The notes under the pieces: generated by a model
Database searches by the model: none
The model's input: only the letters and a program-made list of their open reading frames with translations
What the model was told of the DNA's origin: nothing
IMG/VR virus record: IMGVR_UViG_3300021254_000021
Coordinates: 64,001 to 128,000 of that record
DNA: 64,000 bases
Origin: a virus
Taxonomy: Duplodnaviria > Caudoviricetes
Reading direction: 5' to 3' (one strand)
Shown: piece by piece, positions 1 through 64,000 of the stretch
Position numbering within the stretch: the first letter of the stretch is position 1
Layout of the letters: each line of letters starts with the position of its first letter
Made by a program: the position numbers and the translations under genes

Positions 1-1
1 T

Positions 2-1273
2 TTAAGGTATAATGAAAAGGTTTCTTTTTATTGTAAGGATCATGGTGTCTATACACAGATAGTAGCAGATCATATAGAGTATAAGACAGGGGAAAAGAAA
101 CAGGGATGCCCAAAGTGCGGAATAATAAAAAGAAATTTAAATAAGAAAGAGAGAAATAAACAGAAAAGACCAAACTATCCAGACTGGTTTATTGAGGATA
201 TAGCTAGTGAGGAAGATAAAGATAGGGCGAGAAACAAAGAACTAACGTGGTCTGATAAGGTAAATTTTATTTGTCCTATACATGGTGTGTATAAACAAAG
301 AATAGATGCACACATGAACACTTCTACTTTAACACCAAAACAAGGTTGCCCTTCTTGTGGAATCCTTCTTTCTAAAAGTGAGATAGAAATATCTGATTTT
401 ATTAAATCACTAGGGGTAGAGATAGAAAAAAGAAATAGATCTTTGATTAAAGAGAAAGCGTCTACGCGATTTTTAGAATTGGATATTTTTATTCCTAATA
501 AAAATATAGCTATTGAGTATAATGGAAGTTACTGGCATGGAGAGTTGCATAAAAAAGATAAGAAAAGTAATTTGAATAAATTCTTACTCTGTGCAGAACA
601 AGGTATTCGCTTAATCTCTATTTATGATCGTGATTGGAAAGAAAACAAAGATAAGATTTCTAACTTTCTAAAAGATTTGTTAGTTCCTAAAATTAGAATT
701 TTCGGTAGATGTACAGAAGTTAGAACCCTTTCCTTACAAGAAGCAAAGAAGTTTTATGATGAAAATCATTTAAAAGGGAGTGGTAATCACAATAAAATTT
801 CTTATGGTCTGTTTTATAATGGTAGTTTGGTATCAGCAATGTCCTTTTCTAAACCGAACTTTGGGAATCAAAGAAAGGTAGAGTGGGATTTGACACGTTA
901 TTGTGTTAAGTTTGGTTATTCTGTTATAGGAGGTGCTGAAAAACTCTTTAAAACATTTATAAAAGAATTTAATCCTTCTAATGTAATAACTTATTCTGAC
1001 AATGATTACTTTACAGGAGAAGTCTATTCCAGACTAGGTTTTCTTTTGGATAAGATAACTAGTATTCCTTATTACTGGGCTAAGAGTGATCACATTTTTC
1101 TAAATAGAGAGGTGTGTCAGGTACATAAACTAAAAGAAAAGTATCCTGATATTTTCCAGAAATCTATAGATGAGAATGCATCTAACAAAGAGGATTATAT
1201 CATGCACACTTTAGGTTATTATAAAGTGTATCGTTGTGGTAATAAAAGGTGGATTTGGAAATCCACTATCTAA
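2..1273 (+). CDS. Hef-like homing endonuclease (zinc-ribbon repeats + PD-(D/E)xK/Vsr-like nuclease + C-terminal domain), 5'-truncated by the window
   Basis: Frame is open from nt 2 (LRYNEKVSFYCKDHG...GCPKC...YPDWFIEDI...CPIHG), so the 287 start is not real. Nuclease motif ELDIFIP..IAIEYNGSYWH. Paralog of 3100..4923. Confidence 0.75.
   Translation, partial: LRYNEKVSFYCKDHGVYTQIVADHIEYKTGEKKQGCPKCGIIKRNLNKKERNKQKRPNYPDWFIEDIASEEDKDRARNKELTWSDKVNFICPIHGVYKQRIDAHMNTSTLTPKQGCPSCGILLSKSEIEISDFIKSLGVEIEKRNRSLIKEKASTRFLELDIFIPNKNIAIEYNGSYWHGELHKKDKKSNLNKFLLCAEQGIRLISIYDRDWKENKDKISNFLKDLLVPKIRIFGRCTEVRTLSLQEAKKFYDENHLKGSGNHNKISYGLFYNGSLVSAMSFSKPNFGNQRKVEWDLTRYCVKFGYSVIGGAEKLFKTFIKEFNPSNVITYSDNDYFTGEVYSRLGFLLDKITSIPYYWAKSDHIFLNREVCQVHKLKEKYPDIFQKSIDENASNKEDYIMHTLGYYKVYRCGNKRWIWKSTI
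1267..1272 (+). promoter_or_regulatory. TATCTA candidate late promoter
   Basis: Same hexamer recurs in intergenic positions at 1767, 2498, 4933, 7995, 30074, 30483, 31435, 37319 and 58632. Confidence 0.5.
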
Positions 1274-1313
1274 CACATAGTGACTTTGTTCCTTAAAAAT
1301 AAAGGAGAGTATC

Positions 1314-1757
1314 ATGCGTAAATTAAAAAGAAATGAAACAAGAACAGTGACAGAGGGTATCTCCCCTTCTGCTATTGGTCGTAGTAAAGAGATCGTGGAT
1401 TGGGCTATTGACTACATTAAAGACACCCTTCCTGATTATGAGGGAGAAACTGTTTATGGTAGTGATTTAGGCGCTACCATTACAGAAGGCCCTAATGCAA
1501 ATGGGGTTTATGAAGAAGATGCTTGGGGTTTCATATCCAAGCATATCAATGATGCCCGTGATGAGTACGAGTATGAGAAGGATAACTTTGGTGAGGTTCT
1601 GCATAACCCGTTTGAAGACCCAGATGCTTTTGTTGTCTGTATGTTAATCAACACAGTGGAAGGTGTTTTGTCTCAAGTTCCATTGGTGGAGGAGAACTGG
1701 AATGACGAGTTCGAGCTGACTAAAGAGAATATAGATGCTATCTTAAAAGCTCTTTAA
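1314..1757 (+). CDS. Acidic hypothetical protein, possible head-internal protein
   Basis: AAGGAG RBS; basic leader MRKLKRNET followed by an acidic body. Confidence 0.6.
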   Translation: MRKLKRNETRTVTEGISPSAIGRSKEIVDWAIDYIKDTLPDYEGETVYGSDLGATITEGPNANGVYEEDAWGFISKHINDARDEYEYEKDNFGEVLHNPFEDPDAFVVCMLINTVEGVLSQVPLVEENWNDEFELTKENIDAILKAL

Positions 1758-1785
1758 TTACAACTATATCTATCTTAGTAAAGAG

Positions 1786-1815
1786 AAAGCCCAACTTAAA
1801 TAGTTGGGCTTTTTT
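1786..1815 (+). terminator. Intrinsic terminator
   Basis: AAAGCCCAACT-taaat-AGTTGGGCTTT followed by a T run. Confidence 0.75.
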
Positions 1816-1831
1816 ATATAGGAGAAATACT

Positions 1832-2488
1832 ATGGTTAAGTTAAAGAGAGTCTGTGAGAGATATGATCATATCCGTTCTTTAGAGAACCTATTAAAGTTT
1901 TACTCTAGGAATCCAGATAATTGGGATAAAGAGTGGTCTGTCAACCCTTATTATCTTGTAGATTTAAAGAATTATGGTGCAGGTCATTGTGTTTGTGGAC
2001 ATCCTATTCGTTACCAATACCAATTTTTAAATACGGTAACAGGTAGAACATTCCCTGTTGGATCAGAATGTGTCCATCTTTTACATCTCGCCAAATTTGA
2101 CGAGACAGTGGATAAACTGGAAAAGATTGCTCAAATGGCTAATGCTGAAATAGACACTTCTTTAAAGGCTGAGGACTTTATTAAAGCGTATAAGAAAATA
2201 TACGATATGGCTGGTGTCTCTGCTTTAACAAGCTATGGACAGTATAAACCAGATCCCACAGATCTATTTATCTATCGTAACTCTATTGGTAAACGTAAAT
2301 ATAAAGAGTATGCAGAGAAGATGAAAGCGTTTATGATAGAGTTGCATGATGAAGCTAAGAAGTTTGTCAACAGTATGGAAAGAAAATCAAAACCTGTGAC
2401 ACCAGATCAGGTACAGCAGATTGTCGATGATAGCGCCGCAGAGATGTTACGTTTTGCACAGGCCAAACAAAATAAACTTCCATTCTAA
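1832..2488 (+). CDS. Hypothetical protein with zinc-binding motif
   Basis: CVCGHPI...VGSEC; AGGAG RBS. Confidence 0.7.
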   Translation: MVKLKRVCERYDHIRSLENLLKFYSRNPDNWDKEWSVNPYYLVDLKNYGAGHCVCGHPIRYQYQFLNTVTGRTFPVGSECVHLLHLAKFDETVDKLEKIAQMANAEIDTSLKAEDFIKAYKKIYDMAGVSALTSYGQYKPDPTDLFIYRNSIGKRKYKEYAEKMKAFMIELHDEAKKFVNSMERKSKPVTPDQVQQIVDDSAAEMLRFAQAKQNKLPF

Positions 2489-2538
2489 ATAAACCTCTAT
2501 CTATCTTCATATACCCCTTTTGTGTATGGAGATAGATT

Positions 2539-2964
2539 ATGTATAAAGACAAACCATTAATTCTAAACATCTTACTAGGTATATGGCAACTACCACAGAT
2601 ATTGGTTGGTCTTGTTATGTTAGCTATATTCCGTAACAAGACATCATACACAAATCCGCATAACCATATTACGGTATGGAATATTAACTGTCATCGTGCC
2701 TTTGGTACAGCCTGTTTCTCAACAGGCCCATTCATAATAACTTGTGATGATTATGTGGATGATGAAATACTTAGACATGAGACTGGTCACAGTCTTCAAA
2801 GCGTAATACTGGGACTATTCTATCACATTGTTGTTTCCATTCCGAGTGTTTGTTTATTTTGGTATAAGAGGAGAAAGAAAAAAGATCAGAAATGGTATTA
2901 TAGTCATTATCCAGAAAATTGGGCGAATAAAGCGGGTGGTGTAGAGACCTCTATGTACGAGTGA
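2539..2964 (+). CDS. Membrane-associated protein with HExxH motif (putative metallopeptidase-like)
   Basis: Hydrophobic N-terminus; RHETGHSLQS; downstream E in YPENWAN. Confidence 0.6.
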   Translation: MYKDKPLILNILLGIWQLPQILVGLVMLAIFRNKTSYTNPHNHITVWNINCHRAFGTACFSTGPFIITCDDYVDDEILRHETGHSLQSVILGLFYHIVVSIPSVCLFWYKRRKKKDQKWYYSHYPENWANKAGGVETSMYE

Positions 2965-3099
2965 TAATCTAAATACACAGGGTTAAGTCGGCCAACCGAA
3001 AAAAAGCAGTACATAAGGTTATTATAAACAGAGATTATTCCTTTTTATCGTATATAAGGGAAAGAGATTCCTCTCTTTCCCTTTTTCTTTTATCGTATT

Positions 3100-4923
3100 A
3101 TGGCTAAGAAAAAAAGAATATACCCACAATGGTTTATAGAAGAATTAGCAGACCCTACGGTTAAGCAACAGGCCGTAGATGGGTCACTCTCCACTGTATC
3201 TAAAGTAGAATTTAAATGTGCTTGTGGGAATACTTATATACAAAAAATAACAAACCATATTAACCTCTCTACTGGGGAGAGAAAGTTTGGACATTGTAAA
3301 GAGTGTACAAAGAGAATATCAGCTCAAAAATACAGAGACTCTTTAGGTACATCGAAACCTTATCCTAATTGGTTTATAGATGAGTTAGTTAGAGATGAGG
3401 ATAAGATTAAAGCTAGAGATGGAAAACTGAAGTCTGATGATAACGTCCCTTTTATTTGCCCTATATGTAAAGAGATATATAATCAAAGAGTGGCTAGTCA
3501 TATAACACTTTCTACAGGTATTAAAAAGAAGGGGTGTCCTAAGTGTGGTATAAGAAAACAGATAGAGTCCAGTAGAAAAACTAAAGAGATTATAAAGCCT
3601 TATCCACAATGGTTCATAGATGATCTTTACTCTAATGAGGATAAAGCATTAGCTACAACCACCAATTTTTATGGCAAAGAGGAAAAACAATTCTATTGTA
3701 AGAAACATGACTTGGTGTACATACAAAAAGTGAGGAGTCATATAGATTTAAAAACTCACTTACCAAAAGCGGGATGTCCACAGTGTAAAGTAGAGAAGTT
3801 TAGAAAATCTTTAAATACAGACACGCCTTTGCCTGATTGGTTCATAAAAGACTTAGTTAATAAAGAAGATAAGCAAAGAGCTAAAGAAGGTAAAATTAAG
3901 TCTAATGAGAAATTAGATTTCCAGTGTAAACAAAATCACATATATAAGCAGGAAGTACATGCTCATATAAATTTAGGTACACAAGAGCAACTATGTGGAT
4001 GTCCCGTTTGTGCTAAACAGAGGTCTAACACAGAGATTAGCATAGAGAACTTTATTAAAGAACTAGGATTTAATACCGAACATAAGCGGTTTAATTCATC
4101 TATATTACCCATCTTTGAGTTAGACATATTTATTCCAGATAAGTACATAGGCATAGAGTACAATGGATCTTTCTGGCATAAAACACTTCCACAGGATTTT
4201 TGTTTTAAGCCTAGGCTGTATCATAACCAGAAATACTATGCTTGTAAGGAATTAGGAATACAACTAATCTCTATATTCGATGTCGATTGGGAATATAGAA
4301 AGGATAAAATCAAGCAGTATCTTAAAGACCTCTTAACACCATCCTCTAATAGAATTTATGCAAGGAAATGTGAAGTAAAACAGATAAGTAAAGAGGAAGC
4401 TAATGATATGTATGAAGAGGATCACTTGTTAGGTAAAACTTCTGTACAGTCTGTCTCTTATGGTTTATTTTTTAACAATGATTTACTTTCTTGCATGAGC
4501 TTTCAAAAAGGAAGGTATAAAGAGGGTAAAGAATCCGTTTGGTGTCTCACTCGTTTTGTTACTAAGTCTTGTTACTCTATTGTAGGTGGGGCTTCTAAAC
4601 TTTTAACAGAGTTTGAAAAGGAATTTAAACCATCTATTTTAATCTCTTATTCTGATAATGATTATTTCACTGGTAGAGTATATTCTAAGTTAGGTTTTGA
4701 TTGTTTTGGTGATACAGGATCTCCACGCTACTACTGGTATTTAAATGGATCAGAGCTTAAAAGAGAGCAATGTCAGTTAAAATTCCTTTCTAAACAATAT
4801 CCAGAACTGTATCAAGAGTCTTTAAATAGGACTGGAAATAAAGAGGATTATATTATGCTTAGTCTTGGTGCTAATAAGGTGTATAGGTCTGGACATACCA
4901 AATGGATAAAAAGATATAGCTAA
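3100..4923 (+). CDS. Hef-like homing endonuclease with four ~75-aa zinc-ribbon repeats
   Basis: Four repeats (Y/L)PxWFI...C..Y.Q...HI...CxxC, then ELDIFIP..IGIEYNGSFWH and YSDNDYFTG.VY..LGF. Confidence 0.75.
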   Translation: MAKKKRIYPQWFIEELADPTVKQQAVDGSLSTVSKVEFKCACGNTYIQKITNHINLSTGERKFGHCKECTKRISAQKYRDSLGTSKPYPNWFIDELVRDEDKIKARDGKLKSDDNVPFICPICKEIYNQRVASHITLSTGIKKKGCPKCGIRKQIESSRKTKEIIKPYPQWFIDDLYSNEDKALATTTNFYGKEEKQFYCKKHDLVYIQKVRSHIDLKTHLPKAGCPQCKVEKFRKSLNTDTPLPDWFIKDLVNKEDKQRAKEGKIKSNEKLDFQCKQNHIYKQEVHAHINLGTQEQLCGCPVCAKQRSNTEISIENFIKELGFNTEHKRFNSSILPIFELDIFIPDKYIGIEYNGSFWHKTLPQDFCFKPRLYHNQKYYACKELGIQLISIFDVDWEYRKDKIKQYLKDLLTPSSNRIYARKCEVKQISKEEANDMYEEDHLLGKTSVQSVSYGLFFNNDLLSCMSFQKGRYKEGKESVWCLTRFVTKSCYSIVGGASKLLTEFEKEFKPSILISYSDNDYFTGRVYSKLGFDCFGDTGSPRYYWYLNGSELKREQCQLKFLSKQYPELYQESLNRTGNKEDYIMLSLGANKVYRSGHTKWIKRYS

Positions 4924-4989
4924 TAATCAGATTATCTATCTTAATTAGAGGATTTGGTTTCTCTTACCTTTAATTAAGGAGATAATATT

Positions 4990-5553
4990 ATGGCTTATGA
5001 TACATATTCAGGTGCATCACATTTTGCGAACGACTCCAATTATGAAGTCCAACGTGGTAATCATTACGAGATTGTTATAGACTTGGATGCCTTACAGCCT
5101 AAGTTTGATTCAACTTATGCAGAAGCTATTCGTCTTTGTTGTACTTCTGCTCCTGTTCCTGATATTTCTATTCAAGCACAGCCTTTACGTCATGGTAATG
5201 AAACAGTAAACGTTGCAGGTTCTCCTTCATGGGGAAACATGTCCATTAGTGTTTATGATGTTATTGGACGTGATATGGCTACTTTATTACAGGAATGGTT
5301 TTGGAGAGTCTTTAATCCTGCTACACATACAATGGGTTTAGTTACATCATATAAAACCTCTGCAACACTTTATCTGTATTCACCAGATGCTTCTACCTTT
5401 AGAAAATGGATTTGTTATGGTGTTTTCCCAACAAACATAAACTTTGGTAGTTATTCTGCTGACAGTCAGGGCGCTCCAGTTTCCATTACTATGAATCTTG
5501 CAGTGGATAGAACTGAACTAGTTTCCGCAGGTGGTACAGCTATTGGTTTTTAA
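4990..5553 (+). CDS. Tail tube protein (T4 gp19-like)
   Basis: 187 aa; RHGNETVNVAGSPSW...LQEW...YK...GVFPTNINFG pattern of gp19-type tubes; lies upstream of tape measure and baseplate genes. Confidence 0.8.
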   Translation: MAYDTYSGASHFANDSNYEVQRGNHYEIVIDLDALQPKFDSTYAEAIRLCCTSAPVPDISIQAQPLRHGNETVNVAGSPSWGNMSISVYDVIGRDMATLLQEWFWRVFNPATHTMGLVTSYKTSATLYLYSPDASTFRKWICYGVFPTNINFGSYSADSQGAPVSITMNLAVDRTELVSAGGTAIGF

Positions 5554-5578
5554 TAAAGGTTAAAGGGAGATATAAGTT

Positions 5579-7957
5579 ATGGTTAAATTAGTAAAACAAG
5601 AATCTTCCTTAGTTGAGGAAAAGTTTGAAGGTGGGCAGGGGCAGTTATGGAAGTCTGGTGCTAAAGGCACAGCTACCATGTTTGTTTCTTGGGTTAGCAA
5701 TGTGATTAAAGCTAACTCTAATAATGTTTCTGCTATAAAGACCCGTAGAGAGTATGTGACACAGGAAGATGGGTACGAGACTCTGAATATTTCCTATGGT
5801 CGTAAAGATACTTTACCATTAGACATTCGTGTCAGTGTTCCACAGACAGGGAAATCTTTAATTAATTTAAAGTATCGTAAAGAGCCTAAAGCCGCTATTT
5901 GGACAGAAAGGAATTTCTCTATTAAAAATCCGATGTCTCTCTCTGTTGATCCTACTACTAAGAAGCTGATTTCTGTTGTATTTACAGGCCCACAATTTTC
6001 CTTTGCAGGACAGGGTAGAAAACTAATAAATATCCCTGGGTATGAAGATGCTCTCTCTGAAATAGAGAGACCTATAATTGAAGCGGCTAAGATTTTAGAC
6101 AAGTTTGATTCAGAGATGTATAAATCCCGTAACTTAGTAGATTTTGATTCTACACCAGAGTTACAGGAATTAAAGGAGATGTATAGTGACTGGGAGATGG
6201 ATGTTGATGCTTCTAAGTTAGCTTCCAGTAATAAGGTTACATACATCTTTAATCATCCCACAGATCCAGACTACAATTTTACCGTTTATTTCCAAGATGA
6301 GGGTGGCTCTGAATATAAGATTTATGCCACTTATCGAAATCAGGAAATGAGCCTAGCTAAATTAGCCAAACTCCTTGAAAAGGAAAGAGAAAGATTAGCA
6401 GATCAGAAAGATAAATATTCTGATTATGCTAATGAATTTGAGTCTCGCAAGTTAGCAAAAGAGATGAAGGTATCAGGTGCTTCCTCTATTTCTATGTTGG
6501 ATGACCCTAAGAAACTGGATGCTTTTGTAAAGAAGATTGGGGATGCCTTAGAGGATTTCTCTTTAGCCAGATGGGCTAATATAGACATCACACAGAATGC
6601 AGACGGTTCTGAGGATTGGGATTTAATCCTCACTACACAGCATACTCTTAAATCAAACAGTCCTGCGGGAATTATCTCTTGGCGTATTGAGCCTAATTTA
6701 CCCTTACAGTTTTATCAGAAGGATAAAGACATTCATGGTGAACCCACCACGAAGGTAACATATAAGGGTAAAATAGCCGCCACAGATATGAAAACCAACT
6801 TTGGCTACACCCCTTCTATCAGGGATGTGGAGCTTAATTCCCCTGCATTCTTTAAAGAAATAACGAATGCGGCAGAAAAATTCTTGGAAGACTTTGGTGC
6901 TTATAATAGGCCGTTAGCTACTATATCAGACATAGACAATCAGATCATTGGTGGTAAAGACTGGATTGTTTCCTATGATAAGCCCGATTACAACTTAGCT
7001 AACTGGGCAGATCGTACTTTAGGCAAGATTGAGCCTGAATTAGAGAAGTTACAGGAAACTTATAATCTTTCTTTAGAGAAGAAGGTGGAGGAGATCGAGA
7101 CAGATGATTATGTCGATTTCCTAGCACAGTATGGTGTAGTTGGTGATAATCCTCAAGCAGATGCCGCAAGGGATATGTCTGGTAAATTAGTCTTTACAGG
7201 TTCTTATGTGGACAAATCCTTTACAGACCATTTACTTGAATTACGTGTCAACTTTGATCGTGGTGACAAGTTTGTTGTTTGGATTCGTCCAGACCTTAAA
7301 GGAAGTGCTAATACCAAAGCAGAAGGTCAGTCTGATCTTTCCTTCTTAGAGAAATGGGCAAAGGATAATGTGGCTTTACGTACAGCACAGAAAACCTCTG
7401 ATAATTTCCGTCAGGCTATTTCACAAGAGTTAATTAACTTAGGTGCGATAGAGGGTCATGTTAAAGGTACATTTGACATTTCCACATCTAAGATTAAAGG
7501 CATTACCATTGATCTGAAAGTGACAAACAATCAGATATTGGTCAATGCTTATAGAGATGGAAAAATTGTCGATAAGATTACCATAGACATTGCTCCATTT
7601 GCAGAGAATCCTGTCAAGGTTGCTAAGAATATCCTTAATCTCTTATCCAAGCACATTAAGGAATCCTACCCGAGTATTGACAGACAGATGCCTAATTTAA
7701 ATCGTTATTGGGATGCCCTGTTTGATAAACTAAAGGTAGAGAGTGGTATTCAAAAGCAGTCTAATCTTAACACCCATTATCTTCAAGTTGGATCAAAGAG
7801 ATGTAAGGTTGAGTTTGGACCTTTAGGACAAGTTAAATTAACTACGCTCTTAGGTAAGGAAGTGGTTGAGGAGCAGTTCAACGCAGATCCCCGCTACTTC
7901 ATTGAAGATAAAGAGAAGATGCAGAATCTTTTAAATGAGTATCGAGCCAGATTTTAG
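5579..7957 (+). CDS. Large hypothetical (probable virion) protein
   Basis: 792-aa ORF with RBS between tail tube and tape measure. Confidence 0.6.
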   Translation: MVKLVKQESSLVEEKFEGGQGQLWKSGAKGTATMFVSWVSNVIKANSNNVSAIKTRREYVTQEDGYETLNISYGRKDTLPLDIRVSVPQTGKSLINLKYRKEPKAAIWTERNFSIKNPMSLSVDPTTKKLISVVFTGPQFSFAGQGRKLINIPGYEDALSEIERPIIEAAKILDKFDSEMYKSRNLVDFDSTPELQELKEMYSDWEMDVDASKLASSNKVTYIFNHPTDPDYNFTVYFQDEGGSEYKIYATYRNQEMSLAKLAKLLEKERERLADQKDKYSDYANEFESRKLAKEMKVSGASSISMLDDPKKLDAFVKKIGDALEDFSLARWANIDITQNADGSEDWDLILTTQHTLKSNSPAGIISWRIEPNLPLQFYQKDKDIHGEPTTKVTYKGKIAATDMKTNFGYTPSIRDVELNSPAFFKEITNAAEKFLEDFGAYNRPLATISDIDNQIIGGKDWIVSYDKPDYNLANWADRTLGKIEPELEKLQETYNLSLEKKVEEIETDDYVDFLAQYGVVGDNPQADAARDMSGKLVFTGSYVDKSFTDHLLELRVNFDRGDKFVVWIRPDLKGSANTKAEGQSDLSFLEKWAKDNVALRTAQKTSDNFRQAISQELINLGAIEGHVKGTFDISTSKIKGITIDLKVTNNQILVNAYRDGKIVDKITIDIAPFAENPVKVAKNILNLLSKHIKESYPSIDRQMPNLNRYWDALFDKLKVESGIQKQSNLNTHYLQVGSKRCKVEFGPLGQVKLTTLLGKEVVEEQFNADPRYFIEDKEKMQNLLNEYRARF

Positions 7958-7981
7958 TCTGATTCTCTGAAACCAAATCCG

Positions 7982-8020
7982 AACCCCTAAGATGTATCTA
8001 ATATCTTAGGGGTTTTCTTT
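7982..8020 (+). terminator. Intrinsic terminator with TATCTA in its loop
   Basis: AACCCCTAAGAT-gtatctaat-ATCTTAGGGGTT-ttctttt. Confidence 0.7.
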
Positions 8021-8041
8021 TATATGCAAAGAGGTTGAGTA

Positions 8042-11000
8042 ATGGCTAATCCAGAAGAATCAAATACTCCTGTTCCTGTAATAGTAACTAATATAGTTGA
8101 TCCGAAACAGAGTTTAGAAAAGATACGCAAAGAGTCAGAGAATACCTATAAGCTCTTAAATGGGAAAGACTATAAAGATGTTATTAAGAGTCTCAGTAAG
8201 AAGCAGGACACTATAGCTATAAAGACTCAGAGTATTGAAAAGCTACTAGGGGATATTAAAACTTCTTTAACTACAATTAAATCAACCTCTACAACACAAG
8301 CCTCCACTCAAACTCAAAGCCAAGCAAGTAATCAGGATAACTCTAATAAATCATCCTCAAGTCAAGATGATAAAGTTTGGCGTGATAATGTTTACAGCTC
8401 TTTAGTATCCATTGAGAATGAAGTAGTAGGAACAAAGAAGCAGGAAAAGAATGTAGAGTTTTTAATAGAGGGGATAAATAAACTCGTAGAGGAAGGTAAA
8501 TTAAATGAGGAAGTTTCTAAGTCTATTAAAGAACTATCACACAATTATAAAGAGCAATCCGAGAAACAAAAGAGAAACTTAGAAAGGGCACAAGAAGAAA
8601 CAGCGGCAGAGAGAGAAAGTTCTGAAAGAGCTTTAGATGCAATTAAAGATGCCATAGAAGAAGGGAATGATTTAACTGAGTCTGAAGAAGAATCTATAAA
8701 AAGGGCTCAGGGGGCTATTGATGAGATTAAAGATCATACCTCTAACTTTAGCGATTCCCTTAAAAGAGTTACGGATGATTTAAAGAATTTACTTAGCAGT
8801 AACTTTAGAAAAGTTTTTGATCAGTGGGACAGACAGATAGCCACCTTAAAAGAGCAAGGTATGGGTGGTCCTAATGCGGCGATGTTAAATAAAATGACAC
8901 GTCGTACAATGGATGCTACCGAGGAAACATTAGGGTGGAACGTTTCCATTGATAAAGCAATCAAAGCTACCAATGCTATGATTGCCGCAGGACAATCTCC
9001 ACGCTACCTTAGAGAAAATAATAAACAGCTCATTACTGGTTTAGAGGGAGTTGGTTTTAACTTACAGCCCTTTACCATTAGAGCTATAGGTCAATCTGTA
9101 TTTGATTCCTCTCAAGTAAAAGATTTAGCACAGGGTTGGGCAGAACTTTCATCTCCCGATACAGAGGGTGCTATTAGTAAAGAGCAAATATCTTCCTTCT
9201 TAGATTCAGATGATTTTAAGAAAGCGACAGCCGCCATGATGATGGACGGTACAACCACTTATGCTGAAATCCAGAAGGAGATGATTGCTCAATTAAAAGA
9301 AGCAGTCAAAGCAGGTGTTACTGGTCAAGATGCTTTAGCAATGGCTTTAACCTCTACACAGAATAATCTTGGTAGAGGTGCAGTCGTTGTTGTGCCCGAC
9401 AGATTAAGTTCTTATATTGGTGCGGCACAAATAGCGGGAACTTATTCTGGGAATGTAGGTAATTTAACTGCGGACTTTGCGGCGGCGACAAGAAAATATC
9501 ATTCCGATGCTAATGTTAGACAGAGAATAGATGAAGCGTCAGCCTCTTTAGCTCAATCAGGTGATTATTCCTTATTAGAGAATATTCAATTTAATGATGG
9601 CCATACACGTAGAATAGCTACCACGCAGGATATAAAGGAGGGGCAGTATGAAGGTCTCGTACCTCGTATCACTAAGGCGGTAGCAGGTCTTTTACCCGCT
9701 GAAAGTTTAGGTTCTGTATCACAGCAACTAACAGGTGATTCTGGATTCTTAACCAAACAGGCTTTTGAATTAGGTGGTGGTTTACTTAAAGACAGCCCAC
9801 AAATCTTTTATTTAAGAAAGATTGCTAATAATACCGAGAAAGAAGCTAATGGTACGGGTGAAAAGGGTAAGAGTATGTCCAAATTCTTTAAAGGCGCTCT
9901 ACCCTTAATGGCAGGATTAGCTGTAACAGCAGGATTGATGTATACCGCTTATTCTGATAGTCAGGCAGAGGAAAAAGCGGCAGAGGAAGCAAGACAGAGA
10001 GCTTTGGAATCCTTTGCTAAAGAAATGGAGTTAGAGAAACAACAGAGGGATGCTTTACTTAATGGTAATAAGAAGTTAGCGAATGATATAGACAAGCAGT
10101 TAAAAGAGGCTAGAGAGAGAACAAACCAAGAATTAAGTTCTGAAATTACCCTTAAAGAGGGGTCATCTGATGATCTCTGGAAGATGGGTGGTGCAGGAAT
10201 TGGTGCAACTATAGCGGGTATTATAGCAGGTATAGCTCTTATTGGTTCAGGTGTTGGTGCAGGTGCAGGTGCGGCTATTATTGGAGCTAGTATAGCAGGT
10301 GGGGCAGGGCTAGGTTATGGTGGTACGGCGTTAGCCACAGGTGCTAGTGGCCCAAATATGTCCAGTGAGGTTTCTTCTGCAAGGTCGGAGTTAGCACAAT
10401 CTTATGCGGCGGAACAAGCTAAAAAGAATAAGTATGCAGAAGGTGGAATCATTACCAAAGAGCAAGTTGCAACAGTTGGTGAGGATGATAAACCAGAGGC
10501 TATTATTCCTTTAACTAATCCAGAAAAAGCCAAAGAGGTGATGGATCAAGCCGCAAATATGTCCTCTACCAATCCAGAAGTAGCATCTATGATGTCTCAA
10601 GAACCGAATCAGTCTCAAGAACCGAATCAGTCTCAGGGTTCTTTAGCAGATTTAATTGTAAAGGCGGCGGAGTCTGTTATAGGTGTTCCTTATGTAGCGG
10701 GTAATTTAAAACATCCAGAAAAAGGGTTGGTGTGTAATCAGGTAGTGGAATACGCTTATGCTAAAGCAGGTGTACCTCTTAAATCAGGCGGTGTTTCAAG
10801 ACAGTATGCAGGAGAGAATCCGTGGATCTTTACTGAGACACCACAGCCCGGCTTTGCCATCTTTAATAACTGGGGCTTAAATAAATATGGTAAAGTTGTT
10901 TATCAACACATGGGTATTGTTGGTCATAATAACTCACGTATCCATGCCTCTCAGAAATGGGGACGAGTTGTAAAGAATCCTGATCTTTATGGCAAAACGA

Positions 11001-11737
11001 CATGGAAAAGTCCCGAAGATGGTATGGGTATAGAGTTTAACAATCCTAAGAAATATGCGAAAGAGCCGATTTTTGCTTATCTTTCAGGCATAGATTACGG
11101 TTCAGCCGTAGATATGTCTAAGGTTAAACAGATTGATTTAAGTAGTTTGCCGTCTGTCTCTGACTCAGGGTTTGGGGATATGTCACAGCCCACACCAAAC
11201 AGCAGAGGAACAATTAGTGTTAATGGAGAGGAAAGACACGTTATTAACCAAGATACCATGTCTAAAGTAGATACACGTAGAATCTTTAATGAATCTGTCC
11301 AGAATGCTAAGTTAAAATACACCGACTTTAACCCTCAAGTATTAACAGATCTTCTCTTAGCTAAGAGCAGGGATATGTCCCCCGATTTTGATGCTAAGAT
11401 AGCGGCGCATAATCCTTTTGGTATTTTAAACATTGATGGTTCTTTAAAAGAGTACGATGATGTGGAATCTGGTATTCAGGCTTTCATATCAAAATTAGAA
11501 GCGGCGTATGATAAATTAGAGTCTATGGATTATGAGAAACAATTGGATGCTTTAAAAGAAAGACATCTGATAAGTGGTTATGATTATGATAGAACGATGA
11601 GTGTACGCCAAGATCGTTTGGCTAATGCGTTAGACAAACTTAATAGTTCTGTTGAAGAAAGTAATAGGATAGCGATGAAGGCGACGATAAATAAGAATGC
11701 TATGCCCATCAGTCCATTAGCAGGTAGGAGATACTAA
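8042..11737 (+). CDS. Tape-measure-like tail protein with NlpC/P60 peptidase and possible lysozyme-like C-terminus
   Basis: Coiled-coil N-terminus, Gly/Ala hydrophobic segments, YAEGGII...VGE..PEAIIPL motif, GVPY...CNQVV...HMGIV...IHAS (NlpC/P60 Cys-His-His), HNPFGI. Confidence 0.75.
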   Translation: MANPEESNTPVPVIVTNIVDPKQSLEKIRKESENTYKLLNGKDYKDVIKSLSKKQDTIAIKTQSIEKLLGDIKTSLTTIKSTSTTQASTQTQSQASNQDNSNKSSSSQDDKVWRDNVYSSLVSIENEVVGTKKQEKNVEFLIEGINKLVEEGKLNEEVSKSIKELSHNYKEQSEKQKRNLERAQEETAAERESSERALDAIKDAIEEGNDLTESEEESIKRAQGAIDEIKDHTSNFSDSLKRVTDDLKNLLSSNFRKVFDQWDRQIATLKEQGMGGPNAAMLNKMTRRTMDATEETLGWNVSIDKAIKATNAMIAAGQSPRYLRENNKQLITGLEGVGFNLQPFTIRAIGQSVFDSSQVKDLAQGWAELSSPDTEGAISKEQISSFLDSDDFKKATAAMMMDGTTTYAEIQKEMIAQLKEAVKAGVTGQDALAMALTSTQNNLGRGAVVVVPDRLSSYIGAAQIAGTYSGNVGNLTADFAAATRKYHSDANVRQRIDEASASLAQSGDYSLLENIQFNDGHTRRIATTQDIKEGQYEGLVPRITKAVAGLLPAESLGSVSQQLTGDSGFLTKQAFELGGGLLKDSPQIFYLRKIANNTEKEANGTGEKGKSMSKFFKGALPLMAGLAVTAGLMYTAYSDSQAEEKAAEEARQRALESFAKEMELEKQQRDALLNGNKKLANDIDKQLKEARERTNQELSSEITLKEGSSDDLWKMGGAGIGATIAGIIAGIALIGSGVGAGAGAAIIGASIAGGAGLGYGGTALATGASGPNMSSEVSSARSELAQSYAAEQAKKNKYAEGGIITKEQVATVGEDDKPEAIIPLTNPEKAKEVMDQAANMSSTNPEVASMMSQEPNQSQEPNQSQGSLADLIVKAAESVIGVPYVAGNLKHPEKGLVCNQVVEYAYAKAGVPLKSGGVSRQYAGENPWIFTETPQPGFAIFNNWGLNKYGKVVYQHMGIVGHNNSRIHASQKWGRVVKNPDLYGKTTWKSPEDGMGIEFNNPKKYAKEPIFAYLSGIDYGSAVDMSKVKQIDLSSLPSVSDSGFGDMSQPTPNSRGTISVNGEERHVINQDTMSKVDTRRIFNESVQNAKLKYTDFNPQVLTDLLLAKSRDMSPDFDAKIAAHNPFGILNIDGSLKEYDDVESGIQAFISKLEAAYDKLESMDYEKQLDALKERHLISGYDYDRTMSVRQDRLANALDKLNSSVEESNRIAMKATINKNAMPISPLAGRRY
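10594..10635 (+). repeat. 18-bp tandem repeat (SQEPNQ x2)
   Basis: gtctcaagaaccgaatca twice plus gtctca, in frame, just before the NlpC/P60 domain. Confidence 0.9.
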
Positions 11738-11739
11738 TA

Positions 11740-14202
11740 ATGTCTAATTCAACTAACGTAACTAAGCAAGTAGAGACTACTGCTCCCTATACATCTTCTA
11801 CCAATGCTAATTTATTAGCTTGTATGGTGAATACGTCAATCAATGGTGTTTCACCAACTTCTCAATCTATAGTCAGTCGATCTTTAGACTCTACTGATTA
11901 TACAAATCTTGTACAGGCTAAACAGCAGGATGGTATCTTTACCTCTAAGACAGATAAGAAAATCTTTACGATTGATTCTAATTTAGACTTTGAGTTTAAT
12001 CCGATAAAGTCTTTAGAGAGTAATATAGGAATATCTTATAATTATGTCTCTAATTTAGCGGCTGAGGATAAAGATAATCGTGTACAGAAAGATAATATTC
12101 CTGCAAGCCCTTATCCTTCTTATGGCCCAGAGATATATTCAGGTACAAACTCTAATTCACCTGATGTTTTTATTGCTACTCCCGCAAGAAATCCACCTTG
12201 TATTATATCAGAGAGTAGAACAGGGACAGCTTCTTACACACAGATAAATGAGCGTGGTGTCTTTTCCGAAGGGAAAGAGGTAGAGATACGTGTATTAACT
12301 AGTCCTAATAACTATTCCTTTGGTACATCACAGAACTTTGATCAGATAGAGCCCAGAGGATCACAAACACCACAAAGATACTATAACCATAATTCTGGTA
12401 GAACACTTAGCTTTGTAGCCGAGTTCCACCAACAGGAATATCCTTTAGAACCTCTACTCTCTATTGCAGAAAAAGCTCAATATCTTGCACGACCTTATAA
12501 GCATGGTGATTATGCACTAATACCTAAACTGGTAATGGTACAGATTCCCGGACGTGTATTCAGAGGTTATTTGCAGAGTGTGTCTATAAACACTTCTGGT
12601 GATGATTATAGTAACTGGAACTTTATAGATATAAAAAGCAAAGTTGGAACAATGGGTGAACAAGAGGGTTTCTATGGTGGTTATAATTCCAGAGAGTTAG
12701 AACCTATTGGTGGTATTTCTAATGATCGTAAAGACATTATGACGGATAACCAGAATGTTTATTATGGTTTGTCTAAAATGACTATCGACTTTACCCTTCT
12801 TATTGTAGAGGATATTGTTTTAACTACTTATGAAACACAAGAAGAAATAGCAGAGAAAGAAAGAATACAGCAGGAAGAGGAAAGAAAGAGAAAAGAAGAA
12901 TTAGAAAGACAAATTGCAATTGATCAAGCTCGTGGTTATGTAGAATTACATAAAAGTGTAATGGATGGAACATATATAGATGACTGTATCTATGTTGATC
13001 CTAAAACAGGTGAAATAATAGGTGTAAAATTTATAGATTCAGATGAGAATGAAATAGATACTACAAATGGTAGGGAAGGTATTACTTTAACTGAATGGGA
13101 GAAACAACAGGAAATAAAGAAAGGTGATACAGTAGAGCAGAATACAACAGCAGATATTATAGATGCAGGTACACAAGAGGCTTGGAATATTATAAATGAT
13201 TCACAGAGTGTAACTTCTATGCGAACTTACTTAGAGGAACGGTGGGTACAGGAACATCCAGAGCCTCAGACAGGCACACCAGAACACCAAGCATGGGAAG
13301 CCGAAAAAGCTGAATATGAAACAAAACTTGATAATGTAGACTTCTTAGAGGCTGAATATAAACAGAAGGCTATCACAGAAGGGGTTGGAAAAGATAATTC
13401 AGATGTGGCTTATTTTACTAATGGTTCTTTCTATATGCCGGAATCAGGTAAACCACAGACAAATCTTCCATTACCACTAAGTACTTTTTTAAAGACAGAT
13501 ATTAAAAGTACAGAGGATATTCATACTGTGCTTACTAGCATAGAAACAGAAAAATCAGATCCAAATATAGTTCTTAATCAAATAGAAAAAAATGGTTGGG
13601 ATGATTCTTGGTCTTACCACTTATTATGGGAGGTATGTTGTGTAAATGGTGTAGGTATAAAAACACCTACAGCTACAACTAATAAGTATGGCTTACATGA
13701 TTGGCATATACCAAATCCTATATATTTCAATGCTTATAATAGATTTACGGGTTTTATTTTTCAGAAAGGTGATCAAGGTATTCAGATAAGAAATAACTTT
13801 AAAGAGTGTGGTATAGAGATAACAGAGCAAGAGGCTTTACTTTATTTTGAAACAATAAAGGATTCTGGTTATTGTGATAAAGAAAATGATAATGAATGCA
13901 AAATATCTTTTTATACACTAGCAAAGATAACAGACTTTACTAAATTTCTCGTACTTGTAGATGATCAAGGAACTATTTTAAAGACACCAGATAATAGAAT
14001 CCTTCTATTTTTTATGAAAGCTATAGGTGCTGTAAGAAGTGCTTTTTATAGTGGTTTTAAAAAGATTTGTTCAGAAAAAATTACAGAGGATGGTGCAGAG
14101 TTATTTCCAAATAAAAAAAGTGCTTTAGATTTTATGAATACTCGTGTTAGTTCACAAGGTGGCGAAATTAAGTATGCTTATTATTGGGAGTATAAACCAT
14201 GA
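11740..14202 (+). CDS. Tail/baseplate protein (tube-initiator-like central domain)
   Basis: Follows the tape measure; RGSQTPQRYY..SGRTLSF...P.LV.V.IPGRVFRGYLQSVSI resembles tube-fold baseplate proteins. Confidence 0.5.
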   Translation: MSNSTNVTKQVETTAPYTSSTNANLLACMVNTSINGVSPTSQSIVSRSLDSTDYTNLVQAKQQDGIFTSKTDKKIFTIDSNLDFEFNPIKSLESNIGISYNYVSNLAAEDKDNRVQKDNIPASPYPSYGPEIYSGTNSNSPDVFIATPARNPPCIISESRTGTASYTQINERGVFSEGKEVEIRVLTSPNNYSFGTSQNFDQIEPRGSQTPQRYYNHNSGRTLSFVAEFHQQEYPLEPLLSIAEKAQYLARPYKHGDYALIPKLVMVQIPGRVFRGYLQSVSINTSGDDYSNWNFIDIKSKVGTMGEQEGFYGGYNSRELEPIGGISNDRKDIMTDNQNVYYGLSKMTIDFTLLIVEDIVLTTYETQEEIAEKERIQQEEERKRKEELERQIAIDQARGYVELHKSVMDGTYIDDCIYVDPKTGEIIGVKFIDSDENEIDTTNGREGITLTEWEKQQEIKKGDTVEQNTTADIIDAGTQEAWNIINDSQSVTSMRTYLEERWVQEHPEPQTGTPEHQAWEAEKAEYETKLDNVDFLEAEYKQKAITEGVGKDNSDVAYFTNGSFYMPESGKPQTNLPLPLSTFLKTDIKSTEDIHTVLTSIETEKSDPNIVLNQIEKNGWDDSWSYHLLWEVCCVNGVGIKTPTATTNKYGLHDWHIPNPIYFNAYNRFTGFIFQKGDQGIQIRNNFKECGIEITEQEALLYFETIKDSGYCDKENDNECKISFYTLAKITDFTKFLVLVDDQGTILKTPDNRILLFFMKAIGAVRSAFYSGFKKICSEKITEDGAELFPNKKSALDFMNTRVSSQGGEIKYAYYWEYKP

Positions 14203-14480
14203 TAGAATACACACAGACATCCCGTTATTATAAAATAGTAGAAGTGGATAATGTTTTACAGACAGACCTTACTGTATTGAATGTTTCTTATACGGAAACC
14301 ACAGTACGTAGGGGAGAGGAAAATAATCCAGAGATATTGTCTCAAAGGATTTACAATAACCCTAACTACTGGTGGGTTATATGTCAGTATAATGGTATTA
14401 TTGATCCTAAGAATGATCTTCCTTTGGGTAAGAAAATTCGTTTCCCCAATATTACTAAATCGCCTAGAGAGGACATCTAA
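14199..14480 (+). CDS. Baseplate wedge LysM-like protein (T4 gp53 / tail X-like)
   Basis: LSQRIYNNPNYWWVICQYNGIIDP..LPLGKKIRFP. Confidence 0.8.
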   Translation: MIEYTQTSRYYKIVEVDNVLQTDLTVLNVSYTETTVRRGEENNPEILSQRIYNNPNYWWVICQYNGIIDPKNDLPLGKKIRFPNITKSPREDI

Positions 14481-16027
14481 TGGCCATTACAATTCTACCA
14501 GAATATGAATACTATACAGGTGTAGAGATAAAGCTGTATCTAGGTGGAGATGATAAAAAGGTTATAGAGCTGTCTAAGTTTGGTGAGCATTTTCAAAGTT
14601 TAACAATCACAGAGGGTTCACCTAAAATAGACGGTACACAATTACAGATGGAAAACCATGATGGTGGTGTGGCCTCTGGTAAAGTGTCTCTGTATGATGA
14701 GGATAACTCAATCTTTAGAGCTTTACTTGTTTCTAAGACACAAGGTGGTCAACAGCTAGAGAATATTCTCGATATTACTGTTAAGGCTTATACAGGAATA
14801 AGACGATACCCAAAGTGTCGTGTACAGAGATGGACTTGTGGCTTTAGTGGTGGCGTCCCTTCCATTACTTTAGAATGGCAGAATATGCCAGACAATACAC
14901 AACAGACCGAGGAAGGAACACCCACCTTTAAAGAAGTAAAGATGCGTGAGCTTCTTGTCGAAAAAGGTGTGGCTAACTTTGGTGAGTTTAAACAGGCTAT
15001 TAGAGAAGTGTTTTCCGATGCTTATGTCTTTAAGTATTCCACATCCCGAGAGTTAGAGGAAAACCAGTTAAAGGAGATAGAGGATGATGGAAAGATTCTC
15101 TATTATAATGGAGACAAACAAGAGGAATACACGATAACGATCCCAGAATCAATCTGTGTACTTGATGGGAATGAAGTAAAGAAATACAGAATGAGGATTG
15201 ATCCTACGGGTGATACAGCCTCTTTACTTCGTCTTGTAATGGATCAGTTCTGTCACGCTGTAAACGGAGAGAGTCAGATTAAGATTAACTGGAAGATTGT
15301 CTATGGTAATGTCCTTCTTATATACACCTTTAACAACTATAATGCTTTAAATATTCCGATGCCAAAAGGCACAGCTCCATTCCTAGAGGAATCAATTTTT
15401 GTTTATAATTCTTCGATGAAGCAGGGACAGTTATATAAGACTCCGCTTGGTGTGGAAAAGATGGTGTTTGTTGTGGATAGTCTTAGCACTACCTTTGACA
15501 ACAGCAATGTGGTTATAGCAAACTTTGATACTCAGGCTAATGCCAATAATCCTAATGGGAATCTTATTTTAACATCACGTGGTGCAATCACAATTCCCTC
15601 TGGTATGCCACAGGCTATTGCAGAGTCGATGTCCAAGCTCACAAGCATTTTATTGTCACAGCAACTACAGGTGACAATGACGGTCTATAACTTTATTCAG
15701 TTTTACGTAGAGGGCGTTACACCAATAGAGTTATTGGTATTTGATCATTTAGGTCAGGTACACCCATTAACAGGAAAAATGAGGATTGTTGGATACAACT
15801 ACATGATTGATGGTGGTGTGGTAAAAGCGGATGTTACATTAAAGCCAGAGTTGGATAACTCTTTACAGGCACAATACTTCAATACGCCCGCTTCAGCAAA
15901 TCAGTCCACTAACACTACCTCTTATCCACCATCTTCGGCAACAGAATATCCACCCGCCAATGCTTCTGGTGCAGGTCTCAGTTCTGGTGTAACAATTCAG
16001 TCAGGGGTCGATTATAAGGTTTCGTGA
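14480..16027 (+). CDS. Putative baseplate hub protein
   Basis: Synteny only (after the gp53-like gene, before the spike-like and gp25 genes). Confidence 0.45.
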   Translation: MAITILPEYEYYTGVEIKLYLGGDDKKVIELSKFGEHFQSLTITEGSPKIDGTQLQMENHDGGVASGKVSLYDEDNSIFRALLVSKTQGGQQLENILDITVKAYTGIRRYPKCRVQRWTCGFSGGVPSITLEWQNMPDNTQQTEEGTPTFKEVKMRELLVEKGVANFGEFKQAIREVFSDAYVFKYSTSRELEENQLKEIEDDGKILYYNGDKQEEYTITIPESICVLDGNEVKKYRMRIDPTGDTASLLRLVMDQFCHAVNGESQIKINWKIVYGNVLLIYTFNNYNALNIPMPKGTAPFLEESIFVYNSSMKQGQLYKTPLGVEKMVFVVDSLSTTFDNSNVVIANFDTQANANNPNGNLILTSRGAITIPSGMPQAIAESMSKLTSILLSQQLQVTMTVYNFIQFYVEGVTPIELLVFDHLGQVHPLTGKMRIVGYNYMIDGGVVKADVTLKPELDNSLQAQYFNTPASANQSTNTTSYPPSSATEYPPANASGAGLSSGVTIQSGVDYKVS

Positions 16028-16125
16028 ACTACCACACCACCTAAAGGTGGTGTGGCTTCTCGTGCAAGTCTTTTATGTTATTTTTTACCCACTGGCTAAA
16101 GCCGCGTGGGATTTCTTTTAGAAGG
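16024..16125 (-). mobile_element. 102-bp non-autonomous IS200/IS605 derivative (ends only, PATE-like)
   Basis: Both ends align with the ends of the 28627..30035 element: gtgaactaccac...gtggcttctcgtgcaagt and acccac...cgtgggatttcttt...gg|ttaaa. Confidence 0.85.
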
Positions 16126-16143
16126 TTAAATAAGGAGAGCAGT

Positions 16144-17190
16144 ATGGCTAATGCAAATTTTGATACAGCCTGTACATATTACAGAATGTTTTTAAATAAT
16201 TTTTCTAAACCCCATAACTATAATGGAAAGAATTATGACCATTCTGTCCCTTCCTCTTTTGTTTACCATTTAGTTAGGGACAATTGTGTTTGGTTATTAA
16301 ATCTTATAGTAGGAGTGGCAGGTTACTCTGTTTACTTTGATGCTGATACCGAAACAAGTAAAGTTTTAACTAAGGAGTTACTGGATGCGGCAGGAGTGGT
16401 TGACCCAGTAGTTAATCTTAAATCTTCGGCAACACCATGGTCTGGTTTAACATCCTCTGGTAAGACTCCGTGGGCTCCTGTAGATAAAATGACTACGGGT
16501 GTTGGAATAGCTCACTTTAACAGAGGTGGTTTGGAAAAGTTTTATAAATGTTCCCCAATTACAGCTAATTTACCTAAAGTGGATGCTAATGGACAGATTG
16601 TTCGAGATGAACAAGGTGCTATGATAGTAGAGAATTATACTGTATGTTATAATTCTAAACCTCTTTATGGTTGGGGTGTAGGGTATGATGGTGGTAAAAG
16701 ACTTTCCTTCCAGTGTCTTACAAACAATCCGTCTAATTTGTGTTATGAGAATAGTGTGGAAGGGAAGTGCGCCGTTAAGGGTAAGTTTAGTGATAAATCA
16801 ATTAAGTTAATCGGCCCAGATTATGGAAAAAAGGAAGATAGTACATCTTATATGACTAGACCAGAGGCCACTGATTTTGTTGCTTGGTGTAACTATCACT
16901 TAAACCACGAGATAGATCAGCTTTATCCACCTTTAGTGTGGATGGCTAAGTACTGGTCGCCTTTTTACTCATGGCATAATGGTACACAGGAAAATACCAT
17001 TCAGGCTGTAATGATGGCTTCATCTGCATACAATTCAGGGGGTATGTCCATTAATGAAATGAATGGTAAGTCTGCACAGGCTATTGCAGATATGTACATA
17101 AATAAAGGGTCAGATAAAGATCATAGACGACGACGTATAGCTAACACGCAGAGAGCTATAGCTCTCCTAGAGTTTATTAAACGTGTTTAA
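16144..17190 (+). CDS. Baseplate-region protein, possible lysozyme-fold cell-wall hydrolase
   Basis: AAGGAG RBS before ATG 16144 (the track's 16075 start lies inside the insertion). GVGIAHF..GGL and SAYNSG motifs are weak. Confidence 0.5.
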   Translation: MANANFDTACTYYRMFLNNFSKPHNYNGKNYDHSVPSSFVYHLVRDNCVWLLNLIVGVAGYSVYFDADTETSKVLTKELLDAAGVVDPVVNLKSSATPWSGLTSSGKTPWAPVDKMTTGVGIAHFNRGGLEKFYKCSPITANLPKVDANGQIVRDEQGAMIVENYTVCYNSKPLYGWGVGYDGGKRLSFQCLTNNPSNLCYENSVEGKCAVKGKFSDKSIKLIGPDYGKKEDSTSYMTRPEATDFVAWCNYHLNHEIDQLYPPLVWMAKYWSPFYSWHNGTQENTIQAVMMASSAYNSGGMSINEMNGKSAQAIADMYINKGSDKDHRRRRIANTQRAIALLEFIKRV

Positions 17191-17221
17191 CTTAAATTAA
17201 CTCCATTAGAGGAAACCGAGC

Positions 17222-20200
17222 ATGAATATAAATGACATTTTTCCATACAATATTGATCCAAACACCATCTCTGTTTATGTAGGCAGGGTAATTAAACTGG
17301 ATGAGAACTTTGAGGATAATGGGATACTATTCGTTGATTTGTGTGACCCTAATGGGACAGATTTAGACAAAGGGGCTGAGACAGCTAATATAGCTACCGC
17401 TTCTTTTGCAGTAAGGAATACGCATAAGTGTTGGCAGAGTCCTCCAGAGATTCTTTCCAAAACTAACTTTAAAGGTGCTATGACAGCCACCATGTCAGGT
17501 GACTTTCACCTTCAGAATTACTGCTTCGATATGCAGTCAATCACATGGTTTGCTACGGTATCAGCCGCTCTTAATGCTTTAGGTATAGTCAATATACCAC
17601 CAGTGATGATGTCAATGGATCAGACACCCTTCCCGGGAAAAGCGGTATCCATTAACTTAGCTTCTGCATTAGAGGAGTTTATTAACGAGTTATTGGATGC
17701 TTTTTTACGAGAGATAGAATCTGAGGAAGCATTAGAAAATATATTTAACACTAAAAGTTTGGAAGATGTCATAAGTGATGTTGGTAGAAAAATAAATGGT
17801 GAAAGTGTAACACTAGACCCAATGGAAAGTGTTATATATAGTGTAGTAAACCCTGTTCATAGTTTAGCAGATACTATTCTCCAACCATATATAACTTTCT
17901 TACGATGTATCTCTTATACTTTACAGTTGGTACAAAGGAGAGTTTCTAACATCATGGATTGGACTTTCCCAATAACCAACTTTGCTGATTCAGATATATC
18001 ACAAGATATTTTATCTATTAGAACTGCTATTTCTAAACGAATAGATGAGATAGGTAATCAAATAACAGATATTGCTTGGCCACCAGAGATAGCTGAAATC
18101 TTTAATCATACAATGAATTACATTGTAGAGAGTACGTACAATCCTTTAGCTTACTTATTCACTACTTTGAATAATACTATTAAGGATATTATTGTACCTT
18201 TAAAGAAGAAGTTGGTAGAGGTTATTAACAGTGCTATTAGAAAGCCTCTATTGCAGATTGCAAATACAATAGCAATGTCTATTCAGCCAATGGTTTCCTC
18301 TTTACCAACTATTGTACAGTTAGTTGTAAAGTATGCCATAAAAGCCTTAATAAGAACCTTATTAGGTGTTCCTATTAACTCTATTATGTCAGGGTTGGCA
18401 GAACCTATTAAGTCTATCTTAGAGGAATCTATAAAAGCTATAAAAAATCAGGTTTCCTCATTTATTACCTCTTTTGCAGGGTCTCTTATAAACCCAATTA
18501 TAAAGAAAATCCAAGATACCCTTTATAACTTAATTCCCAGTTTTACTGTAAATGATTTAAATACTCTTTGTGCTAAGTTAAAAGAGTGGAAAAATCAACC
18601 ATTAGATACACCAATTCCATTGGACATTTATGTTGATGGTACAGTAGATTCTAAAAAGAATTTTGAGGAATTGGATTGGTCTAATCCTAAAGAGGTTTCC
18701 GCATTTATTATTGCTCTAGTAAGTTTGATTAAAAATACTATTCACGATCCTTCCTCTTTAGAACTAACAGAGGAAGTAAGAGAGATTTATCAGTCCTCTA
18801 ATGGTATTCCTTTTGGAAGTAACTTAATTAATACCAGTGAGGATTCTTTGGTAGTAGATGTATATAATGAAGCTGATTATTATGATCATAAAACAATTCT
18901 ACCAAAACAACCCTTAGTAGAAGGTAATATTTCCTATTCCACTCCATCTTCGGGAATGCAACAGGCACTATTCTTCTATAATGAATATAATTCTAAGGAA
19001 GAATTTTTACCTATTTTTGAGCTTTTACATACTCCTGTTAATAGAGAAGCACTTTTATCTGATTCAGATATGAGTAGTGCAGAAGTAAAAGAATGGATTA
19101 CAAATAAAGCTCTATATATAGAGACGCAAATTGACGGAGAGACAGTTCGGTATATTGTCAATAATACATCTTCGGATATTTATATTCATGTTACTAAGGA
19201 TAATACTGTAAAGGTTGAATCCAATAAGATTTATCTTTCGCAGGAGATTCCTCATGTTAGTATGAATGAAGATGATCCTGTTGTAGGTACTGATTTAGTA
19301 CCTCAGTATGATAGTGACTATAATCCTATTCCATTAACCATAGGGTCTATTACAGACGATGGTCAACCTTTATATAAGGTAGGTTTTAATGATCCTAGTA
19401 AAGAGTTAAGTGCAGAGGATGAGAAAACCTTTGCAGAAATTTCAGACTTATACTATATGTCTAAAACACCCTCAGCTACAGAGGAAAAGTTATTGATAGA
19501 TGATTTAGTAAATAAGTTAAATGAAGATTCTTCACCAGAAAGTTCTATAAAAAGCTCTTTGTTCTATGAATCTTTTAGTTTAGGAATGTCTAAACGTAAA
19601 GTGAATGAGGATTCTTTTTGTCAGATTATTCCTAATCCAGATACAAAATTAGCTTATACTGTTTCCAGTACGCAAATAGAAATAACACTATCCACTACAA
19701 TATCTCCGAATAAAGATACAGACTTTAAGATAATAATAACTATTCTTTTACAGGATGGAGATTACACTAGTACAGGATATACTTGCAGGTATTTTATTCC
19801 TGTACAGAATGTCATAACACATCTTTATACCTATGAAGAAAGATCAGAGGTAGAGATAACATGGACATCCTTAGTTAGTATAGAAGGAAGGTACTGTGCT
19901 TGGTTAGTTTCTTATTTGGGTTCTAAGCCAGTTGTTATAAAGCCAGATGAGAATTTTGAGCGTATGGTGAATTTATTTACGGAGATGTTTCAGCATACTT
20001 TATCTGCACTTAGTCAGGAAAACTTTGATCTTTCTTTCTTATTGAAAGCTATTGTAAGTAAAATAACATCATGCTTTGATAAAATAGCGGGTGTGGTAGA
20101 GGAGATAATGGGTAGAGTTAATTCCATGCTTAGTACAATAGATTCTTTAAAGAATCTCACTACAATCATGGATAAGATCCAATCTGTATCTTCGGTAATA

Positions 20201-20485
20201 GAAGGAGTGGCTAATACAATAGAGCCCGCATTAAAAGCAACAGCACAAGCCGCTTCGGCAGTAGCTATTCAGTCTTGTTCCATGACACAATCAGCAACGG
20301 GCAAAGACTTTACCTTTAATTCTGGGGATAACTACGATCTATCTACTACTACAACTGCAAAGGCACAACTTCCTTATTGTAAGGAGTTGGGCAGAGAGCA
20401 GTTCTTAGAGCCTAATTGTAAGGCTTTAGTTTTAGCCATTGGGGCAGGAAAACAAAACCTCTTTGTAGTGGATGTATTGTCATAA
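17222..20485 (+). CDS. Large baseplate/spike-associated protein
   Basis: 1087 aa directly before the gp25-like gene; termini resemble strands of a gp5/gpV OB fold. Confidence 0.45.
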   Translation: MNINDIFPYNIDPNTISVYVGRVIKLDENFEDNGILFVDLCDPNGTDLDKGAETANIATASFAVRNTHKCWQSPPEILSKTNFKGAMTATMSGDFHLQNYCFDMQSITWFATVSAALNALGIVNIPPVMMSMDQTPFPGKAVSINLASALEEFINELLDAFLREIESEEALENIFNTKSLEDVISDVGRKINGESVTLDPMESVIYSVVNPVHSLADTILQPYITFLRCISYTLQLVQRRVSNIMDWTFPITNFADSDISQDILSIRTAISKRIDEIGNQITDIAWPPEIAEIFNHTMNYIVESTYNPLAYLFTTLNNTIKDIIVPLKKKLVEVINSAIRKPLLQIANTIAMSIQPMVSSLPTIVQLVVKYAIKALIRTLLGVPINSIMSGLAEPIKSILEESIKAIKNQVSSFITSFAGSLINPIIKKIQDTLYNLIPSFTVNDLNTLCAKLKEWKNQPLDTPIPLDIYVDGTVDSKKNFEELDWSNPKEVSAFIIALVSLIKNTIHDPSSLELTEEVREIYQSSNGIPFGSNLINTSEDSLVVDVYNEADYYDHKTILPKQPLVEGNISYSTPSSGMQQALFFYNEYNSKEEFLPIFELLHTPVNREALLSDSDMSSAEVKEWITNKALYIETQIDGETVRYIVNNTSSDIYIHVTKDNTVKVESNKIYLSQEIPHVSMNEDDPVVGTDLVPQYDSDYNPIPLTIGSITDDGQPLYKVGFNDPSKELSAEDEKTFAEISDLYYMSKTPSATEEKLLIDDLVNKLNEDSSPESSIKSSLFYESFSLGMSKRKVNEDSFCQIIPNPDTKLAYTVSSTQIEITLSTTISPNKDTDFKIIITILLQDGDYTSTGYTCRYFIPVQNVITHLYTYEERSEVEITWTSLVSIEGRYCAWLVSYLGSKPVVIKPDENFERMVNLFTEMFQHTLSALSQENFDLSFLLKAIVSKITSCFDKIAGVVEEIMGRVNSMLSTIDSLKNLTTIMDKIQSVSSVIEGVANTIEPALKATAQAASAVAIQSCSMTQSATGKDFTFNSGDNYDLSTTTTAKAQLPYCKELGREQFLEPNCKALVLAIGAGKQNLFVVDVLS

Positions 20486-20841
20486 TGTTTACGTTCACAG
20501 AATCCTTTTATAAAACATCCTTTTATTATAAGCGGGGTGTGCCCGCTTTAAAAGAGTACATATTGGATATTCTGAATACGGACAGAGGAACAAGACCATA
20601 TTATCCTGACTATGGTCTTTTGTTAGAGAAGTTCAAGTATATGCTTCTGGATCTTCCCACAGCTCAAAAGATTCATTCAGAGGTTTATTTTGTTATAAAT
20701 TCCATAGACAATCTTCGTATTGTAAATACGAATTATAAGTTAAAGCAAAAGCAAAAGAAACTTGAGCTTTACTTTGATCTTGTTTATGGTCAAGAACCGA
20801 TAGGGTTACACTTAACTTATTCTGATGGAGGTTTTAAATAG
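20485..20841 (+). CDS. Baseplate wedge protein gp25-like
   Basis: ILDILNTDRGTRPYYPDYG matches the gp25/GPW T..GER...P.FG signature. Confidence 0.85.
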   Translation: MFTFTESFYKTSFYYKRGVPALKEYILDILNTDRGTRPYYPDYGLLLEKFKYMLLDLPTAQKIHSEVYFVINSIDNLRIVNTNYKLKQKQKKLELYFDLVYGQEPIGLHLTYSDGGFK

Positions 20842-20842
20842 T

Positions 20843-22750
20843 ATGCCTTCAAGATTTCAAGGACGTGATTTTCAAACACTCCGTCAAGAAATAATAGACT
20901 TTGTTAAACAGAGAGCGTCTGAAACATGGGACAGCAATAATGCCGCTGATCCCATGATTCGTTTTATTGAAACCATAGCAATGCTAGGGGACAACCTTCA
21001 CTTTTACATTGATGCAATGAGACGTGAAGCAGATATGGCTACTGCGGCTTTAGCATCCTCTGTTTACTCTTATGCTTTACGTGAAGGTTATACTCTTGTT
21101 TTACCTCGCTCCACTCACTTTAGAATAAATTTGTATTCAGAGTCCGCCGCTGAAATACCAAATGTTTCCTTCAATAAGTTTGATGAGTTTGAGCTTCAAA
21201 ATGTTGAAGGGACATATTATGTTTTAACTCCTTTACCACCCACCTCTGTTTATTATCAGTATCCATACACTAATAATGATCCTAGTAATCCAGTAGAGGT
21301 AAAAGAACCACCCGAGATAGAAATTGTCGCAGGTGAGGTAAAGGAAGTAACATTTACTTTTTCCGACATAGACTATTATTCTAGGATAGAGTTACCAGAG
21401 TCAAGGATTGATGCAGAGATGTGTCAGTTAATTGCTCAGTCTGGGCAGGAAGTAAGGGAAATTATCCGAGTAGAGGATGTTATTTCTGATTTACAGCAAG
21501 CAAATGTCTTTTCTCTTACACCATCTTTTATTCATGGGGTAGAGAGACTTTATATAGAGTTTCCTTATAATTACCGTAATCTGTTTCCAACAAACACCAT
21601 CTTTACCTTTAAGTATCTGACGATAAAACAGGAATCTAAAACATCCAATTATTTTGAGTCTAAAGATATGGAAGGGGTAATTGGGTTGGCCACAAGTTCA
21701 GGTGGTTATAGAGAGTACGAAAATCCAGAATCCATTAAGCAGAACTATAAGCATTATGTAAGAGATTTCACATCATTAGTAACAAAGTTTGATTATAAGT
21801 CTTTTGTAAATTATAACATTAACTCACGCTGTCAAGTATTCGATAAATCCGATGAGTACAATGGGAACTTTGAAAGTATTCCCGTCCGTACCATGTACAT
21901 TCTTTCAGACTTGGCGTATGCAGAAAGAGAGGCTTTACGTAAAGAGATTCTAAAGAGATCTTCCCGTTCGGATAACATCTTTATGATCCCTTATGGTCGT
22001 AAACTTTATAGAGCCTTTATTATAGTAGAGGCTAATCTGTTAGCTGAATCCGAGGAACACATTAGGTCTGCTATTAAGTCCTCTTTGGAGTCCTTTTATA
22101 ATGACATCTCCGAGGTACGTGACCCAATAGAATCTGTTATTTACTACAAAGTTCATTCTTGTAATTCTGCTATTGCACGTGCATGGGTTATTTTAATAGA
22201 AGAAGGGTACAGAGAGAAGTTTACTCGTACCATAGATGGCGTAGAGGTGGATGTAGAAGAAGATTGCTCAAACTTCCCAACAGAGCAGATAATCACAGAT
22301 TCTACACGTCTGCATGAGTACATTGATGAAAAGATTGGGGATGAGGAAAATCCTCATTATAATTACATCTTTAAATTCTTTTATGACCTTTTACCTAATG
22401 ATCCAGAGGATGATACAGTAAAGGATTTAAGTTACTTAGATCGTTATTCTGAATTACCTCTAAAGAAAGATACAGTAGTATTTAGAAATGTACTGACAGA
22501 TGCCATTGATCGTTTATATAGCTTTAAAGGACAGAAACCTCTTATTAGAACATCCTATTGGTATCAATATCCGAGAACACTTCCATATTCTACCGTAAAT
22601 GAAGACCTATCTATTGTATCGGAGAACTCAGAGTTCTACTATGATAGTGAGGACATAGATACAATGTCCTTAAATGATCCTGACTATGAAAAGACACACT
22701 TTGTTTTACCTAGTCTGTTCGATACAATTATTTGGGTATATTCAACGTAG
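20843..22750 (+). CDS. Baseplate wedge protein gp6 / baseplate J-like
   Basis: RDFQTLRQEI...GDNLHFYID...E...TA...SV...A..GY; GG...E..ESIK...LVTKFDY. Start after GGAGG is probably 20843. Confidence 0.8.
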   Translation: MPSRFQGRDFQTLRQEIIDFVKQRASETWDSNNAADPMIRFIETIAMLGDNLHFYIDAMRREADMATAALASSVYSYALREGYTLVLPRSTHFRINLYSESAAEIPNVSFNKFDEFELQNVEGTYYVLTPLPPTSVYYQYPYTNNDPSNPVEVKEPPEIEIVAGEVKEVTFTFSDIDYYSRIELPESRIDAEMCQLIAQSGQEVREIIRVEDVISDLQQANVFSLTPSFIHGVERLYIEFPYNYRNLFPTNTIFTFKYLTIKQESKTSNYFESKDMEGVIGLATSSGGYREYENPESIKQNYKHYVRDFTSLVTKFDYKSFVNYNINSRCQVFDKSDEYNGNFESIPVRTMYILSDLAYAEREALRKEILKRSSRSDNIFMIPYGRKLYRAFIIVEANLLAESEEHIRSAIKSSLESFYNDISEVRDPIESVIYYKVHSCNSAIARAWVILIEEGYREKFTRTIDGVEVDVEEDCSNFPTEQIITDSTRLHEYIDEKIGDEENPHYNYIFKFFYDLLPNDPEDDTVKDLSYLDRYSELPLKKDTVVFRNVLTDAIDRLYSFKGQKPLIRTSYWYQYPRTLPYSTVNEDLSIVSENSEFYYDSEDIDTMSLNDPDYEKTHFVLPSLFDTIIWVYST

Positions 22751-22751
22751 T

Positions 22752-24531
22752 TATGAAGATTCTACCACCATCACAGATAAATAATTTACCTATTTTAGAA
22801 GAGGTGCTAGAGGAGCTACGTCTTAATGTAGTAGACCATATATATGAAATAGCAGAGGCGCTGAATCTCTACGCTTTATCATCCTTAGAGTTAAAACAGA
22901 AATTAAACTTACTTGGCTTTTCCAGTATCTCTATTGGTAAGTTTATTTCTCTGGATATTAACTCTAAGGAATTTGAGTACATCTCCCCCGAGTTCTATAA
23001 GATGTATAGAAAGCTGAATCAGCATCGAGGGAATAAGATGTCTATGGATTATGTATTTCATTCAGCAGGAATGATGAATACCTTAGTCCACTCCAATACT
23101 CAATTCTATAAGCAGAATGATATATTTGGTGATACAGCCTCTTTCTTTGACTTTGATACCTTTAGAGATAACCAGTTCCCAGAATTAGGTGTAGGAGATG
23201 GTTATATTATTGTTCCTTATACCTCTAATCGTTTACAGGTATTAAAGACTTACTTAGCCACTAATCCAATCATCTTTAACTTTCTTCCTGCGGGTTACAC
23301 CTTTATCTTTTTATCAGAGTATAGAAACTCGTATAATACAGGTGTATTGCAGTTCGACAATTTTTTGAATTATAAGGATGATGATTCAGATATTTGTTAT
23401 TATGTAAACCCAAATACTAAAGAGAAGGAAGTAAAGCATACAGGTGATACTGTCTTTGTAGAGGCTGACCCAGAAACAGGTGTGGATGTTTACAGAGTTA
23501 TTCCATACTATAATAAACCCCTTTATTGGGAAGCTATGGATTTTAACTTTGTAAGAGAGGATATAATTATTGATGATGATAATTCTTTCCCTTATTACCA
23601 CCCAGTCTTTGATTATGATCCTTTAGTATGGCGAGATACAGGTATTCCTTTTACACAGATTAGTCATTCTCGTTTTACAGACGACACCATTCACCAAATA
23701 CCTTTACCTTATTTAAACCCTGAAACGAATGCACCTTTTCAAAACTTGGATGATTACTTAGCTTATTATTCCATGCTTCTTAATCAAGATGTACTGGATA
23801 AAGCACAACAGGGTTATGAGGCAGATTTAAATAACACCCTCTTTTATAAAGACATTTGGCTTGGTGATTACCTTCTTTCTACCCTTAAAGGTGAAAGTTG
23901 GTATCCAGAGTGGTATGACCATGTAAAAGGGTTAAAGGCTATTCAAGCTCCAACTTACTCTTTTGCTTCTTTAACTAATAGAGGTGAATCTTTAGCCTCT
24001 CAATACTTACAGAGAGAGCAAAAAATTGTTTTAAAAGCTGACTCTTTAATTCAGCAGAATAAAAGAGAGATTATTGCTGATCGCAGAGAGACTGACTTAT
24101 TTAAATTTTCCTTTGTGGATGATTACACAGTATGGATCATTTATGCTGATGATCTTTCTATGGCTAGGAGTCAGTTAGAATTAGTCTTAGGTATAGACAG
24201 TAATAACATAGAGTATATTATAAGAAATATGCCTTGTGCTATTACAAAAGCTATGCCTTATAGTGAAGCGGAGAACTTTTATAATCAGCTCCTACATGAT
24301 TTAGTTAGTACAGAGGTTATTTTTGCTGTTAAGGATTGGAGCGGGAATATTGTCTTAACCAATGCAAGTGATCATAACACTCATGTTGAGCTATTGAATG
24401 CAGATAACGTAATAGGTAGTGATACGACATCCTTACAGTCTGTAGAAGCCTCTGTCAACTTCACATTAGGCCAAGACACCTTGTACTTAGGTTCAACCGC
24501 TTATACATTACCTTATATAGACATAGAGTAA
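22752..24531 (+). CDS. Baseplate protein (gp7 / tail protein I-like)
   Basis: Follows the gp6-like gene; HRGN and FLPAGYTF motifs. Exact start uncertain (track gives 22732). Confidence 0.5.
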
Positions 24532-24536
24532 GAGAG

Positions 24537-25709
24537 ATGAGTAAGTTATATATTTACAATAATGAGTATTACTCATGGGATTATCTCCACAATACTCTAG
24601 GCTTTTCTGAAACAAAGGCTTATTCAACTAATTTCCTTTCCTCTGAATCAGACACTTGGGGAAATGTTATTGGTTCTGGTTATTATACCTATACTAATAA
24701 AAATGATGTGAACACCTATTCTTACTTTGTCTCTGGTGTAACGGGATGGTTAATTATAAATCATCTTTTATCACAGCAACACATGATTCCGGGGTTTGCT
24801 AAGAGTACAACAGTAACAAAGAATGGTACAACCTATAATGCCTATTATTTAAATACCTCTAACTCTGTTTTCTACTTCTTTATAGAAGGAGGATCTTCAT
24901 GGATAACAAAAGCTCAGCTCATTTCTAATGGGTATGAATTACCAGCTTTCCCGAATCCTAGTGTTTTATACAGGACATATCCTACGGAGAAAGCATCGAC
25001 TATATCACCAAAAGGTTATGTCAATGTTGCTCCTAATGGGGAAGCAGTTATTTATAAAGTTAGTTCTGCTTTTCAGCCCGCCGCGAATACCATCTATGGT
25101 ATATCTAAATGGTCTATTCTCTCACATGAAACACATGGCGGTTTAAACTTAGGCCCAGCAGGTAAAGTAGAGAATAGAACAGCTCAAATACTGTCTATTA
25201 CAGATGTTACTTTAGGTTATTGTTCTTTTTATGCGGATATATCAGAAACAGTTTTATATGACACAACTACAAAGATTGGTTATACCACATTTGTTTATAA
25301 CTACTTTGGGACAAAGTATTACCATATTCTTACAGGTACAGGGAGTGTGTGGAGTACAAGTATAACAGGGTATTCCACAACTAAACCAACCTCTTATGAT
25401 TCCTTCAACGCCTACTTTGCATTTAGTGGAACAACACCCTTAACCGTTCCGATTTCTACAGGTACGTATCCTTTATGGAATAATTCCTCTGTTGAAACAG
25501 ATGCTTTTGGAGAGAGTAAAGAGGTATTTCTACCTTGGACATTTGTCTTTATAAATAGTTCTGATGAAGAGTCTGACCCTGCACTGATACCTATTATAAG
25601 CAAATTCGGTTTAGTAAATAATACTTCGGGGAAACTGGAAGTGGTTCTACAATTTAGTAGTAGCCGACTTTCCGCCAAAGGAATTAAGTATTATAAGATG
25701 TTAATCTAG
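24537..25709 (+). CDS. Tyr/Ser/Thr-rich tail-associated protein
   Basis: Beta-rich composition within the tail module. Confidence 0.5.
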   Translation: MSKLYIYNNEYYSWDYLHNTLGFSETKAYSTNFLSSESDTWGNVIGSGYYTYTNKNDVNTYSYFVSGVTGWLIINHLLSQQHMIPGFAKSTTVTKNGTTYNAYYLNTSNSVFYFFIEGGSSWITKAQLISNGYELPAFPNPSVLYRTYPTEKASTISPKGYVNVAPNGEAVIYKVSSAFQPAANTIYGISKWSILSHETHGGLNLGPAGKVENRTAQILSITDVTLGYCSFYADISETVLYDTTTKIGYTTFVYNYFGTKYYHILTGTGSVWSTSITGYSTTKPTSYDSFNAYFAFSGTTPLTVPISTGTYPLWNNSSVETDAFGESKEVFLPWTFVFINSSDEESDPALIPIISKFGLVNNTSGKLEVVLQFSSSRLSAKGIKYYKMLI

Positions 25710-25720
25710 GAGAATAAGTT

Positions 25721-27004
25721 ATGGCTTTCGATGTTTCCACGATAACTTTAAAAGGTGCGGAGTTATTAGCCGCCGCCACTTCCTCTGACAGATTTATTGT
25801 TGTGGGTTGTGATGCAGATACCAATGTTTTAACACAGCAACAGGCGATATACCATCCAAACCGCCCTGATTCCCCTGTATCCAATACCACAGAGGTAACA
25901 CCAATAAACCATTACACGATGAACTCTATTTATATTAGAGCTTATTTTAGAGCGGGGGAGACTACTGGTGGTAGTGTAAATACCCTATACCTTTATGGTC
26001 ATTTAGAGTCTGATTCTGCACATGACTATGTTATTTTTATAGCCTCTGCTTCTACATCTTTCCATCTACCAGAGGTAGGAGATGTTATGGATGAGTGGGA
26101 AGCAAGGTTGTCTATTAACTATAACCCTAATACAGATTCTATTGCTTATGCTACGTCTGCTACTTATGCTACTCAAGCGTCCGTAGATGCGTTAGAGGAT
26201 AGAATGGTATCTGTCCATGCTTTTAACAGCCTTACACAAGGTGATAATCAGGATATTTACGGAATAAAGACTTTTAAAAATGGAATTGAATCCCGTTATA
26301 TTTCTTTAGCAGATGACGATTATGTTTGTTTTGGTAGTAGTGATAATACTAGATTTTGGGGTGATGATGCTAGATTTATTATAGATCATGATAGTGGAGA
26401 AGGGTATAAAGAAGCATTACAAATTAGTTCAAGTGATTCTGGTAATGTTGGTACTACTTTATCCTCACATGGTTATGATCTTGAGTTTAAAGTATGTAAG
26501 CCTTATAATACTTCTTATAAAGATTTCCAAATTGCCTTAGTAAGAACAGATACATCCTCTGTACATACTCTTACAGTAGAGCCGTCGGTTGAGGGTAGTA
26601 CCTACTCTGGTTATTCCTTAAATTTAGGTTCTGCTTCAAAACCATTTAATAATGTATATGCGAATAATCTTAATGGTGTAATACCTTATCCTAGTGAGTC
26701 AGATAGCTTACCACCAGTAGGTAGTATATTTTTAGGTATAATAGAAGGTGTGAGTGGCTCTGGTGCTACACATTTAAAAGCCGGTTTTATACTAGATTAT
26801 TCTACCAATCAGGCATATTCAGAAAGAGAGTATGATATTCGTTATGCCACGGCTATGCCTATGTCTAATACATATACTCCAAACTTTAGTATTGGGGTAA
26901 GTTTGTCCACAGTTGGGACAAAGTATGTGTTATTGTGTGGAATATTCTTTAATTCAGGACAGCATGATTCTCAATTTTTAGTTTTAGTACAGAGAATACT
27001 TTAA
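25721..27004 (+). CDS. Tail fibre protein
   Basis: N-terminal ITLKGAELLA attachment motif; QDIYGIKTF and LGSASKPFNNVYANN fibre motifs. Confidence 0.7.
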   Translation: MAFDVSTITLKGAELLAAATSSDRFIVVGCDADTNVLTQQQAIYHPNRPDSPVSNTTEVTPINHYTMNSIYIRAYFRAGETTGGSVNTLYLYGHLESDSAHDYVIFIASASTSFHLPEVGDVMDEWEARLSINYNPNTDSIAYATSATYATQASVDALEDRMVSVHAFNSLTQGDNQDIYGIKTFKNGIESRYISLADDDYVCFGSSDNTRFWGDDARFIIDHDSGEGYKEALQISSSDSGNVGTTLSSHGYDLEFKVCKPYNTSYKDFQIALVRTDTSSVHTLTVEPSVEGSTYSGYSLNLGSASKPFNNVYANNLNGVIPYPSESDSLPPVGSIFLGIIEGVSGSGATHLKAGFILDYSTNQAYSEREYDIRYATAMPMSNTYTPNFSIGVSLSTVGTKYVLLCGIFFNSGQHDSQFLVLVQRIL

Positions 27005-27064
27005 TACGAAATTCCACAGTCTATCATTTATATTAGCGGTTCTCTTTTGGGGATGGAGGTATAG

Positions 27065-27565
27065 ATGATAGACTCTTACACAGCTACCGTTGTTTTGGTA
27101 GTTTTTATTTTAGTCTTTGGATTGATTCTACCTATCTTGGATAAAGTCCCTTATGTTAAAGACTTTATCAGTCTTAGGTGGAGTTTGGTTGTTATTTATT
27201 CTGCAATGTGTCTTGGTGTTATTCTTGATTTTGAACACCTAGACACCTCTGTTAGATTTGCAGTAATAGTAGGTGGAATTATCCTTTCCGCCATATTTCT
27301 CATTGTTCGCTCTTTGGAAAAAGCGGCTGTAAATAAGTGGAAGTTTCCTAGATTTAGAGGGAAGGTACAGAGAGGTAATACCTCTGGTGAAATCTCTGTA
27401 AATCCGAAATTGGAAAATTCCAGACTTGGTGATAGGGCGAATGAACTTTCCAATTTCGTTGTCTCACAGAAAGAGGAAGACTTTGAAAAGGTAATGAATG
27501 AAACCCTGTTTATTAGGGACATAGAAGATAATAAACAGGAGAATAAAAAGGAGAGTAAAAAATGA
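27065..27565 (+). CDS. Three-TM membrane protein (holin-like?), paralog of 27562
   Basis: Three hydrophobic segments; FISLRW...F.HL...GG.I...R..EK shared with the next ORF. Confidence 0.6.
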   Translation: MIDSYTATVVLVVFILVFGLILPILDKVPYVKDFISLRWSLVVIYSAMCLGVILDFEHLDTSVRFAVIVGGIILSAIFLIVRSLEKAAVNKWKFPRFRGKVQRGNTSGEISVNPKLENSRLGDRANELSNFVVSQKEEDFEKVMNETLFIRDIEDNKQENKKESKK

Positions 27566-27960
27566 TTAGTGCAAACCTCGCTCTTTGGATTTTAGTTGGT
27601 TTTATTGTGGTTTTGGCTATAGCCATTCCTCTGTTAGATTCCGTAGAGAAATTTTCCAAGTTTATTTCTCTTAGGTGGACGTGTGTATCAGTTATTCTTT
27701 TAATTATGGTTGGTGTTATCATTAACTTTAACCATCTTTCTGATAATACCCGTGATATTGTCATTCGTGGTGGCTTGATCGTTGTAGGTGTATTTCTCGT
27801 CCTTAGAACAGTGGAGAAGGTACTCTATAATGGTTGGCTAAAAGGATTTAATTTAAAAGGCTCAATAGAAAAAGGAGATTTGAAAGCTACCGCCGAACTC
27901 AATCATACTGACGATAATAAGGATGATGAGAAAAAAGATGATGGTGGAGAAGGGGAGTGA
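27562..27960 (+). CDS. Three-TM membrane protein (holin-like?), paralog of 27065
   Basis: Same shared motif; charged C-terminal tail. Confidence 0.6.
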   Translation: MISANLALWILVGFIVVLAIAIPLLDSVEKFSKFISLRWTCVSVILLIMVGVIINFNHLSDNTRDIVIRGGLIVVGVFLVLRTVEKVLYNGWLKGFNLKGSIEKGDLKATAELNHTDDNKDDEKKDDGGEGE

Positions 27961-28450
27961 TCTGAATTTTATTCATACCATTTTTTAAAAAGATGGGTTT
28001 TAAGGCTAAAAGATCATTTTCCTACAGGCGATAGAATCCCTTTTGAGAAAGTTGGTTTTATAAAATAAGATACATAGCGCCTATATTTGAATATTCTTCA
28101 TCTCAGATTAGATTTTCATATTTGAGTACTCTAAAAATGAAGAATATTCGGATATTTATAGGAAACCTTTTAGAATTTCCTGATTTACTACAGAGACATG
28201 TTTCATTTATTTCTATACTTTCAGTTAATTACCTAAGAATATACACACTATAAAATTCAAGGGTAATTAGAGTATAGTTTCAGAAAAACTGAAACGAAGG
28301 GCTGGGAGTCTAATAATCCCAAGCCCTTTCTTTTTTATCAAAAAACCGCAAAATCGCTAGTATTCATGCGGGTTTGATTCGCTTTTTAAAGATTTTCAGA
28401 AAACGTGAATTTTTTGAAAAAGTCGCATGAATACTACACTTTAGAGAGGT
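27961..28450. other. Long non-coding region with multiple inverted repeats
   Basis: 13-bp IRs at 28089-28101/28137-28149 and 28358-28370/28424-28436; nested hairpin at ~28213-28277; terminator-like hairpin at ~28296-28336. Confidence 0.7.
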
Positions 28451-28626
28451 TGGAGTTATGGAAAATGATCTGGCTATGTATATGGACTTTAGGAAAGTGA
28501 TAGAGGAGTTTTGTTATCCCTTGTTGAAGGAGTGGTCTGGGGAAGGGTATGTGGAGATCAAGGATGGTGATGATGTAGTAGGGTTTATGATGGTATTGGA
28601 CAATTATTATGTGAATGCTCTTTATG

Positions 28627-28760
28627 GTGAACTACCACGCACATGAAGATTGCGTGGCTTCTCGTGCAAGTTCATCACATACCAAAACTCGTTCGGCAGT
28701 TTGATGCACAGTAAGCGAGCTATCCCCGTCGTCCCGACGGTTCAATATCCTTAGACCTTT
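28627..28760 (-). ncRNA. TnpB omegaRNA (right-end RNA) scaffold
   Basis: Overlaps the tnpB 3' end: accgtcgggacgacgggga...gaagccacgc...gtggtagttcac. The 5' boundary is approximate. Confidence 0.7.
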
Positions 28761-29843
28761 TCTGTCTATATTCCTTGAGGCATTCAAATCTCTGTCATGC
28801 ACTTCACCACAACACGGGCACACCCATTCCCTGACTTTCAATGATTTGATGCCTCTTATGCTTTTATTCTGGAAACCACAGCCTGAACATATCTGTGTCG
28901 ATGGATAAAAACGACCTATTTTAACAATAGTTCTACCATACCATTCAGCCTTATATTCAAGCATATTCACGAACCTGCTAAACGACGCATCTGCGACTGA
29001 TTTAGCAATGCAGTGATTTGCTTCCATTCCCTTGACGGATAAATCTTCTAAGCAAATCACTTGGTTTTCGCGAATAAGCCTAGTTGACAGTTTTTGCAAG
29101 AAATCTTTTCTCTGATTCTTTATCTTTTGGTGACATCGTGCCACTTTGATTCTCATCTTTTCGTGATTCTTAGAATCTTTAACAGTCTTGGCAAAAGAAC
29201 GCTGTCTCTTTGCTAGTTTTTCTTCTGCTTTTCTGAAATGCTTTGGAGCTTCAACACGTTTACCATCGGAGCAGACAATGAAGTCATGCAGACCTAAATC
29301 AATACCAACATGTTTATCTGTCTCTGGCAATTTTTCTGGTTCTTTAACCTCGCATAGCACTGATGCATAATATTCTCCACTGCGTTCATGCGAAACAACG
29401 ACGGATTTAATTTCACCTTCATGCTGTCTATGCTCAATGATTTTTACATAACCAATTTTAGGCAGTTTAAGACGATTGCCATCAAAACGAATCGATCCAT
29501 TTTGGTTATTCGTTTTATAACTTAGTCTTGAATGCTTTTTAGATTTGAACTGAGGAAATCCAAAGTGTTCAGGATTTTTGAAGAAATTTCGATATGCCTG
29601 TTCTAAATTTAGTTGTGCATTGGCAAGAGCAAGACTGTCAGCATCTTTTAAAAATGGGTAGTCGTTTTTGAATTTTGCAGGTGTAACATACAGGGTTTCT
29701 TTATATTGTTTATATTGTTTATAATGCTTTGTTTTGGCATCAAGCATGAGATTATAGACCAATCTAGCACAACCAATATTCTGGTTGATTTTATCAGCTT
29801 GTGCTTTAGTTGGATATAACCTGTATTTGAAAGCCTTTAACAT
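28632..29843 (-). CDS. tnpB: RNA-guided endonuclease TnpB (IS605 OrfB)
   Basis: KAFKYRLYPT HTH; RuvC GIDLG / CLEDL / DRDLNAS; zinc finger CSGC...CPCC. Catalytic D-E-D intact. Confidence 0.95.
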   Translation of the reverse strand: MLKAFKYRLYPTKAQADKINQNIGCARLVYNLMLDAKTKHYKQYKQYKETLYVTPAKFKNDYPFLKDADSLALANAQLNLEQAYRNFFKNPEHFGFPQFKSKKHSRLSYKTNNQNGSIRFDGNRLKLPKIGYVKIIEHRQHEGEIKSVVVSHERSGEYYASVLCEVKEPEKLPETDKHVGIDLGLHDFIVCSDGKRVEAPKHFRKAEEKLAKRQRSFAKTVKDSKNHEKMRIKVARCHQKIKNQRKDFLQKLSTRLIRENQVICLEDLSVKGMEANHCIAKSVADASFSRFVNMLEYKAEWYGRTIVKIGRFYPSTQICSGCGFQNKSIRGIKSLKVREWVCPCCGEVHDRDLNASRNIDRKGLRILNRRDDGDSSLTVHQTAERVLVCDELAREATQSSCAW

Positions 29844-30108
29844 CGTGGTATTTAGCCTTGAATACGTGCCTATTTTACCTCTAAAAGAGTGTGTGGCGGA
29901 CGTTAGGCTTTACGTCTTTTCGGTAGCTACCCTAGCCACACAAGTATATAGATAGAGAAATCTTTTTGATATTTCAATCTGTTTTTTGTTATTTAACCCA
30001 CGGGCAAAATGCCTCGTGGGATTTCTTTATTTAGGTTAAAAGAGAGTAAGAATAAGTAAGTTATTCTAGCTATTATCTAATCTAAGTGTTTGCTCTTATA
30101 GAGAGGAG

Positions 30109-30477
30109 TTGGTCATGTTAGAAAAGATGGAACAAAACAGTTTGGAGAATGTCAGAGACAGCCTCTTATTCTTCTTTGATGATATAGAGGAAATGAGAAA
30201 GGAGTTTCTGGATAAAGAATCCCGACAATTCTTTGAATCATTAAAGAATAAATTTAGGGATAAAGTACAAGGGATTTTAGACGCTGTACAATCTAAGATA
30301 AAAGATGGGTCTCTTCCTTTAAAGGAAATATCGGATTCAGACGAATACAAGAAACTTAGATCTTTTTGTACAGACCTGATTTTCTTTTTGATGCAGAAAA
30401 AGAAAGAGTGTAAGGCATTAAGCAAGAAACTCAATGCTCTATTTCAGTTTTTGTGTACCCACCTAGAAAACAAATAA
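30109..30477 (+). CDS. Hypothetical helical protein
   Basis: GAGGAG RBS; start is probably ATG 30115. Confidence 0.6.
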   Translation: MVMLEKMEQNSLENVRDSLLFFFDDIEEMRKEFLDKESRQFFESLKNKFRDKVQGILDAVQSKIKDGSLPLKEISDSDEYKKLRSFCTDLIFFLMQKKKECKALSKKLNALFQFLCTHLENK

Positions 30478-30559
30478 GGTTCTATCTACTAAAAAGGGTA
30501 ACAAACCTAACTCTCTAAGGTTTCCTTAGATATATACACCCCTTATAAGGAGGAAAATT

Positions 30560-31336
30560 ATGGCAGATGTAAATTCCGTTAATCCCGTATTCGTTAATTT
30601 CGGTACGCTTGATCCTAATGTCACAGTCACATTCAAAGCTGATAGCGAAAGTGCGGCTGTCGAACAGAAAGGTGCTGAGCTTCTTGAAAAACTGGGTGAG
30701 CCCAATGGCGCTCGCTTTGGTTATGGTGTTGGCTATGCAGGTCTTCCTTATGTCAACAATGTAATCATGGACAGTGGTTGGGATGGCCCGAACATTCCTT
30801 TCCATTCAGAATTAGCAGGTGTTCCTTGGGGTCGTGCAGTTCTTTGCACGGGTAAGAAAACAGCCGCTTCTGGTGATGACCTCGCTAAAATCGAGCTTGA
30901 AGCGATTGATCCTAAGCACATTCATGGTACGTGCTATGGTACAACCATTAAAGATAGCAGTGTTCAGTTGAATTGTGGATTCTCTGTTGCCGCAGGTGCT
31001 GATCCTATAGCTTCTGATGCTACAAATGGTCTGTACATTGCTGTTATGGCACGTGCGGAATATAATGCTTCTGATGAATCTTGGACTATTGGTACAGGTG
31101 AGACTGTTGTTGCCCTTTCCGAAGCAATTGATCCTTCCGTCTTTAGCGTTGGTGATGGTAACACCCTCAAGTTCAACATTCCAGAGGCTACTGGTGGTTA
31201 CACCTTCACAGCCCGTGGTACACTGGCAAAAGCTCCATTCGTTCGTAGAGTTACCAATTACACCTCTATGAATGATAAAGTTTCATCCTATCCAACCTCA
31301 CAGGCTATTCTTGATGCCAAAGTGAATGCCGGTTAA
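30560..31336 (+). CDS. Probable abundant virion structural protein
   Basis: AAGGAGG RBS, TATCTA upstream, own terminator, Ala/Gly/Thr-rich, C-ending codon bias. Confidence 0.6.
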   Translation: MADVNSVNPVFVNFGTLDPNVTVTFKADSESAAVEQKGAELLEKLGEPNGARFGYGVGYAGLPYVNNVIMDSGWDGPNIPFHSELAGVPWGRAVLCTGKKTAASGDDLAKIELEAIDPKHIHGTCYGTTIKDSSVQLNCGFSVAAGADPIASDATNGLYIAVMARAEYNASDESWTIGTGETVVALSEAIDPSVFSVGDGNTLKFNIPEATGGYTFTARGTLAKAPFVRRVTNYTSMNDKVSSYPTSQAILDAKVNAG

Positions 31337-31361
31337 TTTAAGTCTTTAAATTAACTCTTTT

Positions 31362-31397
31362 AGCCCCATAAGGATTTTATCTTTGTGGGGCTTTTTT
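31362..31397 (+). terminator. Intrinsic terminator
   Basis: AGCCCCATAAGGAT-ttt-ATCTTTGTGGGGCT-ttttt. Confidence 0.8.
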
Positions 31398-31480
31398 GTA
31401 GTATTGCGTATAATAATCTGTGCTTTAGACACGCTATCTATTCTAAGGTGTGTTTACTTAATTTAGTGTAGGAGAGACAA

Positions 31481-32743
31481 ATGGGTATTTATACTGATTA
31501 TGGCCGTTTTATGAAGGCTAGAGAATTTAAGAATTGGTGTAACAGTGGTGCGGGGATTTGGTTTGGATTCAGTATTGGCTCTCCTCGTTGGGATGAGCTT
31601 GTTACACCTGTGGGTGGTAATTCCCGTCCTTTTGTCCCTCCCTCACAACCCGCCGCATATACCCCTCTATATCGTTGGCACAGACAGTATAAAGCAGACA
31701 AGGATAATGCACATGACTGGCCTTCACTCTATGATCTCCAACCGCAGGAAATGGAGTTATTAGACCGTTCTTTTGGTACGGATGAAGCACCTAGTGGGTC
31801 GGGTTTAACTCCACCATGCTATCCTAATAATGCACAGATAAAGAATGATCCTGACTGTCCTACAGATTATATGTCCCCTGCAATTAACGTGTATCATAAT
31901 GATTCACGAACATTAGAGACGTTTTTGTGGCAGGGAATGGACACACCAACAAGACAATACCCATCCCCATTTATTCCGCCTTTCCCAGTCTCTTATAGGA
32001 AAGACTGGATTTCAAGAGATGATTCTACTGGTATTATCCCTGACTATATTGTGGCTGATCGTGGTGGGTTTGACCCTTCCATAGAGCCTACGGATTCCTC
32101 TCAATATCTTTCCTTTGCCTACAATTACCATATTTATAAAGGAATACACCAAGTAGGTGGACAGCCTGTAAGTGAAGTGCCATTAGGTTTGTTATCCTTT
32201 ATCCAAGGCTCTGCCCAGTTTGTAGAGCCACTAGAAAGAGAAGAATCTGATACACCACTAGACACTATCCGTACCTTTAAATATGGTTCTCATTATTGGA
32301 GAATTGTACAGGACTCACAGATAAACAGAAACAACCTGCCTCACTTTGTTTTATTGACTGTCAGTGTATTTCCAAATGAATTAGTACTGTCCTCTTTAGT
32401 GGAAAACCAACTGCCTGTAAGACAAGTTACCGTATTTAAATTCCCTGATTCCCTCGTACAGACTTTAAATTTAAATATGACTCCTTTACCAAGAAGCTCT
32501 CAGGTTTTACGTAGGGAGAGGATAAATATCGTGACACGTGATCCCTCTACGGGTAATCCGTCCTACCAATATTCGGATGGTAATCCTGATGGAATTGTGA
32601 ATATCCCCATTCATTGTCAGAATCCTTTAGACCCTAATCTTCAGAATAGTGATACCGCAGAGATGCTTATTAACGATTATATGACAGCACGTAAGCGTGA
32701 TGTGCAACAAACAGATCGCTATGGCTACATTATAGGATTCTAG
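31481..32743 (+). CDS. Putative baseplate protein
   Basis: MGIYTDYGR..KA...FGFSIGSPRWD resembles N-termini of myovirus baseplate wedge proteins. Confidence 0.45.
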   Translation: MGIYTDYGRFMKAREFKNWCNSGAGIWFGFSIGSPRWDELVTPVGGNSRPFVPPSQPAAYTPLYRWHRQYKADKDNAHDWPSLYDLQPQEMELLDRSFGTDEAPSGSGLTPPCYPNNAQIKNDPDCPTDYMSPAINVYHNDSRTLETFLWQGMDTPTRQYPSPFIPPFPVSYRKDWISRDDSTGIIPDYIVADRGGFDPSIEPTDSSQYLSFAYNYHIYKGIHQVGGQPVSEVPLGLLSFIQGSAQFVEPLEREESDTPLDTIRTFKYGSHYWRIVQDSQINRNNLPHFVLLTVSVFPNELVLSSLVENQLPVRQVTVFKFPDSLVQTLNLNMTPLPRSSQVLRRERINIVTRDPSTGNPSYQYSDGNPDGIVNIPIHCQNPLDPNLQNSDTAEMLINDYMTARKRDVQQTDRYGYIIGF

Positions 32744-32753
32744 GGGGTTTGGT

Positions 32754-33776
32754 ATGAAGATTAAAACACCAGAATATATAGAATTAGCCACTAACTCTAT
32801 ATTCTCTATGAAACAGGAAAATGAATATTCTACGTTAGTTATTAACTCTGATGCTGATTTACAAGTGTATCAGTTTGACTGTTATTCAATACAAAGTAGT
32901 GATTATATAAATTGTGGCGGTTCTTTTACCTGTAATGGTAGTTTAAAGAGTGGTAGTGCAGAAGTAACATCATTAAAAGTAAAACAAGCAGGAAATGGTG
33001 TAACTCTAAGTAATTTTTCAAGTTCTTTAGTATCTGATGGAAATATAATTCCTAATACTACAGGAGCTTGTGATTTAGGTGGATCTAATTTTAGATGGAA
33101 TAATGTGTATTCTTTAAATGTTGATGCACAACAGATTGATATTATACACTCTATTGTTCCTACCTCTAATAATACAGCAAGCATTGGACAATCATATCAG
33201 AGATTCAACAATGCTTATATAAATCATATTGAAACAACGGATATTACAATACCCTATGGCAGTGATTCTTTTGTGATAAAGGTTGAGAATGGTCAATTCT
33301 CTGTAAATACCGGGATCTACCCAACAGGATCTTTTGATCTTGGTACAGTCTCTAATATGTGGCGTACCCTGTATGCACTGGAGATAGATTTAGATCCAAC
33401 CAATACGGTTAAATTGTATGAGGATGATGGAGATCTTATTCTACAGCCTAAAGTAAATGGAGCGGTCTATATTGGCACATCCACAAATACACATGGTGAT
33501 TTATACGCAAAAAAACTTCATGGATGTCTTGAAACACTTTATGATCCTAATTTTAGCGTAGGTTCATTGGCAGAAATCCAAGTTGCGAATATAACGGACA
33601 GTGCGCCCGTTACCCTAACTCGTGCCTATCTCGTGCAGAATGGCGAAATAACGGAGCTAAATAAACGCATTTCTGTCACCGTGGACGGAGTTGCTGCTAA
33701 TGGTAAATGGCGGATATTGAATAGTGTCACATTCACAGGAACACCTGCTAAAGTCATGGCTGTAAGGGTTGAGTAA
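32754..33776 (+). CDS. Tail fibre / receptor-binding-like protein
   Basis: Repeated P......(D/S)(L/I)G....R(W/F)NN.Y fibre motifs; C-terminal GKWRILN...MAVRVE. Confidence 0.7.
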   Translation: MKIKTPEYIELATNSIFSMKQENEYSTLVINSDADLQVYQFDCYSIQSSDYINCGGSFTCNGSLKSGSAEVTSLKVKQAGNGVTLSNFSSSLVSDGNIIPNTTGACDLGGSNFRWNNVYSLNVDAQQIDIIHSIVPTSNNTASIGQSYQRFNNAYINHIETTDITIPYGSDSFVIKVENGQFSVNTGIYPTGSFDLGTVSNMWRTLYALEIDLDPTNTVKLYEDDGDLILQPKVNGAVYIGTSTNTHGDLYAKKLHGCLETLYDPNFSVGSLAEIQVANITDSAPVTLTRAYLVQNGEITELNKRISVTVDGVAANGKWRILNSVTFTGTPAKVMAVRVE

Positions 33777-33843
33777 GTTTTTAGATGGTGGCGTTATTAA
33801 AAGATAGAAAGAATTATCCTCGCAAGAGATAGGAGTAATATAT

Positions 33844-35373
33844 ATGTCAATAGAAACACTCTCTACATTATTCCCTCTTATAGACGATCCTGCGAATATT
33901 TTTTATTCTAGGCTTAAGTCTTTTTTTCTTTCACAGTTCCCTTCTTTCCTGCAAGTAAAGTGCTTAAATAGAGTGAAGCGTTTGGTAGAGATTCACCTTC
34001 CCTACACTTCACAGATTTGGAAAGTTAAATTTGATAGTAGAAAACTCCCCACTTCTGTTAAGGAAGGGTTAGATCAAGGAAAGACGTATGGAGTTTACGC
34101 AGAGATTGTTCTTAATAAAACAAGACTTGCTAATTATGAAACAACCATGTCTGGTGAGGAAATTCCAGTAGATGAAATTATTTATAGCATTAACAATATA
34201 TACAACCGTCCAAAATATATAGAGTCAAAAGAAAGAGTTTTAGTAGAGGTACGTACAACCAGTATAAGTATCTTTGTTAGAATAAGTAATTCCTTAACAA
34301 AATATTACCGCTATTTCTACGAGGGGTTAGACAAGACCTCTTATAAAGATACATATACCTCTCTTTATAAGCCTGTTATAGGTAGAAAGATCAGATTTTA
34401 TTCTGAGGATCGTACAGACATCGAGCCCGGGCAAGTCGTAGAGTTATGGCAATGGGATCTTTATGATATAGACTCTGATTATAATGAGACTCTAATTGAT
34501 TCCTTCTCTGTTGATAAGGATGCTAGTAATAATATTATCCAAGATAGTTGTAAATCATGTGGATATAAGTATATGTGGCCTCTTACTTATGGCCCATCTG
34601 TGGATCACCCTATACGCCTAACATTCTGTAAGGAAAAATATAGTGCTACTCCTTATGATACATCAGAACCCTTCGAGGTAACGGTTATGGAACATTCATT
34701 TGCTTCTGCAAATGACCCTGTGGACATCTTTCTATACCCTCTAACCGATGCGTACTTTGATAATCGAGGTTTATGTACAGATCCTTTAGGTTGGGTTTGT
34801 AATCATATTCGTATAGGTACTAAAGGAGATGATGTAAGGAGACGATACTATAAAGAGGAGATAGCTTTAGCTCTTTGCTTCTTATTGAATATTAACTTTA
34901 GATTCCTTTATTCCTATTTTGATGCTCCTGATTACCTGTCCTGTATTAACATAAAGACCAATTGTGTTAATGTTCCTCAAGAGGACTTTGGTCGTAGAAT
35001 TACCGTACCTGATAATATGGATAATGGTTATGGATATACACAGTCTTATGCTTTAGCAGAGATGGCTAAGGTTTATTTTGAAGAACCTTTTGGTTTACAG
35101 AGAACGATAGACCCAACTTCCACAAATGTACCATTGGTACAGAATAGTTTGGTTTATGGTTATGAGTCTCCATTTACAAGGTTTAGACAGGAGAATCAAA
35201 ATCTTTTAAATAATATGAGATCCGCTTTTAGTAATGGTGATAATATTTACATTAAATGTAAATATCCATCTACCACAGAAACTCTACATACAATACAGGA
35301 ATTGATTAAGAGTAATCGTATAGAATCTCTCACGTCACCCAACTATATTAATAGTAGCCTTTTATTTGAGTAA
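33844..35373 (+). CDS. Hypothetical protein (structural module)
   Basis: 509-aa ORF with AGGAG RBS. Confidence 0.6.
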   Translation: MSIETLSTLFPLIDDPANIFYSRLKSFFLSQFPSFLQVKCLNRVKRLVEIHLPYTSQIWKVKFDSRKLPTSVKEGLDQGKTYGVYAEIVLNKTRLANYETTMSGEEIPVDEIIYSINNIYNRPKYIESKERVLVEVRTTSISIFVRISNSLTKYYRYFYEGLDKTSYKDTYTSLYKPVIGRKIRFYSEDRTDIEPGQVVELWQWDLYDIDSDYNETLIDSFSVDKDASNNIIQDSCKSCGYKYMWPLTYGPSVDHPIRLTFCKEKYSATPYDTSEPFEVTVMEHSFASANDPVDIFLYPLTDAYFDNRGLCTDPLGWVCNHIRIGTKGDDVRRRYYKEEIALALCFLLNINFRFLYSYFDAPDYLSCINIKTNCVNVPQEDFGRRITVPDNMDNGYGYTQSYALAEMAKVYFEEPFGLQRTIDPTSTNVPLVQNSLVYGYESPFTRFRQENQNLLNNMRSAFSNGDNIYIKCKYPSTTETLHTIQELIKSNRIESLTSPNYINSSLLFE

Positions 35374-35385
35374 GGAGATATAACA

Positions 35386-36081
35386 ATGATAAATTCTGGT
35401 TTAGAATTTACCTTTATTAGAGAAGGGGAGAATTACAACGTACAAGATGTATTCTCTTTCTCCCCACTAGGGAAACATAAAGGAAGTTTAAATTCAGCAC
35501 TAACAGATTCTTATTTTGAATTTCCTTTTTTCAACCTAGTGCAGAATACTCCATTTAAAGTAACTCTTTATAATGAAAAGCCAACAAGTATTGGAATGAG
35601 AGAGTTCTATTTAAGAGAGATTTCTAAGACATGGATAACTCTAGCTAGAATCTATAATGCTATGGTTAATAAAGGATTTACAATTCCTGATAGAATCTCC
35701 TATACTCCGTGCTTTGTACCAAATATTTACTATATAAATAAGTGTTATGAATCATACCTCTTTTTTGAAAATTATGTTGGTAGTGATGGACAGGTAGTAG
35801 CTAATAAAGCGGATTACTTGATCTTTTTTCCACTAATCTTTACGCATATTTCAAATGGATATATCTCTATAAACCCAATGTATATGTTTAAAGAACTAGT
35901 AGATACACTTAGTCCATTTTATTCTAATGTGGAAATGGATTATGAAGTATTCTTATTAACAAAGTCTAACTTTTCTCCTGATAGTTCCCCAGAGTTCTTG
36001 GGACTTCCTGTATTTGAGCTTTCTAAAGGAAATAATATTCCGAATATAATTCCTGATAAATTTAACTTGGATAGGTGGTAA
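35386..36081 (+). CDS. Hypothetical protein
   Basis: 231-aa ORF with AAGGAG RBS. Confidence 0.6.
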   Translation: MINSGLEFTFIREGENYNVQDVFSFSPLGKHKGSLNSALTDSYFEFPFFNLVQNTPFKVTLYNEKPTSIGMREFYLREISKTWITLARIYNAMVNKGFTIPDRISYTPCFVPNIYYINKCYESYLFFENYVGSDGQVVANKADYLIFFPLIFTHISNGYISINPMYMFKELVDTLSPFYSNVEMDYEVFLLTKSNFSPDSSPEFLGLPVFELSKGNNIPNIIPDKFNLDRW

Positions 36082-36084
36082 GCC

Positions 36085-37299
36085 ATGACAAAGATGAAAG
36101 GAAGACGAAAGAAGTTTACTATTTTAAATCAGCTTTATCGTCGTTTTACAAATAGACGGCGTGGGTACACTCCAAGAAAGATAGACTTAAAGAAAGTTAC
36201 ATACCCTTTTTCCTATACTGTAAGTTTGGGTGTAAAATCTTTTCCATTATTTAATGGTATAAATCGTATCTACTCTCTACCACAAACTCTTAATTTACAT
36301 TTGCGTGAAAAAGCATTTCTTCTAGACCAGTATAGCTTTAGTAATCCACAGTCTTTAATAACCTTAGCTTCTACTCTTAGTAAAGATAACATAGCTATAT
36401 GTACATATAGCTCGGATAGTGAGTATATATATGATTTTCCTTTTAGAAAGAAGAGTAGTCTCACTACAATACATTATGATCAACCTAAACAACAAATAAC
36501 GGAGAGATTGTTACCCGGTGTGTACTTTACAAGAGAGCATAGATGGGGGTATACATTGGAATATTCAGATACTATTCATCTTTATGAGAGAGATGTTAAT
36601 GAAGGCTTGGATGAGTCTATGTATTCTGTAAGAGAATCAGCTATTTACATTCCTTTTGATGCGATAGAAACTCCAATCTTACAAGCGTATGTTCCAATAA
36701 GATTGGGTACTAAAGTTAATCTTAGTTCTAGTAATATTAGAAAAACAAGTAATGGTTTTGATATGTGTGTTCCTTTAGATTTACATTCAGATGAGTGTTA
36801 CTGGATGGGAATTAATATTGACTGTAATAAAGAACATAAGGCATCACGAAACTATTCTGAACCTGTATATCAGGCTAAGGACTTCTTAGAAGTAGAATAT
36901 ATTGCTGAGATAGCTAGGCAATACTTTGTTACACAACAAACTACACCAACTTATTGGTTAATATACAGAAGTATAATTGATCCTATTATAACTACAAGGA
37001 CATTTAATTCTTATAAAATGCAAGGGTTTACTAACCTTAATGTTGGTAGTGATATGCAGAATCAGGGTAGTAATGTTAGATCAAAGTATATGTCTTCCTT
37101 AACTAATAGTGCTTATCTTTGTAGTGTTAGGCAGTATGTTTCTTATGGCACTCCAAAATTAGAGGGGTTTATTCTAGGTGAATATTCAAAAAGTTCCGTT
37201 ACTACGGCCTCTTATAAATACTTTAATAAGGAAGCTAGAGAGGCTTTAGAGAGACTTGCTGTACCCGTTGGAGAGCAATTCCCAATTTCTAACTTTTAA
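36085..37299 (+). CDS. Hypothetical protein with very basic N-terminus
   Basis: 404-aa ORF starting MTKMKGRRKK...RRFTNRRRG. Confidence 0.6.
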   Translation: MTKMKGRRKKFTILNQLYRRFTNRRRGYTPRKIDLKKVTYPFSYTVSLGVKSFPLFNGINRIYSLPQTLNLHLREKAFLLDQYSFSNPQSLITLASTLSKDNIAICTYSSDSEYIYDFPFRKKSSLTTIHYDQPKQQITERLLPGVYFTREHRWGYTLEYSDTIHLYERDVNEGLDESMYSVRESAIYIPFDAIETPILQAYVPIRLGTKVNLSSSNIRKTSNGFDMCVPLDLHSDECYWMGINIDCNKEHKASRNYSEPVYQAKDFLEVEYIAEIARQYFVTQQTTPTYWLIYRSIIDPIITTRTFNSYKMQGFTNLNVGSDMQNQGSNVRSKYMSSLTNSAYLCSVRQYVSYGTPKLEGFILGEYSKSSVTTASYKYFNKEAREALERLAVPVGEQFPISNF

Positions 37300-37414
37300 G
37301 AAAAATTTTTAGATTTTATATCTACCTATATGATAGGGGTCTATTCATAAAGAAATTACCTTTTAGCCCTTCGGGGTTTTCTGGTGGCCTCTGTCTATCT
37401 TCTTTAAGGCAAGA

Positions 37415-38269
37415 ATGAGCAGTATTCTTATTGATACTTCTAATCTGTTGTATCGTGGTTATTATTCCTTCCCTAATCATCCTTGTGGAGAAGTTTTCTT
37501 TACATTGACCACAATACGATCTTATTTAACAAACCCTACCTCTCATGTTTACCTTTGTTTGGATGGAACACCTAAAGGTAAACAGATAAATGAGGCATAT
37601 AAAGCTAACAGGGATCATGGAGAGGTTTCCGTTTATCGTTATCTGCCCCAATTGGTTTATATGCTTCAAAACTTACACAGGGTGCATATAGCTTATAATC
37701 CTGATTTGGAAGCGGATGAGGTTATCTTTTCCCTTACACGTATATTAGAGGGGAACAAACTGATTGTATCTACGGATAATGACCTCTTACAGTCTTTAAA
37801 AGAGGACACAGAAATACAGAGACAGGATAAAATAATCAATGAACAGTATTATAGGACGGAGATGGTGCAGAAGTTCCATTCTGTCACGCCATCCCGTTTA
37901 CCTGTATATAGAGCTATTGTCGGAGATAGCTCAGATAATTTAAAACCCCCTGTACCCCGTTTCCCTAAAGAATTAGCCGCGTTAATTGCAGAGAGTATTG
38001 ATTATGATGGAACTGTCCCAACTAAAGAGAGACTGCAAGCTCTTTTTCAGTCTTTTGATAATCTTACTAAGTCAAAGAAAGAAAAGTTAGACCTCTTATT
38101 AGAGAACTATCACAGCTTTAGCACCAACTTTGAAATTATGAAGCTGAATGTGCATACCGATTTAAACTACCCATTCCTAAAAGAGAATCCCATAATACCA
38201 AACTTTCCCTCTGGCGTTATGGGTGTCTTTAAAACAATTAAATTATTGGATGCTAACCAAGAATGTTAG
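37415..38269 (+). CDS. 5'-3' exonuclease / flap endonuclease (T4 RNase H / PolI 5' nuclease-like)
   Basis: LIDTSNLLYR, YKANR, EADEVI, STDNDLLQ, GDSSDN motifs. Confidence 0.9.
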   Translation: MSSILIDTSNLLYRGYYSFPNHPCGEVFFTLTTIRSYLTNPTSHVYLCLDGTPKGKQINEAYKANRDHGEVSVYRYLPQLVYMLQNLHRVHIAYNPDLEADEVIFSLTRILEGNKLIVSTDNDLLQSLKEDTEIQRQDKIINEQYYRTEMVQKFHSVTPSRLPVYRAIVGDSSDNLKPPVPRFPKELAALIAESIDYDGTVPTKERLQALFQSFDNLTKSKKEKLDLLLENYHSFSTNFEIMKLNVHTDLNYPFLKENPIIPNFPSGVMGVFKTIKLLDANQEC

Positions 38270-38529
38270 TTTATTTTATTGGCCTTATAGGAAATTTATT
38301 CTTCGGCTTTAAGTCTTTATTCCAAGTTATAGCCTGTATAAGGAAACATAGCACAAAGGGTTTGTCCACAGGAATGTTGATTACAGATTTCTTAGGGAAC
38401 ATCTTCTGCGCTTCCTTTATTTTTCTTACTACGGGCTTTACTCTCTGGCCTCAATTTGTGAACTATTTCTTTGCAACTCTATGGCTGATTATCCTTTTTG
38501 CTCTAAAGATTCTCTACAAATCTAAGTAA
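38263..38529 (+). CDS. PQ-loop / SemiSWEET-like small membrane protein
   Basis: 88 aa, three TM segments, FQVIACIRKHSTKGLS resembles PQ..k....St.glS. Confidence 0.6.
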   Translation: MLVYFIGLIGNLFFGFKSLFQVIACIRKHSTKGLSTGMLITDFLGNIFCASFIFLTTGFTLWPQFVNYFFATLWLIILFALKILYKSK

Positions 38530-38559
38530 TATAGGGAGTCTTTTAGATGGGAGGTGCTT

Positions 38560-39039
38560 ATGTCAGCTATCATCATATCCGCATTCTTTTGTTGTGGTAA
38601 AACAACATTTGCTAACAATCACCCAGAAATGAAGGTGATTGATATGGAAGGGGAAGATTGGCTTAAAACAAAGAAAGGGGTGTTTAATCCAAAGTGGCCA
38701 AACAACTACATTCAGGCTATAAAAGGAAACCTTAATCAGTACGATGTTATCTTTGTTTCCTCGAATGGTAGTGTAAGGAGTGCATTGGCGAAAGAAAAAA
38801 TACCTTATGTTTTAGTCTATCCAGAGAATACCCCAGAGTGCTATAATGAATGGAACAAGAGGTGTTGCTCTAGGGGAACACCACGTCTTTGGGAATGTTT
38901 TATCTCTACACACTGGCAGAAAGTACTGCATTACTTTAAACAAGACCCTTCGGCAATAAGACACTATAAATTACAGGCTAATGAGTATTTAGACACTGTG
39001 GTTATGAAAGAGTTGGAACTTAGGAATACAGGAAAATAA
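38560..39039 (+). CDS. P-loop kinase-like protein
   Basis: IISAFFCCGKTT Walker-A-like motif; GGAGG RBS before ATG 38560. Confidence 0.6.
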   Translation: MSAIIISAFFCCGKTTFANNHPEMKVIDMEGEDWLKTKKGVFNPKWPNNYIQAIKGNLNQYDVIFVSSNGSVRSALAKEKIPYVLVYPENTPECYNEWNKRCCSRGTPRLWECFISTHWQKVLHYFKQDPSAIRHYKLQANEYLDTVVMKELELRNTGK

Positions 39040-39040
39040 A

Positions 39041-41494
39041 ATGGCTTATACACTATACCCTACACAGGAAAAGGCATTAGAGAAACTTTACACTATGAGA
39101 TCTGCGGTAATTGCTCTAATGCCTGGTAATGGCAAAACGATTATCTCTTTACATTTAGCAAAACACCTTCAAGATAAAGAAGCTGTCTGCACAATATTCT
39201 GTATTCCTAAATCAGCTAGGGCGGCGTTTGAAAAAGAGATGAAGCTAAAGTTGGAAGCTCCATACCTTATGATTAATACAGACAGTCCCTTAGAGGATCG
39301 ATCTCTCTTATATAAGTATTCCTTTATCTTTATCGAGTTTTCTGTCTTAGGCAATTATATTGATGATTTGGTTGAGCTAACTAAAGTAACTCCCTCTTAC
39401 ATATTCATAGATGAGGCTCATGCCTTATGTTCACCTAAATCAGCACAAACTACATACATGAGAATGATACGGCAGAATTGTAGAGGATGTTATGCTATTA
39501 GTGCTACCCCTTTAGTCACTTCTATAGAAGGATTGTTCCATCTTTACAGTTTTACTTTCCCAACTGTAAGAATATTTCAGTCTTGGTTTAAATTTCGTAA
39601 TCAATACTGCATTACGCAGGATAGAACCATAAGGATGATGGGGAAGAAAAGAATCATAAAAGAGATTGTTGGTTATAAGAATATGAAGGAGCTGAATGAT
39701 ATTCTGGATAAAATAACGATAAAAGGAGCTACTGAATATGATGTAGATTACCAATTTAAAAAAGTTCCATTAGATGATGATAGATTAGAGCAATATAAAC
39801 TAGCGGCTAAAGGATTATTGGTTACAGAGGAAGAGAAGGAGTGGGGGCCTCGACTTCATGATCTTCAACGTGTCGTAGATGGTTTGCCACAAAATGAAGA
39901 GCCTGTTAAGGAATACAATAAAACACGCTTACTATTAGACACTGTAAAAGAGATAATGGGTAGGAATGAAGCTACTCTTATTTATGTAGAATATATGGAC
40001 ACCATAGATTACTTAAAAGAGATACTAAGTAATCATAAGGATGAACTGAACTATAACTCTATTATGGTTTTGTCTGGTCAGGAAAAAGAGGACAAAAGAC
40101 AAAAGATTGAGCAGGAATTATCGGACAGGGATATTGTTATTATCACCAAAGCAGGAAGACAGTGTTTTGGTAAAGGAACAGAAATATTGATGGCAGATGG
40201 AACTATAAAGAAAGTGGAGGATATAATAGTAGGTGATCAGGTAATGGGAATGGACAGTAAACCTAGAGTAGTTAAGGAGTTACATTCAGGAATTGATGAT
40301 CTTTATATAGTACATCAAAATAAATCTAGTGATTATGTAGTAAATTCTGAGCATATTTTAAGTGTACGAAATACTATAAGATATAAAGTGAGGGTTAATA
40401 AAAATTCTTATTTACATCAAGATGTTTTGGACTTACCTATTAAGGAGTATATGAATCTTTCTTCTTATAAAAGAACGGTATTACGTGGATTTAAGACAGG
40501 TTTTTTAGGAGAAGAAAAAGATTTACCAATACCACCGTATATTTTAGGTATATGGTTAGGTGATGGTACGAAAAAACGTCCAGAAATAACCATAAATAAT
40601 AAGGATATAGAAATATATAATGAATGGAAATTTTATGGAGAATCTATTGGACTAGAAGCTACAATAGAAGATAAACGAGAGAAATCTTTTAGGAGTTATT
40701 TAACCTCACATATAAATGGAAAGACAAATCCATTTACACAATTAATAAAAAAAGTAATTGGAGAGGAAAAAAATATCCCTGAAATATATTTAACATCTTC
40801 ACGTAAACAAAGATTGGAGCTACTAGCAGGTTTGATTGATACAGATGGTAATAAGCATAGAGAAGGGTTAGCTATATCTAGTGTATTTCCACAAATAGCC
40901 TTTAGCATAAAGAGACTTTGTGATGGGTTAGGGTATCATACACACATAAAAAAAAGTTATAAAAAAACAGCATATAAAGAGTCGTATATTTATACTATAG
41001 GCATCTCCGGGTATTTTGATGATTTACCTCTTAGGATAAAAAGAAAGATTCCTGAAAAAAGAAATCCCAAAACGGACTATGCGGCTTCCTCTTTAAAGAT
41101 AGAATATAAAGGAGTTGGAGAATTTTATGGTTTTGAAATAGAAGGTGATCCACATTTTCAGTTAGCTGATGGAACTATTGTACATAATTCGAGAAATTTG
41201 CAAAGGTCGAATAACCTTATTATGTATAACATTCCTTATTCCTTATCCGACTTTATTCAATTATCAGGACGGATTTGTCGTGTAGATACCACCTTCGACA
41301 AACAACACTTTTACATCTTAGAGGTGGAGCAAACTATCGACTCTTATCGTATAGCACTCTTTAAGGATCATCTCTCTTTATTAGATCGTCTTTTAGGTAA
41401 AGAGTGTAGGGGAACATTAACCTGTGATTACGTAGAGATAGACCGTATGAAGATGAAAGATTTGAAACGGTCTTTATTATGGAGAACAAGATGA
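39041..41494 (+). CDS. SF2 (SNF2-like) helicase containing an intein
   Basis: PGNGKT, DEAH, SATP, Q..GRICR; motif V AGRQ|SRNLQ split by the intein. Confidence 0.9.
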   Translation: MAYTLYPTQEKALEKLYTMRSAVIALMPGNGKTIISLHLAKHLQDKEAVCTIFCIPKSARAAFEKEMKLKLEAPYLMINTDSPLEDRSLLYKYSFIFIEFSVLGNYIDDLVELTKVTPSYIFIDEAHALCSPKSAQTTYMRMIRQNCRGCYAISATPLVTSIEGLFHLYSFTFPTVRIFQSWFKFRNQYCITQDRTIRMMGKKRIIKEIVGYKNMKELNDILDKITIKGATEYDVDYQFKKVPLDDDRLEQYKLAAKGLLVTEEEKEWGPRLHDLQRVVDGLPQNEEPVKEYNKTRLLLDTVKEIMGRNEATLIYVEYMDTIDYLKEILSNHKDELNYNSIMVLSGQEKEDKRQKIEQELSDRDIVIITKAGRQCFGKGTEILMADGTIKKVEDIIVGDQVMGMDSKPRVVKELHSGIDDLYIVHQNKSSDYVVNSEHILSVRNTIRYKVRVNKNSYLHQDVLDLPIKEYMNLSSYKRTVLRGFKTGFLGEEKDLPIPPYILGIWLGDGTKKRPEITINNKDIEIYNEWKFYGESIGLEATIEDKREKSFRSYLTSHINGKTNPFTQLIKKVIGEEKNIPEIYLTSSRKQRLELLAGLIDTDGNKHREGLAISSVFPQIAFSIKRLCDGLGYHTHIKKSYKKTAYKESYIYTIGISGYFDDLPLRIKRKIPEKRNPKTDYAASSLKIEYKGVGEFYGFEIEGDPHFQLADGTIVHNSRNLQRSNNLIMYNIPYSLSDFIQLSGRICRVDTTFDKQHFYILEVEQTIDSYRIALFKDHLSLLDRLLGKECRGTLTCDYVEIDRMKMKDLKRSLLWRTR
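40163..41188 (+). mobile_element. Intein (342 aa) with LAGLIDADG homing endonuclease
   Basis: Starts CFGKGTEILMADG, block B VNSEH, LGIWLGDG and LAGLIDTDG motifs, ends IVHN followed by Ser+1. Confidence 0.95.
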
Positions 41495-42864
41495 CAATAC
41501 CAGAGAATATTGTTCCTAGCCCAAAGGATGTCGGTACATTATTAGGTATATCAAAACTCTTTAATATAAATGATGATCCTTATAATAAGAAACTTACTAT
41601 GCTTTATAAGCAAGTAGGGAAAATGAGGGACATCTTTATCAAAGGCCCTAGTAAATCTGTTAAGAATATTCTTACTATGGATGAGAGTTGGGGCGAGCCT
41701 TTTGAAAAGACTAAAAGTAAGCTGATTGATAAAGGTGTCTATGCCTTTGTTACTAAGGCAGACGGTGAAGGAGCAACTATATGGGGTTTAATTCCAGATG
41801 ATTCTTTTTTAGGTGATAATGAGGCTAAAACACATTCTACTAAGAAAGTAAAGTTAGAGGATGATGGTGATGTCTCACAGCTTAATAAAGAAGCAGATAG
41901 AGAGTTAGCTGATAAGAATGCAGAGACAAATAAAACTAAAAACGATAAAGACAAAGAGGATGATGCGAAAGATGATGCAAGTAGAGAAGATCAATCTTCC
42001 TCTTTAGGGAAACTTACTAAGTTTAATAATACCGTTAAGGGAGATATTAAAGGCCGTCGATGGATGACCGCCTTTAATAATGCACAGAAAGAAATGCCTG
42101 TTGGTGAGAATGGACAGAAAGGAGCGCCTTTTGCCATAGCTTTTGTAGCCAGTTATACCGAGAACTCTATACCTTGGTTTGGTAAAGTAGCTTGGGGTGT
42201 AGCTGTAAAGAATGATGTTATCTCTTTAACACAGATTCCTTTAATGTTACAGGGTAATAAAGATCAATACTTTGTTTGGTCTTTCGTTGCTAAGATTCCT
42301 ATTACTGATTCAGAATTAACTGGTAAATTTGGTAAAGGTGGCGGGGAGTCTAATTATTCTAATTTTAAGAAACTCCGTGACTACCTTAATAAAGAATGTG
42401 AGCCATTAAATGAAAGGGGGGAATACTCTTTTGCTAAAGGTGGTGAGAAAACAACTCAGAGTCCAGATAAGAGTAAGTCTAGACCTGATGAGAAAGGTAA
42501 AGAGGACAGTAAAAACAAGACTGACACACAGAATAAGACTGATAATAAATCGGAAACAAACACTCAATCTAAAACAGACCCTTTACATGCCGCACAACAG
42601 AAATTAAATCAAACCAATACTCAATCAATCAACGACAGCTACATTCACTCTGTTACAGAGTCTATAGAAATAGCTCAATCCTTCTTAATGGATGAAACAT
42701 ATAGGATGTATGAATATAGTGGTTTTGGTAGAAGTAGTGACGACGATGACGGTAAAGCAGATGTTGGATCCGATAGAGCTACATTCCCGTCTGGATCTCC
42801 ATACTTAAATAAGATTAAGAACTCTGGGTATAATGAAGTGCCAATGTTAGGCCCCCTTTATTAA
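41491..42864 (+). CDS. Hypothetical protein with low-complexity linkers
   Basis: GGAG RBS before ATG 41491; followed by a terminator. Confidence 0.6.
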   Translation: MTIPENIVPSPKDVGTLLGISKLFNINDDPYNKKLTMLYKQVGKMRDIFIKGPSKSVKNILTMDESWGEPFEKTKSKLIDKGVYAFVTKADGEGATIWGLIPDDSFLGDNEAKTHSTKKVKLEDDGDVSQLNKEADRELADKNAETNKTKNDKDKEDDAKDDASREDQSSSLGKLTKFNNTVKGDIKGRRWMTAFNNAQKEMPVGENGQKGAPFAIAFVASYTENSIPWFGKVAWGVAVKNDVISLTQIPLMLQGNKDQYFVWSFVAKIPITDSELTGKFGKGGGESNYSNFKKLRDYLNKECEPLNERGEYSFAKGGEKTTQSPDKSKSRPDEKGKEDSKNKTDTQNKTDNKSETNTQSKTDPLHAAQQKLNQTNTQSINDSYIHSVTESIEIAQSFLMDETYRMYEYSGFGRSSDDDDGKADVGSDRATFPSGSPYLNKIKNSGYNEVPMLGPLY

Positions 42865-42871
42865 GGATGTT

Positions 42872-42901
42872 AAGCTCCTCTTAATGAGGGGCTTTTCTTT
42901 T
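42872..42901 (+). terminator. Intrinsic terminator
   Basis: AAGCTCCTC-ttaat-GAGGGGCTT-ttctttt. Confidence 0.7.
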
Positions 42902-43076
42902 GCCTTAAAAAATAAAAGACTGTAAAGGTATTATGGTATAACCTTTTTAGGGGAGGTTAAATACTAGTATCATATTTATTAATATTTGTTAAATATTTTT
43001 AACTTTTTATACTTGATTTTTGTATAAAAAGTGAGTAAATTCTCTAATCAAGGAGGCGGCTTATGCCGATAGTCTT

Positions 43077-43670
43077 ATGTACTTACCTAGTCGTAAGGCT
43101 TGCCTTGAGTTGGGAGTCCATGCTAACACGCTGAGGAGATGGGCAGATGAAGGGAAAATTCGATACATCAGAACAGCAGGTGGTAAACGCCTCTATGACT
43201 GTTCCAGCGTCGAAGAAAATAGTAGCACGAAAAAGAACTACTGCTACTGTCGTGTCTCCTCGTCAAAGCAAAAAGACGACCTTGAAAGACAAGTCAGTTT
43301 TATGCAGTCAAGATACCCAGACTATACCATTCTCAAAGATGTTGGGTCTGGACTCAATTTCAAACGAAAGCAACTTATCTTCCTGCTTGAAGAATGTGCA
43401 ATGGGAAGAGTCGGAGAAGTTGTCGTTGCCTACAGAGACAGACTTTGTAGATTTGGATTTGAATTGCTTGAGTGGTTCTTCTCTAAAAACTCTGTTAAAC
43501 TCGTGGTTCTCGAACAACAAGAATTATCGCCTCAACAGGAGCTTGTTGCAGACTTGCTTTCCGTTATCACAGTGTTTTCATGTAGAGTTCACGGACTCAG
43601 AAAATACCGTACAGCGGTCAAGGAAGATAAGAGTTTATCCAAACAAGGAACAGAAGCAGATTTTGAATAA
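43077..43670 (+). CDS. tnpA: IS607 transposase (MerR-type HTH + serine recombinase)
   Basis: LGVHANTLRRW...GKRLY; YCRVSS..QKDDLERQ; DVGSGLNFKR; DRLCRFGFE. Confidence 0.95.
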   Translation: MYLPSRKACLELGVHANTLRRWADEGKIRYIRTAGGKRLYDCSSVEENSSTKKNYCYCRVSSSKQKDDLERQVSFMQSRYPDYTILKDVGSGLNFKRKQLIFLLEECAMGRVGEVVVAYRDRLCRFGFELLEWFFSKNSVKLVVLEQQELSPQQELVADLLSVITVFSCRVHGLRKYRTAVKEDKSLSKQGTEADFE

Positions 43671-44703
43671 TTGGTTTGGTGCTTCTAGGTTTGCTTATAA
43701 TAAAGCTGTAGCTTTTTTAAAGCAACCTAATACGAAAGCACAGTGGAAATCTATTAAGACTCCATTGTTGCATGAAATGCCTGAATGGTCAAAAGAAGTT
43801 CCTTATCAGATTAAATCTGTAGCAATTCGTGATTGTTGTCATGCTGTGTCTAATGCAAAAAAGAAATTCAAGCAGACTGGTAAATTTAACGAAGTCAGGT
43901 TTCGATCAAAGAAGCGCGGTGATAATAATTTATTTATCCCACAAAGTGCAGTTTCAAAGGATGGTGTTTATTACACTATCCTAGGTAAACTTAAGACGGC
44001 AGAACCTTTGTGGAAACCTAATCATGACTGCCGTATGTTTTTAGAGAATGGGCGTTATTTCGTCTCTATACCAAAAGATATTTTTGTAAAAAGACCTGAA
44101 AACCAAAGGCTTTCTGCATGTGCATTGGATTGTGGTGTTAGAACGTTCCAAACCGTTTTTTCTAAAGAACTTATTTTAAAAGTAGGCGAGCATGATTTCC
44201 AACGAATCTTTCGTTATTGCTATGCTTTAGACAAATTGGTTTCTCGAAAAAAGAAAGAGAAATCAAACAAGTTTAATAAAGCAATGCATAGAATCCGTTG
44301 GAGAGTCCATGATCTTATCGACGAAATCCATAATAAGCTAGCTTTAACGTTGTGTCGAATGTTTGATGTGATTTACATACCAATATTTGAGACACGGTAC
44401 ATGGTTTCAAAGTTGAAGCATAAGACATCCAGAGCAATGCTTGGGTGGGCACATTATCGCTTTAAAAAGAAACTTAAGTCTAAAGCAGAGGAGTATTCTT
44501 GTAAAGTTATTGATTGTACAGAAGAGTACACGTCAAAGACTTGTGGGAATTGTGGAGAGATAAGTTCGATTGGTGGAAAAGAAGTTTGGACGTGCAAACA
44601 CTGTGGTTGTGTACATGACAGAGATATAAACGGAGCAAGGAATATTCTGTTAAAGCAGTTATTTCTTGCGCTGAGAGATCCCTCCACACCTTGTTTGGTG
44701 TGA
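43147..44703 (+). CDS. tnpB: IS607 TnpB, rearranged-RuvC (pro-Fanzor-like) type
   Basis: KIRVYPNKEQ HTH; ALDCGVRTF; VIYIP (Pro at the canonical Glu position); EEYTSKTC; HDRDINGARNI. Start uncertain. Confidence 0.9.
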   Translation: MKGKFDTSEQQVVNASMTVPASKKIVARKRTTATVVSPRQSKKTTLKDKSVLCSQDTQTIPFSKMLGLDSISNESNLSSCLKNVQWEESEKLSLPTETDFVDLDLNCLSGSSLKTLLNSWFSNNKNYRLNRSLLQTCFPLSQCFHVEFTDSENTVQRSRKIRVYPNKEQKQILNNWFGASRFAYNKAVAFLKQPNTKAQWKSIKTPLLHEMPEWSKEVPYQIKSVAIRDCCHAVSNAKKKFKQTGKFNEVRFRSKKRGDNNLFIPQSAVSKDGVYYTILGKLKTAEPLWKPNHDCRMFLENGRYFVSIPKDIFVKRPENQRLSACALDCGVRTFQTVFSKELILKVGEHDFQRIFRYCYALDKLVSRKKKEKSNKFNKAMHRIRWRVHDLIDEIHNKLALTLCRMFDVIYIPIFETRYMVSKLKHKTSRAMLGWAHYRFKKKLKSKAEEYSCKVIDCTEEYTSKTCGNCGEISSIGGKEVWTCKHCGCVHDRDINGARNILLKQLFLALRDPSTPCLV

Positions 44704-44753
44704 TTTAATAGTAGCTATTAGTAATAATAGTGAATAAAAATGGATCGGCTTTT

Positions 44754-45293
44754 ATGGATAAAGAGAATGAGTTAAGTATACAGGATAAGAGACTTGTGAT
44801 GCGTATGGCTGATTTATGGCCTTTACAGGATAAACTGGTAAAGGAGATACCACAGATAAATGCCATCCCCGAGTTTTCCAAAGTAACCACCTTTATTACA
44901 CAAAGACCAATCTTACGGGAAGTAGCATTCTATTACCTGTACCATAATAAGGTTATAGATTATGTTAAGGTGTTTACGGCTGAGAATATTAAAGACATTT
45001 ATTTCCATGAGCATCCTGATTATAACTCCTTTTATGAAGTAGGTGTACCTATTGTGGTTATTCTGTTAGGTACGGAGATGTATAATCAGCAGATGATTAC
45101 GATCCTTAATTTGTTTTCAGACAACTTTCTGTCTAATGCAAATGCTAAAGCCTTAATCTTTTGCTTTGAAGGCAGTATGCAGGAATTTAAGAATAAATAT
45201 AAGAATGTCCAAGAAAGAGGCATTCTTAATACAGGTAAAACCTTTTCTTTAACCAAGACTTCTTTAAAGTCTAAGGACAAATTTGAAATGTAG
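44754..45293 (+). CDS. Hypothetical protein
   Basis: ATG 44754; original RBS displaced by the IS607 insertion. Confidence 0.6.
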   Translation: MDKENELSIQDKRLVMRMADLWPLQDKLVKEIPQINAIPEFSKVTTFITQRPILREVAFYYLYHNKVIDYVKVFTAENIKDIYFHEHPDYNSFYEVGVPIVVILLGTEMYNQQMITILNLFSDNFLSNANAKALIFCFEGSMQEFKNKYKNVQERGILNTGKTFSLTKTSLKSKDKFEM

Positions 45294-45301
45294 GAGAAAG
45301 T

Positions 45302-46273
45302 ATGAACAGAATTAACTTTTTAGAAAACAGGGATTTCCTTATTCACTCTACGGCAAGACCTTATGTAGTAGAGCCAGACCATTTGGTTAATCTTGAAATT
45401 ATGCAGGATATGACCATGCTTGTTACTACACAGCGCCAAGAAATCTTTGTTAAAGAGACACCCTTTAAATCCTCTGTTTTACCTATATTGGGGATTACTG
45501 GTTTATTAAAGAAAAAGATGATTGATGGAGAGTCCGCTACTTTAACAGACTCTTTATTAGATTTAATCACACCCATAATGAAGCAGAATATTCAGTCCTT
45601 CATTTTCTTTTTGGACACGGACGAAAAAGAGGCAATCGCTGTCTTTGTTACACCCGTCTTTGATAAGCTCGAACCAGTAACCTTACATAATGGTTATAGT
45701 AATCTTAAACAGTTTTTATGCACTTCATATTTCCCAGTAGAGGAAGATAAAGATTATCATGTTATAGACTTTAACCATGAGCCTAAAGATAAAATCTTTA
45801 AATTAAACTTGGCTCATAAAGATGATCAAACAAAAGAATTTTATCCTATTATTCATAATAATGCACCGATAGCATGGAAAGAGAATTGGGATCAGCGTGC
45901 GTCTATTTATGACAGGGAAAGAGATTTATACATGACCTTACCTAGAAACTATGGTAAGGGTGGGTATAAGGTAGTGGATAAGATTATTCAGCATATAGAC
46001 CACATGATTTCTAAACTGGATATTACACAAGATTACGACAAAGAGTTTAATGAAATGCTAATGGCCAAGTTACCCAATAAGGGTATTGAATATATGATGG
46101 AAGCCTCTTTTGAGGATCATAAATTAGTAACCATCTTAGATAAAATATCATCATCTAAAGAGGATTTAAAGCCATCCGTCGTTCATGCGTTATATAAATG
46201 TTTAGGGTACATGGTAGCTCAAAAATTACATTGCTGTCCTGAATGCAGACATCTCGACGAGGAAACACTTTAA
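45302..46273 (+). CDS. Hypothetical protein
   Basis: 323 aa; AGGAG RBS. Confidence 0.6.
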   Translation: MNRINFLENRDFLIHSTARPYVVEPDHLVNLEIMQDMTMLVTTQRQEIFVKETPFKSSVLPILGITGLLKKKMIDGESATLTDSLLDLITPIMKQNIQSFIFFLDTDEKEAIAVFVTPVFDKLEPVTLHNGYSNLKQFLCTSYFPVEEDKDYHVIDFNHEPKDKIFKLNLAHKDDQTKEFYPIIHNNAPIAWKENWDQRASIYDRERDLYMTLPRNYGKGGYKVVDKIIQHIDHMISKLDITQDYDKEFNEMLMAKLPNKGIEYMMEASFEDHKLVTILDKISSSKEDLKPSVVHALYKCLGYMVAQKLHCCPECRHLDEETL

Positions 46274-46363
46274 AATAATCATAGAGTTATCAATCTCTTA
46301 GCCGTATATACCCCTGTCTGACCCACAGGGGTTTTCTTTTCTGCACAGGAGTGGAATATTGTT

Positions 46364-47800
46364 ATGCTGACAATAGTAAAGTCTATATTATCCTCTACTG
46401 AAGAAAGTAAAGCACTCATTATTTCTTCTATCTTAGAAGAAGCAAGTAAAGATTTAAATCCTCAAGAATTAAAAGTCTTTCAATTCCTTAAACAGGGATA
46501 TGATACATTCTCTCAATTCCAAACTGAGGAATTATTTTTACAGCAGTTCCCAGAATATAGAGCTTCACTTAAAGATATAGCACCCTTAGAGCAGGAATCC
46601 TTAGATTATTATAAAAGAGAGTTTATAGAGAAGCATAAAAGAATTACCCTCTCTAAGAAACTACTTACTATGGCAACTACCATACAACAATCTGGTTTAA
46701 CACCAGATATGGTAGAGTCTCTAAGAGGGGAAGTAAATAATACACAGGAAAACTTCTCTTTGCAGACCTCTAACGTTTTGGACATCTATGATGAGTCTAA
46801 GAAAAAGGGGAACTGTGGAATAAAGACGTATATTCCAGAGATAGACCAATTAGTCGGAACAATAGAGCCCGGCACACTCACCACAATTGTTGGGTATAAT
46901 AAACACGGTAAAACAACGTTTGCTTTAAACATGGCTTATAAAGCCGCTAAAGAAGGAAAGCACGTTGTTTACATTTCCCTTGAGGTGGCAGAGAAGTTTC
47001 TGCTTTATGATTTAATCTCTTTGCATTCTACGGATATGCGATTTGGTATTGACCCGATACCTAGTGATGCAATCCGTTTACTTAATTTAAGTGAACAGCA
47101 GGAAGCAAACTTTAAGAGAGTGGCAGAAGATTTTAACCAGACTATTCGACCAAACTTTGTTATCCTGACAGAAAGGAACTTTAAGGATTTTTCTTACGGG
47201 GAGATTCGAGATGTTCTGTACAGGGTAGATGAGAAAAGAAAGATTGATGCTGTATTTGTGGATCAAGCCAGTTTATTTAAGTTTTACGCTAAAGGGAATA
47301 CAAATAATCTCTATGACGTAATAAATGACTATGTTTCTTTTTTCAGAAAACTTGCTATTTGCTTTAAGGTAGAGAACGGTGTAGATAGACAGATGATTAT
47401 TGTTTTGCTTGCTCAATGCAATAGATCTGGATTTATTAAGGCTCAACAGGCAGGAAAGAAAGATCCCGCTATGGAAGGGAAGTATGATGATACCGCCGTA
47501 GCAGAAGCGAATGAGCTTACTCGTTCTTGCTCTTATCTTTTAACTGTGTATTCCACAGAAGGTATGAGATTATCACATGAAGCTCGTGTTCAGCTACTTA
47601 GAAGCAGATTTGGTCAAACACATGAAGACCCAATTACGGTCAACTTTAATCCAGAGTTTAAACAGTTCGGGGAGATGGAAGATTTAAACCAAACCTCTGT
47701 AAACAACTATTCTTCTGTTTCCTCTTTTGGTTCATTCGTGGACATTAATCCGTCTGACTTAGGATTTAATTTGGGTTCAGTGAATTTAGATGATTTGTAG
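46364..47800 (+). CDS. dnaB: DnaB-like replicative helicase
   Basis: IPEIDQLVG...GYNKHGKTT (Walker A), YISLEV, AVFVD (Walker B), LAQCNR, LRSRFG. Confidence 0.85.
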   Translation: MLTIVKSILSSTEESKALIISSILEEASKDLNPQELKVFQFLKQGYDTFSQFQTEELFLQQFPEYRASLKDIAPLEQESLDYYKREFIEKHKRITLSKKLLTMATTIQQSGLTPDMVESLRGEVNNTQENFSLQTSNVLDIYDESKKKGNCGIKTYIPEIDQLVGTIEPGTLTTIVGYNKHGKTTFALNMAYKAAKEGKHVVYISLEVAEKFLLYDLISLHSTDMRFGIDPIPSDAIRLLNLSEQQEANFKRVAEDFNQTIRPNFVILTERNFKDFSYGEIRDVLYRVDEKRKIDAVFVDQASLFKFYAKGNTNNLYDVINDYVSFFRKLAICFKVENGVDRQMIIVLLAQCNRSGFIKAQQAGKKDPAMEGKYDDTAVAEANELTRSCSYLLTVYSTEGMRLSHEARVQLLRSRFGQTHEDPITVNFNPEFKQFGEMEDLNQTSVNNYSSVSSFGSFVDINPSDLGFNLGSVNLDDL

Positions 47801-47928
47801 TTCTCTAGACCTTTAGCAGTACTGTTGGTTTTAGTGCCCGATGCGGGTTATTCGGTATACCAGTTAAATTAACTTTCTTTGTCGAGGTATGTCACTTAAA
47901 TGAAATGATCTTTCAAAAGACTTGTGGT

Positions 47929-47975
47929 AAAAGAACCTCATTGGCGGGATTACCCATCCAATGAGGTTCTTTTTT
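47929..47975 (+). terminator. 16-bp perfect inverted repeat (terminator and/or IS left-end hairpin)
   Basis: AAAAGAACCTCATTGG...CCAATGAGGTTCTTTT. Confidence 0.65.
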
Positions 47976-48055
47976 AAGTACACTACTAACTGTACAGATT
48001 TCTTTGACCAAAAAGTGATCCACAAGCTCACATGGCTGTATCCCGTGGGTAGTTC

Positions 48056-48136
48056 AATAGGGGATGAATTTAAACACTCAAATCCCCTCACACCAATTTT
48101 ACAAAAATCTTTAACCAACTTTTACGGAGACAGACT
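48056..48136 (+). repeat. Intergenic hairpin-repeat element, copy 1
   Basis: AGGGGAT...ATCCCCT-CACACCAATTTTACAAAAATCTTTAACCAACTTT-RBS. Confidence 0.9.
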
Positions 48137-48361
48137 ATGAAGTGCTTAATTAAGGATATGTACGAAAAAGATTCAAATGGCCTTCCTTTGATCATAGCGG
48201 AAACCAATTCTTTAAAGGAAGCGAGACTCTGGATAGAGGAGAATCGTCGGGGGTGGAAAAATTCTTGTTACGTTGTTTATGGCCGTAACTTTAAAAAGAT
48301 GGCCAAGTTTTCCCAACATTTTCGAGACTCCAAGGGTAACATGAAATGGCTGTATGACTAG
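48137..48361 (+). CDS. Hypothetical protein
   Basis: GGAG RBS supplied by repeat copy 1. Confidence 0.7.
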   Translation: MKCLIKDMYEKDSNGLPLIIAETNSLKEARLWIEENRRGWKNSCYVVYGRNFKKMAKFSQHFRDSKGNMKWLYD

Positions 48362-48367
48362 TCACCA

Positions 48368-48448
48368 TTAAGGGGATAGAGTTAAATACTTAAATCCCCT
48401 GACGCCAATTTTACAAAAATATTTAACCAACTTTAAAGGAGAGACATC
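48368..48448 (+). repeat. Intergenic hairpin-repeat element, copy 2
   Basis: AGGGGAT...ATCCCCT-GACGCCAATTTTACAAAAATATTTAACCAACTTT-AAGGAG. Confidence 0.9.
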
Positions 48449-49717
48449 ATGGCCAATTACACAATCCTCACTAGCATGGTTAATGACTTCAGCAAAAAGA
48501 TCAATCACATTGCCAATAAGTGCTACAAACAGGGTATCCCTTACACCTTCCTTATGAGCGATCCCTATGACAAAGTGGTTGAAGATCATGAGGGTAACAG
48601 CTTTGTCATTAGTGTTACGGACATTGAATTGGACATTCAGTTCAAATTTAACGGTTGGAAAGCTCTTGGTTTGATTCAGAGAAAAGATGGGATTACACAG
48701 TGCTATCTTAAAACACAGGAGTTGATTCAGCAGTATGGAAACACCGATTTTCATTGTGATCATTGCCACAAGCATGTACATCGTAATTCTGTCATTGTCC
48801 TTGAGCATGACAATGGCGAGCGTAAAGTAGTGGGAACATCTTGTGTTAAAGAGTTCACGTGTGGTTTGGACGGAAACCTGATTGCTCAGTTTAATGAATT
48901 TGAGGTTATTTTAGCCAAACGTAATAGCGAATTGCAGATTCTTTTGCAGGGCGAATCTCTGGATGATCTCCCTGTGAGTGTTTTCTGTGAGCAGAATGGT
49001 AGTCCCATTTATAATGTAGAGAGGGTTGTTTCCAGTGCCGTCCGTATAATCAATGCTTATGGTTTTGAACCTTCAAATAGTCTTAATGCTACATGGAAAT
49101 ACATCCATGATACTTATAAAGAGACACATGAGAGTGAGCCTGAAGCTGTTAGGGCTATTGAGTGGATTAAGTCTCTGTCTAATGACGACTTCACAAAGTC
49201 CTCTTACCTGTTCAATCTTAGACAGATTATTGATGCTGATTATTGCACACCCCGTCATTTCGGTTTGTTGGCGTCTTTAATCCCTTCGTTCCGTAAAGAG
49301 GAAGCTAAGAGATTGCAGGCTGAACGTGCTTCTGTTAGTAACCATGTTGGTAACATTGGTGACAGACTTTCTCTCACACTCACTTATACCAAGTCCATCT
49401 CTTATGATTCCCAGTTTGGTGGTGGTTATTTCCACTTTTTCTCTGATGCTGATGGCAATGTGTTTAAGTGGTCAACGAATAAAGGTATGTGTTTCCGTAT
49501 GAATAACCGTACATACAGTCTTGAACAAGGTGCTACGGTTAAGCTGACAGGAACGATTAAAGACCATGATGATTACCGTGGTATGAAACAGACTATAATC
49601 ACTCGTTGCAAGTATGAAGTGCTTACTTCGACGGTTCGTGATGATGCTGAACAAGAGACATCTGACAATAATTCCAGTAGTACAGACCTAGATTCTTTGA
49701 TGCTTTATTGGGCATAA
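48449..49717 (+). CDS. Phage protein with zinc finger and C-terminal OB-fold-like domain
   Basis: CDHC...R...VGTSC; HVGNIGDR...G....F.D..GN.FKW...LTGTIKDH..YRG.KQT.ITRC. Confidence 0.7.
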   Translation: MANYTILTSMVNDFSKKINHIANKCYKQGIPYTFLMSDPYDKVVEDHEGNSFVISVTDIELDIQFKFNGWKALGLIQRKDGITQCYLKTQELIQQYGNTDFHCDHCHKHVHRNSVIVLEHDNGERKVVGTSCVKEFTCGLDGNLIAQFNEFEVILAKRNSELQILLQGESLDDLPVSVFCEQNGSPIYNVERVVSSAVRIINAYGFEPSNSLNATWKYIHDTYKETHESEPEAVRAIEWIKSLSNDDFTKSSYLFNLRQIIDADYCTPRHFGLLASLIPSFRKEEAKRLQAERASVSNHVGNIGDRLSLTLTYTKSISYDSQFGGGYFHFFSDADGNVFKWSTNKGMCFRMNNRTYSLEQGATVKLTGTIKDHDDYRGMKQTIITRCKYEVLTSTVRDDAEQETSDNNSSSTDLDSLMLYWA

Positions 49718-49808
49718 CCCTAATAGGGATTAGAGTTAAATACTTTAATCCCTCACACCAACTTTACAAAAATCTTTCCCTAATGGGGGATGTTTCGGAG
49801 ACTGAATT
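49718..49808 (+). repeat. Intergenic hairpin-repeat element, copy 3
   Basis: AGGGATTA...TAATCCCT-CACACCAACTTTACAAAAATCTTT. Confidence 0.9.
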
Positions 49809-50105
49809 ATGGAACACAACACAAATTATTATGGTGGCGAGATTATTAACCTTATCCATAGCACTCTTGGTCATTCCTACTCTATGAATAGAGGGTGGAC
49901 ATACATTTGGGTTATTGGTGATAAAATAGTGTTTTGTGACTTGAAAGAGAATAATTATGGTGGATGTTTAGAGGTGCATGAGGATGGCCAGTTTAAAGAC
50001 CAGTTTGACTACAATGGGATTTTGGTTGAGGGTGATACCGATTTCACTTTTCCAGAATCACAGAAACAAAGGATTGTGTCTTTCTTAAATCGGTATAAAG
50101 GTTAA
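49809..50105 (+). CDS. Hypothetical protein
   Basis: GGAG RBS; flanked by repeat copies 3 and 4. Confidence 0.7.
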   Translation: MEHNTNYYGGEIINLIHSTLGHSYSMNRGWTYIWVIGDKIVFCDLKENNYGGCLEVHEDGQFKDQFDYNGILVEGDTDFTFPESQKQRIVSFLNRYKG

Positions 50106-50106
50106 A

Positions 50107-50192
50107 CCTAATAGGGGATGAAAAACTTAAATCAAATCCCCTGAGACCAATTTTACAAAAATATTTGACCAACTTTTAGAGGAGACTGTGTT
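50107..50192 (+). repeat. Intergenic hairpin-repeat element, copy 4
   Basis: AGGGGAT...ATCCCCT-GAGACCAATTTTACAAAAATATTTGACCAACTTT-GAGGAG. Confidence 0.9.
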
Positions 50193-50516
50193 ATGGCATA
50201 CATTGAAGATCTTTATGATTGGGTTTGTGAGGCACGTAAACAAATAGAGCAAAGGTTCTCCACCAGTTGTTTGCATGTTAGAAACTTGGATATTTCATCT
50301 AATGATTTTTATGTGCTTTCTTTTGTGGACTCCTCTTACATTTATAAGGTGGAAATATTGGCACAGCCTTTTGTTCCATCTTTGGGAGATCCCATAGATG
50401 AGATTAGATCTATTTATATTACTCGTATTGATATGGATAATGAAACCTTCGATAAGGTAGTGTTTGATAATTGGGAGACTTCCATTGAGGATGCTCTCAA
50501 TTACTTAGCCTCTTAG
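50193..50516 (+). CDS. Hypothetical acidic protein
   Basis: GAGGAG RBS. Confidence 0.7.
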   Translation: MAYIEDLYDWVCEARKQIEQRFSTSCLHVRNLDISSNDFYVLSFVDSSYIYKVEILAQPFVPSLGDPIDEIRSIYITRIDMDNETFDKVVFDNWETSIEDALNYLAS

Positions 50517-50526
50517 GGGGTGTGCT

Positions 50527-50979
50527 ATGGGTTTTGTAGTTGATTTAACAGGACAGAGATTTGGTAAACTTACTGTCTTAGAGCGGGCAGAGGATAGAGT
50601 AACCAAGTCTGGTAAAAAACTCGTGGCATGGTTGTGCAAATGCGACTGTGGTAAAAAATGTGTGATTAAGTCAACCAACCTTAAAAGTGGGAATACCAAA
50701 TCTTGCGGGTGTATAGCCCGCAAGATCAGACGAACAAAGCGTGATACACCCAATAAAAATGCAGAGGACTTTATAGGTAAACGGTTTGGTGTTTTAACCA
50801 TAGAGAAAGAGATTAAGCCTTATCGTTCCCCTAAAGGGGATAAGCACCGTCGTTTCCGATGTAAGTGTTATTGCGGGAAATATAAGGATGTCCGCATAGA
50901 TGAGCTGACTAATGGATCTGTTGTGTCTTGCGGTTGCTTATCTGCGAGGGATCTAGATAAGCTAAGAACCATTTTATAG
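50527..50979 (+). CDS. Two tandem Cys-rich modules typical of phage HNH/AP2 endonuclease N-termini, no nuclease domain
   Basis: DLTGQRFGKLTV...W.CKCDCG...KSCGC and IGKRFGVLTI...CKCYCG...SCGC. Confidence 0.7.
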   Translation: MGFVVDLTGQRFGKLTVLERAEDRVTKSGKKLVAWLCKCDCGKKCVIKSTNLKSGNTKSCGCIARKIRRTKRDTPNKNAEDFIGKRFGVLTIEKEIKPYRSPKGDKHRRFRCKCYCGKYKDVRIDELTNGSVVSCGCLSARDLDKLRTIL

Positions 50980-51042
50980 GGATAGGAAATAAATCAAATT
51001 TCCCCTGAGACCAATTTTACAAAAATTTCAAAGGAGTAAAGA
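50976..51042 (+). repeat. Intergenic hairpin-repeat element, copy 5 (shorter)
   Basis: AGGGA...TTCCCCT-GAGACCAATTTTACAAAAAT-ttc-AAGGAG. Confidence 0.85.
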
Positions 51043-51333
51043 ATGAAGAAATGGCAGAAAAATCCGTGGGCAGTGCCTAATTGTATACCTCCTTATGATG
51101 TTGTGGAATTTGATGAATACGGAAAGAAAATTTATGCTCATTCATACCGTAAGTTTGAAGATGCTTGGGCTCGTTTTCAGAAAGAACCAATAACTAATAA
51201 AGGTTGGATAGAGTTTCGTCGTCTTAATAAAGTGGATGCGGATATGACCACTATTTTTATTCATAATAATAAAGGTATAGAGAATGTAGTTGAATGGCGA
51301 AATCTTGATAAAGTTGGCAAAGTAAAAATTTAA
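51043..51333 (+). CDS. Hypothetical protein
   Basis: AAGGAG RBS. Confidence 0.65.
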   Translation: MKKWQKNPWAVPNCIPPYDVVEFDEYGKKIYAHSYRKFEDAWARFQKEPITNKGWIEFRRLNKVDADMTTIFIHNNKGIENVVEWRNLDKVGKVKI

Positions 51334-51359
51334 CCATTCATTTATAAAGGAGACTATTT

Positions 51360-51602
51360 ATGAAGTGGCATAAAACATCCTCTAAGGATAGACCGGAACG
51401 ATTACAGAAGTGTATTTGTTTGCAGGACTTAAAGACACGTTATTGCAGGTGTTTTATTCGTATTTTTCGGTATAACTACATAAAAGAAATAGATAAAGAG
51501 TATTGGGAAGATGATGATAACCTGTATGCGTTTTCAGACTTTGATGCTTGGGCGGAGTGGAAAGAGGTAGAAGATGACTATTTAGAAAAGTATGGGGGAT
51601 AG
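51360..51602 (+). CDS. DUF551-like small protein (MKWH family)
   Basis: MKWH...RP...C....AW..W.EV. Confidence 0.55.
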   Translation: MKWHKTSSKDRPERLQKCICLQDLKTRYCRCFIRIFRYNYIKEIDKEYWEDDDNLYAFSDFDAWAEWKEVEDDYLEKYGG

Positions 51603-51605
51603 GTT

Positions 51606-52043
51606 ATGAGATGGTACAGCACTAAAGAAAATGTTAAGATAACACAAAATCCGTACTACCTAGTTAAATATATTGACCAGTTTGGTAGAGAAGATATAGC
51701 TGACTGCATTTATAAGAATGATAAATTTATTAATTTGGATAAGATTATTCCAGAAGAATTAAATGAAGTTATTGCATGGTGTCCATTTGAAGAAATAGAA
51801 GAATACCTTAACTCACATAATCTTTGGAGAAACCGAGATGATGAGTGTGATTACTTTAATAACCTTGGAATAATTGTCTCTACTACAGATGATGGAGAGT
51901 CAGTAGTAGCTATCCCGGCCATAGGTAAAGTGATAAACGGTGAAAGAAGATTCTATGAGTTGTATGAAGATGGATTGCCTGTTGGTGTAGTTTATGGTTG
52001 GGTAGAAATTGGTGATATTTGGACAATCTTAGATAGAGGTTAG
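51606..52043 (+). CDS. DUF551-like protein, possibly two units
   Basis: MRWY...VIAWCPFEEI and ...VYGWVEIGDI. Confidence 0.55.
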   Translation: MRWYSTKENVKITQNPYYLVKYIDQFGREDIADCIYKNDKFINLDKIIPEELNEVIAWCPFEEIEEYLNSHNLWRNRDDECDYFNNLGIIVSTTDDGESVVAIPAIGKVINGERRFYELYEDGLPVGVVYGWVEIGDIWTILDRG

Positions 52044-52044
52044 T

Positions 52045-52287
52045 ATGATTGATAAGAACCACTGGAAAATAGCTTTTGCCTTCAATCCTAAGAAAACTTA
52101 CACAGAATTAAAATGTAAATTTTTCTCTGATCCAGATTTCCGTAATGAGGTATTAGATTCCATTCCAGAAGATAAAATGAAAGAGATGAAGGAAACTTAT
52201 CTGGCAACTTCCAAATTTAAAAATTTAACTTTTGAAGAATGGTTTGACTTTGTTAGACGTACAGGAATGATAATTCCTTCAGCATAA
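52045..52287 (+). CDS. Hypothetical protein
   Basis: Tightly packed ORF with GAGG RBS. Confidence 0.55.
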   Translation: MIDKNHWKIAFAFNPKKTYTELKCKFFSDPDFRNEVLDSIPEDKMKEMKETYLATSKFKNLTFEEWFDFVRRTGMIIPSA

Positions 52288-52298
52288 AGGAACAAATT

Positions 52299-52577
52299 AT
52301 GAAACAGTTTCGATATTGTTTGATGATCTTTAAAAGATCAGATATGGACACACCAAACATTAAGTATGAATACATCCACTTTAAGAAAGCGGATGATGAG
52401 GAGGCTATTGCGTATGCAGAGCAATACAGCAAAGAGCATATAGGTTATGTTATTAGGCTAAGATTAAGAAGATGGTGCAAAGAGCTAAATAAAGTAGAGT
52501 GGAGTACAATCATTAGTTTTTACAATGGTCGTATCTTCAGTAACAGCTTAATCTTTAAAACAAAAGGGTATTGGTGA
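52299..52577 (+). CDS. Hypothetical protein
   Basis: AAGGA RBS. Confidence 0.55.
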   Translation: MKQFRYCLMIFKRSDMDTPNIKYEYIHFKKADDEEAIAYAEQYSKEHIGYVIRLRLRRWCKELNKVEWSTIISFYNGRIFSNSLIFKTKGYW

Positions 52578-52584
52578 ATAAGAG

Positions 52585-52779
52585 ATGAAATGGCATTATA
52601 CAGAAAATGAATTGCCTGAGCAATATGAAGAGTGTTTTTGTGATACTGGAGAATTTCATGGCTACCAAACACTTACTTACAGTGACACAGAATTTTATGA
52701 CAAAGAATGTGTAGAGTTTGAAGTAACAAGATGGGCACGGGTTTCTGAAATCGTTACTATGCTTAACAAGAACACATAA
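52585..52779 (+). CDS. DUF551-like small protein (MKWH family)
   Basis: MKWHYTENELPE...VTRWARV; close paralog of 63669. Confidence 0.6.
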   Translation: MKWHYTENELPEQYEECFCDTGEFHGYQTLTYSDTEFYDKECVEFEVTRWARVSEIVTMLNKNT

Positions 52780-52825
52780 AGAAAATTATGATATGAAAGA
52801 GTCTGACTACTAAGGAGAATAAGCT

Positions 52826-53092
52826 ATGAAATGGCATTATTTGAAAAATGAAGGTTATCCGAAATGGTATGCAGAAATAATTGTGAAATGTGAAGATGGT
52901 GACGTGTTGAAAACGGGTTATTCATCTTATGACGATGATAAAGACTATCACCATAAATCTTTTGAAGTGTCTTTTTATGATGATGAAGGTTTTGATGCTG
53001 ATATGGGATCTCTGAAGTGGATTAATGTTGTTGCATGGTGTTACATAGAGGATGTCTATGAAGAACTACAAAAACAGGAGGTACAACCATGA
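52826..53092 (+). CDS. DUF551-like small protein (MKWH family)
   Basis: MKWHY...P...VVAWCYIEDV. Confidence 0.6.
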   Translation: MKWHYLKNEGYPKWYAEIIVKCEDGDVLKTGYSSYDDDKDYHHKSFEVSFYDDEGFDADMGSLKWINVVAWCYIEDVYEELQKQEVQP

Positions 53093-53265
53093 AAATAAAA
53101 GAGCTGATTGATTTGTTATCAGAATATGATTCTGATTTGGAAATAGAGTTTGAGTTTGAAGAATATTATGATGATTTTGGGACATGGCTATTAGAGTTTG
53201 ATAAACTTTTGAAACGTGTCTATGATAAAGAGTTTCTTCTTTTTAATTTGAAAAAGCGAAATTAA
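53089..53265 (+). CDS. Small acidic protein, MxxxELI family (58 aa, not in ORF track)
   Basis: MKIKELIDLLSEYDSDLEI; GGAGG RBS; ATGA overlap. Confidence 0.7.
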   Translation: MKIKELIDLLSEYDSDLEIEFEFEEYYDDFGTWLLEFDKLLKRVYDKEFLLFNLKKRN

Positions 53266-53316
53266 TAAGTGGTTATTACTGAAGTCACCTGATCATAGAA
53301 ATAAGGAGAACAAACT

Positions 53317-53487
53317 ATGACAGAGAAAGAACTAATTGAAATATTACAGCAATTTGACCCAGAATGCAAAGTAATGATAGAAGCAGACAGGTTGGATATT
53401 ACATACGGTGGCATAACTTCAGTATATGAAAACTTGTTTTCTAAAGAACCTATAGTTGAAATAACATTTGACTGTGGTATAGTATAG
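53317..53487 (+). CDS. Small protein, MxxxELI family (56 aa, not in ORF track)
   Basis: MTEKELIEILQQFDPECKVMI; AAGGAG RBS. Confidence 0.7.
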   Translation: MTEKELIEILQQFDPECKVMIEADRLDITYGGITSVYENLFSKEPIVEITFDCGIV

Positions 53488-53498
53488 GGGACACTGCA

Positions 53499-53717
53499 AT
53501 GAAAAATGAAGAGTACAGAAAATTTCTTAGAGACTTAGAGCATGATATATTCAATAGATGTCCCATTATTGGAACCACTAATGCTAAAGCAGTGGTTAGT
53601 AAAGCTGATATGGAAAAACACAGTTACAGTGAGTACGAAGTTGAGCAGTATGCTTATGAATTGGCAGATTTTGTAGAAAACTGCATTAAAGAATATATAA
53701 ACAACACAATGTTATAA
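53499..53717 (+). CDS. Hypothetical protein
   Basis: 72-aa ORF. Confidence 0.55.
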   Translation: MKNEEYRKFLRDLEHDIFNRCPIIGTTNAKAVVSKADMEKHSYSEYEVEQYAYELADFVENCIKEYINNTML

Positions 53718-53768
53718 ATTAAGTACAATACATGAAAGAATTGTATTGTACTTATAGGAGAAAGAACA

Positions 53769-53945
53769 ATGACAGTAAAAGAGTTAATAGAAAAACTAGC
53801 ATTACTAGATTCTGATTCACAGGTTCTAATTCAGTATATGGATGCTGATGCTTATGGTTCGTGTTGGAAAGATCTTGAAGACTTTGACGAAGACGATGTT
53901 AGAGCAAAAGATGATATTGTAATTATTGATATTTCTGATAAATAG
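53769..53945 (+). CDS. Small acidic protein, MxxxELI family (58 aa, not in ORF track)
   Basis: MTVKELIEKLALLDSDSQVLI; AGGAG RBS. Confidence 0.7.
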   Translation: MTVKELIEKLALLDSDSQVLIQYMDADAYGSCWKDLEDFDEDDVRAKDDIVIIDISDK

Positions 53946-53955
53946 GATGTTTCTA

Positions 53956-54117
53956 ATGACAGCTGGAGAATTGATTGAAATGTTAAATACAGTGGATCCT
54001 GATATGGAGGTTGTCATTGAAGGACGTGACTCCACTGGTGAGTGTTGTGATGCTTATGAAATGACTGAGAAACATATTTATATTGGTGATGAGCGTATTG
54101 TCATTGTTGCGGAGTAG
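53956..54117 (+). CDS. Small acidic protein, MxxxELI family
   Basis: MTAGELIEMLNTVDPDMEVVI; start inferred from paralogy. Confidence 0.7.
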   Translation: MTAGELIEMLNTVDPDMEVVIEGRDSTGECCDAYEMTEKHIYIGDERIVIVAE

Positions 54118-54119
54118 TT

Positions 54120-54326
54120 ATGAAAGAGAGAATAATGTACGTTATTCAGAGAGCTGACGGTAAATTTTATTGGAAGCATCAGAGTATTTCCTCATATTAC
54201 GGATATGAAAGTTTCGACAAAGCACATTTGTTTTCTACCGAAAGGGGAGCGAAAGCTAGGATCGGTTATGGTAATGAAGGACAGGAGTGCAAAGTTAAAC
54301 AGGTTAAAATAGTGCTTGTTGACTAA
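54120..54326 (+). CDS. Hypothetical protein
   Basis: GGAG RBS. Confidence 0.55.
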   Translation: MKERIMYVIQRADGKFYWKHQSISSYYGYESFDKAHLFSTERGAKARIGYGNEGQECKVKQVKIVLVD

Positions 54327-54386
54327 AGAGACACTTGCACCACTTTCGTAAAGTTCTCAATCTGCATTTGCTAAGGAGAATCGGCT

Positions 54387-55043
54387 ATGACAGACAACTT
54401 TAAACTTATTAAAGACTTTATTCAATCTCAATGGGGCGGCCAATTTGATTCTTTTACAAACGTATTCTATATGGTAGACATTATTGGGCGTGCTAAAGAT
54501 AATGCTCGTATTATAGCAGGTAATCATAAATTCAAAACATACTATATCAGAACAATAGAAGATTTTGATAAGTACGAGAATGAAATTAAGTTGCTTTGTG
54601 ACACTCTTCAGATGCGAGCTTATATTTCAGTCAACCATAAGTCGATGAAGCATGTAACACTAAACACTATGGCAGAGTATGCTAATCGTATTGCACAAGA
54701 AAATTTTGATAAACCATATTCTGTGTTTGATTCATGTGCTGCAAAGTATGTAGAACGCTCAGAACAGCTATGGATTATTGATGTCGATAAAGAGGATGTA
54801 GAACATTATAGCTTAACTGCACCCATGACAGTAGATGATCTTGTTGAACTTTACATTAAGATTATAGAGTCTTGTGAACCTAAAAAGAAAATCGTTACTG
54901 TAATTCCAACTAAGACAGGCAAACATATTATCACACATCCGTTTAATACAATAGAGTTTTGTAATAAAGCACCACATTGTAAGTGTATGGAAGGTCTTAT
55001 AAAGAAGAACAATAACACCCTTCTCTATGAGAACATTAAATAA
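54387..55043 (+). CDS. Phage protein with AEP/PrimPol-like motifs
   Basis: WIIDVD (hhhDhD) and IPTKTGKHII (T..G.H). Confidence 0.5.
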   Translation: MTDNFKLIKDFIQSQWGGQFDSFTNVFYMVDIIGRAKDNARIIAGNHKFKTYYIRTIEDFDKYENEIKLLCDTLQMRAYISVNHKSMKHVTLNTMAEYANRIAQENFDKPYSVFDSCAAKYVERSEQLWIIDVDKEDVEHYSLTAPMTVDDLVELYIKIIESCEPKKKIVTVIPTKTGKHIITHPFNTIEFCNKAPHCKCMEGLIKKNNNTLLYENIK

Positions 55044-55060
55044 GGTAAGGAGGGCAAGCA

Positions 55061-55390
55061 ATGAAAGTTCAGGAATTGATTGATGTATTAAAGAGACTCA
55101 AACCTGATAGTGAGGTTCTGATTAGAGCTTGGTATGAAACAGTCATTCAAGATGAAGACACAGTGGATGAGAGAGTGGTTAAGTTTAATGAAGATTATTT
55201 TAGTACAGATTATGATTATGACGGAAATTTTGTAATTTTTACTAGTTTAGAAGATGATGATGAAGAAGACTTTTATGAAACTCCAGAACAACGAGCTAAA
55301 GAGCATCGCCGTTCAGAATTGTACAGAGAGTATTTAGAAAATGGTGGTACACTTTCGTGGAATGAATTTCACGAAGGGAAAACAGAATAG
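55061..55390 (+). CDS. Acidic protein, MxxxELI family with C-terminal extension
   Basis: MKVQELIDVLKRLKPDSEVLI. Confidence 0.65.
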   Translation: MKVQELIDVLKRLKPDSEVLIRAWYETVIQDEDTVDERVVKFNEDYFSTDYDYDGNFVIFTSLEDDDEEDFYETPEQRAKEHRRSELYREYLENGGTLSWNEFHEGKTE

Positions 55391-55428
55391 GCATGTAGTA
55401 TATCGGTAAGCATAAAGGAGAATGAGAA

Positions 55429-55830
55429 ATGAGTTTAGATTTTTACGTAAATGTCCCGGAACAAACATATTATACACGTGAGAATGGTAGTACTGTAAGA
55501 AAACCTGCACCAGATTGTAATTATGAGAGTTTGCTTATTGGTAATATTACCCATAATCTTAATCAAATGGCAATGCACGTTCCTGTATCAGACACATTAA
55601 CCCTCTATAATGTGTTATGGCGTCCAGATGAATCAGACCTTAAAACCACTGATGATATTCTGGAGTATGTGACAATCGGTGTTAAATATCTGATTGACCA
55701 CAAAGAAGAATTACTGCAATATAATCCAGATAACGGATGGGGAAGCTATGAAGGGCTATTAAACTTTTCAAGACGTGTTGGTTCTGCTTGTCTATTTCAT
55801 CCACATTGCGAGATTGAAGTGAGTAGATGA
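55429..55830 (+). CDS. Conserved-looking phage hypothetical protein
   Basis: MSLD...NITHNL..MA...YNPDNGWGSYE. Confidence 0.6.
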   Translation: MSLDFYVNVPEQTYYTRENGSTVRKPAPDCNYESLLIGNITHNLNQMAMHVPVSDTLTLYNVLWRPDESDLKTTDDILEYVTIGVKYLIDHKEELLQYNPDNGWGSYEGLLNFSRRVGSACLFHPHCEIEVSR

Positions 55831-56276
55831 TAAGGAGTAGGGAGATGGATACTGGTTGGAAAGAATTAAAATATACTCTACTAAACCTATATAGAAGGTG
55901 TTATGAACATGATAAAAAGTATAGAGAATACCTTGAGAGTACTCATAACCTTCAGAATTTAGAAAACTATAGAAATTCCTTTTCTAATCATAAACCTGCA
56001 CCCTACATTGTTCTTCAACACGTTAAAGATTTATCGGAAGATGGTAGAGATAAGCAAGATAAATATATTCTTTATTATCTTTTGCGCATAGATTCTACGC
56101 TAGATAGAATACCCATTGTTCATAAAATGTTGTCTATTATAGACGCTGATTATGAGAAAAAAGAAGAAACATTAAGGGAATCTATGAGTTCCTTTTGTGA
56201 AAACAAGAATGATCTTGAACTATTTAAGCGTATGATGATAGATTATAACAACCTAATAAGTGACAAAGTTTACTAA
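55827..56276 (+). CDS. Hypothetical protein
   Basis: Packed ORF; start may be the downstream MDTG. Confidence 0.55.
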   Translation: MIRSREMDTGWKELKYTLLNLYRRCYEHDKKYREYLESTHNLQNLENYRNSFSNHKPAPYIVLQHVKDLSEDGRDKQDKYILYYLLRIDSTLDRIPIVHKMLSIIDADYEKKEETLRESMSSFCENKNDLELFKRMMIDYNNLISDKVY

Positions 56277-56309
56277 TCTTTAGGAGAAATAATAAGGAGA
56301 TAACAAACC

Positions 56310-56546
56310 ATGAAAGAACAGGACACTACACATGAAGACCGTATAGTACTAATAACTAATGATGAGCGTCGTATGATTGTTCGTGCATTAGGTTTGTTAG
56401 AAACAGCATTGAACATAGAAGATGATGTTTGTTCTGATGATTATAAAGAATCTGTAAGAGAACTAGCTCATGTCTTTTGTGAAGAAAACTGGATGCCTCA
56501 ATACTATATTAACTCCTATAAAGTTCGATCGTTAGATGAGGTTTAA
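56310..56546 (+). CDS. Hypothetical protein
   Basis: AAGGAG RBS. Confidence 0.55.
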   Translation: MKEQDTTHEDRIVLITNDERRMIVRALGLLETALNIEDDVCSDDYKESVRELAHVFCEENWMPQYYINSYKVRSLDEV

Positions 56547-57261
56547 TATGTTAGACATCTACCTCTATCGTCGAAATAAGAAAAGAAAGAGAATCACTAT
56601 AAAGGATGCTAACAAGGAACTTATAGAACTACTAGAACAATCGCCAATAAAAGAGCTTAGAGAACTGAAAGAGTATAGCCAGTATATAGACAAACCATTT
56701 ATAGAGTGTTTAAAAGAAGCGATAAATGGTTATGTTGGGGTTATCTCTGGTGGCTTACAATCAGAAGAAGTCAGTCACAGTAAAGGTCTATGGAGTGTTC
56801 TCTGTATGTTTAAGGATTATACAGAGAATTGCTCTAATATGGTTTTAGAGCAAGACACAGTTAAAGAATTATTCGATCTTGTCACAAAATCATTATGTGA
56901 TGTCGAGAGACACTTTGAAGATAAGGGATTTAAAATAATTAAATCCCCAATAAGTGATGATAGTGATAACTTATTGTTATTACAAAGTGATGGGTATGTA
57001 GCCGTTTCTGTTATTAACAGAGGAAATTTTGAGTTTGAATCTACTGGAAAGATAGATCATACACTTGAGTATGAAGCTAATAAAGTTTGCTATGATAGGT
57101 TTTATTTTTACGACACGGATCCTTTAGACACAAGTAGAACAAAGAAGTATTATGATGCTTGGATTTATGAGAAACTAATTAAATTGTATAAAGATTTGAA
57201 AAAGATTATAGAAGAGACAGACTTTAGTAAACAGCAAATTGTACTTAACGCTTCTTGGTAA
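56536..57261 (+). CDS. Hypothetical protein
   Basis: 241-aa ORF; start may be MLDIY. Confidence 0.55.
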   Translation: MRFNMLDIYLYRRNKKRKRITIKDANKELIELLEQSPIKELRELKEYSQYIDKPFIECLKEAINGYVGVISGGLQSEEVSHSKGLWSVLCMFKDYTENCSNMVLEQDTVKELFDLVTKSLCDVERHFEDKGFKIIKSPISDDSDNLLLLQSDGYVAVSVINRGNFEFESTGKIDHTLEYEANKVCYDRFYFYDTDPLDTSRTKKYYDAWIYEKLIKLYKDLKKIIEETDFSKQQIVLNASW

Positions 57262-57264
57262 GTT

Positions 57265-57380
57265 ATCAACTACCAACAGTCTGAATAACTATGGATTTGC
57301 AACAGTCTTGTGGCAGTTGCTCTCAGTATAGAAGCGAACGTGACGTTGCATTCGGGTACATTGTCGAAACTACCATAGAG
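57265..57380 (+). ncRNA. Possible degenerate IscB/IsrB omegaRNA (HEARO-like) remnant
   Basis: Begins ATCAACTACC + hairpin + TTTG, contains ACATTGTCGAA; no IscB ORF follows. Confidence 0.4.
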
Positions 57381-57444
57381 ACAGTAAAGGAACAATTTTA
57401 AGTATTACAACCAATGACGGCTACCTGTTTAAGGAGACAAAGAT

Positions 57445-58044
57445 ATGGAAGATAGCTTAGACCAAATAATACGGCAAAAGAAATTCGAGAGTAACAAAGA
57501 GCAAATAAGGAACTTTATTATTCATTGCCTAGGTTTTCAACCAGAGGACATGACAGGCGGCGAGTTTGCAAATGACTTCATGTGGAAAACAAAGAATGCA
57601 GAATTTAGGATAATATTTTATTACGGCTGTACATGGAAGGATGAGAAGGATTACTTTTGGTATTTTCTAAGGATTAACGGTAATAAAACTGAAGGGGAAT
57701 ACCACTTCAATGATCCTTTATACTGTGAGGATGAGGAAGAAATAGTTAAGATTATACAGCCTTTTAAAGACTGTATAGAGAATAGAAAGACTCTTAATGT
57801 CACTTCAAACAGAGAGTCAAAACCATTCACATACAGGTACTATGTTATTCAGGCTTTTAGAGACAATCTTTGGAGTGATGTCTTATTTAGTAGAGGGAAT
57901 ATTTGTACGGCTAATAAAAAAGCAAGACATTACCGAAATCAGAATGATTGTGAAACCCGCGTGGTTGAGATACGAGAGAACATTGCATATTCCTATGAGT
58001 ATGAAGTAGTGGATAAGTATGATAGAAACAAGGAGAAGGAATAA
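57445..58044 (+). CDS. Hypothetical protein
   Basis: AAGGAG RBS. Confidence 0.6.
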   Translation: MEDSLDQIIRQKKFESNKEQIRNFIIHCLGFQPEDMTGGEFANDFMWKTKNAEFRIIFYYGCTWKDEKDYFWYFLRINGNKTEGEYHFNDPLYCEDEEEIVKIIQPFKDCIENRKTLNVTSNRESKPFTYRYYVIQAFRDNLWSDVLFSRGNICTANKKARHYRNQNDCETRVVEIRENIAYSYEYEVVDKYDRNKEKE

Positions 58045-58511
58045 TGGATAAGGATAGGAAAATGAGATGTAAAGTTTGCATTAAAGAGATTGTGTTTGGT
58101 TATGTTGATCCAAACAAAGATTATACCCTGTGTGAGAAATGTGCTTTTAAAGATGAGGATCATTCAGAGTATTATGAGAAAACGCATAAAATAAGGAGAC
58201 GAACAATGAAAGTTACTCTTGACAGAATAGAACAACTTCAAAACGGATCTGCCTACATTGTTTTTCTCACTGATATAAACACTCACTTCATTGGTAAGTT
58301 TTCATTCATTGTTCCTAAAGCGTTTGCTTCAAGGGTGTGTCGATATATTGTGGAAAACACATTTGGTTATGGAACAGAGTTGGATGTTAGCATAATTCCT
58401 TTAAGTAATGGTAAAGAGATGATGGAAATAACAAGCTACGTCTCGTATGATCCTAAATCAAAAACGGTACTTCGTTTAACAGAATATAGTCGTGATAAAA
58501 ACAATGAATAA
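58044..58511 (+). CDS. Hypothetical protein (CxxC...CxxC N-terminus; probable internal start at 58207)
   Basis: In-frame AAGGAG-acgaaca-ATG inside the ORF. Confidence 0.55.
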   Translation: MDKDRKMRCKVCIKEIVFGYVDPNKDYTLCEKCAFKDEDHSEYYEKTHKIRRRTMKVTLDRIEQLQNGSAYIVFLTDINTHFIGKFSFIVPKAFASRVCRYIVENTFGYGTELDVSIIPLSNGKEMMEITSYVSYDPKSKTVLRLTEYSRDKNNE

Positions 58512-58696
58512 CATTCTACTAACACTCTTAATATTCATCCCGACCGCACTTTTATTCTTTATTATCATTCCTCTTTTTCTAAGATGGTTTTTCGTGGATA
58601 GAAAACTGAAAGGAAAATAAGTGAGGATTATTATCTATAAAATAGGGTTGTTTCTTTTTATCTGTAAGAACAGATATTTTTAAGGAGAATAAAGAG

Positions 58697-59176
58697 ATGA
58701 GAAAAATAAAACGTAGTTTAGAGTCACGTGGTATTCGTCGTCGTTTTACTGAATCAGAAGAAAGTAATGTTATTTATACCGCAAAGAAAGCATGGTTTGA
58801 TTCAGAAGAGGATTCTTATGAAAAGGGTGTTATCGACAGCGGAGTATCTTGGGATATAAATTTAGACCTTTCTGCCAATTCATTGGAAGATCTGTTCAAG
58901 AAAGTACAGAAAAGTCTTTATATGAATGGTAAAGGCTATTCTTGGGGTGTTGAGCTTTCAGATATGAATGGTGAAACATGTTTTCTGGTAGAATATGAAG
59001 GTGATGAAGATAATGACTTAGCTTCTGATAGTCAAATTGAAGACTGGAAGAATGGTGACGAGAGGCTTTGGCTTGTTCGCGGTAGAGTTCGTGTTATGAA
59101 AGCTATTAAGCCTTCAAATGTTCCTGATGAAGAAATGAAAGCGTTTGCACGTGCAAACGGTCTTGACATCCTGTAA
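58697..59176 (+). CDS. Acidic protein with basic leader, probable late/virion protein
   Basis: TATCTA at 58632, AAGGAG RBS, MRKIKRSLES leader, own terminator. Confidence 0.65.
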   Translation: MRKIKRSLESRGIRRRFTESEESNVIYTAKKAWFDSEEDSYEKGVIDSGVSWDINLDLSANSLEDLFKKVQKSLYMNGKGYSWGVELSDMNGETCFLVEYEGDEDNDLASDSQIEDWKNGDERLWLVRGRVRVMKAIKPSNVPDEEMKAFARANGLDIL

Positions 59177-59197
59177 TAAAAAACTTCTTATAGAAAC

Positions 59198-59231
59198 AAA
59201 AAGCCTACTGAATTATTCAGTAGGCTTTTTT
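59198..59231 (+). terminator. Intrinsic (bidirectional-looking) terminator
   Basis: AAAAAGCCTACTGAA-tta-TTCAGTAGGCTTTTT. Confidence 0.85.
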
Positions 59232-59413
59232 ATTGTTGTTAGCTTTTGTGTTACGGTTGAGTGAGTTGGACACACTTAAAAGAAAATTGTCTAAGAGAAT
59301 CATTGAGTTAGACGAATCCATCCTAGGGGATGAAAAAAGGCTACCTTTTTGGTAGCCTTTCGCGTATATACCTCTTGGAAGTTGTTACTATTTATAGCGT
59401 AGGAGCAAATCAC

Positions 59414-59848
59414 ATGAAAGACCATCGAATCCTTTACCTTTCCATTTCACACTACAACACACCAAAAGACCCGACTATTTCTCGCAAAGTCCACTATCAT
59501 CCTGTCTCAGCCTCTACCCCAGTTTCTTTACGGTATGAGGTAAAAGAGCATAAGTATGTTGACTATAAGCCTGTCTTATTAGAGGTGTTTAAAATAGACC
59601 TTAATACTCTGACTATTACAGAGGTGTCTAAGGACACTATGACTCCGCCCACAGATAAACAACTTAGTTTCATAAAGGGTATTTGTGAGACTTTAGAGCG
59701 TCCGTATAATGAGCCTGAAACAAAAGTAGAGGCTTCCGCATGGTTAAATTACTATGTCCCCATATACCGTAAGAAGTGTGAGGAACAGGAATTAGAGTGG
59801 GAAGCTAATCATTCAGAGATTATGGATAACTGGGGAGACTGGCAATGA
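59414..59848 (+). CDS. Hypothetical protein with PPTxKQLxFI domain
   Basis: AGGAG RBS before ATG 59414; domain shared with the next ORF. Confidence 0.65.
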   Translation: MKDHRILYLSISHYNTPKDPTISRKVHYHPVSASTPVSLRYEVKEHKYVDYKPVLLEVFKIDLNTLTITEVSKDTMTPPTDKQLSFIKGICETLERPYNEPETKVEASAWLNYYVPIYRKKCEEQELEWEANHSEIMDNWGDWQ

Positions 59849-60207
59849 AACCTTATTATGAGTGTACCTATTGTGGAAAGAAGTTATATGAGGGTGATGA
59901 GGCATATAAGAATGAGTACAATGAACTTTATTGTAGCTTTGAATGCCTTAATCACTGTGAGAAAATAACAGTCAGTAACATTACCTGTATGGATAATAAG
60001 TGTTATTGGGAAGAAGAGGAAGGTGATAGTGTAGATCCTCCAACAGAGAAACAGCTTAATTTTATAAAGACTATTTGTGCATATATGCCGTGGTTGGGAC
60101 AACCTGAATTAAAGACTAAATCTGCGGCTTTTCACTGGCTACAAAAACATGTTCCTGAATATAAAGAGCAGATGATATTAGATCAGAAATTCATAGCAGG
60201 AACATAG
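59845..60207 (+). CDS. Zinc-finger + PPTxKQLxFI domain protein
   Basis: CTYCG...YCSFEC; PPTEKQLNFIK. Confidence 0.65.
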   Translation: MKPYYECTYCGKKLYEGDEAYKNEYNELYCSFECLNHCEKITVSNITCMDNKCYWEEEEGDSVDPPTEKQLNFIKTICAYMPWLGQPELKTKSAAFHWLQKHVPEYKEQMILDQKFIAGT

Positions 60208-60218
60208 TGGAGGAGATT

Positions 60219-60479
60219 ATGGCTTTTAATAAAGAAACACTAGAAAAATTCCCAGTCACTAGGATGAAGTTATTGCATAGAAACCTTATTGGTGTTTCTA
60301 AAGAATTGTATGAATTAAGTGAAGCATTAGACTCAGAGAATACATACACTAATGATTTGAAAGATATTCATAATTCCTTAGAGGCTATGTGTAGGAATGA
60401 TATAGAAGGAACTTTAAGAAGAATTAGTAATATCTGTTCTTTATTAAGCCTGTACACCCTTTCAGATAAGGAGAATTAG
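60219..60479 (+). CDS. Hypothetical helical protein
   Basis: GGAGGAG RBS before MAFNK. Confidence 0.55.
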   Translation: MAFNKETLEKFPVTRMKLLHRNLIGVSKELYELSEALDSENTYTNDLKDIHNSLEAMCRNDIEGTLRRISNICSLLSLYTLSDKEN

Positions 60480-60481
60480 TC

Positions 60482-60748
60482 ATGCCTTATTATTTCCCAG
60501 ATGACCTTAAAGAGTGCTACCGTTTAAGAGGTAAATTTAAAAGCCTTAGTAACGGTAAAATCACTTACCAAGAATACTTTGCCCCAGATGAAGAATCAAT
60601 GAAGGCTACTATAAATATGTGGCGACGGGAAGGGTGTTTTGAAGTAGCCATAGAGACTTTTCTTTGTAAGGATAAAAAGATTGTTTCTATGGTGGTTAAT
60701 GCAGAGGAAGTTAAAAAGAAAATTCTAAGTGATATTCTGGTTAGCTGA
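60482..60748 (+). CDS. Hypothetical protein
   Basis: AAGGAG RBS. Confidence 0.55.
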   Translation: MPYYFPDDLKECYRLRGKFKSLSNGKITYQEYFAPDEESMKATINMWRREGCFEVAIETFLCKDKKIVSMVVNAEEVKKKILSDILVS

Positions 60749-60764
60749 AAGGAGAAAAGGGTCA

Positions 60765-60980
60765 ATGGATGATACTCTATGGAAAGATGCCTTTAATGCC
60801 AAAACCGTTAAGATAATCTGGTTTTACTTTTATGACTCACGGTTTAAAGAGATTTGTCGGAGTAAGGAAATCTGTTTCACAGAGTATTTGTATAAACAGA
60901 GTTTAGAAAAGATAAAAAGACTGTATTCTCGATACGGAGATATAGAAGTACACACTTATGTATTGGAGAATAAACCATGA
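60765..60980 (+). CDS. Hypothetical protein
   Basis: AAGGAG upstream of MDDTLW. Confidence 0.5.
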   Translation: MDDTLWKDAFNAKTVKIIWFYFYDSRFKEICRSKEICFTEYLYKQSLEKIKRLYSRYGDIEVHTYVLENKP

Positions 60981-61354
60981 ATACAGAAAAGTTTGAAGAA
61001 ATATCTTGGATACCATTTAACTTATCTGTTAAAATTGCAGGTTGTTTGTCTCGCCTACGATACCTACCAAGAGAACTTGAGTGCAAACATCCTATTAAGG
61101 TGGTTAAATTCTTAAATTTCTTTGTAATTACATTCCTTATGAATGATAGCGGACATTATAGACAGGATTATACCATAGATCCAGTGTTATTAGATAGATG
61201 TGTATTCACTAAGAAAGCGGATGTAACCGAGTTTAACAGTCTTATGAATGAAGCACTTTTTTGGGAAGAAGCTAAGATGGATAAAATTAGAAAAAGTAAG
61301 GGATTAAAGGATGATAATGTTCCACACTTTACCATAGAGGATGACGACGAATGA
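60977..61354 (+). CDS. Hypothetical protein, paralog of 61351
   Basis: W....LS.K....L..L..LP.....PI.V......VITF...M.EAL shared. Confidence 0.6.
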   Translation: MNTEKFEEISWIPFNLSVKIAGCLSRLRYLPRELECKHPIKVVKFLNFFVITFLMNDSGHYRQDYTIDPVLLDRCVFTKKADVTEFNSLMNEALFWEEAKMDKIRKSKGLKDDNVPHFTIEDDDE

Positions 61355-61713
61355 GCATTGATAATATTGCAGACTATGGATATAATTGGCTGTCCAAAGA
61401 ATTGTCAGATAAGGTAAATCACATACTTGCTGTGTTATACCTGTTGCCAACCAGTAAGGCTTTTCATACCCCTATAATGGTAAAGCAAACAGAGTGTGGT
61501 AATTATGTTATTACATTTAAATTTACGTCAGAGGGTAACACATTTATAGAAGATGTGATGATAAGAATAGATGCTATAATAGACCTAGCTCGTTTTAAGC
61601 CTGATGCCGTAAACGAATACTTCTCTGTGATGAAAGAAGCATTGGATTATTCAGATATGCTTAGAAATAAGCATAAGTATTTAAAGGCGTTTGGTAAGGA
61701 GAATAAAAAATGA
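61351..61713 (+). CDS. Hypothetical protein, paralog of 60977
   Basis: Same shared pattern. Confidence 0.6.
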   Translation: MSIDNIADYGYNWLSKELSDKVNHILAVLYLLPTSKAFHTPIMVKQTECGNYVITFKFTSEGNTFIEDVMIRIDAIIDLARFKPDAVNEYFSVMKEALDYSDMLRNKHKYLKAFGKENKK

Positions 61714-61967
61714 ATAAAAGACAATATTTAAAACGTTTAAAGAAAGCGCTTTTGAAATACAGAAAACACAAAGGAAAAAAGTTTTATACTTTTAGAGGTG
61801 TGGATGAAAATGGAGTTTTTACTCTTTTGGGATTTACAGCAAAACCGAAGCAAAAATATTGTAAGGTTTATAATGAAGAATACATAACAGAGGTTAGACA
61901 CTATTCTGGTAAAAGAGCTAATACGATGTTTAGTGTCTTTAATGTTAAGTATGAAAGTCAGCTATAA
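61710..61967 (+). CDS. Basic hypothetical protein
   Basis: MNKRQYLKRLKK; AAGGAG RBS. Confidence 0.55.
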   Translation: MNKRQYLKRLKKALLKYRKHKGKKFYTFRGVDENGVFTLLGFTAKPKQKYCKVYNEEYITEVRHYSGKRANTMFSVFNVKYESQL

Positions 61968-61987
61968 GAGATATAGGAGATTCCGTC

Positions 61988-62434
61988 ATGCGAACCGACT
62001 TAAATATTTGTGGGGAAAATTACACCCAAACTATTTATGTTATTTGTTTACGGTCTGAACAATTAAAAGATGATCCTAATGGATGGTTGCACCACCACAC
62101 TTATACAGACTTAGAGAAAGCAAAAGCAGGTTTAAAGAAATTACTGAAAGACAATTCTTATAACTATTCCTATAAGATAAGAAAGTTTGTGATTAAAGGA
62201 ATAGACCTTATCACTGATGAAACATTCCCGCTTATAGCGAATAGAGATACTTGTGATTGTTTCCATTGCGGAAAGATGATTCAATCTGGGGATGAATTAG
62301 TCTTTGGTGGAGATTTGGGAGAGGTTTATTGCTCGCATGAATGTGTGTCTTTGAATAGAGACAATGAATATTGGACAGCCATAAATAATCCAGATGAGTA
62401 TTTGCCTTGGTTTCCAGAAAAAGAAGGAGATTAA
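61988..62434 (+). CDS. Hypothetical protein with C-terminal zinc finger
   Basis: CFHCGK...YCSHEC, same finger type as 59845. Confidence 0.6.
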   Translation: MRTDLNICGENYTQTIYVICLRSEQLKDDPNGWLHHHTYTDLEKAKAGLKKLLKDNSYNYSYKIRKFVIKGIDLITDETFPLIANRDTCDCFHCGKMIQSGDELVFGGDLGEVYCSHECVSLNRDNEYWTAINNPDEYLPWFPEKEGD

Positions 62435-62437
62435 ACA

Positions 62438-62710
62438 ATGGAAAACACAAAGCTGTATAAGGTAACGGTTGAAATTTCTTTTGGAGATTGTGAAGGACGC
62501 AGAGAACTGAAAAGAGAGACTAAAACACAAATCTTTGAGACATTAGATGATGCTATCCGCTTTTCTAAACGAGGTGGAATGGAAGGTTATAATTACGAGA
62601 TAATTAAAAAGCAGATATGGGAATATACAGTCAGTTCTGTTAGAGAGATGCAGGAAAAAGAAAGAGAGATTATCAGACAAGTGGTAGAGAAAGAGAAATA
62701 TTGGGAGTAG
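62438..62710 (+). CDS. Hypothetical protein
   Basis: AAGGAG RBS. Confidence 0.55.
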   Translation: MENTKLYKVTVEISFGDCEGRRELKRETKTQIFETLDDAIRFSKRGGMEGYNYEIIKKQIWEYTVSSVREMQEKEREIIRQVVEKEKYWE

Positions 62711-62713
62711 TCT

Positions 62714-62968
62714 ATGTTTGGTGAAGGATTAGTAATACCAAAAGAGCATACGCAAGAGAGCTATGAGGACTTTATTAAAACAGTAAGTAAAGCCTCTTTA
62801 GAGTACGACTATGAAACTCTTTATAATGCACTCTGGCCGCACATTAAAAATGTTTATAAAACAGCAACCATGTATGTGTTAGATGAGTGTATAGATGTAT
62901 TTAATTTAGCTTTTAAAAGCTGTATTCATGCCGCTAAGAGATGGAAATTTGATTTAGAGGAGAGTTAG
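62714..62968 (+). CDS. Hypothetical protein
   Basis: GGAG RBS. Confidence 0.55.
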   Translation: MFGEGLVIPKEHTQESYEDFIKTVSKASLEYDYETLYNALWPHIKNVYKTATMYVLDECIDVFNLAFKSCIHAAKRWKFDLEES

Positions 62969-62971
62969 ATT

Positions 62972-63493
62972 ATGTCAGCACTTAACCTTAGAGACTACAA
63001 CTTAGAATTAGAGTTAAGCATACCTGAATCCATACCATGTACTAAGAGAGATGTTTGGTTTCCAATAACCAATATAGACTTACCCACATTTGAGGTAACT
63101 AGGGATATAGTAGGCTTATTCCCTAACACATCTTTTGGCAGGGATTTAAGTAAAGGTGTTGAGGATGGGTATGAACCAAAGCCTTATGATTATTACTCTG
63201 TTCCGAGGGTTAATAAAAATGGAGTTTATAAAATCCATTGCTATATGTTTATTAAAACAGAGAATGATAAAGAAATAAAACAGTGTTTAGAGGATTGGTG
63301 TCAACGAATATATGATAATCTTTATGTTCCCTCTGTAATAAAGGGGTATTCTAAAGATAATGGCGAGCTTATGTTAGAAAAGATAAGGTGTACCAAGACT
63401 TTTATCAGTGGACTTAGAGAAGATTCTATGTGTGGAGAAAAGTATATAGACTTCACATTCATTTGTGATGAGATGATAGAAGATAAGGAATAG
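62972..63493 (+). CDS. Hypothetical protein, possible divergent gp19 tail-tube paralog
   Basis: NIDLP...LEDWCQRIY...C.KTF...IDFTFICD parallels 4990..5553. Confidence 0.45.
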   Translation: MSALNLRDYNLELELSIPESIPCTKRDVWFPITNIDLPTFEVTRDIVGLFPNTSFGRDLSKGVEDGYEPKPYDYYSVPRVNKNGVYKIHCYMFIKTENDKEIKQCLEDWCQRIYDNLYVPSVIKGYSKDNGELMLEKIRCTKTFISGLREDSMCGEKYIDFTFICDEMIEDKE

Positions 63494-63496
63494 ACT

Positions 63497-63694
63497 ATGT
63501 GGCACATCTTTTATAAAGACTTATATAATGACAATCCATTATGGCTGTTATATGATGATTTCATAGATGCTCCAATATTTTACACTAAGAAAGAAGCATT
63601 GAATTTCCTTGATCAGGATAAAGAAGAATTTGAAGGTTGTAAAATAAAAGTTTTAAGGGAGAAAGAGAATGAAGTGGAAGTACACAAAGAATAA
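63497..63694 (+). CDS. Hypothetical protein
   Basis: AAGGA RBS. Confidence 0.5.
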   Translation: MWHIFYKDLYNDNPLWLLYDDFIDAPIFYTKKEALNFLDQDKEEFEGCKIKVLREKENEVEVHKE

Positions 63695-63884
63695 TGAGAT
63701 TCCAGAACCATACACAATGTGTCTCTGCGATATGAAAGACCATTATGAGGTTTTGTGTTGGGAACAAAATAAAACTTATAGTAAGTGGTGTCTTAATACG
63801 CCTGATAATGAGTTCTATTATGAGCTGACAGACGTAATTCGTTGGATATATATTGATGAATTAGAAAAGACCCTAGCAAACTAA
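63669..63884 (+). CDS. DUF551-like small protein (MKW family)
   Basis: MKWKYTKNNEIPE...CLCD...VIRWIYI. Confidence 0.6.
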   Translation: MKWKYTKNNEIPEPYTMCLCDMKDHYEVLCWEQNKTYSKWCLNTPDNEFYYELTDVIRWIYIDELEKTLAN

Positions 63885-63894
63885 AGGAGAGCTT

Positions 63895-64000
63895 ATGCCA
63901 TCTTATTATTCTATAAATGAGCAATTAGAGAAAATAAAGAAAGAATCTGATTACAGGGCAAAGGTGGATATTGCTGTGGACACTCTTATCTTAGTTTACA
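63895..64000 (+). CDS. Hypothetical protein, 3'-truncated
   Basis: AAGGAG RBS + ATG; open to the window end. Confidence 0.5.
   Translation, partial: MPSYYSINEQLEKIKKESDYRAKVDIAVDTLILVY

Follow-up and report, generated by a model that had tools for sequence, protein, structure and literature searches.

Our analysis indicates that the serine recombinase gene (tnpA) of a phage-borne IS607 element is overprinted by a selected reading frame of its partner nuclease gene, tnpB, such that approximately 520 nt would encode two proteins, i.e. the recombinase and, in the +1 frame, a predicted second product that forms the N-terminal extension of TnpB and includes a domain like the N-terminal domain (NTD) of Fanzor2. 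We put the probability of this reading, which is drawn from sequence comparison, at about 0.85. The IS607/TnpB element is itself of a known kind; the selected, domain-encoding dual-coding region is previously undescribed. The original prediction had held that the TnpB frame runs without a stop from ATG 43147 through an overlap of some 520 nt with tnpA, and that this overlap encodes an overprinted N-terminal region of TnpB. The coordinates on which it was built (AGGAGG 43051-56, ATG 43063, TGA 43132, GAGGAG 43133-38 and ATG 43147) all proved right against the sequence, and the frame is open as claimed (ORF 43147-44703, overlapping tnpA by 524 nt in the +1 frame). Stop depletion and suppressed third-position variation in tnpA, described below, support the further claim that the extension is a selected, overprinted N-terminal region encoded in the +1 frame of the recombinase gene.

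The IS607 element and its setting

The window, i.e. the whole stretch of 64,000 nt analysed here (positions 64,001 to 128,000 of IMG/VR record IMGVR_UViG_3300021254_000021), comes from a 252 kb virus record that is 94% complete, carries phage-type helicase, DnaB-like and tape-measure-like genes (PHROG matches), and has almost all of its genes on the same strand. An intact IS607-family transposon sits within this jumbo-phage genome, and the window thereby provides a prokaryotic-virus example in which tnpA and TnpB are both intact. Its limits (Table 1) were set by comparison with three further copies (L002, L006 and L008), which are 84-85% identical to the window element and whose flanks are unrelated between copies: homology ends exactly after ...ATGGATCGG at 44748, with a left limit at GG/TTAAAT, and the right end CGG/ and left junction GG/T (the slash marking the boundary) recur in all copies compared. 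The element is mobile, the four copies occupying differing contexts. In its organisation it is a member of IS607, having a serine recombinase TnpA (PF00239 Resolvase, 2.4e-16, residues 55-176) with a MerR-like HTH (PF00376, 1.5e-8, residues 8-40), a downstream TnpB in the same orientation and GG at the boundary; comparison of the element ends gave no significant inverted repeats joining them.

Immediately 5' of the left end, three independent insertions carry GAGG, AGGG and GAGG, flanks whose richness in G agrees with GG as the IS607 target and with the likewise G-rich Fanzor2 TAM. When the flanks in the window are joined without the element (42945-42956 and 44749-44756), they read ...GGGGAGG/cttttATG, with the ATG at 44754; insertion between SD and ATG should uncouple the downstream phage gene from its ribosome binding site, unless the right end of the element provides one. 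That gene has no PHROG match, and a search of viral contigs for an empty insertion site, made by way of the same gene, found no relative. The phage record holds a single copy of the element, blastn of the element against the INPHARED phages gave no match, and a scan of a viral contig collection with the TnpB core returned one close locus only; many homologue clusters lie on contigs of ~2 kb, with up to 297 members per cluster. The final ~190 nt of the element are nearly unchanged among the four copies, codon third positions included, and their consensus fold contains 56 pairs, 4 of them with compensatory changes. From these sequence properties the region is probably an omega-RNA scaffold; a search of Rfam with the right end of the element matched no family.

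Table 1. Features of the IS607 element and its surroundings, in window coordinates.
Feature	Position	Strand	Basis
G-rich left flank GGGGAGG; SD of the interrupted phage gene, likely TAM/GG target	42950..42956	+	Joined flanks, comparison of insertions
IS607-family element, ~1.79 kb, no terminal inverted repeats	42957..44748	+	Homology limits versus L002, L006, L008
Promoter-like site TTGTTA-16-TATACT within the left end (weak evidence)	42986..43013	+	Consensus scan alone, 9/12 matches
Strong SD AGGAGG, 6 nt before ATG 43063 (TnpB frame) and 20 nt before tnpA ATG 43077	43051..43056	+	Sequence
TnpB-frame ORF of 23 codons, closed by TGA 43132-34	43063..43134	+	ORF list
tnpA, serine recombinase transposase (MerR-type HTH and resolvase catalytic domain), 197 aa	43077..43670	+	Pfam
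SD-like GAGGAG, made of tnpA L-R-R-W codons, 8 nt before ATG 43147	43133..43138	+	Sequence
Long TnpB ORF, 518 aa, N-terminal extension plus canonical core	43147..44703	+	ORF list
Extension residues 1-83, basic Ser/Thr-rich disordered tail	43147..43395	+	AF2 pLDDT ~40, composition, identity
Extension residues 84-153, conserved domain with homology to the NTD of Fanzor2 (RuvC-R and thumb)	43396..43605	+	Structure and profile alignment
Canonical TnpB core (WED/REC/RuvC/Zn ribbon)	43606..44703	+	Pfam PF12323, PF01385, PF07282
Putative omega-RNA scaffold, from within the tnpB 3' end to the right end of the element	44560..44748	+	Near-invariance in 4 copies, consensus fold
Downstream phage gene, its SD parted from its ATG by the insertion	44754..45293	+	ORF list, joined flanks

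The canonical core of the long TnpB, whose Pfam HTH_OrfB_IS605 match begins only at residue 155, carries RuvC-I as ALDCG, RuvC-III as DRD and, within EEYTSKTC, a Glu that precedes the zinc finger by six residues; D328, E459 and D493 do not vary among 107 diverse sequences that were aligned. E459, which lies within EEYTSKTCGNCG, corresponds to the rearranged RuvC-II of the Fanzor2-related clade, a clade from which Fanzor2 itself is reported to descend, as an IS607 TnpB lineage with relocated Glu (PMC10711439). The RuvC-I motif of the window protein departs from the DPG of that clade, reading ALDCG against a consensus of ALDPG, with C or P in close relatives. Judged by its sequence, the window TnpB belongs to the prokaryotic clade nearest to eukaryotic and viral Fanzor2; it is not a Fanzor in the strict sense, for which the host would be a eukaryote or a eukaryotic virus and the protein would bear a nuclear localisation signal (NLS), the host record here being phage-like.

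Selection on the open +1 frame

Resampling of synonymous codons in the window tnpA, by an exact dynamic-programming calculation based on the codon usage of the element itself, gave 6.0 stops expected in the +1 frame and a probability of 6e-4 that none would occur. Taken alone such a value is not decisive, since a genome-wide scan can reach it by chance, and the open frame could on this figure have arisen by chance or from the composition of tnpA; we therefore turned to relatives selected independently of whether they carry the extension. When the TnpB core only was used as query, 116 of the best 120 homologues (75-95% identity) carried the extension (471-546 aa), the other four being 363-389 aa long. 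A metagenome scan with two patterns, both within the core, identified 80 loci, 50 of which have a near-complete tnpA (TnpA 36-92% identical), and in all 50 the TnpB core lies in the +1 frame, ~529 nt after the tnpA start. Across these 50 loci +1 stops are restricted to the first ~60-100 nt of tnpA, a limit that in one subgroup reaches nt 232, as against 3-25 stops per locus in the +2 frame, and the per-locus probability of a stop-free frame from synonymous resampling ranges from 1e-8 to 0.06.

When the 98 codons that lead up to the canonical start of TnpB were pooled over 43 non-redundant loci, the +1 frame had 0 stops versus 242 expected, and the +2 frame had 290. Five non-redundant loci in which the extension starts at ~nt 250 have 5-8 stops ahead of that point but none beyond it, indicating that the +1 frame of tnpA is not intrinsically stop-free. 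An origin of the open frame in chance or composition is effectively refuted by these data, and the expectation of the original prediction, that related IS607 elements would also keep this frame free of stops, was borne out.

Selection on the dual-coding region was further examined by comparison of three DNA sequences (window, L002 and L006), in which tnpA third positions are the second positions of the extension. Suppression of synonymous variation in tnpA, the other anticipated signature of dual coding, was found: tnpA third positions differ at 17-18% within the overlap versus 28-39% at non-overlapped tnpB third positions (Fisher tests: 2e-7, 2e-6 and 0.01). For the window versus L002 and L006, these differences amount to 22-24% across the disordered part of the extension, 14-15% across the conserved domain and 5-10% where tnpA overlaps the TnpB core. 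Identity among the three sequences is 90-94% for TnpA, 78-80% for the extension and 87-90% for the TnpB core, and the most variable codon position of the extension is position 2. That the extension evolves faster, and varies most at this position, identifies tnpA as the dominant constraint, a pattern that the more recent frame of an overprinted pair should show; the serine recombinase family and fold being ancient, it must be the TnpB extension that arose later, by overprinting. Where elements overlap in this way, the resemblance between their extensions is partly a by-product of TnpA conservation, and blastp matches of the extension between such elements were accordingly rejected as independent evidence, conserved tnpA DNA being sufficient to generate them. 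Taken together, the stop and substitution patterns indicate that dual coding is selected rather than fortuitous.

The N-terminal domain and its relation to Fanzor2

The original prediction treated the extension of ~150 aa as one N-terminal domain. This description stands for residues ~84-153, which form a conserved domain; residues 1-83 are instead a disordered, fast-evolving tail, as judged from the AF2 model and from identities. Among 95 close homologues, identity to the window protein is 70-73% over residues 1-80, 85% over residues 81-125 and 83-88% over the TnpB core. The first 80 residues contain 13 K/R versus 6 D/E and include KKIVARKR, and some N-termini among 150 cluster representatives (50% identity clusters) likewise begin with Lys/Arg-rich, NLS-like sequence. 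The domain is marked by W86, LSLPTETD (residues 92-99; 43420-43443) and NSWFS (residues 118-122; 43498-43512), the segment LSLPTETDF being the +1 reading of the recombinase motif VVVAYRDRLCRF. In many of the cluster representatives these motifs recur with fixed spacing, i.e. P[FY]WN, 13 residues, LWLPTxTD, 26 residues and [NK]SWF[ST], and W120 and F121 reach a conservation of at least 90% across the 107 aligned sequences, comparable to many positions of the core.

The AF2 model of the long TnpB (mean pLDDT 78.9, pTM 0.75) predicts disorder for residues 1-81 and a helix spanning 77-91, and it confidently models residues 111-127 as a short helix and a strand that pack against the core; confidence over the domain is moderate (pLDDT 54-81), falling below 50 at residues 98-107 and 133-145. 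Searched alone, the extension matched no Pfam family and, by phmmer up to E 10, no PDB sequence; its homology accordingly emerges only with profiles and structure. The best PDB sequence match of the whole protein is 9b0l_P, the mimivirus TnpB-like protein L79 (Fanzor2), in which the first WED strand begins only at ~residue 136. A profile built from the 107 sequences matches 9b0l with an E value of 7.7e-73 (profile 64-495 on chain 40-509), placing window N118-S119-W120-F121 on N82-S83-W84-Y85 and LWLPT on KWIPT, whereas the ISDra2 and ISFba1 TnpB proteins match the profile only from ~position 145. Structural alignment with VIA-align superposes model residues 84..511 on 9b0l_P 59..518 with Z 26.7, residues 84-153 aligning with 9b0l residues 59-130; all other TnpB and Cas12f chains, ISDra2 and ISFba1 included, align only from model residue ~153.

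A likeness of the extension to the N-termini of viral Fanzor2 proteins, which the original prediction had suggested, is thus verified by profile, by structure and by hhalign (below), and is localised to residues 84-153. In the published Fanzor2 structure (9b0l) the N-terminal domain comprises RuvC-R (residues 65-91), whose N82 and S83 touch the pseudoknot of the omega-RNA, and a basic thumb (residues 109-130) on the target DNA; residues 1-53 constitute an NLS that is not seen in the structure, and the domain was described as unique, being absent from other TnpB structures (PMC11832414). The modelled window TnpB has a corresponding structured domain (RuvC-R and thumb) ahead of its first WED strand, as is characteristic of the Fanzor2-related clade. 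The basic tail at 43147-43395 occupies the site at which Fanzor2 bears its NLS, and may represent raw material for one.

Distribution and loss of tnpA

The same layout is present in named cyanobacteria, Poribacteria, Latescibacteria, Dehalococcoidia, Desulfobacterales and others, and in many of the 150 cluster representatives the core starts at ~residue 150. In five loci from cyanobacteria and Caldilineaceae (L100, L106, L107, L110 and L111) tnpA has decayed to a partial TnpA match, and 156-184 open codons with SWFS are kept; in these loci the nuclease frame has outlasted the transposase. Three loci that lack tnpA (L093, L125 and L131) retain an extension of 94-108 codons, SWFS included. L086, a giant-virus contig of 1.26 Mb, encodes a Fanzor2 within 4 kb of which no tnpA lies; this protein reads ...NTNSWFD... 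ahead of RKIRIYP and aligns by hhalign from the window NSWFS onward with probability 100, indicating that the domain is kept as a protein domain without a constraint from tnpA on the DNA. Distant actinobacterial TnpBs have 0-4 open codons ahead of the core. Two of the four short homologues (363-389 aa) begin with an ATG exactly at the canonical N-terminus, from which it follows that forms without the NTD exist. Two Dehalococcoidia MAGs (L121:1518-3269 and L133:1524-3263) contain TnpA and the TnpB core in one ORF of 580-584 codons that lacks the N-terminal domain, which could be a real fusion protein or the result of an indel error in long-read assembly.

These observations bear on the proposal that the frame is kept open merely so that ribosomes starting upstream can reach the core, i.e. 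that translational coupling is the sole reason for it and that the sequence of the extension is functionless. Such a proposal accords with the disorder, poor conservation and variable length and start point of residues 1-83, and with the lack of a start codon adjoining the core in the window. Nevertheless, we consider it improbable. W120, F121 and the spaced motifs are as conserved as catalytic residues; copies with a dead or missing tnpA still have the domain, as does a giant-virus Fanzor2 with no tnpA close by; and in both sequence and structure the domain aligns with the RNA- and DNA-contacting domain of 9b0l. Overprinting of tnpA by a selected frame that encodes a protein domain remains the preferred reading.

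Predicted translation of the overlapping frames

Translation of the long TnpB would most likely start at ATG 43147, by way of GAGGAG; in many relatives an ATG at tnpA nt +64 to +76 is preceded by AAGGAG- or AAGGAA-like sequence. There is no other tnpA-frame start between AGGAGG and ATG 43077. In L009-L021 and L028 the SD lies 6-8 nt before the tnpA ATG; the window lineage has ~14 extra nt between the two (43051-43079, compared with L009-L021), and since these bear a TnpB-frame ATG, the strongest SD serves the nuclease frame rather than the transposase. The arrangement of SD and ATG 43063 is present in L002 and L006 and not in more distant relatives.

The short ORF that begins at ATG 43063 had been put forward as an in-frame leader. 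The 23-codon ORF and its TGA are indeed present, but it is not a dedicated leader: this TGA is replaced by a sense codon in 52 of the 126 homologues listed, in which ATG 43063 then opens an ORF of 546 codons, and the 23-codon ORF is consequently better regarded as a truncated N-terminus than as a conserved leader. Length classes among the 126 listed comprise 546 aa (52), 518 aa as in the window (43) and 527 aa (7), and their coexistence indicates that the first 28 residues are dispensable. Recoding of TGA was rejected, given that TnpB and its homologues themselves end at a TGA (44701). Ribosomes that load at the SD 43051-56 and begin at ATG 43063 would read through the 23 codons, terminate at TGA 43132 and perhaps reinitiate 12 nt downstream at ATG 43147, and ATG 43063 would compete with the poorly spaced tnpA ATG 43077; termination-reinitiation coupling at 43132/43147 combined with such competition is a plausible arrangement, and coupling of this kind may, as the original prediction proposed, set the TnpA:TnpB ratio.

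It has also to be considered that the extension is untranslated in the window copy, its open frame inherited and idle, with TnpB starting at TTG 43543 or 43546 or at a non-canonical codon near 43600. Both TTG codons are preceded by AGGAG at 43537-41, and the gene calls for homologues P0121 and P0122 begin at about the TTG point, those for P0123 and P0124 at the canonical N-terminus. We regard this as unlikely, however, in view of a spacing between SD and TTG of only 1 or 4 nt, the loss that it would entail of the conserved NSWF and LSLPTETD motifs, both intact in the window copy, and the frame kept open in 116 of 120 close relatives together with reduced tnpA third-position variation. An initiation of TnpB near 43600, which the original prediction had itself named as evidence that would count against it, is not provided for in the window copy, in which the TnpB frame contains no ATG, GTG or TTG between TTG 43543/43546 and the first WED strand.

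Production of TnpB as a TnpA-TnpB fusion, by programmed +1 frameshifting within tnpA, would be compatible with a core that always lies in the +1 frame of tnpA, and with the in-frame fusion of TnpA to the TnpB core encoded in Dehalococcoidia L121 and L133. We nevertheless think it very unlikely: no slippery or +1 shift site was identified within tnpA, in-frame ATGs with SD-like sequences occur at conserved places (+70 or ~+250) directly after the last stop, the frame is open far upstream of any shift site that would be needed, and the domain persists without tnpA. Independent initiation at ATG 43147 remains the favoured route to the long protein.

Proposed role, origin and implications

By homology with mimivirus Fanzor2, residues 84-153 of the long TnpB would form a small domain packed on the RuvC/WED core that completes the RuvC fold and clasps the target DNA next to the TAM, with the N-S of NSWF contacting the guide-RNA pseudoknot. 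Residues 1-83 would be a basic disordered tail, the length and start point of which differ between relatives. For the wider history, we consider it likely that the Fanzor2 NTD (RuvC-R and thumb), possibly together with the basic tail that became its NLS, was born de novo by overprinting of a prokaryotic IS607 tnpA, was kept as a dual-coding region of ~500 nt across bacterial phyla, phages and giant viruses, and later survived alone after loss of tnpA; the phage copy would then be a living example of the ancestral state.

If this history is correct, it would document the origin of a domain of an RNA-guided nuclease by de novo birth in an alternative frame of the partner transposase gene, and the Fanzor2 N-terminal domain would already exist in prokaryotic and phage IS607 TnpBs. 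Annotation pipelines, and surveys of TnpB and Fanzor that trim proteins to the canonical start, would on this analysis lose a domain that contacts guide RNA and DNA, and the engineering of compact nucleases from the Fanzor2-related clade should employ the long form. Ordinary codon models would be unsuitable for tnpA of this clade. Interleaving of transposase and nuclease would, in addition, link the two functions genetically, mutations in one gene also striking the other.

Comparison with known systems

In the literature on IS607 overprinting or dual coding and on RuvC-R, we found no account that ties the Fanzor2 NTD to the tnpA overlap or tests it for selection, and a 2023 TnpB classification and a 2026 review likewise do not connect the NTD with that overlap. 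IS607 ORFs are noted to "often overlap" (PMC6188088, PMC3673617, PMC9956272). The nearest characterised protein, matching best by both sequence and structure, is the Acanthamoeba polyphaga mimivirus Fanzor2 (ApmFz2, L79; 9b0l; PMC11832414), which resembles the window TnpB in having an N-terminal domain with an NSW[FY] motif before the WED strand, a Glu six residues before the zinc finger, and an IS607 linkage with G-rich flank or TAM. The two differ in that ApmFz2 comes from a eukaryotic virus and bears an NLS in residues 1-53, whereas the window TnpB is phage-borne; RuvC-I is DPG in the former and DCG in the latter, and overall they are only ~21-22% identical.

Cyanobacterial IS607 elements, e.g. 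ISArma1, are the presumed bacterial source clade of Fanzor2, and for these the literature states that the ORFs "overlap", the extent of the overlap, any selection on it and the encoded product not being described (PMC10711439, PMC3627910, PMC3673617). They share element type and TnpB clade with the window element, are 38-47% identical to it in the core and, in named genomes, have a TnpB frame with xSWFS that opens ~58 nt after the start of tnpA. In IS607 of Helicobacter pylori and in further IS607/IS605 elements, TnpB likewise follows a serine recombinase TnpA in the same direction and the ORFs often overlap, the overlaps being described as partial, with no extent or function given (PMC6188088, PMC9956272).

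With elements of the IS3/IS1 type the window element has in common two overlapping transposon frames and a ratio that would be set at the level of translation. The orfA-orfB pair of IS3 and IS1 has a short overlap, across which programmed -1 frameshifting yields a fusion protein. In the window, by contrast, ~520 nt are predicted to be read independently in two frames, giving two unrelated polypeptides.

Follow-up and report, generated by a model that had tools for sequence, protein, structure and literature searches.

A repeated element in the 252-kb genome of an uncultured, T4-like rumen jumbo phage is, with a probability that we put at roughly one half from its sequence, a promoter of a non-sigma70 kind combined with a regulator site for accessory genes, and it may double as a homology patch for the shuffling of gene cassettes. 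Five copies of the element head unrelated genes in the 64,000-nucleotide stretch analysed here (the window), where the arrangement had been noticed earlier from the sequence. That observation is confirmed, and the interpretation that accompanied it, which proposed either an RNA-level signal or a recombination site, is partly supported. We infer promoter activity, the identity of the factor involved, the start point of transcription and the mechanism of recombination from the arrangement described below, wherein the element would be a lineage-specific regulatory cassette junction that acts mainly on DNA.

Conserved features of the element

There are 29 copies of the element in the genome that carry at most two mismatches in their most conserved part, and all of them lie on the coding strand, with none on the - strand. 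Each is assembled from the same parts in the same order, namely the stop codon of the upstream gene, a dyad with GGGGAT/ATCCCC arms, the box CCAAYTTTACAAAAAT, an optional half-box, a ribosome-binding site and an ATG. The conserved core is the box, which spans 16-18 nt. Five exact matches to its 16-nt form are present in the window, always on the + strand (Table 1), and there is no genuine copy among five further window matches with up to three mismatches. A covariance model trained on 28 genome copies recovers the same five at 56-79 bits (E <= 5e-10), and the rest of the window scores at noise level. The five full copies of the original prediction therefore stand, as members of a family that extends well beyond the window.

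In the window, 0-7 nt separate the preceding stop codon from the start of the hairpin, and each copy ends in a Shine-Dalgarno sequence and an ATG, as had been claimed. Across the genome, GGAG is located 2-27 nt 3' of the box in every copy that has a gene, and about half of the copies contain a second half-box 22 nt downstream. The GGGGAT/ATCCCC arms are found in 26 of 28 aligned copies, and the predicted fold energies of the window hairpins range from -5.7 to -15.8 kcal/mol, the latter value belonging to copy 3, whose stem is indeed extended (12 bp).

The spacing of these parts is strikingly uniform. Of 27 copies, 21 have a distance of 20 nt from the G-run to the C-run, and 25 have one of 10 nt between the C-run and TTTA. 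Even the genome copy at 210096, which is missing the 5' arm, keeps its C-run and box in register. Sequence identity across 28 copies reaches 91% in the box, as against 46% in the tail and 38% in the loop, which indicates selection on the box rather than recent copying of the whole unit. A rigid loop length combined with a near-random loop sequence points to recognition at the DNA level, and length that is fixed without a fixed sequence fits a protein that touches both arms and the box. In addition, the aligned copies share a TTT-purine at the position expected for +1.

Table 1. Features of the array and its surroundings, in window coordinates
Feature	Position	Strand	Details
DnaB-like helicase gene (PHROG 19)	46364-47800		Upstream of the array
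Strong intrinsic terminator	47929-47981	+	-27.4 kcal/mol, z -6.3, followed by a six-U run; ends the upstream transcription unit before copy 1
Element copy 1	48056-48136	+	Dyad 48059-48088; box 48093-48108; second half-box; Shine-Dalgarno; ATG 48137; -10.0 kcal/mol; 77.1 bits
Cargo of copy 1	48137-48361	+	74-aa ORFan, no family match
Element copy 2	48368-48448	+	Box 48405-48420; -13.2 kcal/mol; 78.7 bits
Cargo of copy 2	48449-49717	+	422-aa protein, PHROG 2319 (function unknown), E 2.4e-49
Element copy 3	49718-49808	+	Extended stem 49725-49753 (12 bp); box 49758-49773; -15.8 kcal/mol; 56.1 bits
Solo CRISPR-repeat-like hairpin	~49774-49800		In the copy 3 leader; aligned to the phage's own type I-E repeats
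Cargo of copy 3	49809-50105	+	98-aa ORFan
Element copy 4	50107-50192	+	Box 50147-50162; -10.8 kcal/mol; 76.3 bits
Cargo of copy 4, first gene	50193-50516	+	107-aa ORFan
Cargo of copy 4, second gene	50527-50979	+	150-aa HNH-endonuclease-like (PHROG 374, E 8.6e-34), without its own element
Element copy 5, short form	50976-51042	+	Box 51011-51026; no second half-box; weak hairpin, -5.7 kcal/mol, z +0.4; 64.7 bits
Cargo of copy 5	51043-51333	+	96-aa ORFan
Tail-only partial copy	51324-51359	+	Leader and ribosome site like the second half-box; dyad and box absent; below covariance-model detection

Association with downstream genes and upstream terminators

The cargo genes in the window are unrelated to each other, in agreement with the original prediction, and comprise ORFans, the PHROG 2319 protein and the HNH-endonuclease-like gene. 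Throughout the genome the elements head accessory genes, in about 30 accessory units that include the phage's own Cascade operon. Among the genes downstream are ORFans, an amidoligase/GATase/GGACT set, an ADP-ribosylglycohydrolase, an SSB and the Cascade genes. In 27 of the 29 copies the end of the box is no more than 35 nt from the ATG, and seven copies are separated from the upstream stop codon by more than 100 nt; the element thus belongs to the downstream gene. Two partial copies had also been proposed. The tail-only one is real by direct reading, whereas the other, at 59323-59336, is just the ribosome site and ATG of an ORF that starts at 59330, a place where the covariance model sees nothing.

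Copies that come first in a cluster are located 17-120 nt downstream of a strong intrinsic terminator. This is the case for the window array, for the copies at genome positions 11939, 201229, 210096, 221616 and 236546, and for the first copy in the related contig L138 described below. No sigma70-type promoter was found in the intervals between these terminators and the elements, and sigma70-like sites are enriched neither in the region nor in the genome. Placement right behind strong terminators argues for a start signal and not for a site within read-through RNA.

The element had been described as neither an ordinary terminator nor a sigma70 promoter, and both exclusions hold. The genome's real terminators consist of a GC hairpin followed by a T-run, and a Rho-independent terminator was rejected for the element because it has a 16-nt loop and no U-tract. 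A sigma70 promoter is ruled out by the absence of a -10 element; no U-tract and no usable -10 could be recognized, at the stem end or 16-18 nt past TTTACA. Consensus sequences for sigma54 and sigma28 do not fit either. Reading GGGGAT as a -35 and TCCCCT as a -10 gives suitable spacing, but the mirror symmetry would then have no rationale, and region 4 could not be detected in the sigma-like protein of this phage.

Cassette differences in one relative

The original prediction called for a comparison of relatives for genes gained or lost at the repeat boundaries. Of 22 matches to the box in metagenome contigs, one belongs to a true relative, L138, and the other 21 are due to chance. Gene content was therefore compared with this one relative, at ~70% identity. 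The whole of cassette 1 (copy 1 and the 74-aa gene) is absent from L138, and the slot of cassette 3 is occupied by an unrelated 93-aa ORFan with its own element. At the position of the HNH gene, L138 has TnpB, an insertion sequence gene, and two small ORFs. Since elements are present at nearly every junction of the array, differences at element boundaries are partly expected by chance.

The 422-aa PHROG 2319 protein has a 71% identical orthologue in L138. The orthologue of copy 2 that precedes it retains the box and tail, which are conserved above the surrounding coding DNA (~70% identical), and a true terminator stands in place of the hairpin. The first L138 copy lacks the 5' arm, yet its C-run and box remain in register. 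In the orthologue of copy 5, five changes fall within the 17-nt box, next to a flanking gene with 92-95% identity, and constraint is thus not uniform.

Searches for further relatives yielded little. There were no megablast matches in the phage collection; the 16-nt box alone gave single chance matches to viral contigs, and the box with the C-run gave none. When the helicase, the 422-aa protein and the sigma-like protein were used as queries against collections of viral and prokaryote genomes, distant relatives or none were obtained.

A possible start signal for accessory genes

The reading that we favour, about as likely as not, is that the box, together with the dyad at a fixed distance upstream, forms a start signal for transcription of the downstream accessory gene or block of genes. 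The signal would be read by host RNA polymerase that has been redirected by a phage factor, perhaps a divergent sigma-like protein or a dimeric activator bound to the dyad, and transcription would probably start at the purine 5 nt 3' of the box. What speaks against a promoter is the lack of a -10 hexamer 16-18 nt past TTTACA, where the ribosome site is situated instead.

The completeness of the genome is 94% according to CheckV, and there appears to be terminal redundancy. The genome contains T4-type markers (the T4 baseplate domain PF12322, portal, tail tube and spanins) and encodes, at genome positions 217486-218094, one divergent sigma-like protein of 202 aa. This protein resembles sigma region 2, and sigma region 4 was not detected in it or elsewhere in the genome. 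There are about 30 homologues on other assemblies, in contigs of up to 226 kb. The protein could equally serve a second motif class, TATCTAW, which precedes the portal, tail-tube and tape-measure-like genes. No match to MotA (PF09158) or AsiA (PF09010) was found in the genome. A promoter for a phage-encoded RNA polymerase (T7-like, N4-like hairpin or phiKZ-like) finds no matching polymerase gene, in that PF00940 and PF00562 are unmatched in the genome; for PF00940 the negative is weak, given that its control likewise matched nothing anywhere.

Strong Shine-Dalgarno sites and spanin genes argue for a Gram-negative host other than Bacteroidota, and a Bacteroidota-type -7/-33 promoter is a poor fit on either strand. 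A host search with the phage CRISPR repeat matched only unrelated genomes.

In addition to its proposed role as a start signal, the element, with about 65-90 bp of near-identical sequence beside many unrelated genes, could serve as a homology patch for the general recombination machinery of the phage. Recombination at the elements would then insert, delete or replace single cassettes, each of which would bring a stop codon, a start signal and a ribosome site. No tyrosine recombinase (PF00589) was found in the genome, and homologous recombination is thus the simpler mechanism of exchange. As to the earlier suggestion of a recombination site that shuffles cassettes, gene differences at element boundaries do occur in L138; a dedicated site-specific system is unlikely, because the tyrosine recombinase is missing and the sole serine recombinase in the genome is the TnpA of an IS607.

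We tentatively entertain a more far-reaching version, which we rate as possible at best. The box and dyad may represent a previously undescribed class of phage promoter. This T4-like jumbo phage would have given up host-type sigma70 early promoters, and the host polymerase would be steered to the ~30 accessory units by a phage factor (the divergent ECF-like sigma or a dimeric protein, possibly delivered with the virion, that binds the dyad). With their order swapped, the arms of the dyad look like the two halves of the type I-E CRISPR repeat of the phage, and this likeness may have let CRISPR mini-arrays and solo repeats recombine into the junctions. Recognition of the dyad by Cas6e was rejected: the polarity of its stem is opposite to that of the CRISPR repeat and its loop is four times as long. 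Should the box prove to be a promoter, about 30 accessory genes that evolve fast would form its regulon in this uncultured jumbo phage of the rumen, and an undescribed route to the redirection of host RNA polymerase in the T4 lineage would be indicated. The concept behind the PeSL cassettes discussed below, of expression signals that double as recombination handles, is extended past classical sigma70 promoters, and the 16-nt box provides a simple marker for cassette boundaries and related phages in metagenomes.

Alternative explanations

It is unlikely, though worth serious consideration, that the element functions at the RNA level as a leader signal transcribed from upstream, whether as a processing site where an endonuclease cuts and the upstream message keeps a hairpin at its 3' end, as a standby site for ribosomes or translational enhancer, or as an antitermination site like boxB/boxA. 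The hairpin does begin at the stop codon, and the box, which is poor in G, stays single-stranded in every fold. The tail of the element resembles what we take to be A/U-rich translational enhancer leaders, and the order of a hairpin followed by a U-rich box presumably recalls boxB-boxA of rrn operons. Moreover, long perfect stems in three copies suggest that pairing matters at least sometimes, and the CRISPR-repeat-like hairpin makes RNA processing in such leaders plausible. However, the covariation analysis that the original prediction had proposed, conducted in fixed register, detects no pairing covariation above shuffled controls, and 11 G-U wobble pairs versus nine A-C pairs reveal no strand bias. 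RNA folding does not need a loop of fixed length and free sequence, the hairpin of copy 5 is not stable, and hairpins are dispensable in L138 and at genome position 210096. Little read-through RNA is expected at the six cluster-first copies right behind strong terminators, and there is no Rfam match on any element (window 47500-52000, E <= 5). Loop geometry and terminators thus favour a start signal in DNA over the RNA-level signal of the original prediction.

The element might instead be chiefly a scar of recombination or a patch of homology that contributes little to regulation, perhaps a former PeSL (a T4-type cassette discussed below) minus its -10, with recent cassette spread and gene conversion keeping the copies alike. 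A T4-type -35 hexamer and a G/C stem-loop without a -10 are also features of the 'degraded' half-PeSLs of phage nt-1 (PMC4122927). Identity between distant copies reaches 90% over 88 nt, the loop sequences group into families related by descent, a tandem pair of elements without a gene is present at genome positions 222563/222679, and 10 nt from the 3' end of the 74-aa gene recur upstream of copy 1. This explanation is nevertheless distinctly improbable, as the box has stayed at 91% identity while the loop and tail have diverged, it survives in L138 at ~70% identity, and the units behind terminators would be left with no start signal. A slim chance may be given to a promoter that faces backward, because on the - strand the core of the box reads TAAART after a T-run and a G and makes a good -10, and the product would be an antisense RNA that is capped by the hairpin and covers the upstream gene at its 3' end. 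The invariant positions would be -12, -11, -10, -9 and -7, with -8 as the sole variable position (Y), and the fixed 10-nt distance between box and hairpin would put +1 at the base of the stem. Several of the upstream terminators also look bidirectional. Copy 2 is picked up on the - strand by a simple consensus scan (48437 to 48408), but it is the only one of the five window copies to pass; a conserved -35 is absent, and the TG would have to be shifted by one position to make an extended -10. Coupling is to the start of the downstream gene rather than to the end of the upstream gene, and the conserved tail, the linkage to a ribosome site and the position behind terminators would be left unexplained. 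An integron-like arrangement, wherein the dyad is an attC-like folded site cut by a dedicated recombinase, is very improbable. It would account for the imperfect inverted repeat, conserved in its arms and variable at its centre, between single-gene cassettes of uniform orientation; yet, besides the recombinase inventory given above, the element is at the 5' end of the cassette and brings a ribosome site with it, and the box, where conservation is highest, is outside the dyad.

Comparison with known systems

The best available comparison, already drawn in the original prediction, is to the PeSL (promoter-early stem-loop) and PmSL cassettes of the T4-type phages RB49/phi1, T4/PST and KVP40/nt-1 (PMC2839356, PMC4122927), and by this analogy the element is probably a PeSL variant. 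Both are repeated units between an upstream stop codon and a downstream ATG, ahead of ORFans in plastic regions of a T4-type myovirus, and both include a G-run/C-run stem-loop, a TTTACW-type hexamer and, at the 3' end, a ribosome site and start codon. Cassettes are gained, lost and replaced between related phages (judged here from one relative and an element-dense array) and a dedicated recombinase is absent. In contrast to the element, PeSLs have a strong sigma70-like -35, ~17 nt and a -10; the hexamer of the element 16-18 nt past TTTACA is never TAnnnT and overlaps the ribosome site. The 16-18-nt box core is not known in PeSLs, nor is the duplicated half-box that follows 22 nt downstream in about half of the element copies shared with them. 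Likewise, the spacing between arms and box is rigid whereas the position of the PeSL stem-loop varies, and the 16-nt loop, without a U-tract, makes the element a poor terminator candidate by sequence, whereas PeSL stem-loops terminate or attenuate transcription. Mini-circles that form by exchange between copies are a further property of PeSLs.

Integron attC sites are also repeated inverted repeats between single-gene cassettes in one orientation. They differ in that no integrase is present here, the signals for expression of the downstream gene are part of the element, and conservation is highest outside the dyad.

The TTTACA core of the box equals the early -35 hexamer of T4-type phages (PMC1524935, PMC4122927). 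The MotA/AsiA middle promoters of T4 (PMC1524935) resemble the element in that a phage-specific upstream box replaces -35 recognition at genes expressed before the late genes, and taking the final six bases of the box as a -10 would place the 3' arm of the dyad near -30. However, the element has neither the TGCTT box that middle promoters have at -30 nor a TAnnnT at 11-13 nt, and homologues of MotA and AsiA were not detected.

The late promoter of T4, TATAAATA, is 8 bp long, located at -13 to -6, and is read by gp55, gp33 and gp45 (PMC1524935). In contrast to these late promoters, the elements head accessory rather than structural genes and have 8-10 more conserved bases and a dyad upstream. 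As a likeness, the phage encodes the small sigma-region-2-like protein without a detectable region 4. The TACAAAAA portion of the box agrees with TATAAATA at six of eight positions, and such 8-mers (TAYAAAWA) are nearly confined to boxes in the genome, leaving a late-promoter-like reading without independent support. Two copies of the element have TATAAAAA, and a conserved purine is present where +1 would be.

Architecture and distribution of the element

There are 29 copies of the box in the genome when up to two mismatches are allowed, and none of them is on the minus strand. The five copies of the original prediction are recovered in the window both by an exact search for the box CCAAYTTTACAAAAAT, with all matches on the plus strand, and by a covariance model trained on 28 element copies, whose window matches are precisely these five (56-79 bits). 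The same model recovers the remaining genome copies and two weak extras, all on the plus strand, as well as three plus-strand copies (36-41 bits) in a metagenome contig from a relative, L138. Once anchored on the box, all copies align without gaps (see the table for the consensus order). No Rfam family matches any element. Two partial copies had also been proposed: the tail-only copy at 51324-51359 is genuine when read in the sequence, and the other, at 59323, is merely the ribosome site and ATG of an ORF starting at 59330.

The element belongs to the downstream gene, because the end of the box lies no more than 35 nt from an ATG in 27 of 29 copies and seven copies have their upstream stop codon at a distance of over 100 nt. 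The genes served are accessory and include ORFans, GGACT (twice), GATase, amidoligase and ADP-ribosylglycohydrolase; others encode a DnaJ-domain protein, SSB and the Cas8e-like first protein of the phage's Cascade operon. At genome positions 222563 and 222679 (2563 and 2679 of the genome piece L147), two complete elements follow one another in tandem at a distance of 116 nt, with no intervening ORF, an arrangement that looks like an emptied cassette.

The 252,372-bp IMG/VR virus record, whose bases 64001-128000 make up the window, has a CheckV completeness of 94% and carries a 140-bp repeat at both ends (1-140 and 252233-252372, 98.6% identity). The repeat is consistent with circular assembly or terminal redundancy of a near-complete genome, though the record is labelled linear. 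By a crude gene call, 292 of its 306 genes are on the plus strand, and T4-type markers include the T4 baseplate domain PF12322, portal, tail tube and Rz/Rz1-type spanins. Its host is probably a Gram-negative bacterium outside the Bacteroidota, to judge from the spanin genes and the strong Shine-Dalgarno sites.

Element copies, consensus parts and associated features (window coordinates unless marked; L138 is the relative's contig, L145 a piece of the phage genome with local coordinates)
Feature	Location	Description
Copy 1, box	48093	+ strand, exact match
Copy 2, box	48405	+ strand, exact match
Copy 3, box	49758	+ strand, exact match
Copy 4, box	50147	+ strand, exact match
Copy 5, box	51011	+ strand, exact match
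Element part 1 (5' end)		TAA, mostly the stop codon of the upstream gene
Element part 2 (dyad)		GGGGAT, 16 variable bases, ATCCCC
Element part 3		5-nt linker, pattern T-S-A-S-A
Element part 4		box
Element part 5		second half-box ACCAAYTTT, 22 nt past the first, in about half of copies
Element part 6 (3' end)		AAGGAG and ATG
Terminator after helicase gene	47929-47975	-27.4 kcal/mol, then six U
TnpB, 578 aa	L138:4191-5927	Cas12f1-like TNB and OrfB_IS605 domains; lies in the array at the position of the window's HNH-endonuclease-like gene
Sigma-like protein, 202 aa, divergent	genome 217486-218094 (L145:1486-2094)	between spanin genes and a T4-type baseplate gene

The dyad as RNA structure or DNA site

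An RNA-level signal had been suggested earlier, and covariation does not bear it out: pairing at the inner dyad positions does not exceed that of shuffled controls, and the five to seven nearly invariant stem pairs are uninformative on pairing, either way, because they almost never vary. G-U wobble pairs number 11 and A-C pairs 9, a balance that favours the RNA of neither strand. Predicted fold energies for copies 1-5 are -10.0, -13.2, -15.8, -10.8 and -5.7 kcal/mol, the last no better than that of shuffled sequence. Pairing may matter at least sometimes, since three copies (window 49758, genome 202426 and genome 222563) have long perfect stems. Of 27 copies, 21 have a spacing of 20 nt from G-run to C-run and 25 have one of 10 nt from C-run to TTTA, yet identity is only 38% in the loop versus 91% in the box. 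Such rigid geometry around a free loop sequence argues against a purely RNA role; a protein contacting both arms and the box would impose a fixed length without a fixed sequence.

A candidate start signal

The window array starts 80 nt past the very strong terminator behind the helicase gene. Perfect GC hairpins with T-runs precede the genome copies at 11939, 201229, 210096, 221616 and 236546 by 17-62 nt, and the first copy of the relative's contig is likewise placed. No sigma70-type promoter is found in the short intervals between terminator and element; sigma70-type sites in the region (51) fall below the shuffled expectation (66.8), and such sites have no strand bias genome-wide. A transcription unit that begins behind a terminator must have a start signal, and no conserved candidate other than the element is present, which on sequence grounds argues for reading it as that signal. 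Elsewhere in the window, a perfect 15-bp hairpin with A-run and T-run flanks (59198-59230) forms a bidirectional terminator, and no recognised start signal precedes the ORF at 59330.

The TTTACA of the element equals the early -35 hexamer of T4-type phages, given as GTTTAC (PMC1524935) or TTTACW (PMC4122927). A TAnnnT hexamer never occurs 16-18 nt past it, and the ribosome site occupies the spot where a -10 hexamer is expected, which rules out a sigma70 promoter, in agreement with the original prediction. A late promoter has also been considered. The T4 late element TATAAATA occupies -13 to -6 (PMC1524935) and agrees with TACAAAAA in the box at six of eight positions, a reading that would place a conserved TTT-purine exactly at the expected +1, with no ribosome site beginning earlier; this reading lacks independent support because 8-mers of this type are nearly confined to boxes. 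Ranked lower is a promoter on the minus strand, where the box bases read as TAAART, a good -10 hexamer from which RNA would start at the base of the hairpin. A promoter scan flags copy 2 accordingly, but a -35 element is missing and it is the downstream gene to which the repeat is coupled.

Cassette behaviour and relation to known systems

Cassette differences can be followed against one relative, the 7,945-bp contig L138, which is about 70% identical to and syntenic with window 45598-52578. There, helicase gene and terminator are followed directly by the orthologue of copy 2 and its 420-aa gene, and copy 1 with its 74-aa gene is missing. The next slot holds its own element with an unrelated 93-aa ORFan, versus copy 3 and a 98-aa gene in the window, and the place of the HNH gene is taken by the TnpB gene and two small ORFs. 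The predicted gain or loss of genes at the repeats is seen in part: cassettes are absent or replaced, but the coincidence with element boundaries is partly expected because elements stand at nearly every junction here. The relative's copy-2 orthologue retains box and tail with a true terminator in place of the hairpin, and its copy-5 orthologue has five box changes even though it adjoins a gene of 92-95% identity.

A 10-mer that belongs to the 3' end of the 74-aa gene, ATGGCTGTAT (48347-48356), recurs in front of copy 1 with comparable spacing (48031-48040), followed by weaker similarity, and may be an insertion footprint of the copy-1 cassette. The genome encodes no tyrosine recombinase, and its sole serine recombinase belongs to IS607; homologous recombination between elements, as proposed for PeSLs (PMC2839356), would therefore be the simplest mechanism by which cassettes might be exchanged.

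Among known systems, the PeSL and PmSL cassettes of T4-type phages (PMC2839356, PMC4122927), stem-loop and promoter cassettes between genes, come closest. The analogy drawn earlier with PeSLs holds for position, the G/C stem-loop, a TTTAC-type hexamer, the attached ribosome site, ORFan cargo and cassette indels, and fails for the defining sigma70 -35/-10 pair. Because this pair is missing, and a rigid dyad-to-box geometry and a duplicated half-box are added, the element appears from its sequence to be related to these cassettes but not a member.

Candidate factors and a second motif

No T7-like or multisubunit RNA polymerase and no MotA, AsiA or sigma region 4 is detected in the genome. The 202-aa sigma-like protein matches Sigma70_r2 and the ECF-type sigma-70 model TIGR02937 weakly and has about 30 homologues in other assemblies (43-76% identity). 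In its structure model (pLDDT 76), the N-terminal domain resembles ECF sigma region 2, and the predicted C-terminal domain, of alpha/beta type, does not correspond to a classical region 4.

There are about 28 sites genome-wide for a second intergenic motif, TATCTAW (for example window 7995, 4933, 30074, 31435 and 58632). Its distance upstream of portal, tail-tube, tape-measure-like, NrdD and other genes ranges from 39 to 120 nt. Several sites fall within the loop of a terminator hairpin or just before the hairpin, and the motif is a candidate for a second class of promoter, embedded in terminators. The sigma-like protein is a candidate factor for either class, element box or TATCTAW, and cannot be assigned to one of them. 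CRISPR array leaders bear TACCTAAG.

Links to the CRISPR repeat

Two elements carry, between box and ribosome site, a solo degenerate copy of the type I-E CRISPR repeat of the phage itself (window 49774-49800; genome 225798-225825, L147:5798-5825), each copy consisting of a C-run, a short loop, a G-run and then ATGTT(T/C)C. If Cas6e cuts these repeats, both mRNAs would be trimmed to a short leader. The dyad arms resemble the two CRISPR repeat halves in swapped order, and shared sequence may have guided the interleaving of CRISPR arrays and gene blocks. Outside the window, at genome 230481-230540 (L147:10481-10540), the Cas8e-like gene is headed by an element whose 5' arm, GGGGGAT, is supplied in exact register by the last repeat of a CRISPR mini-array.
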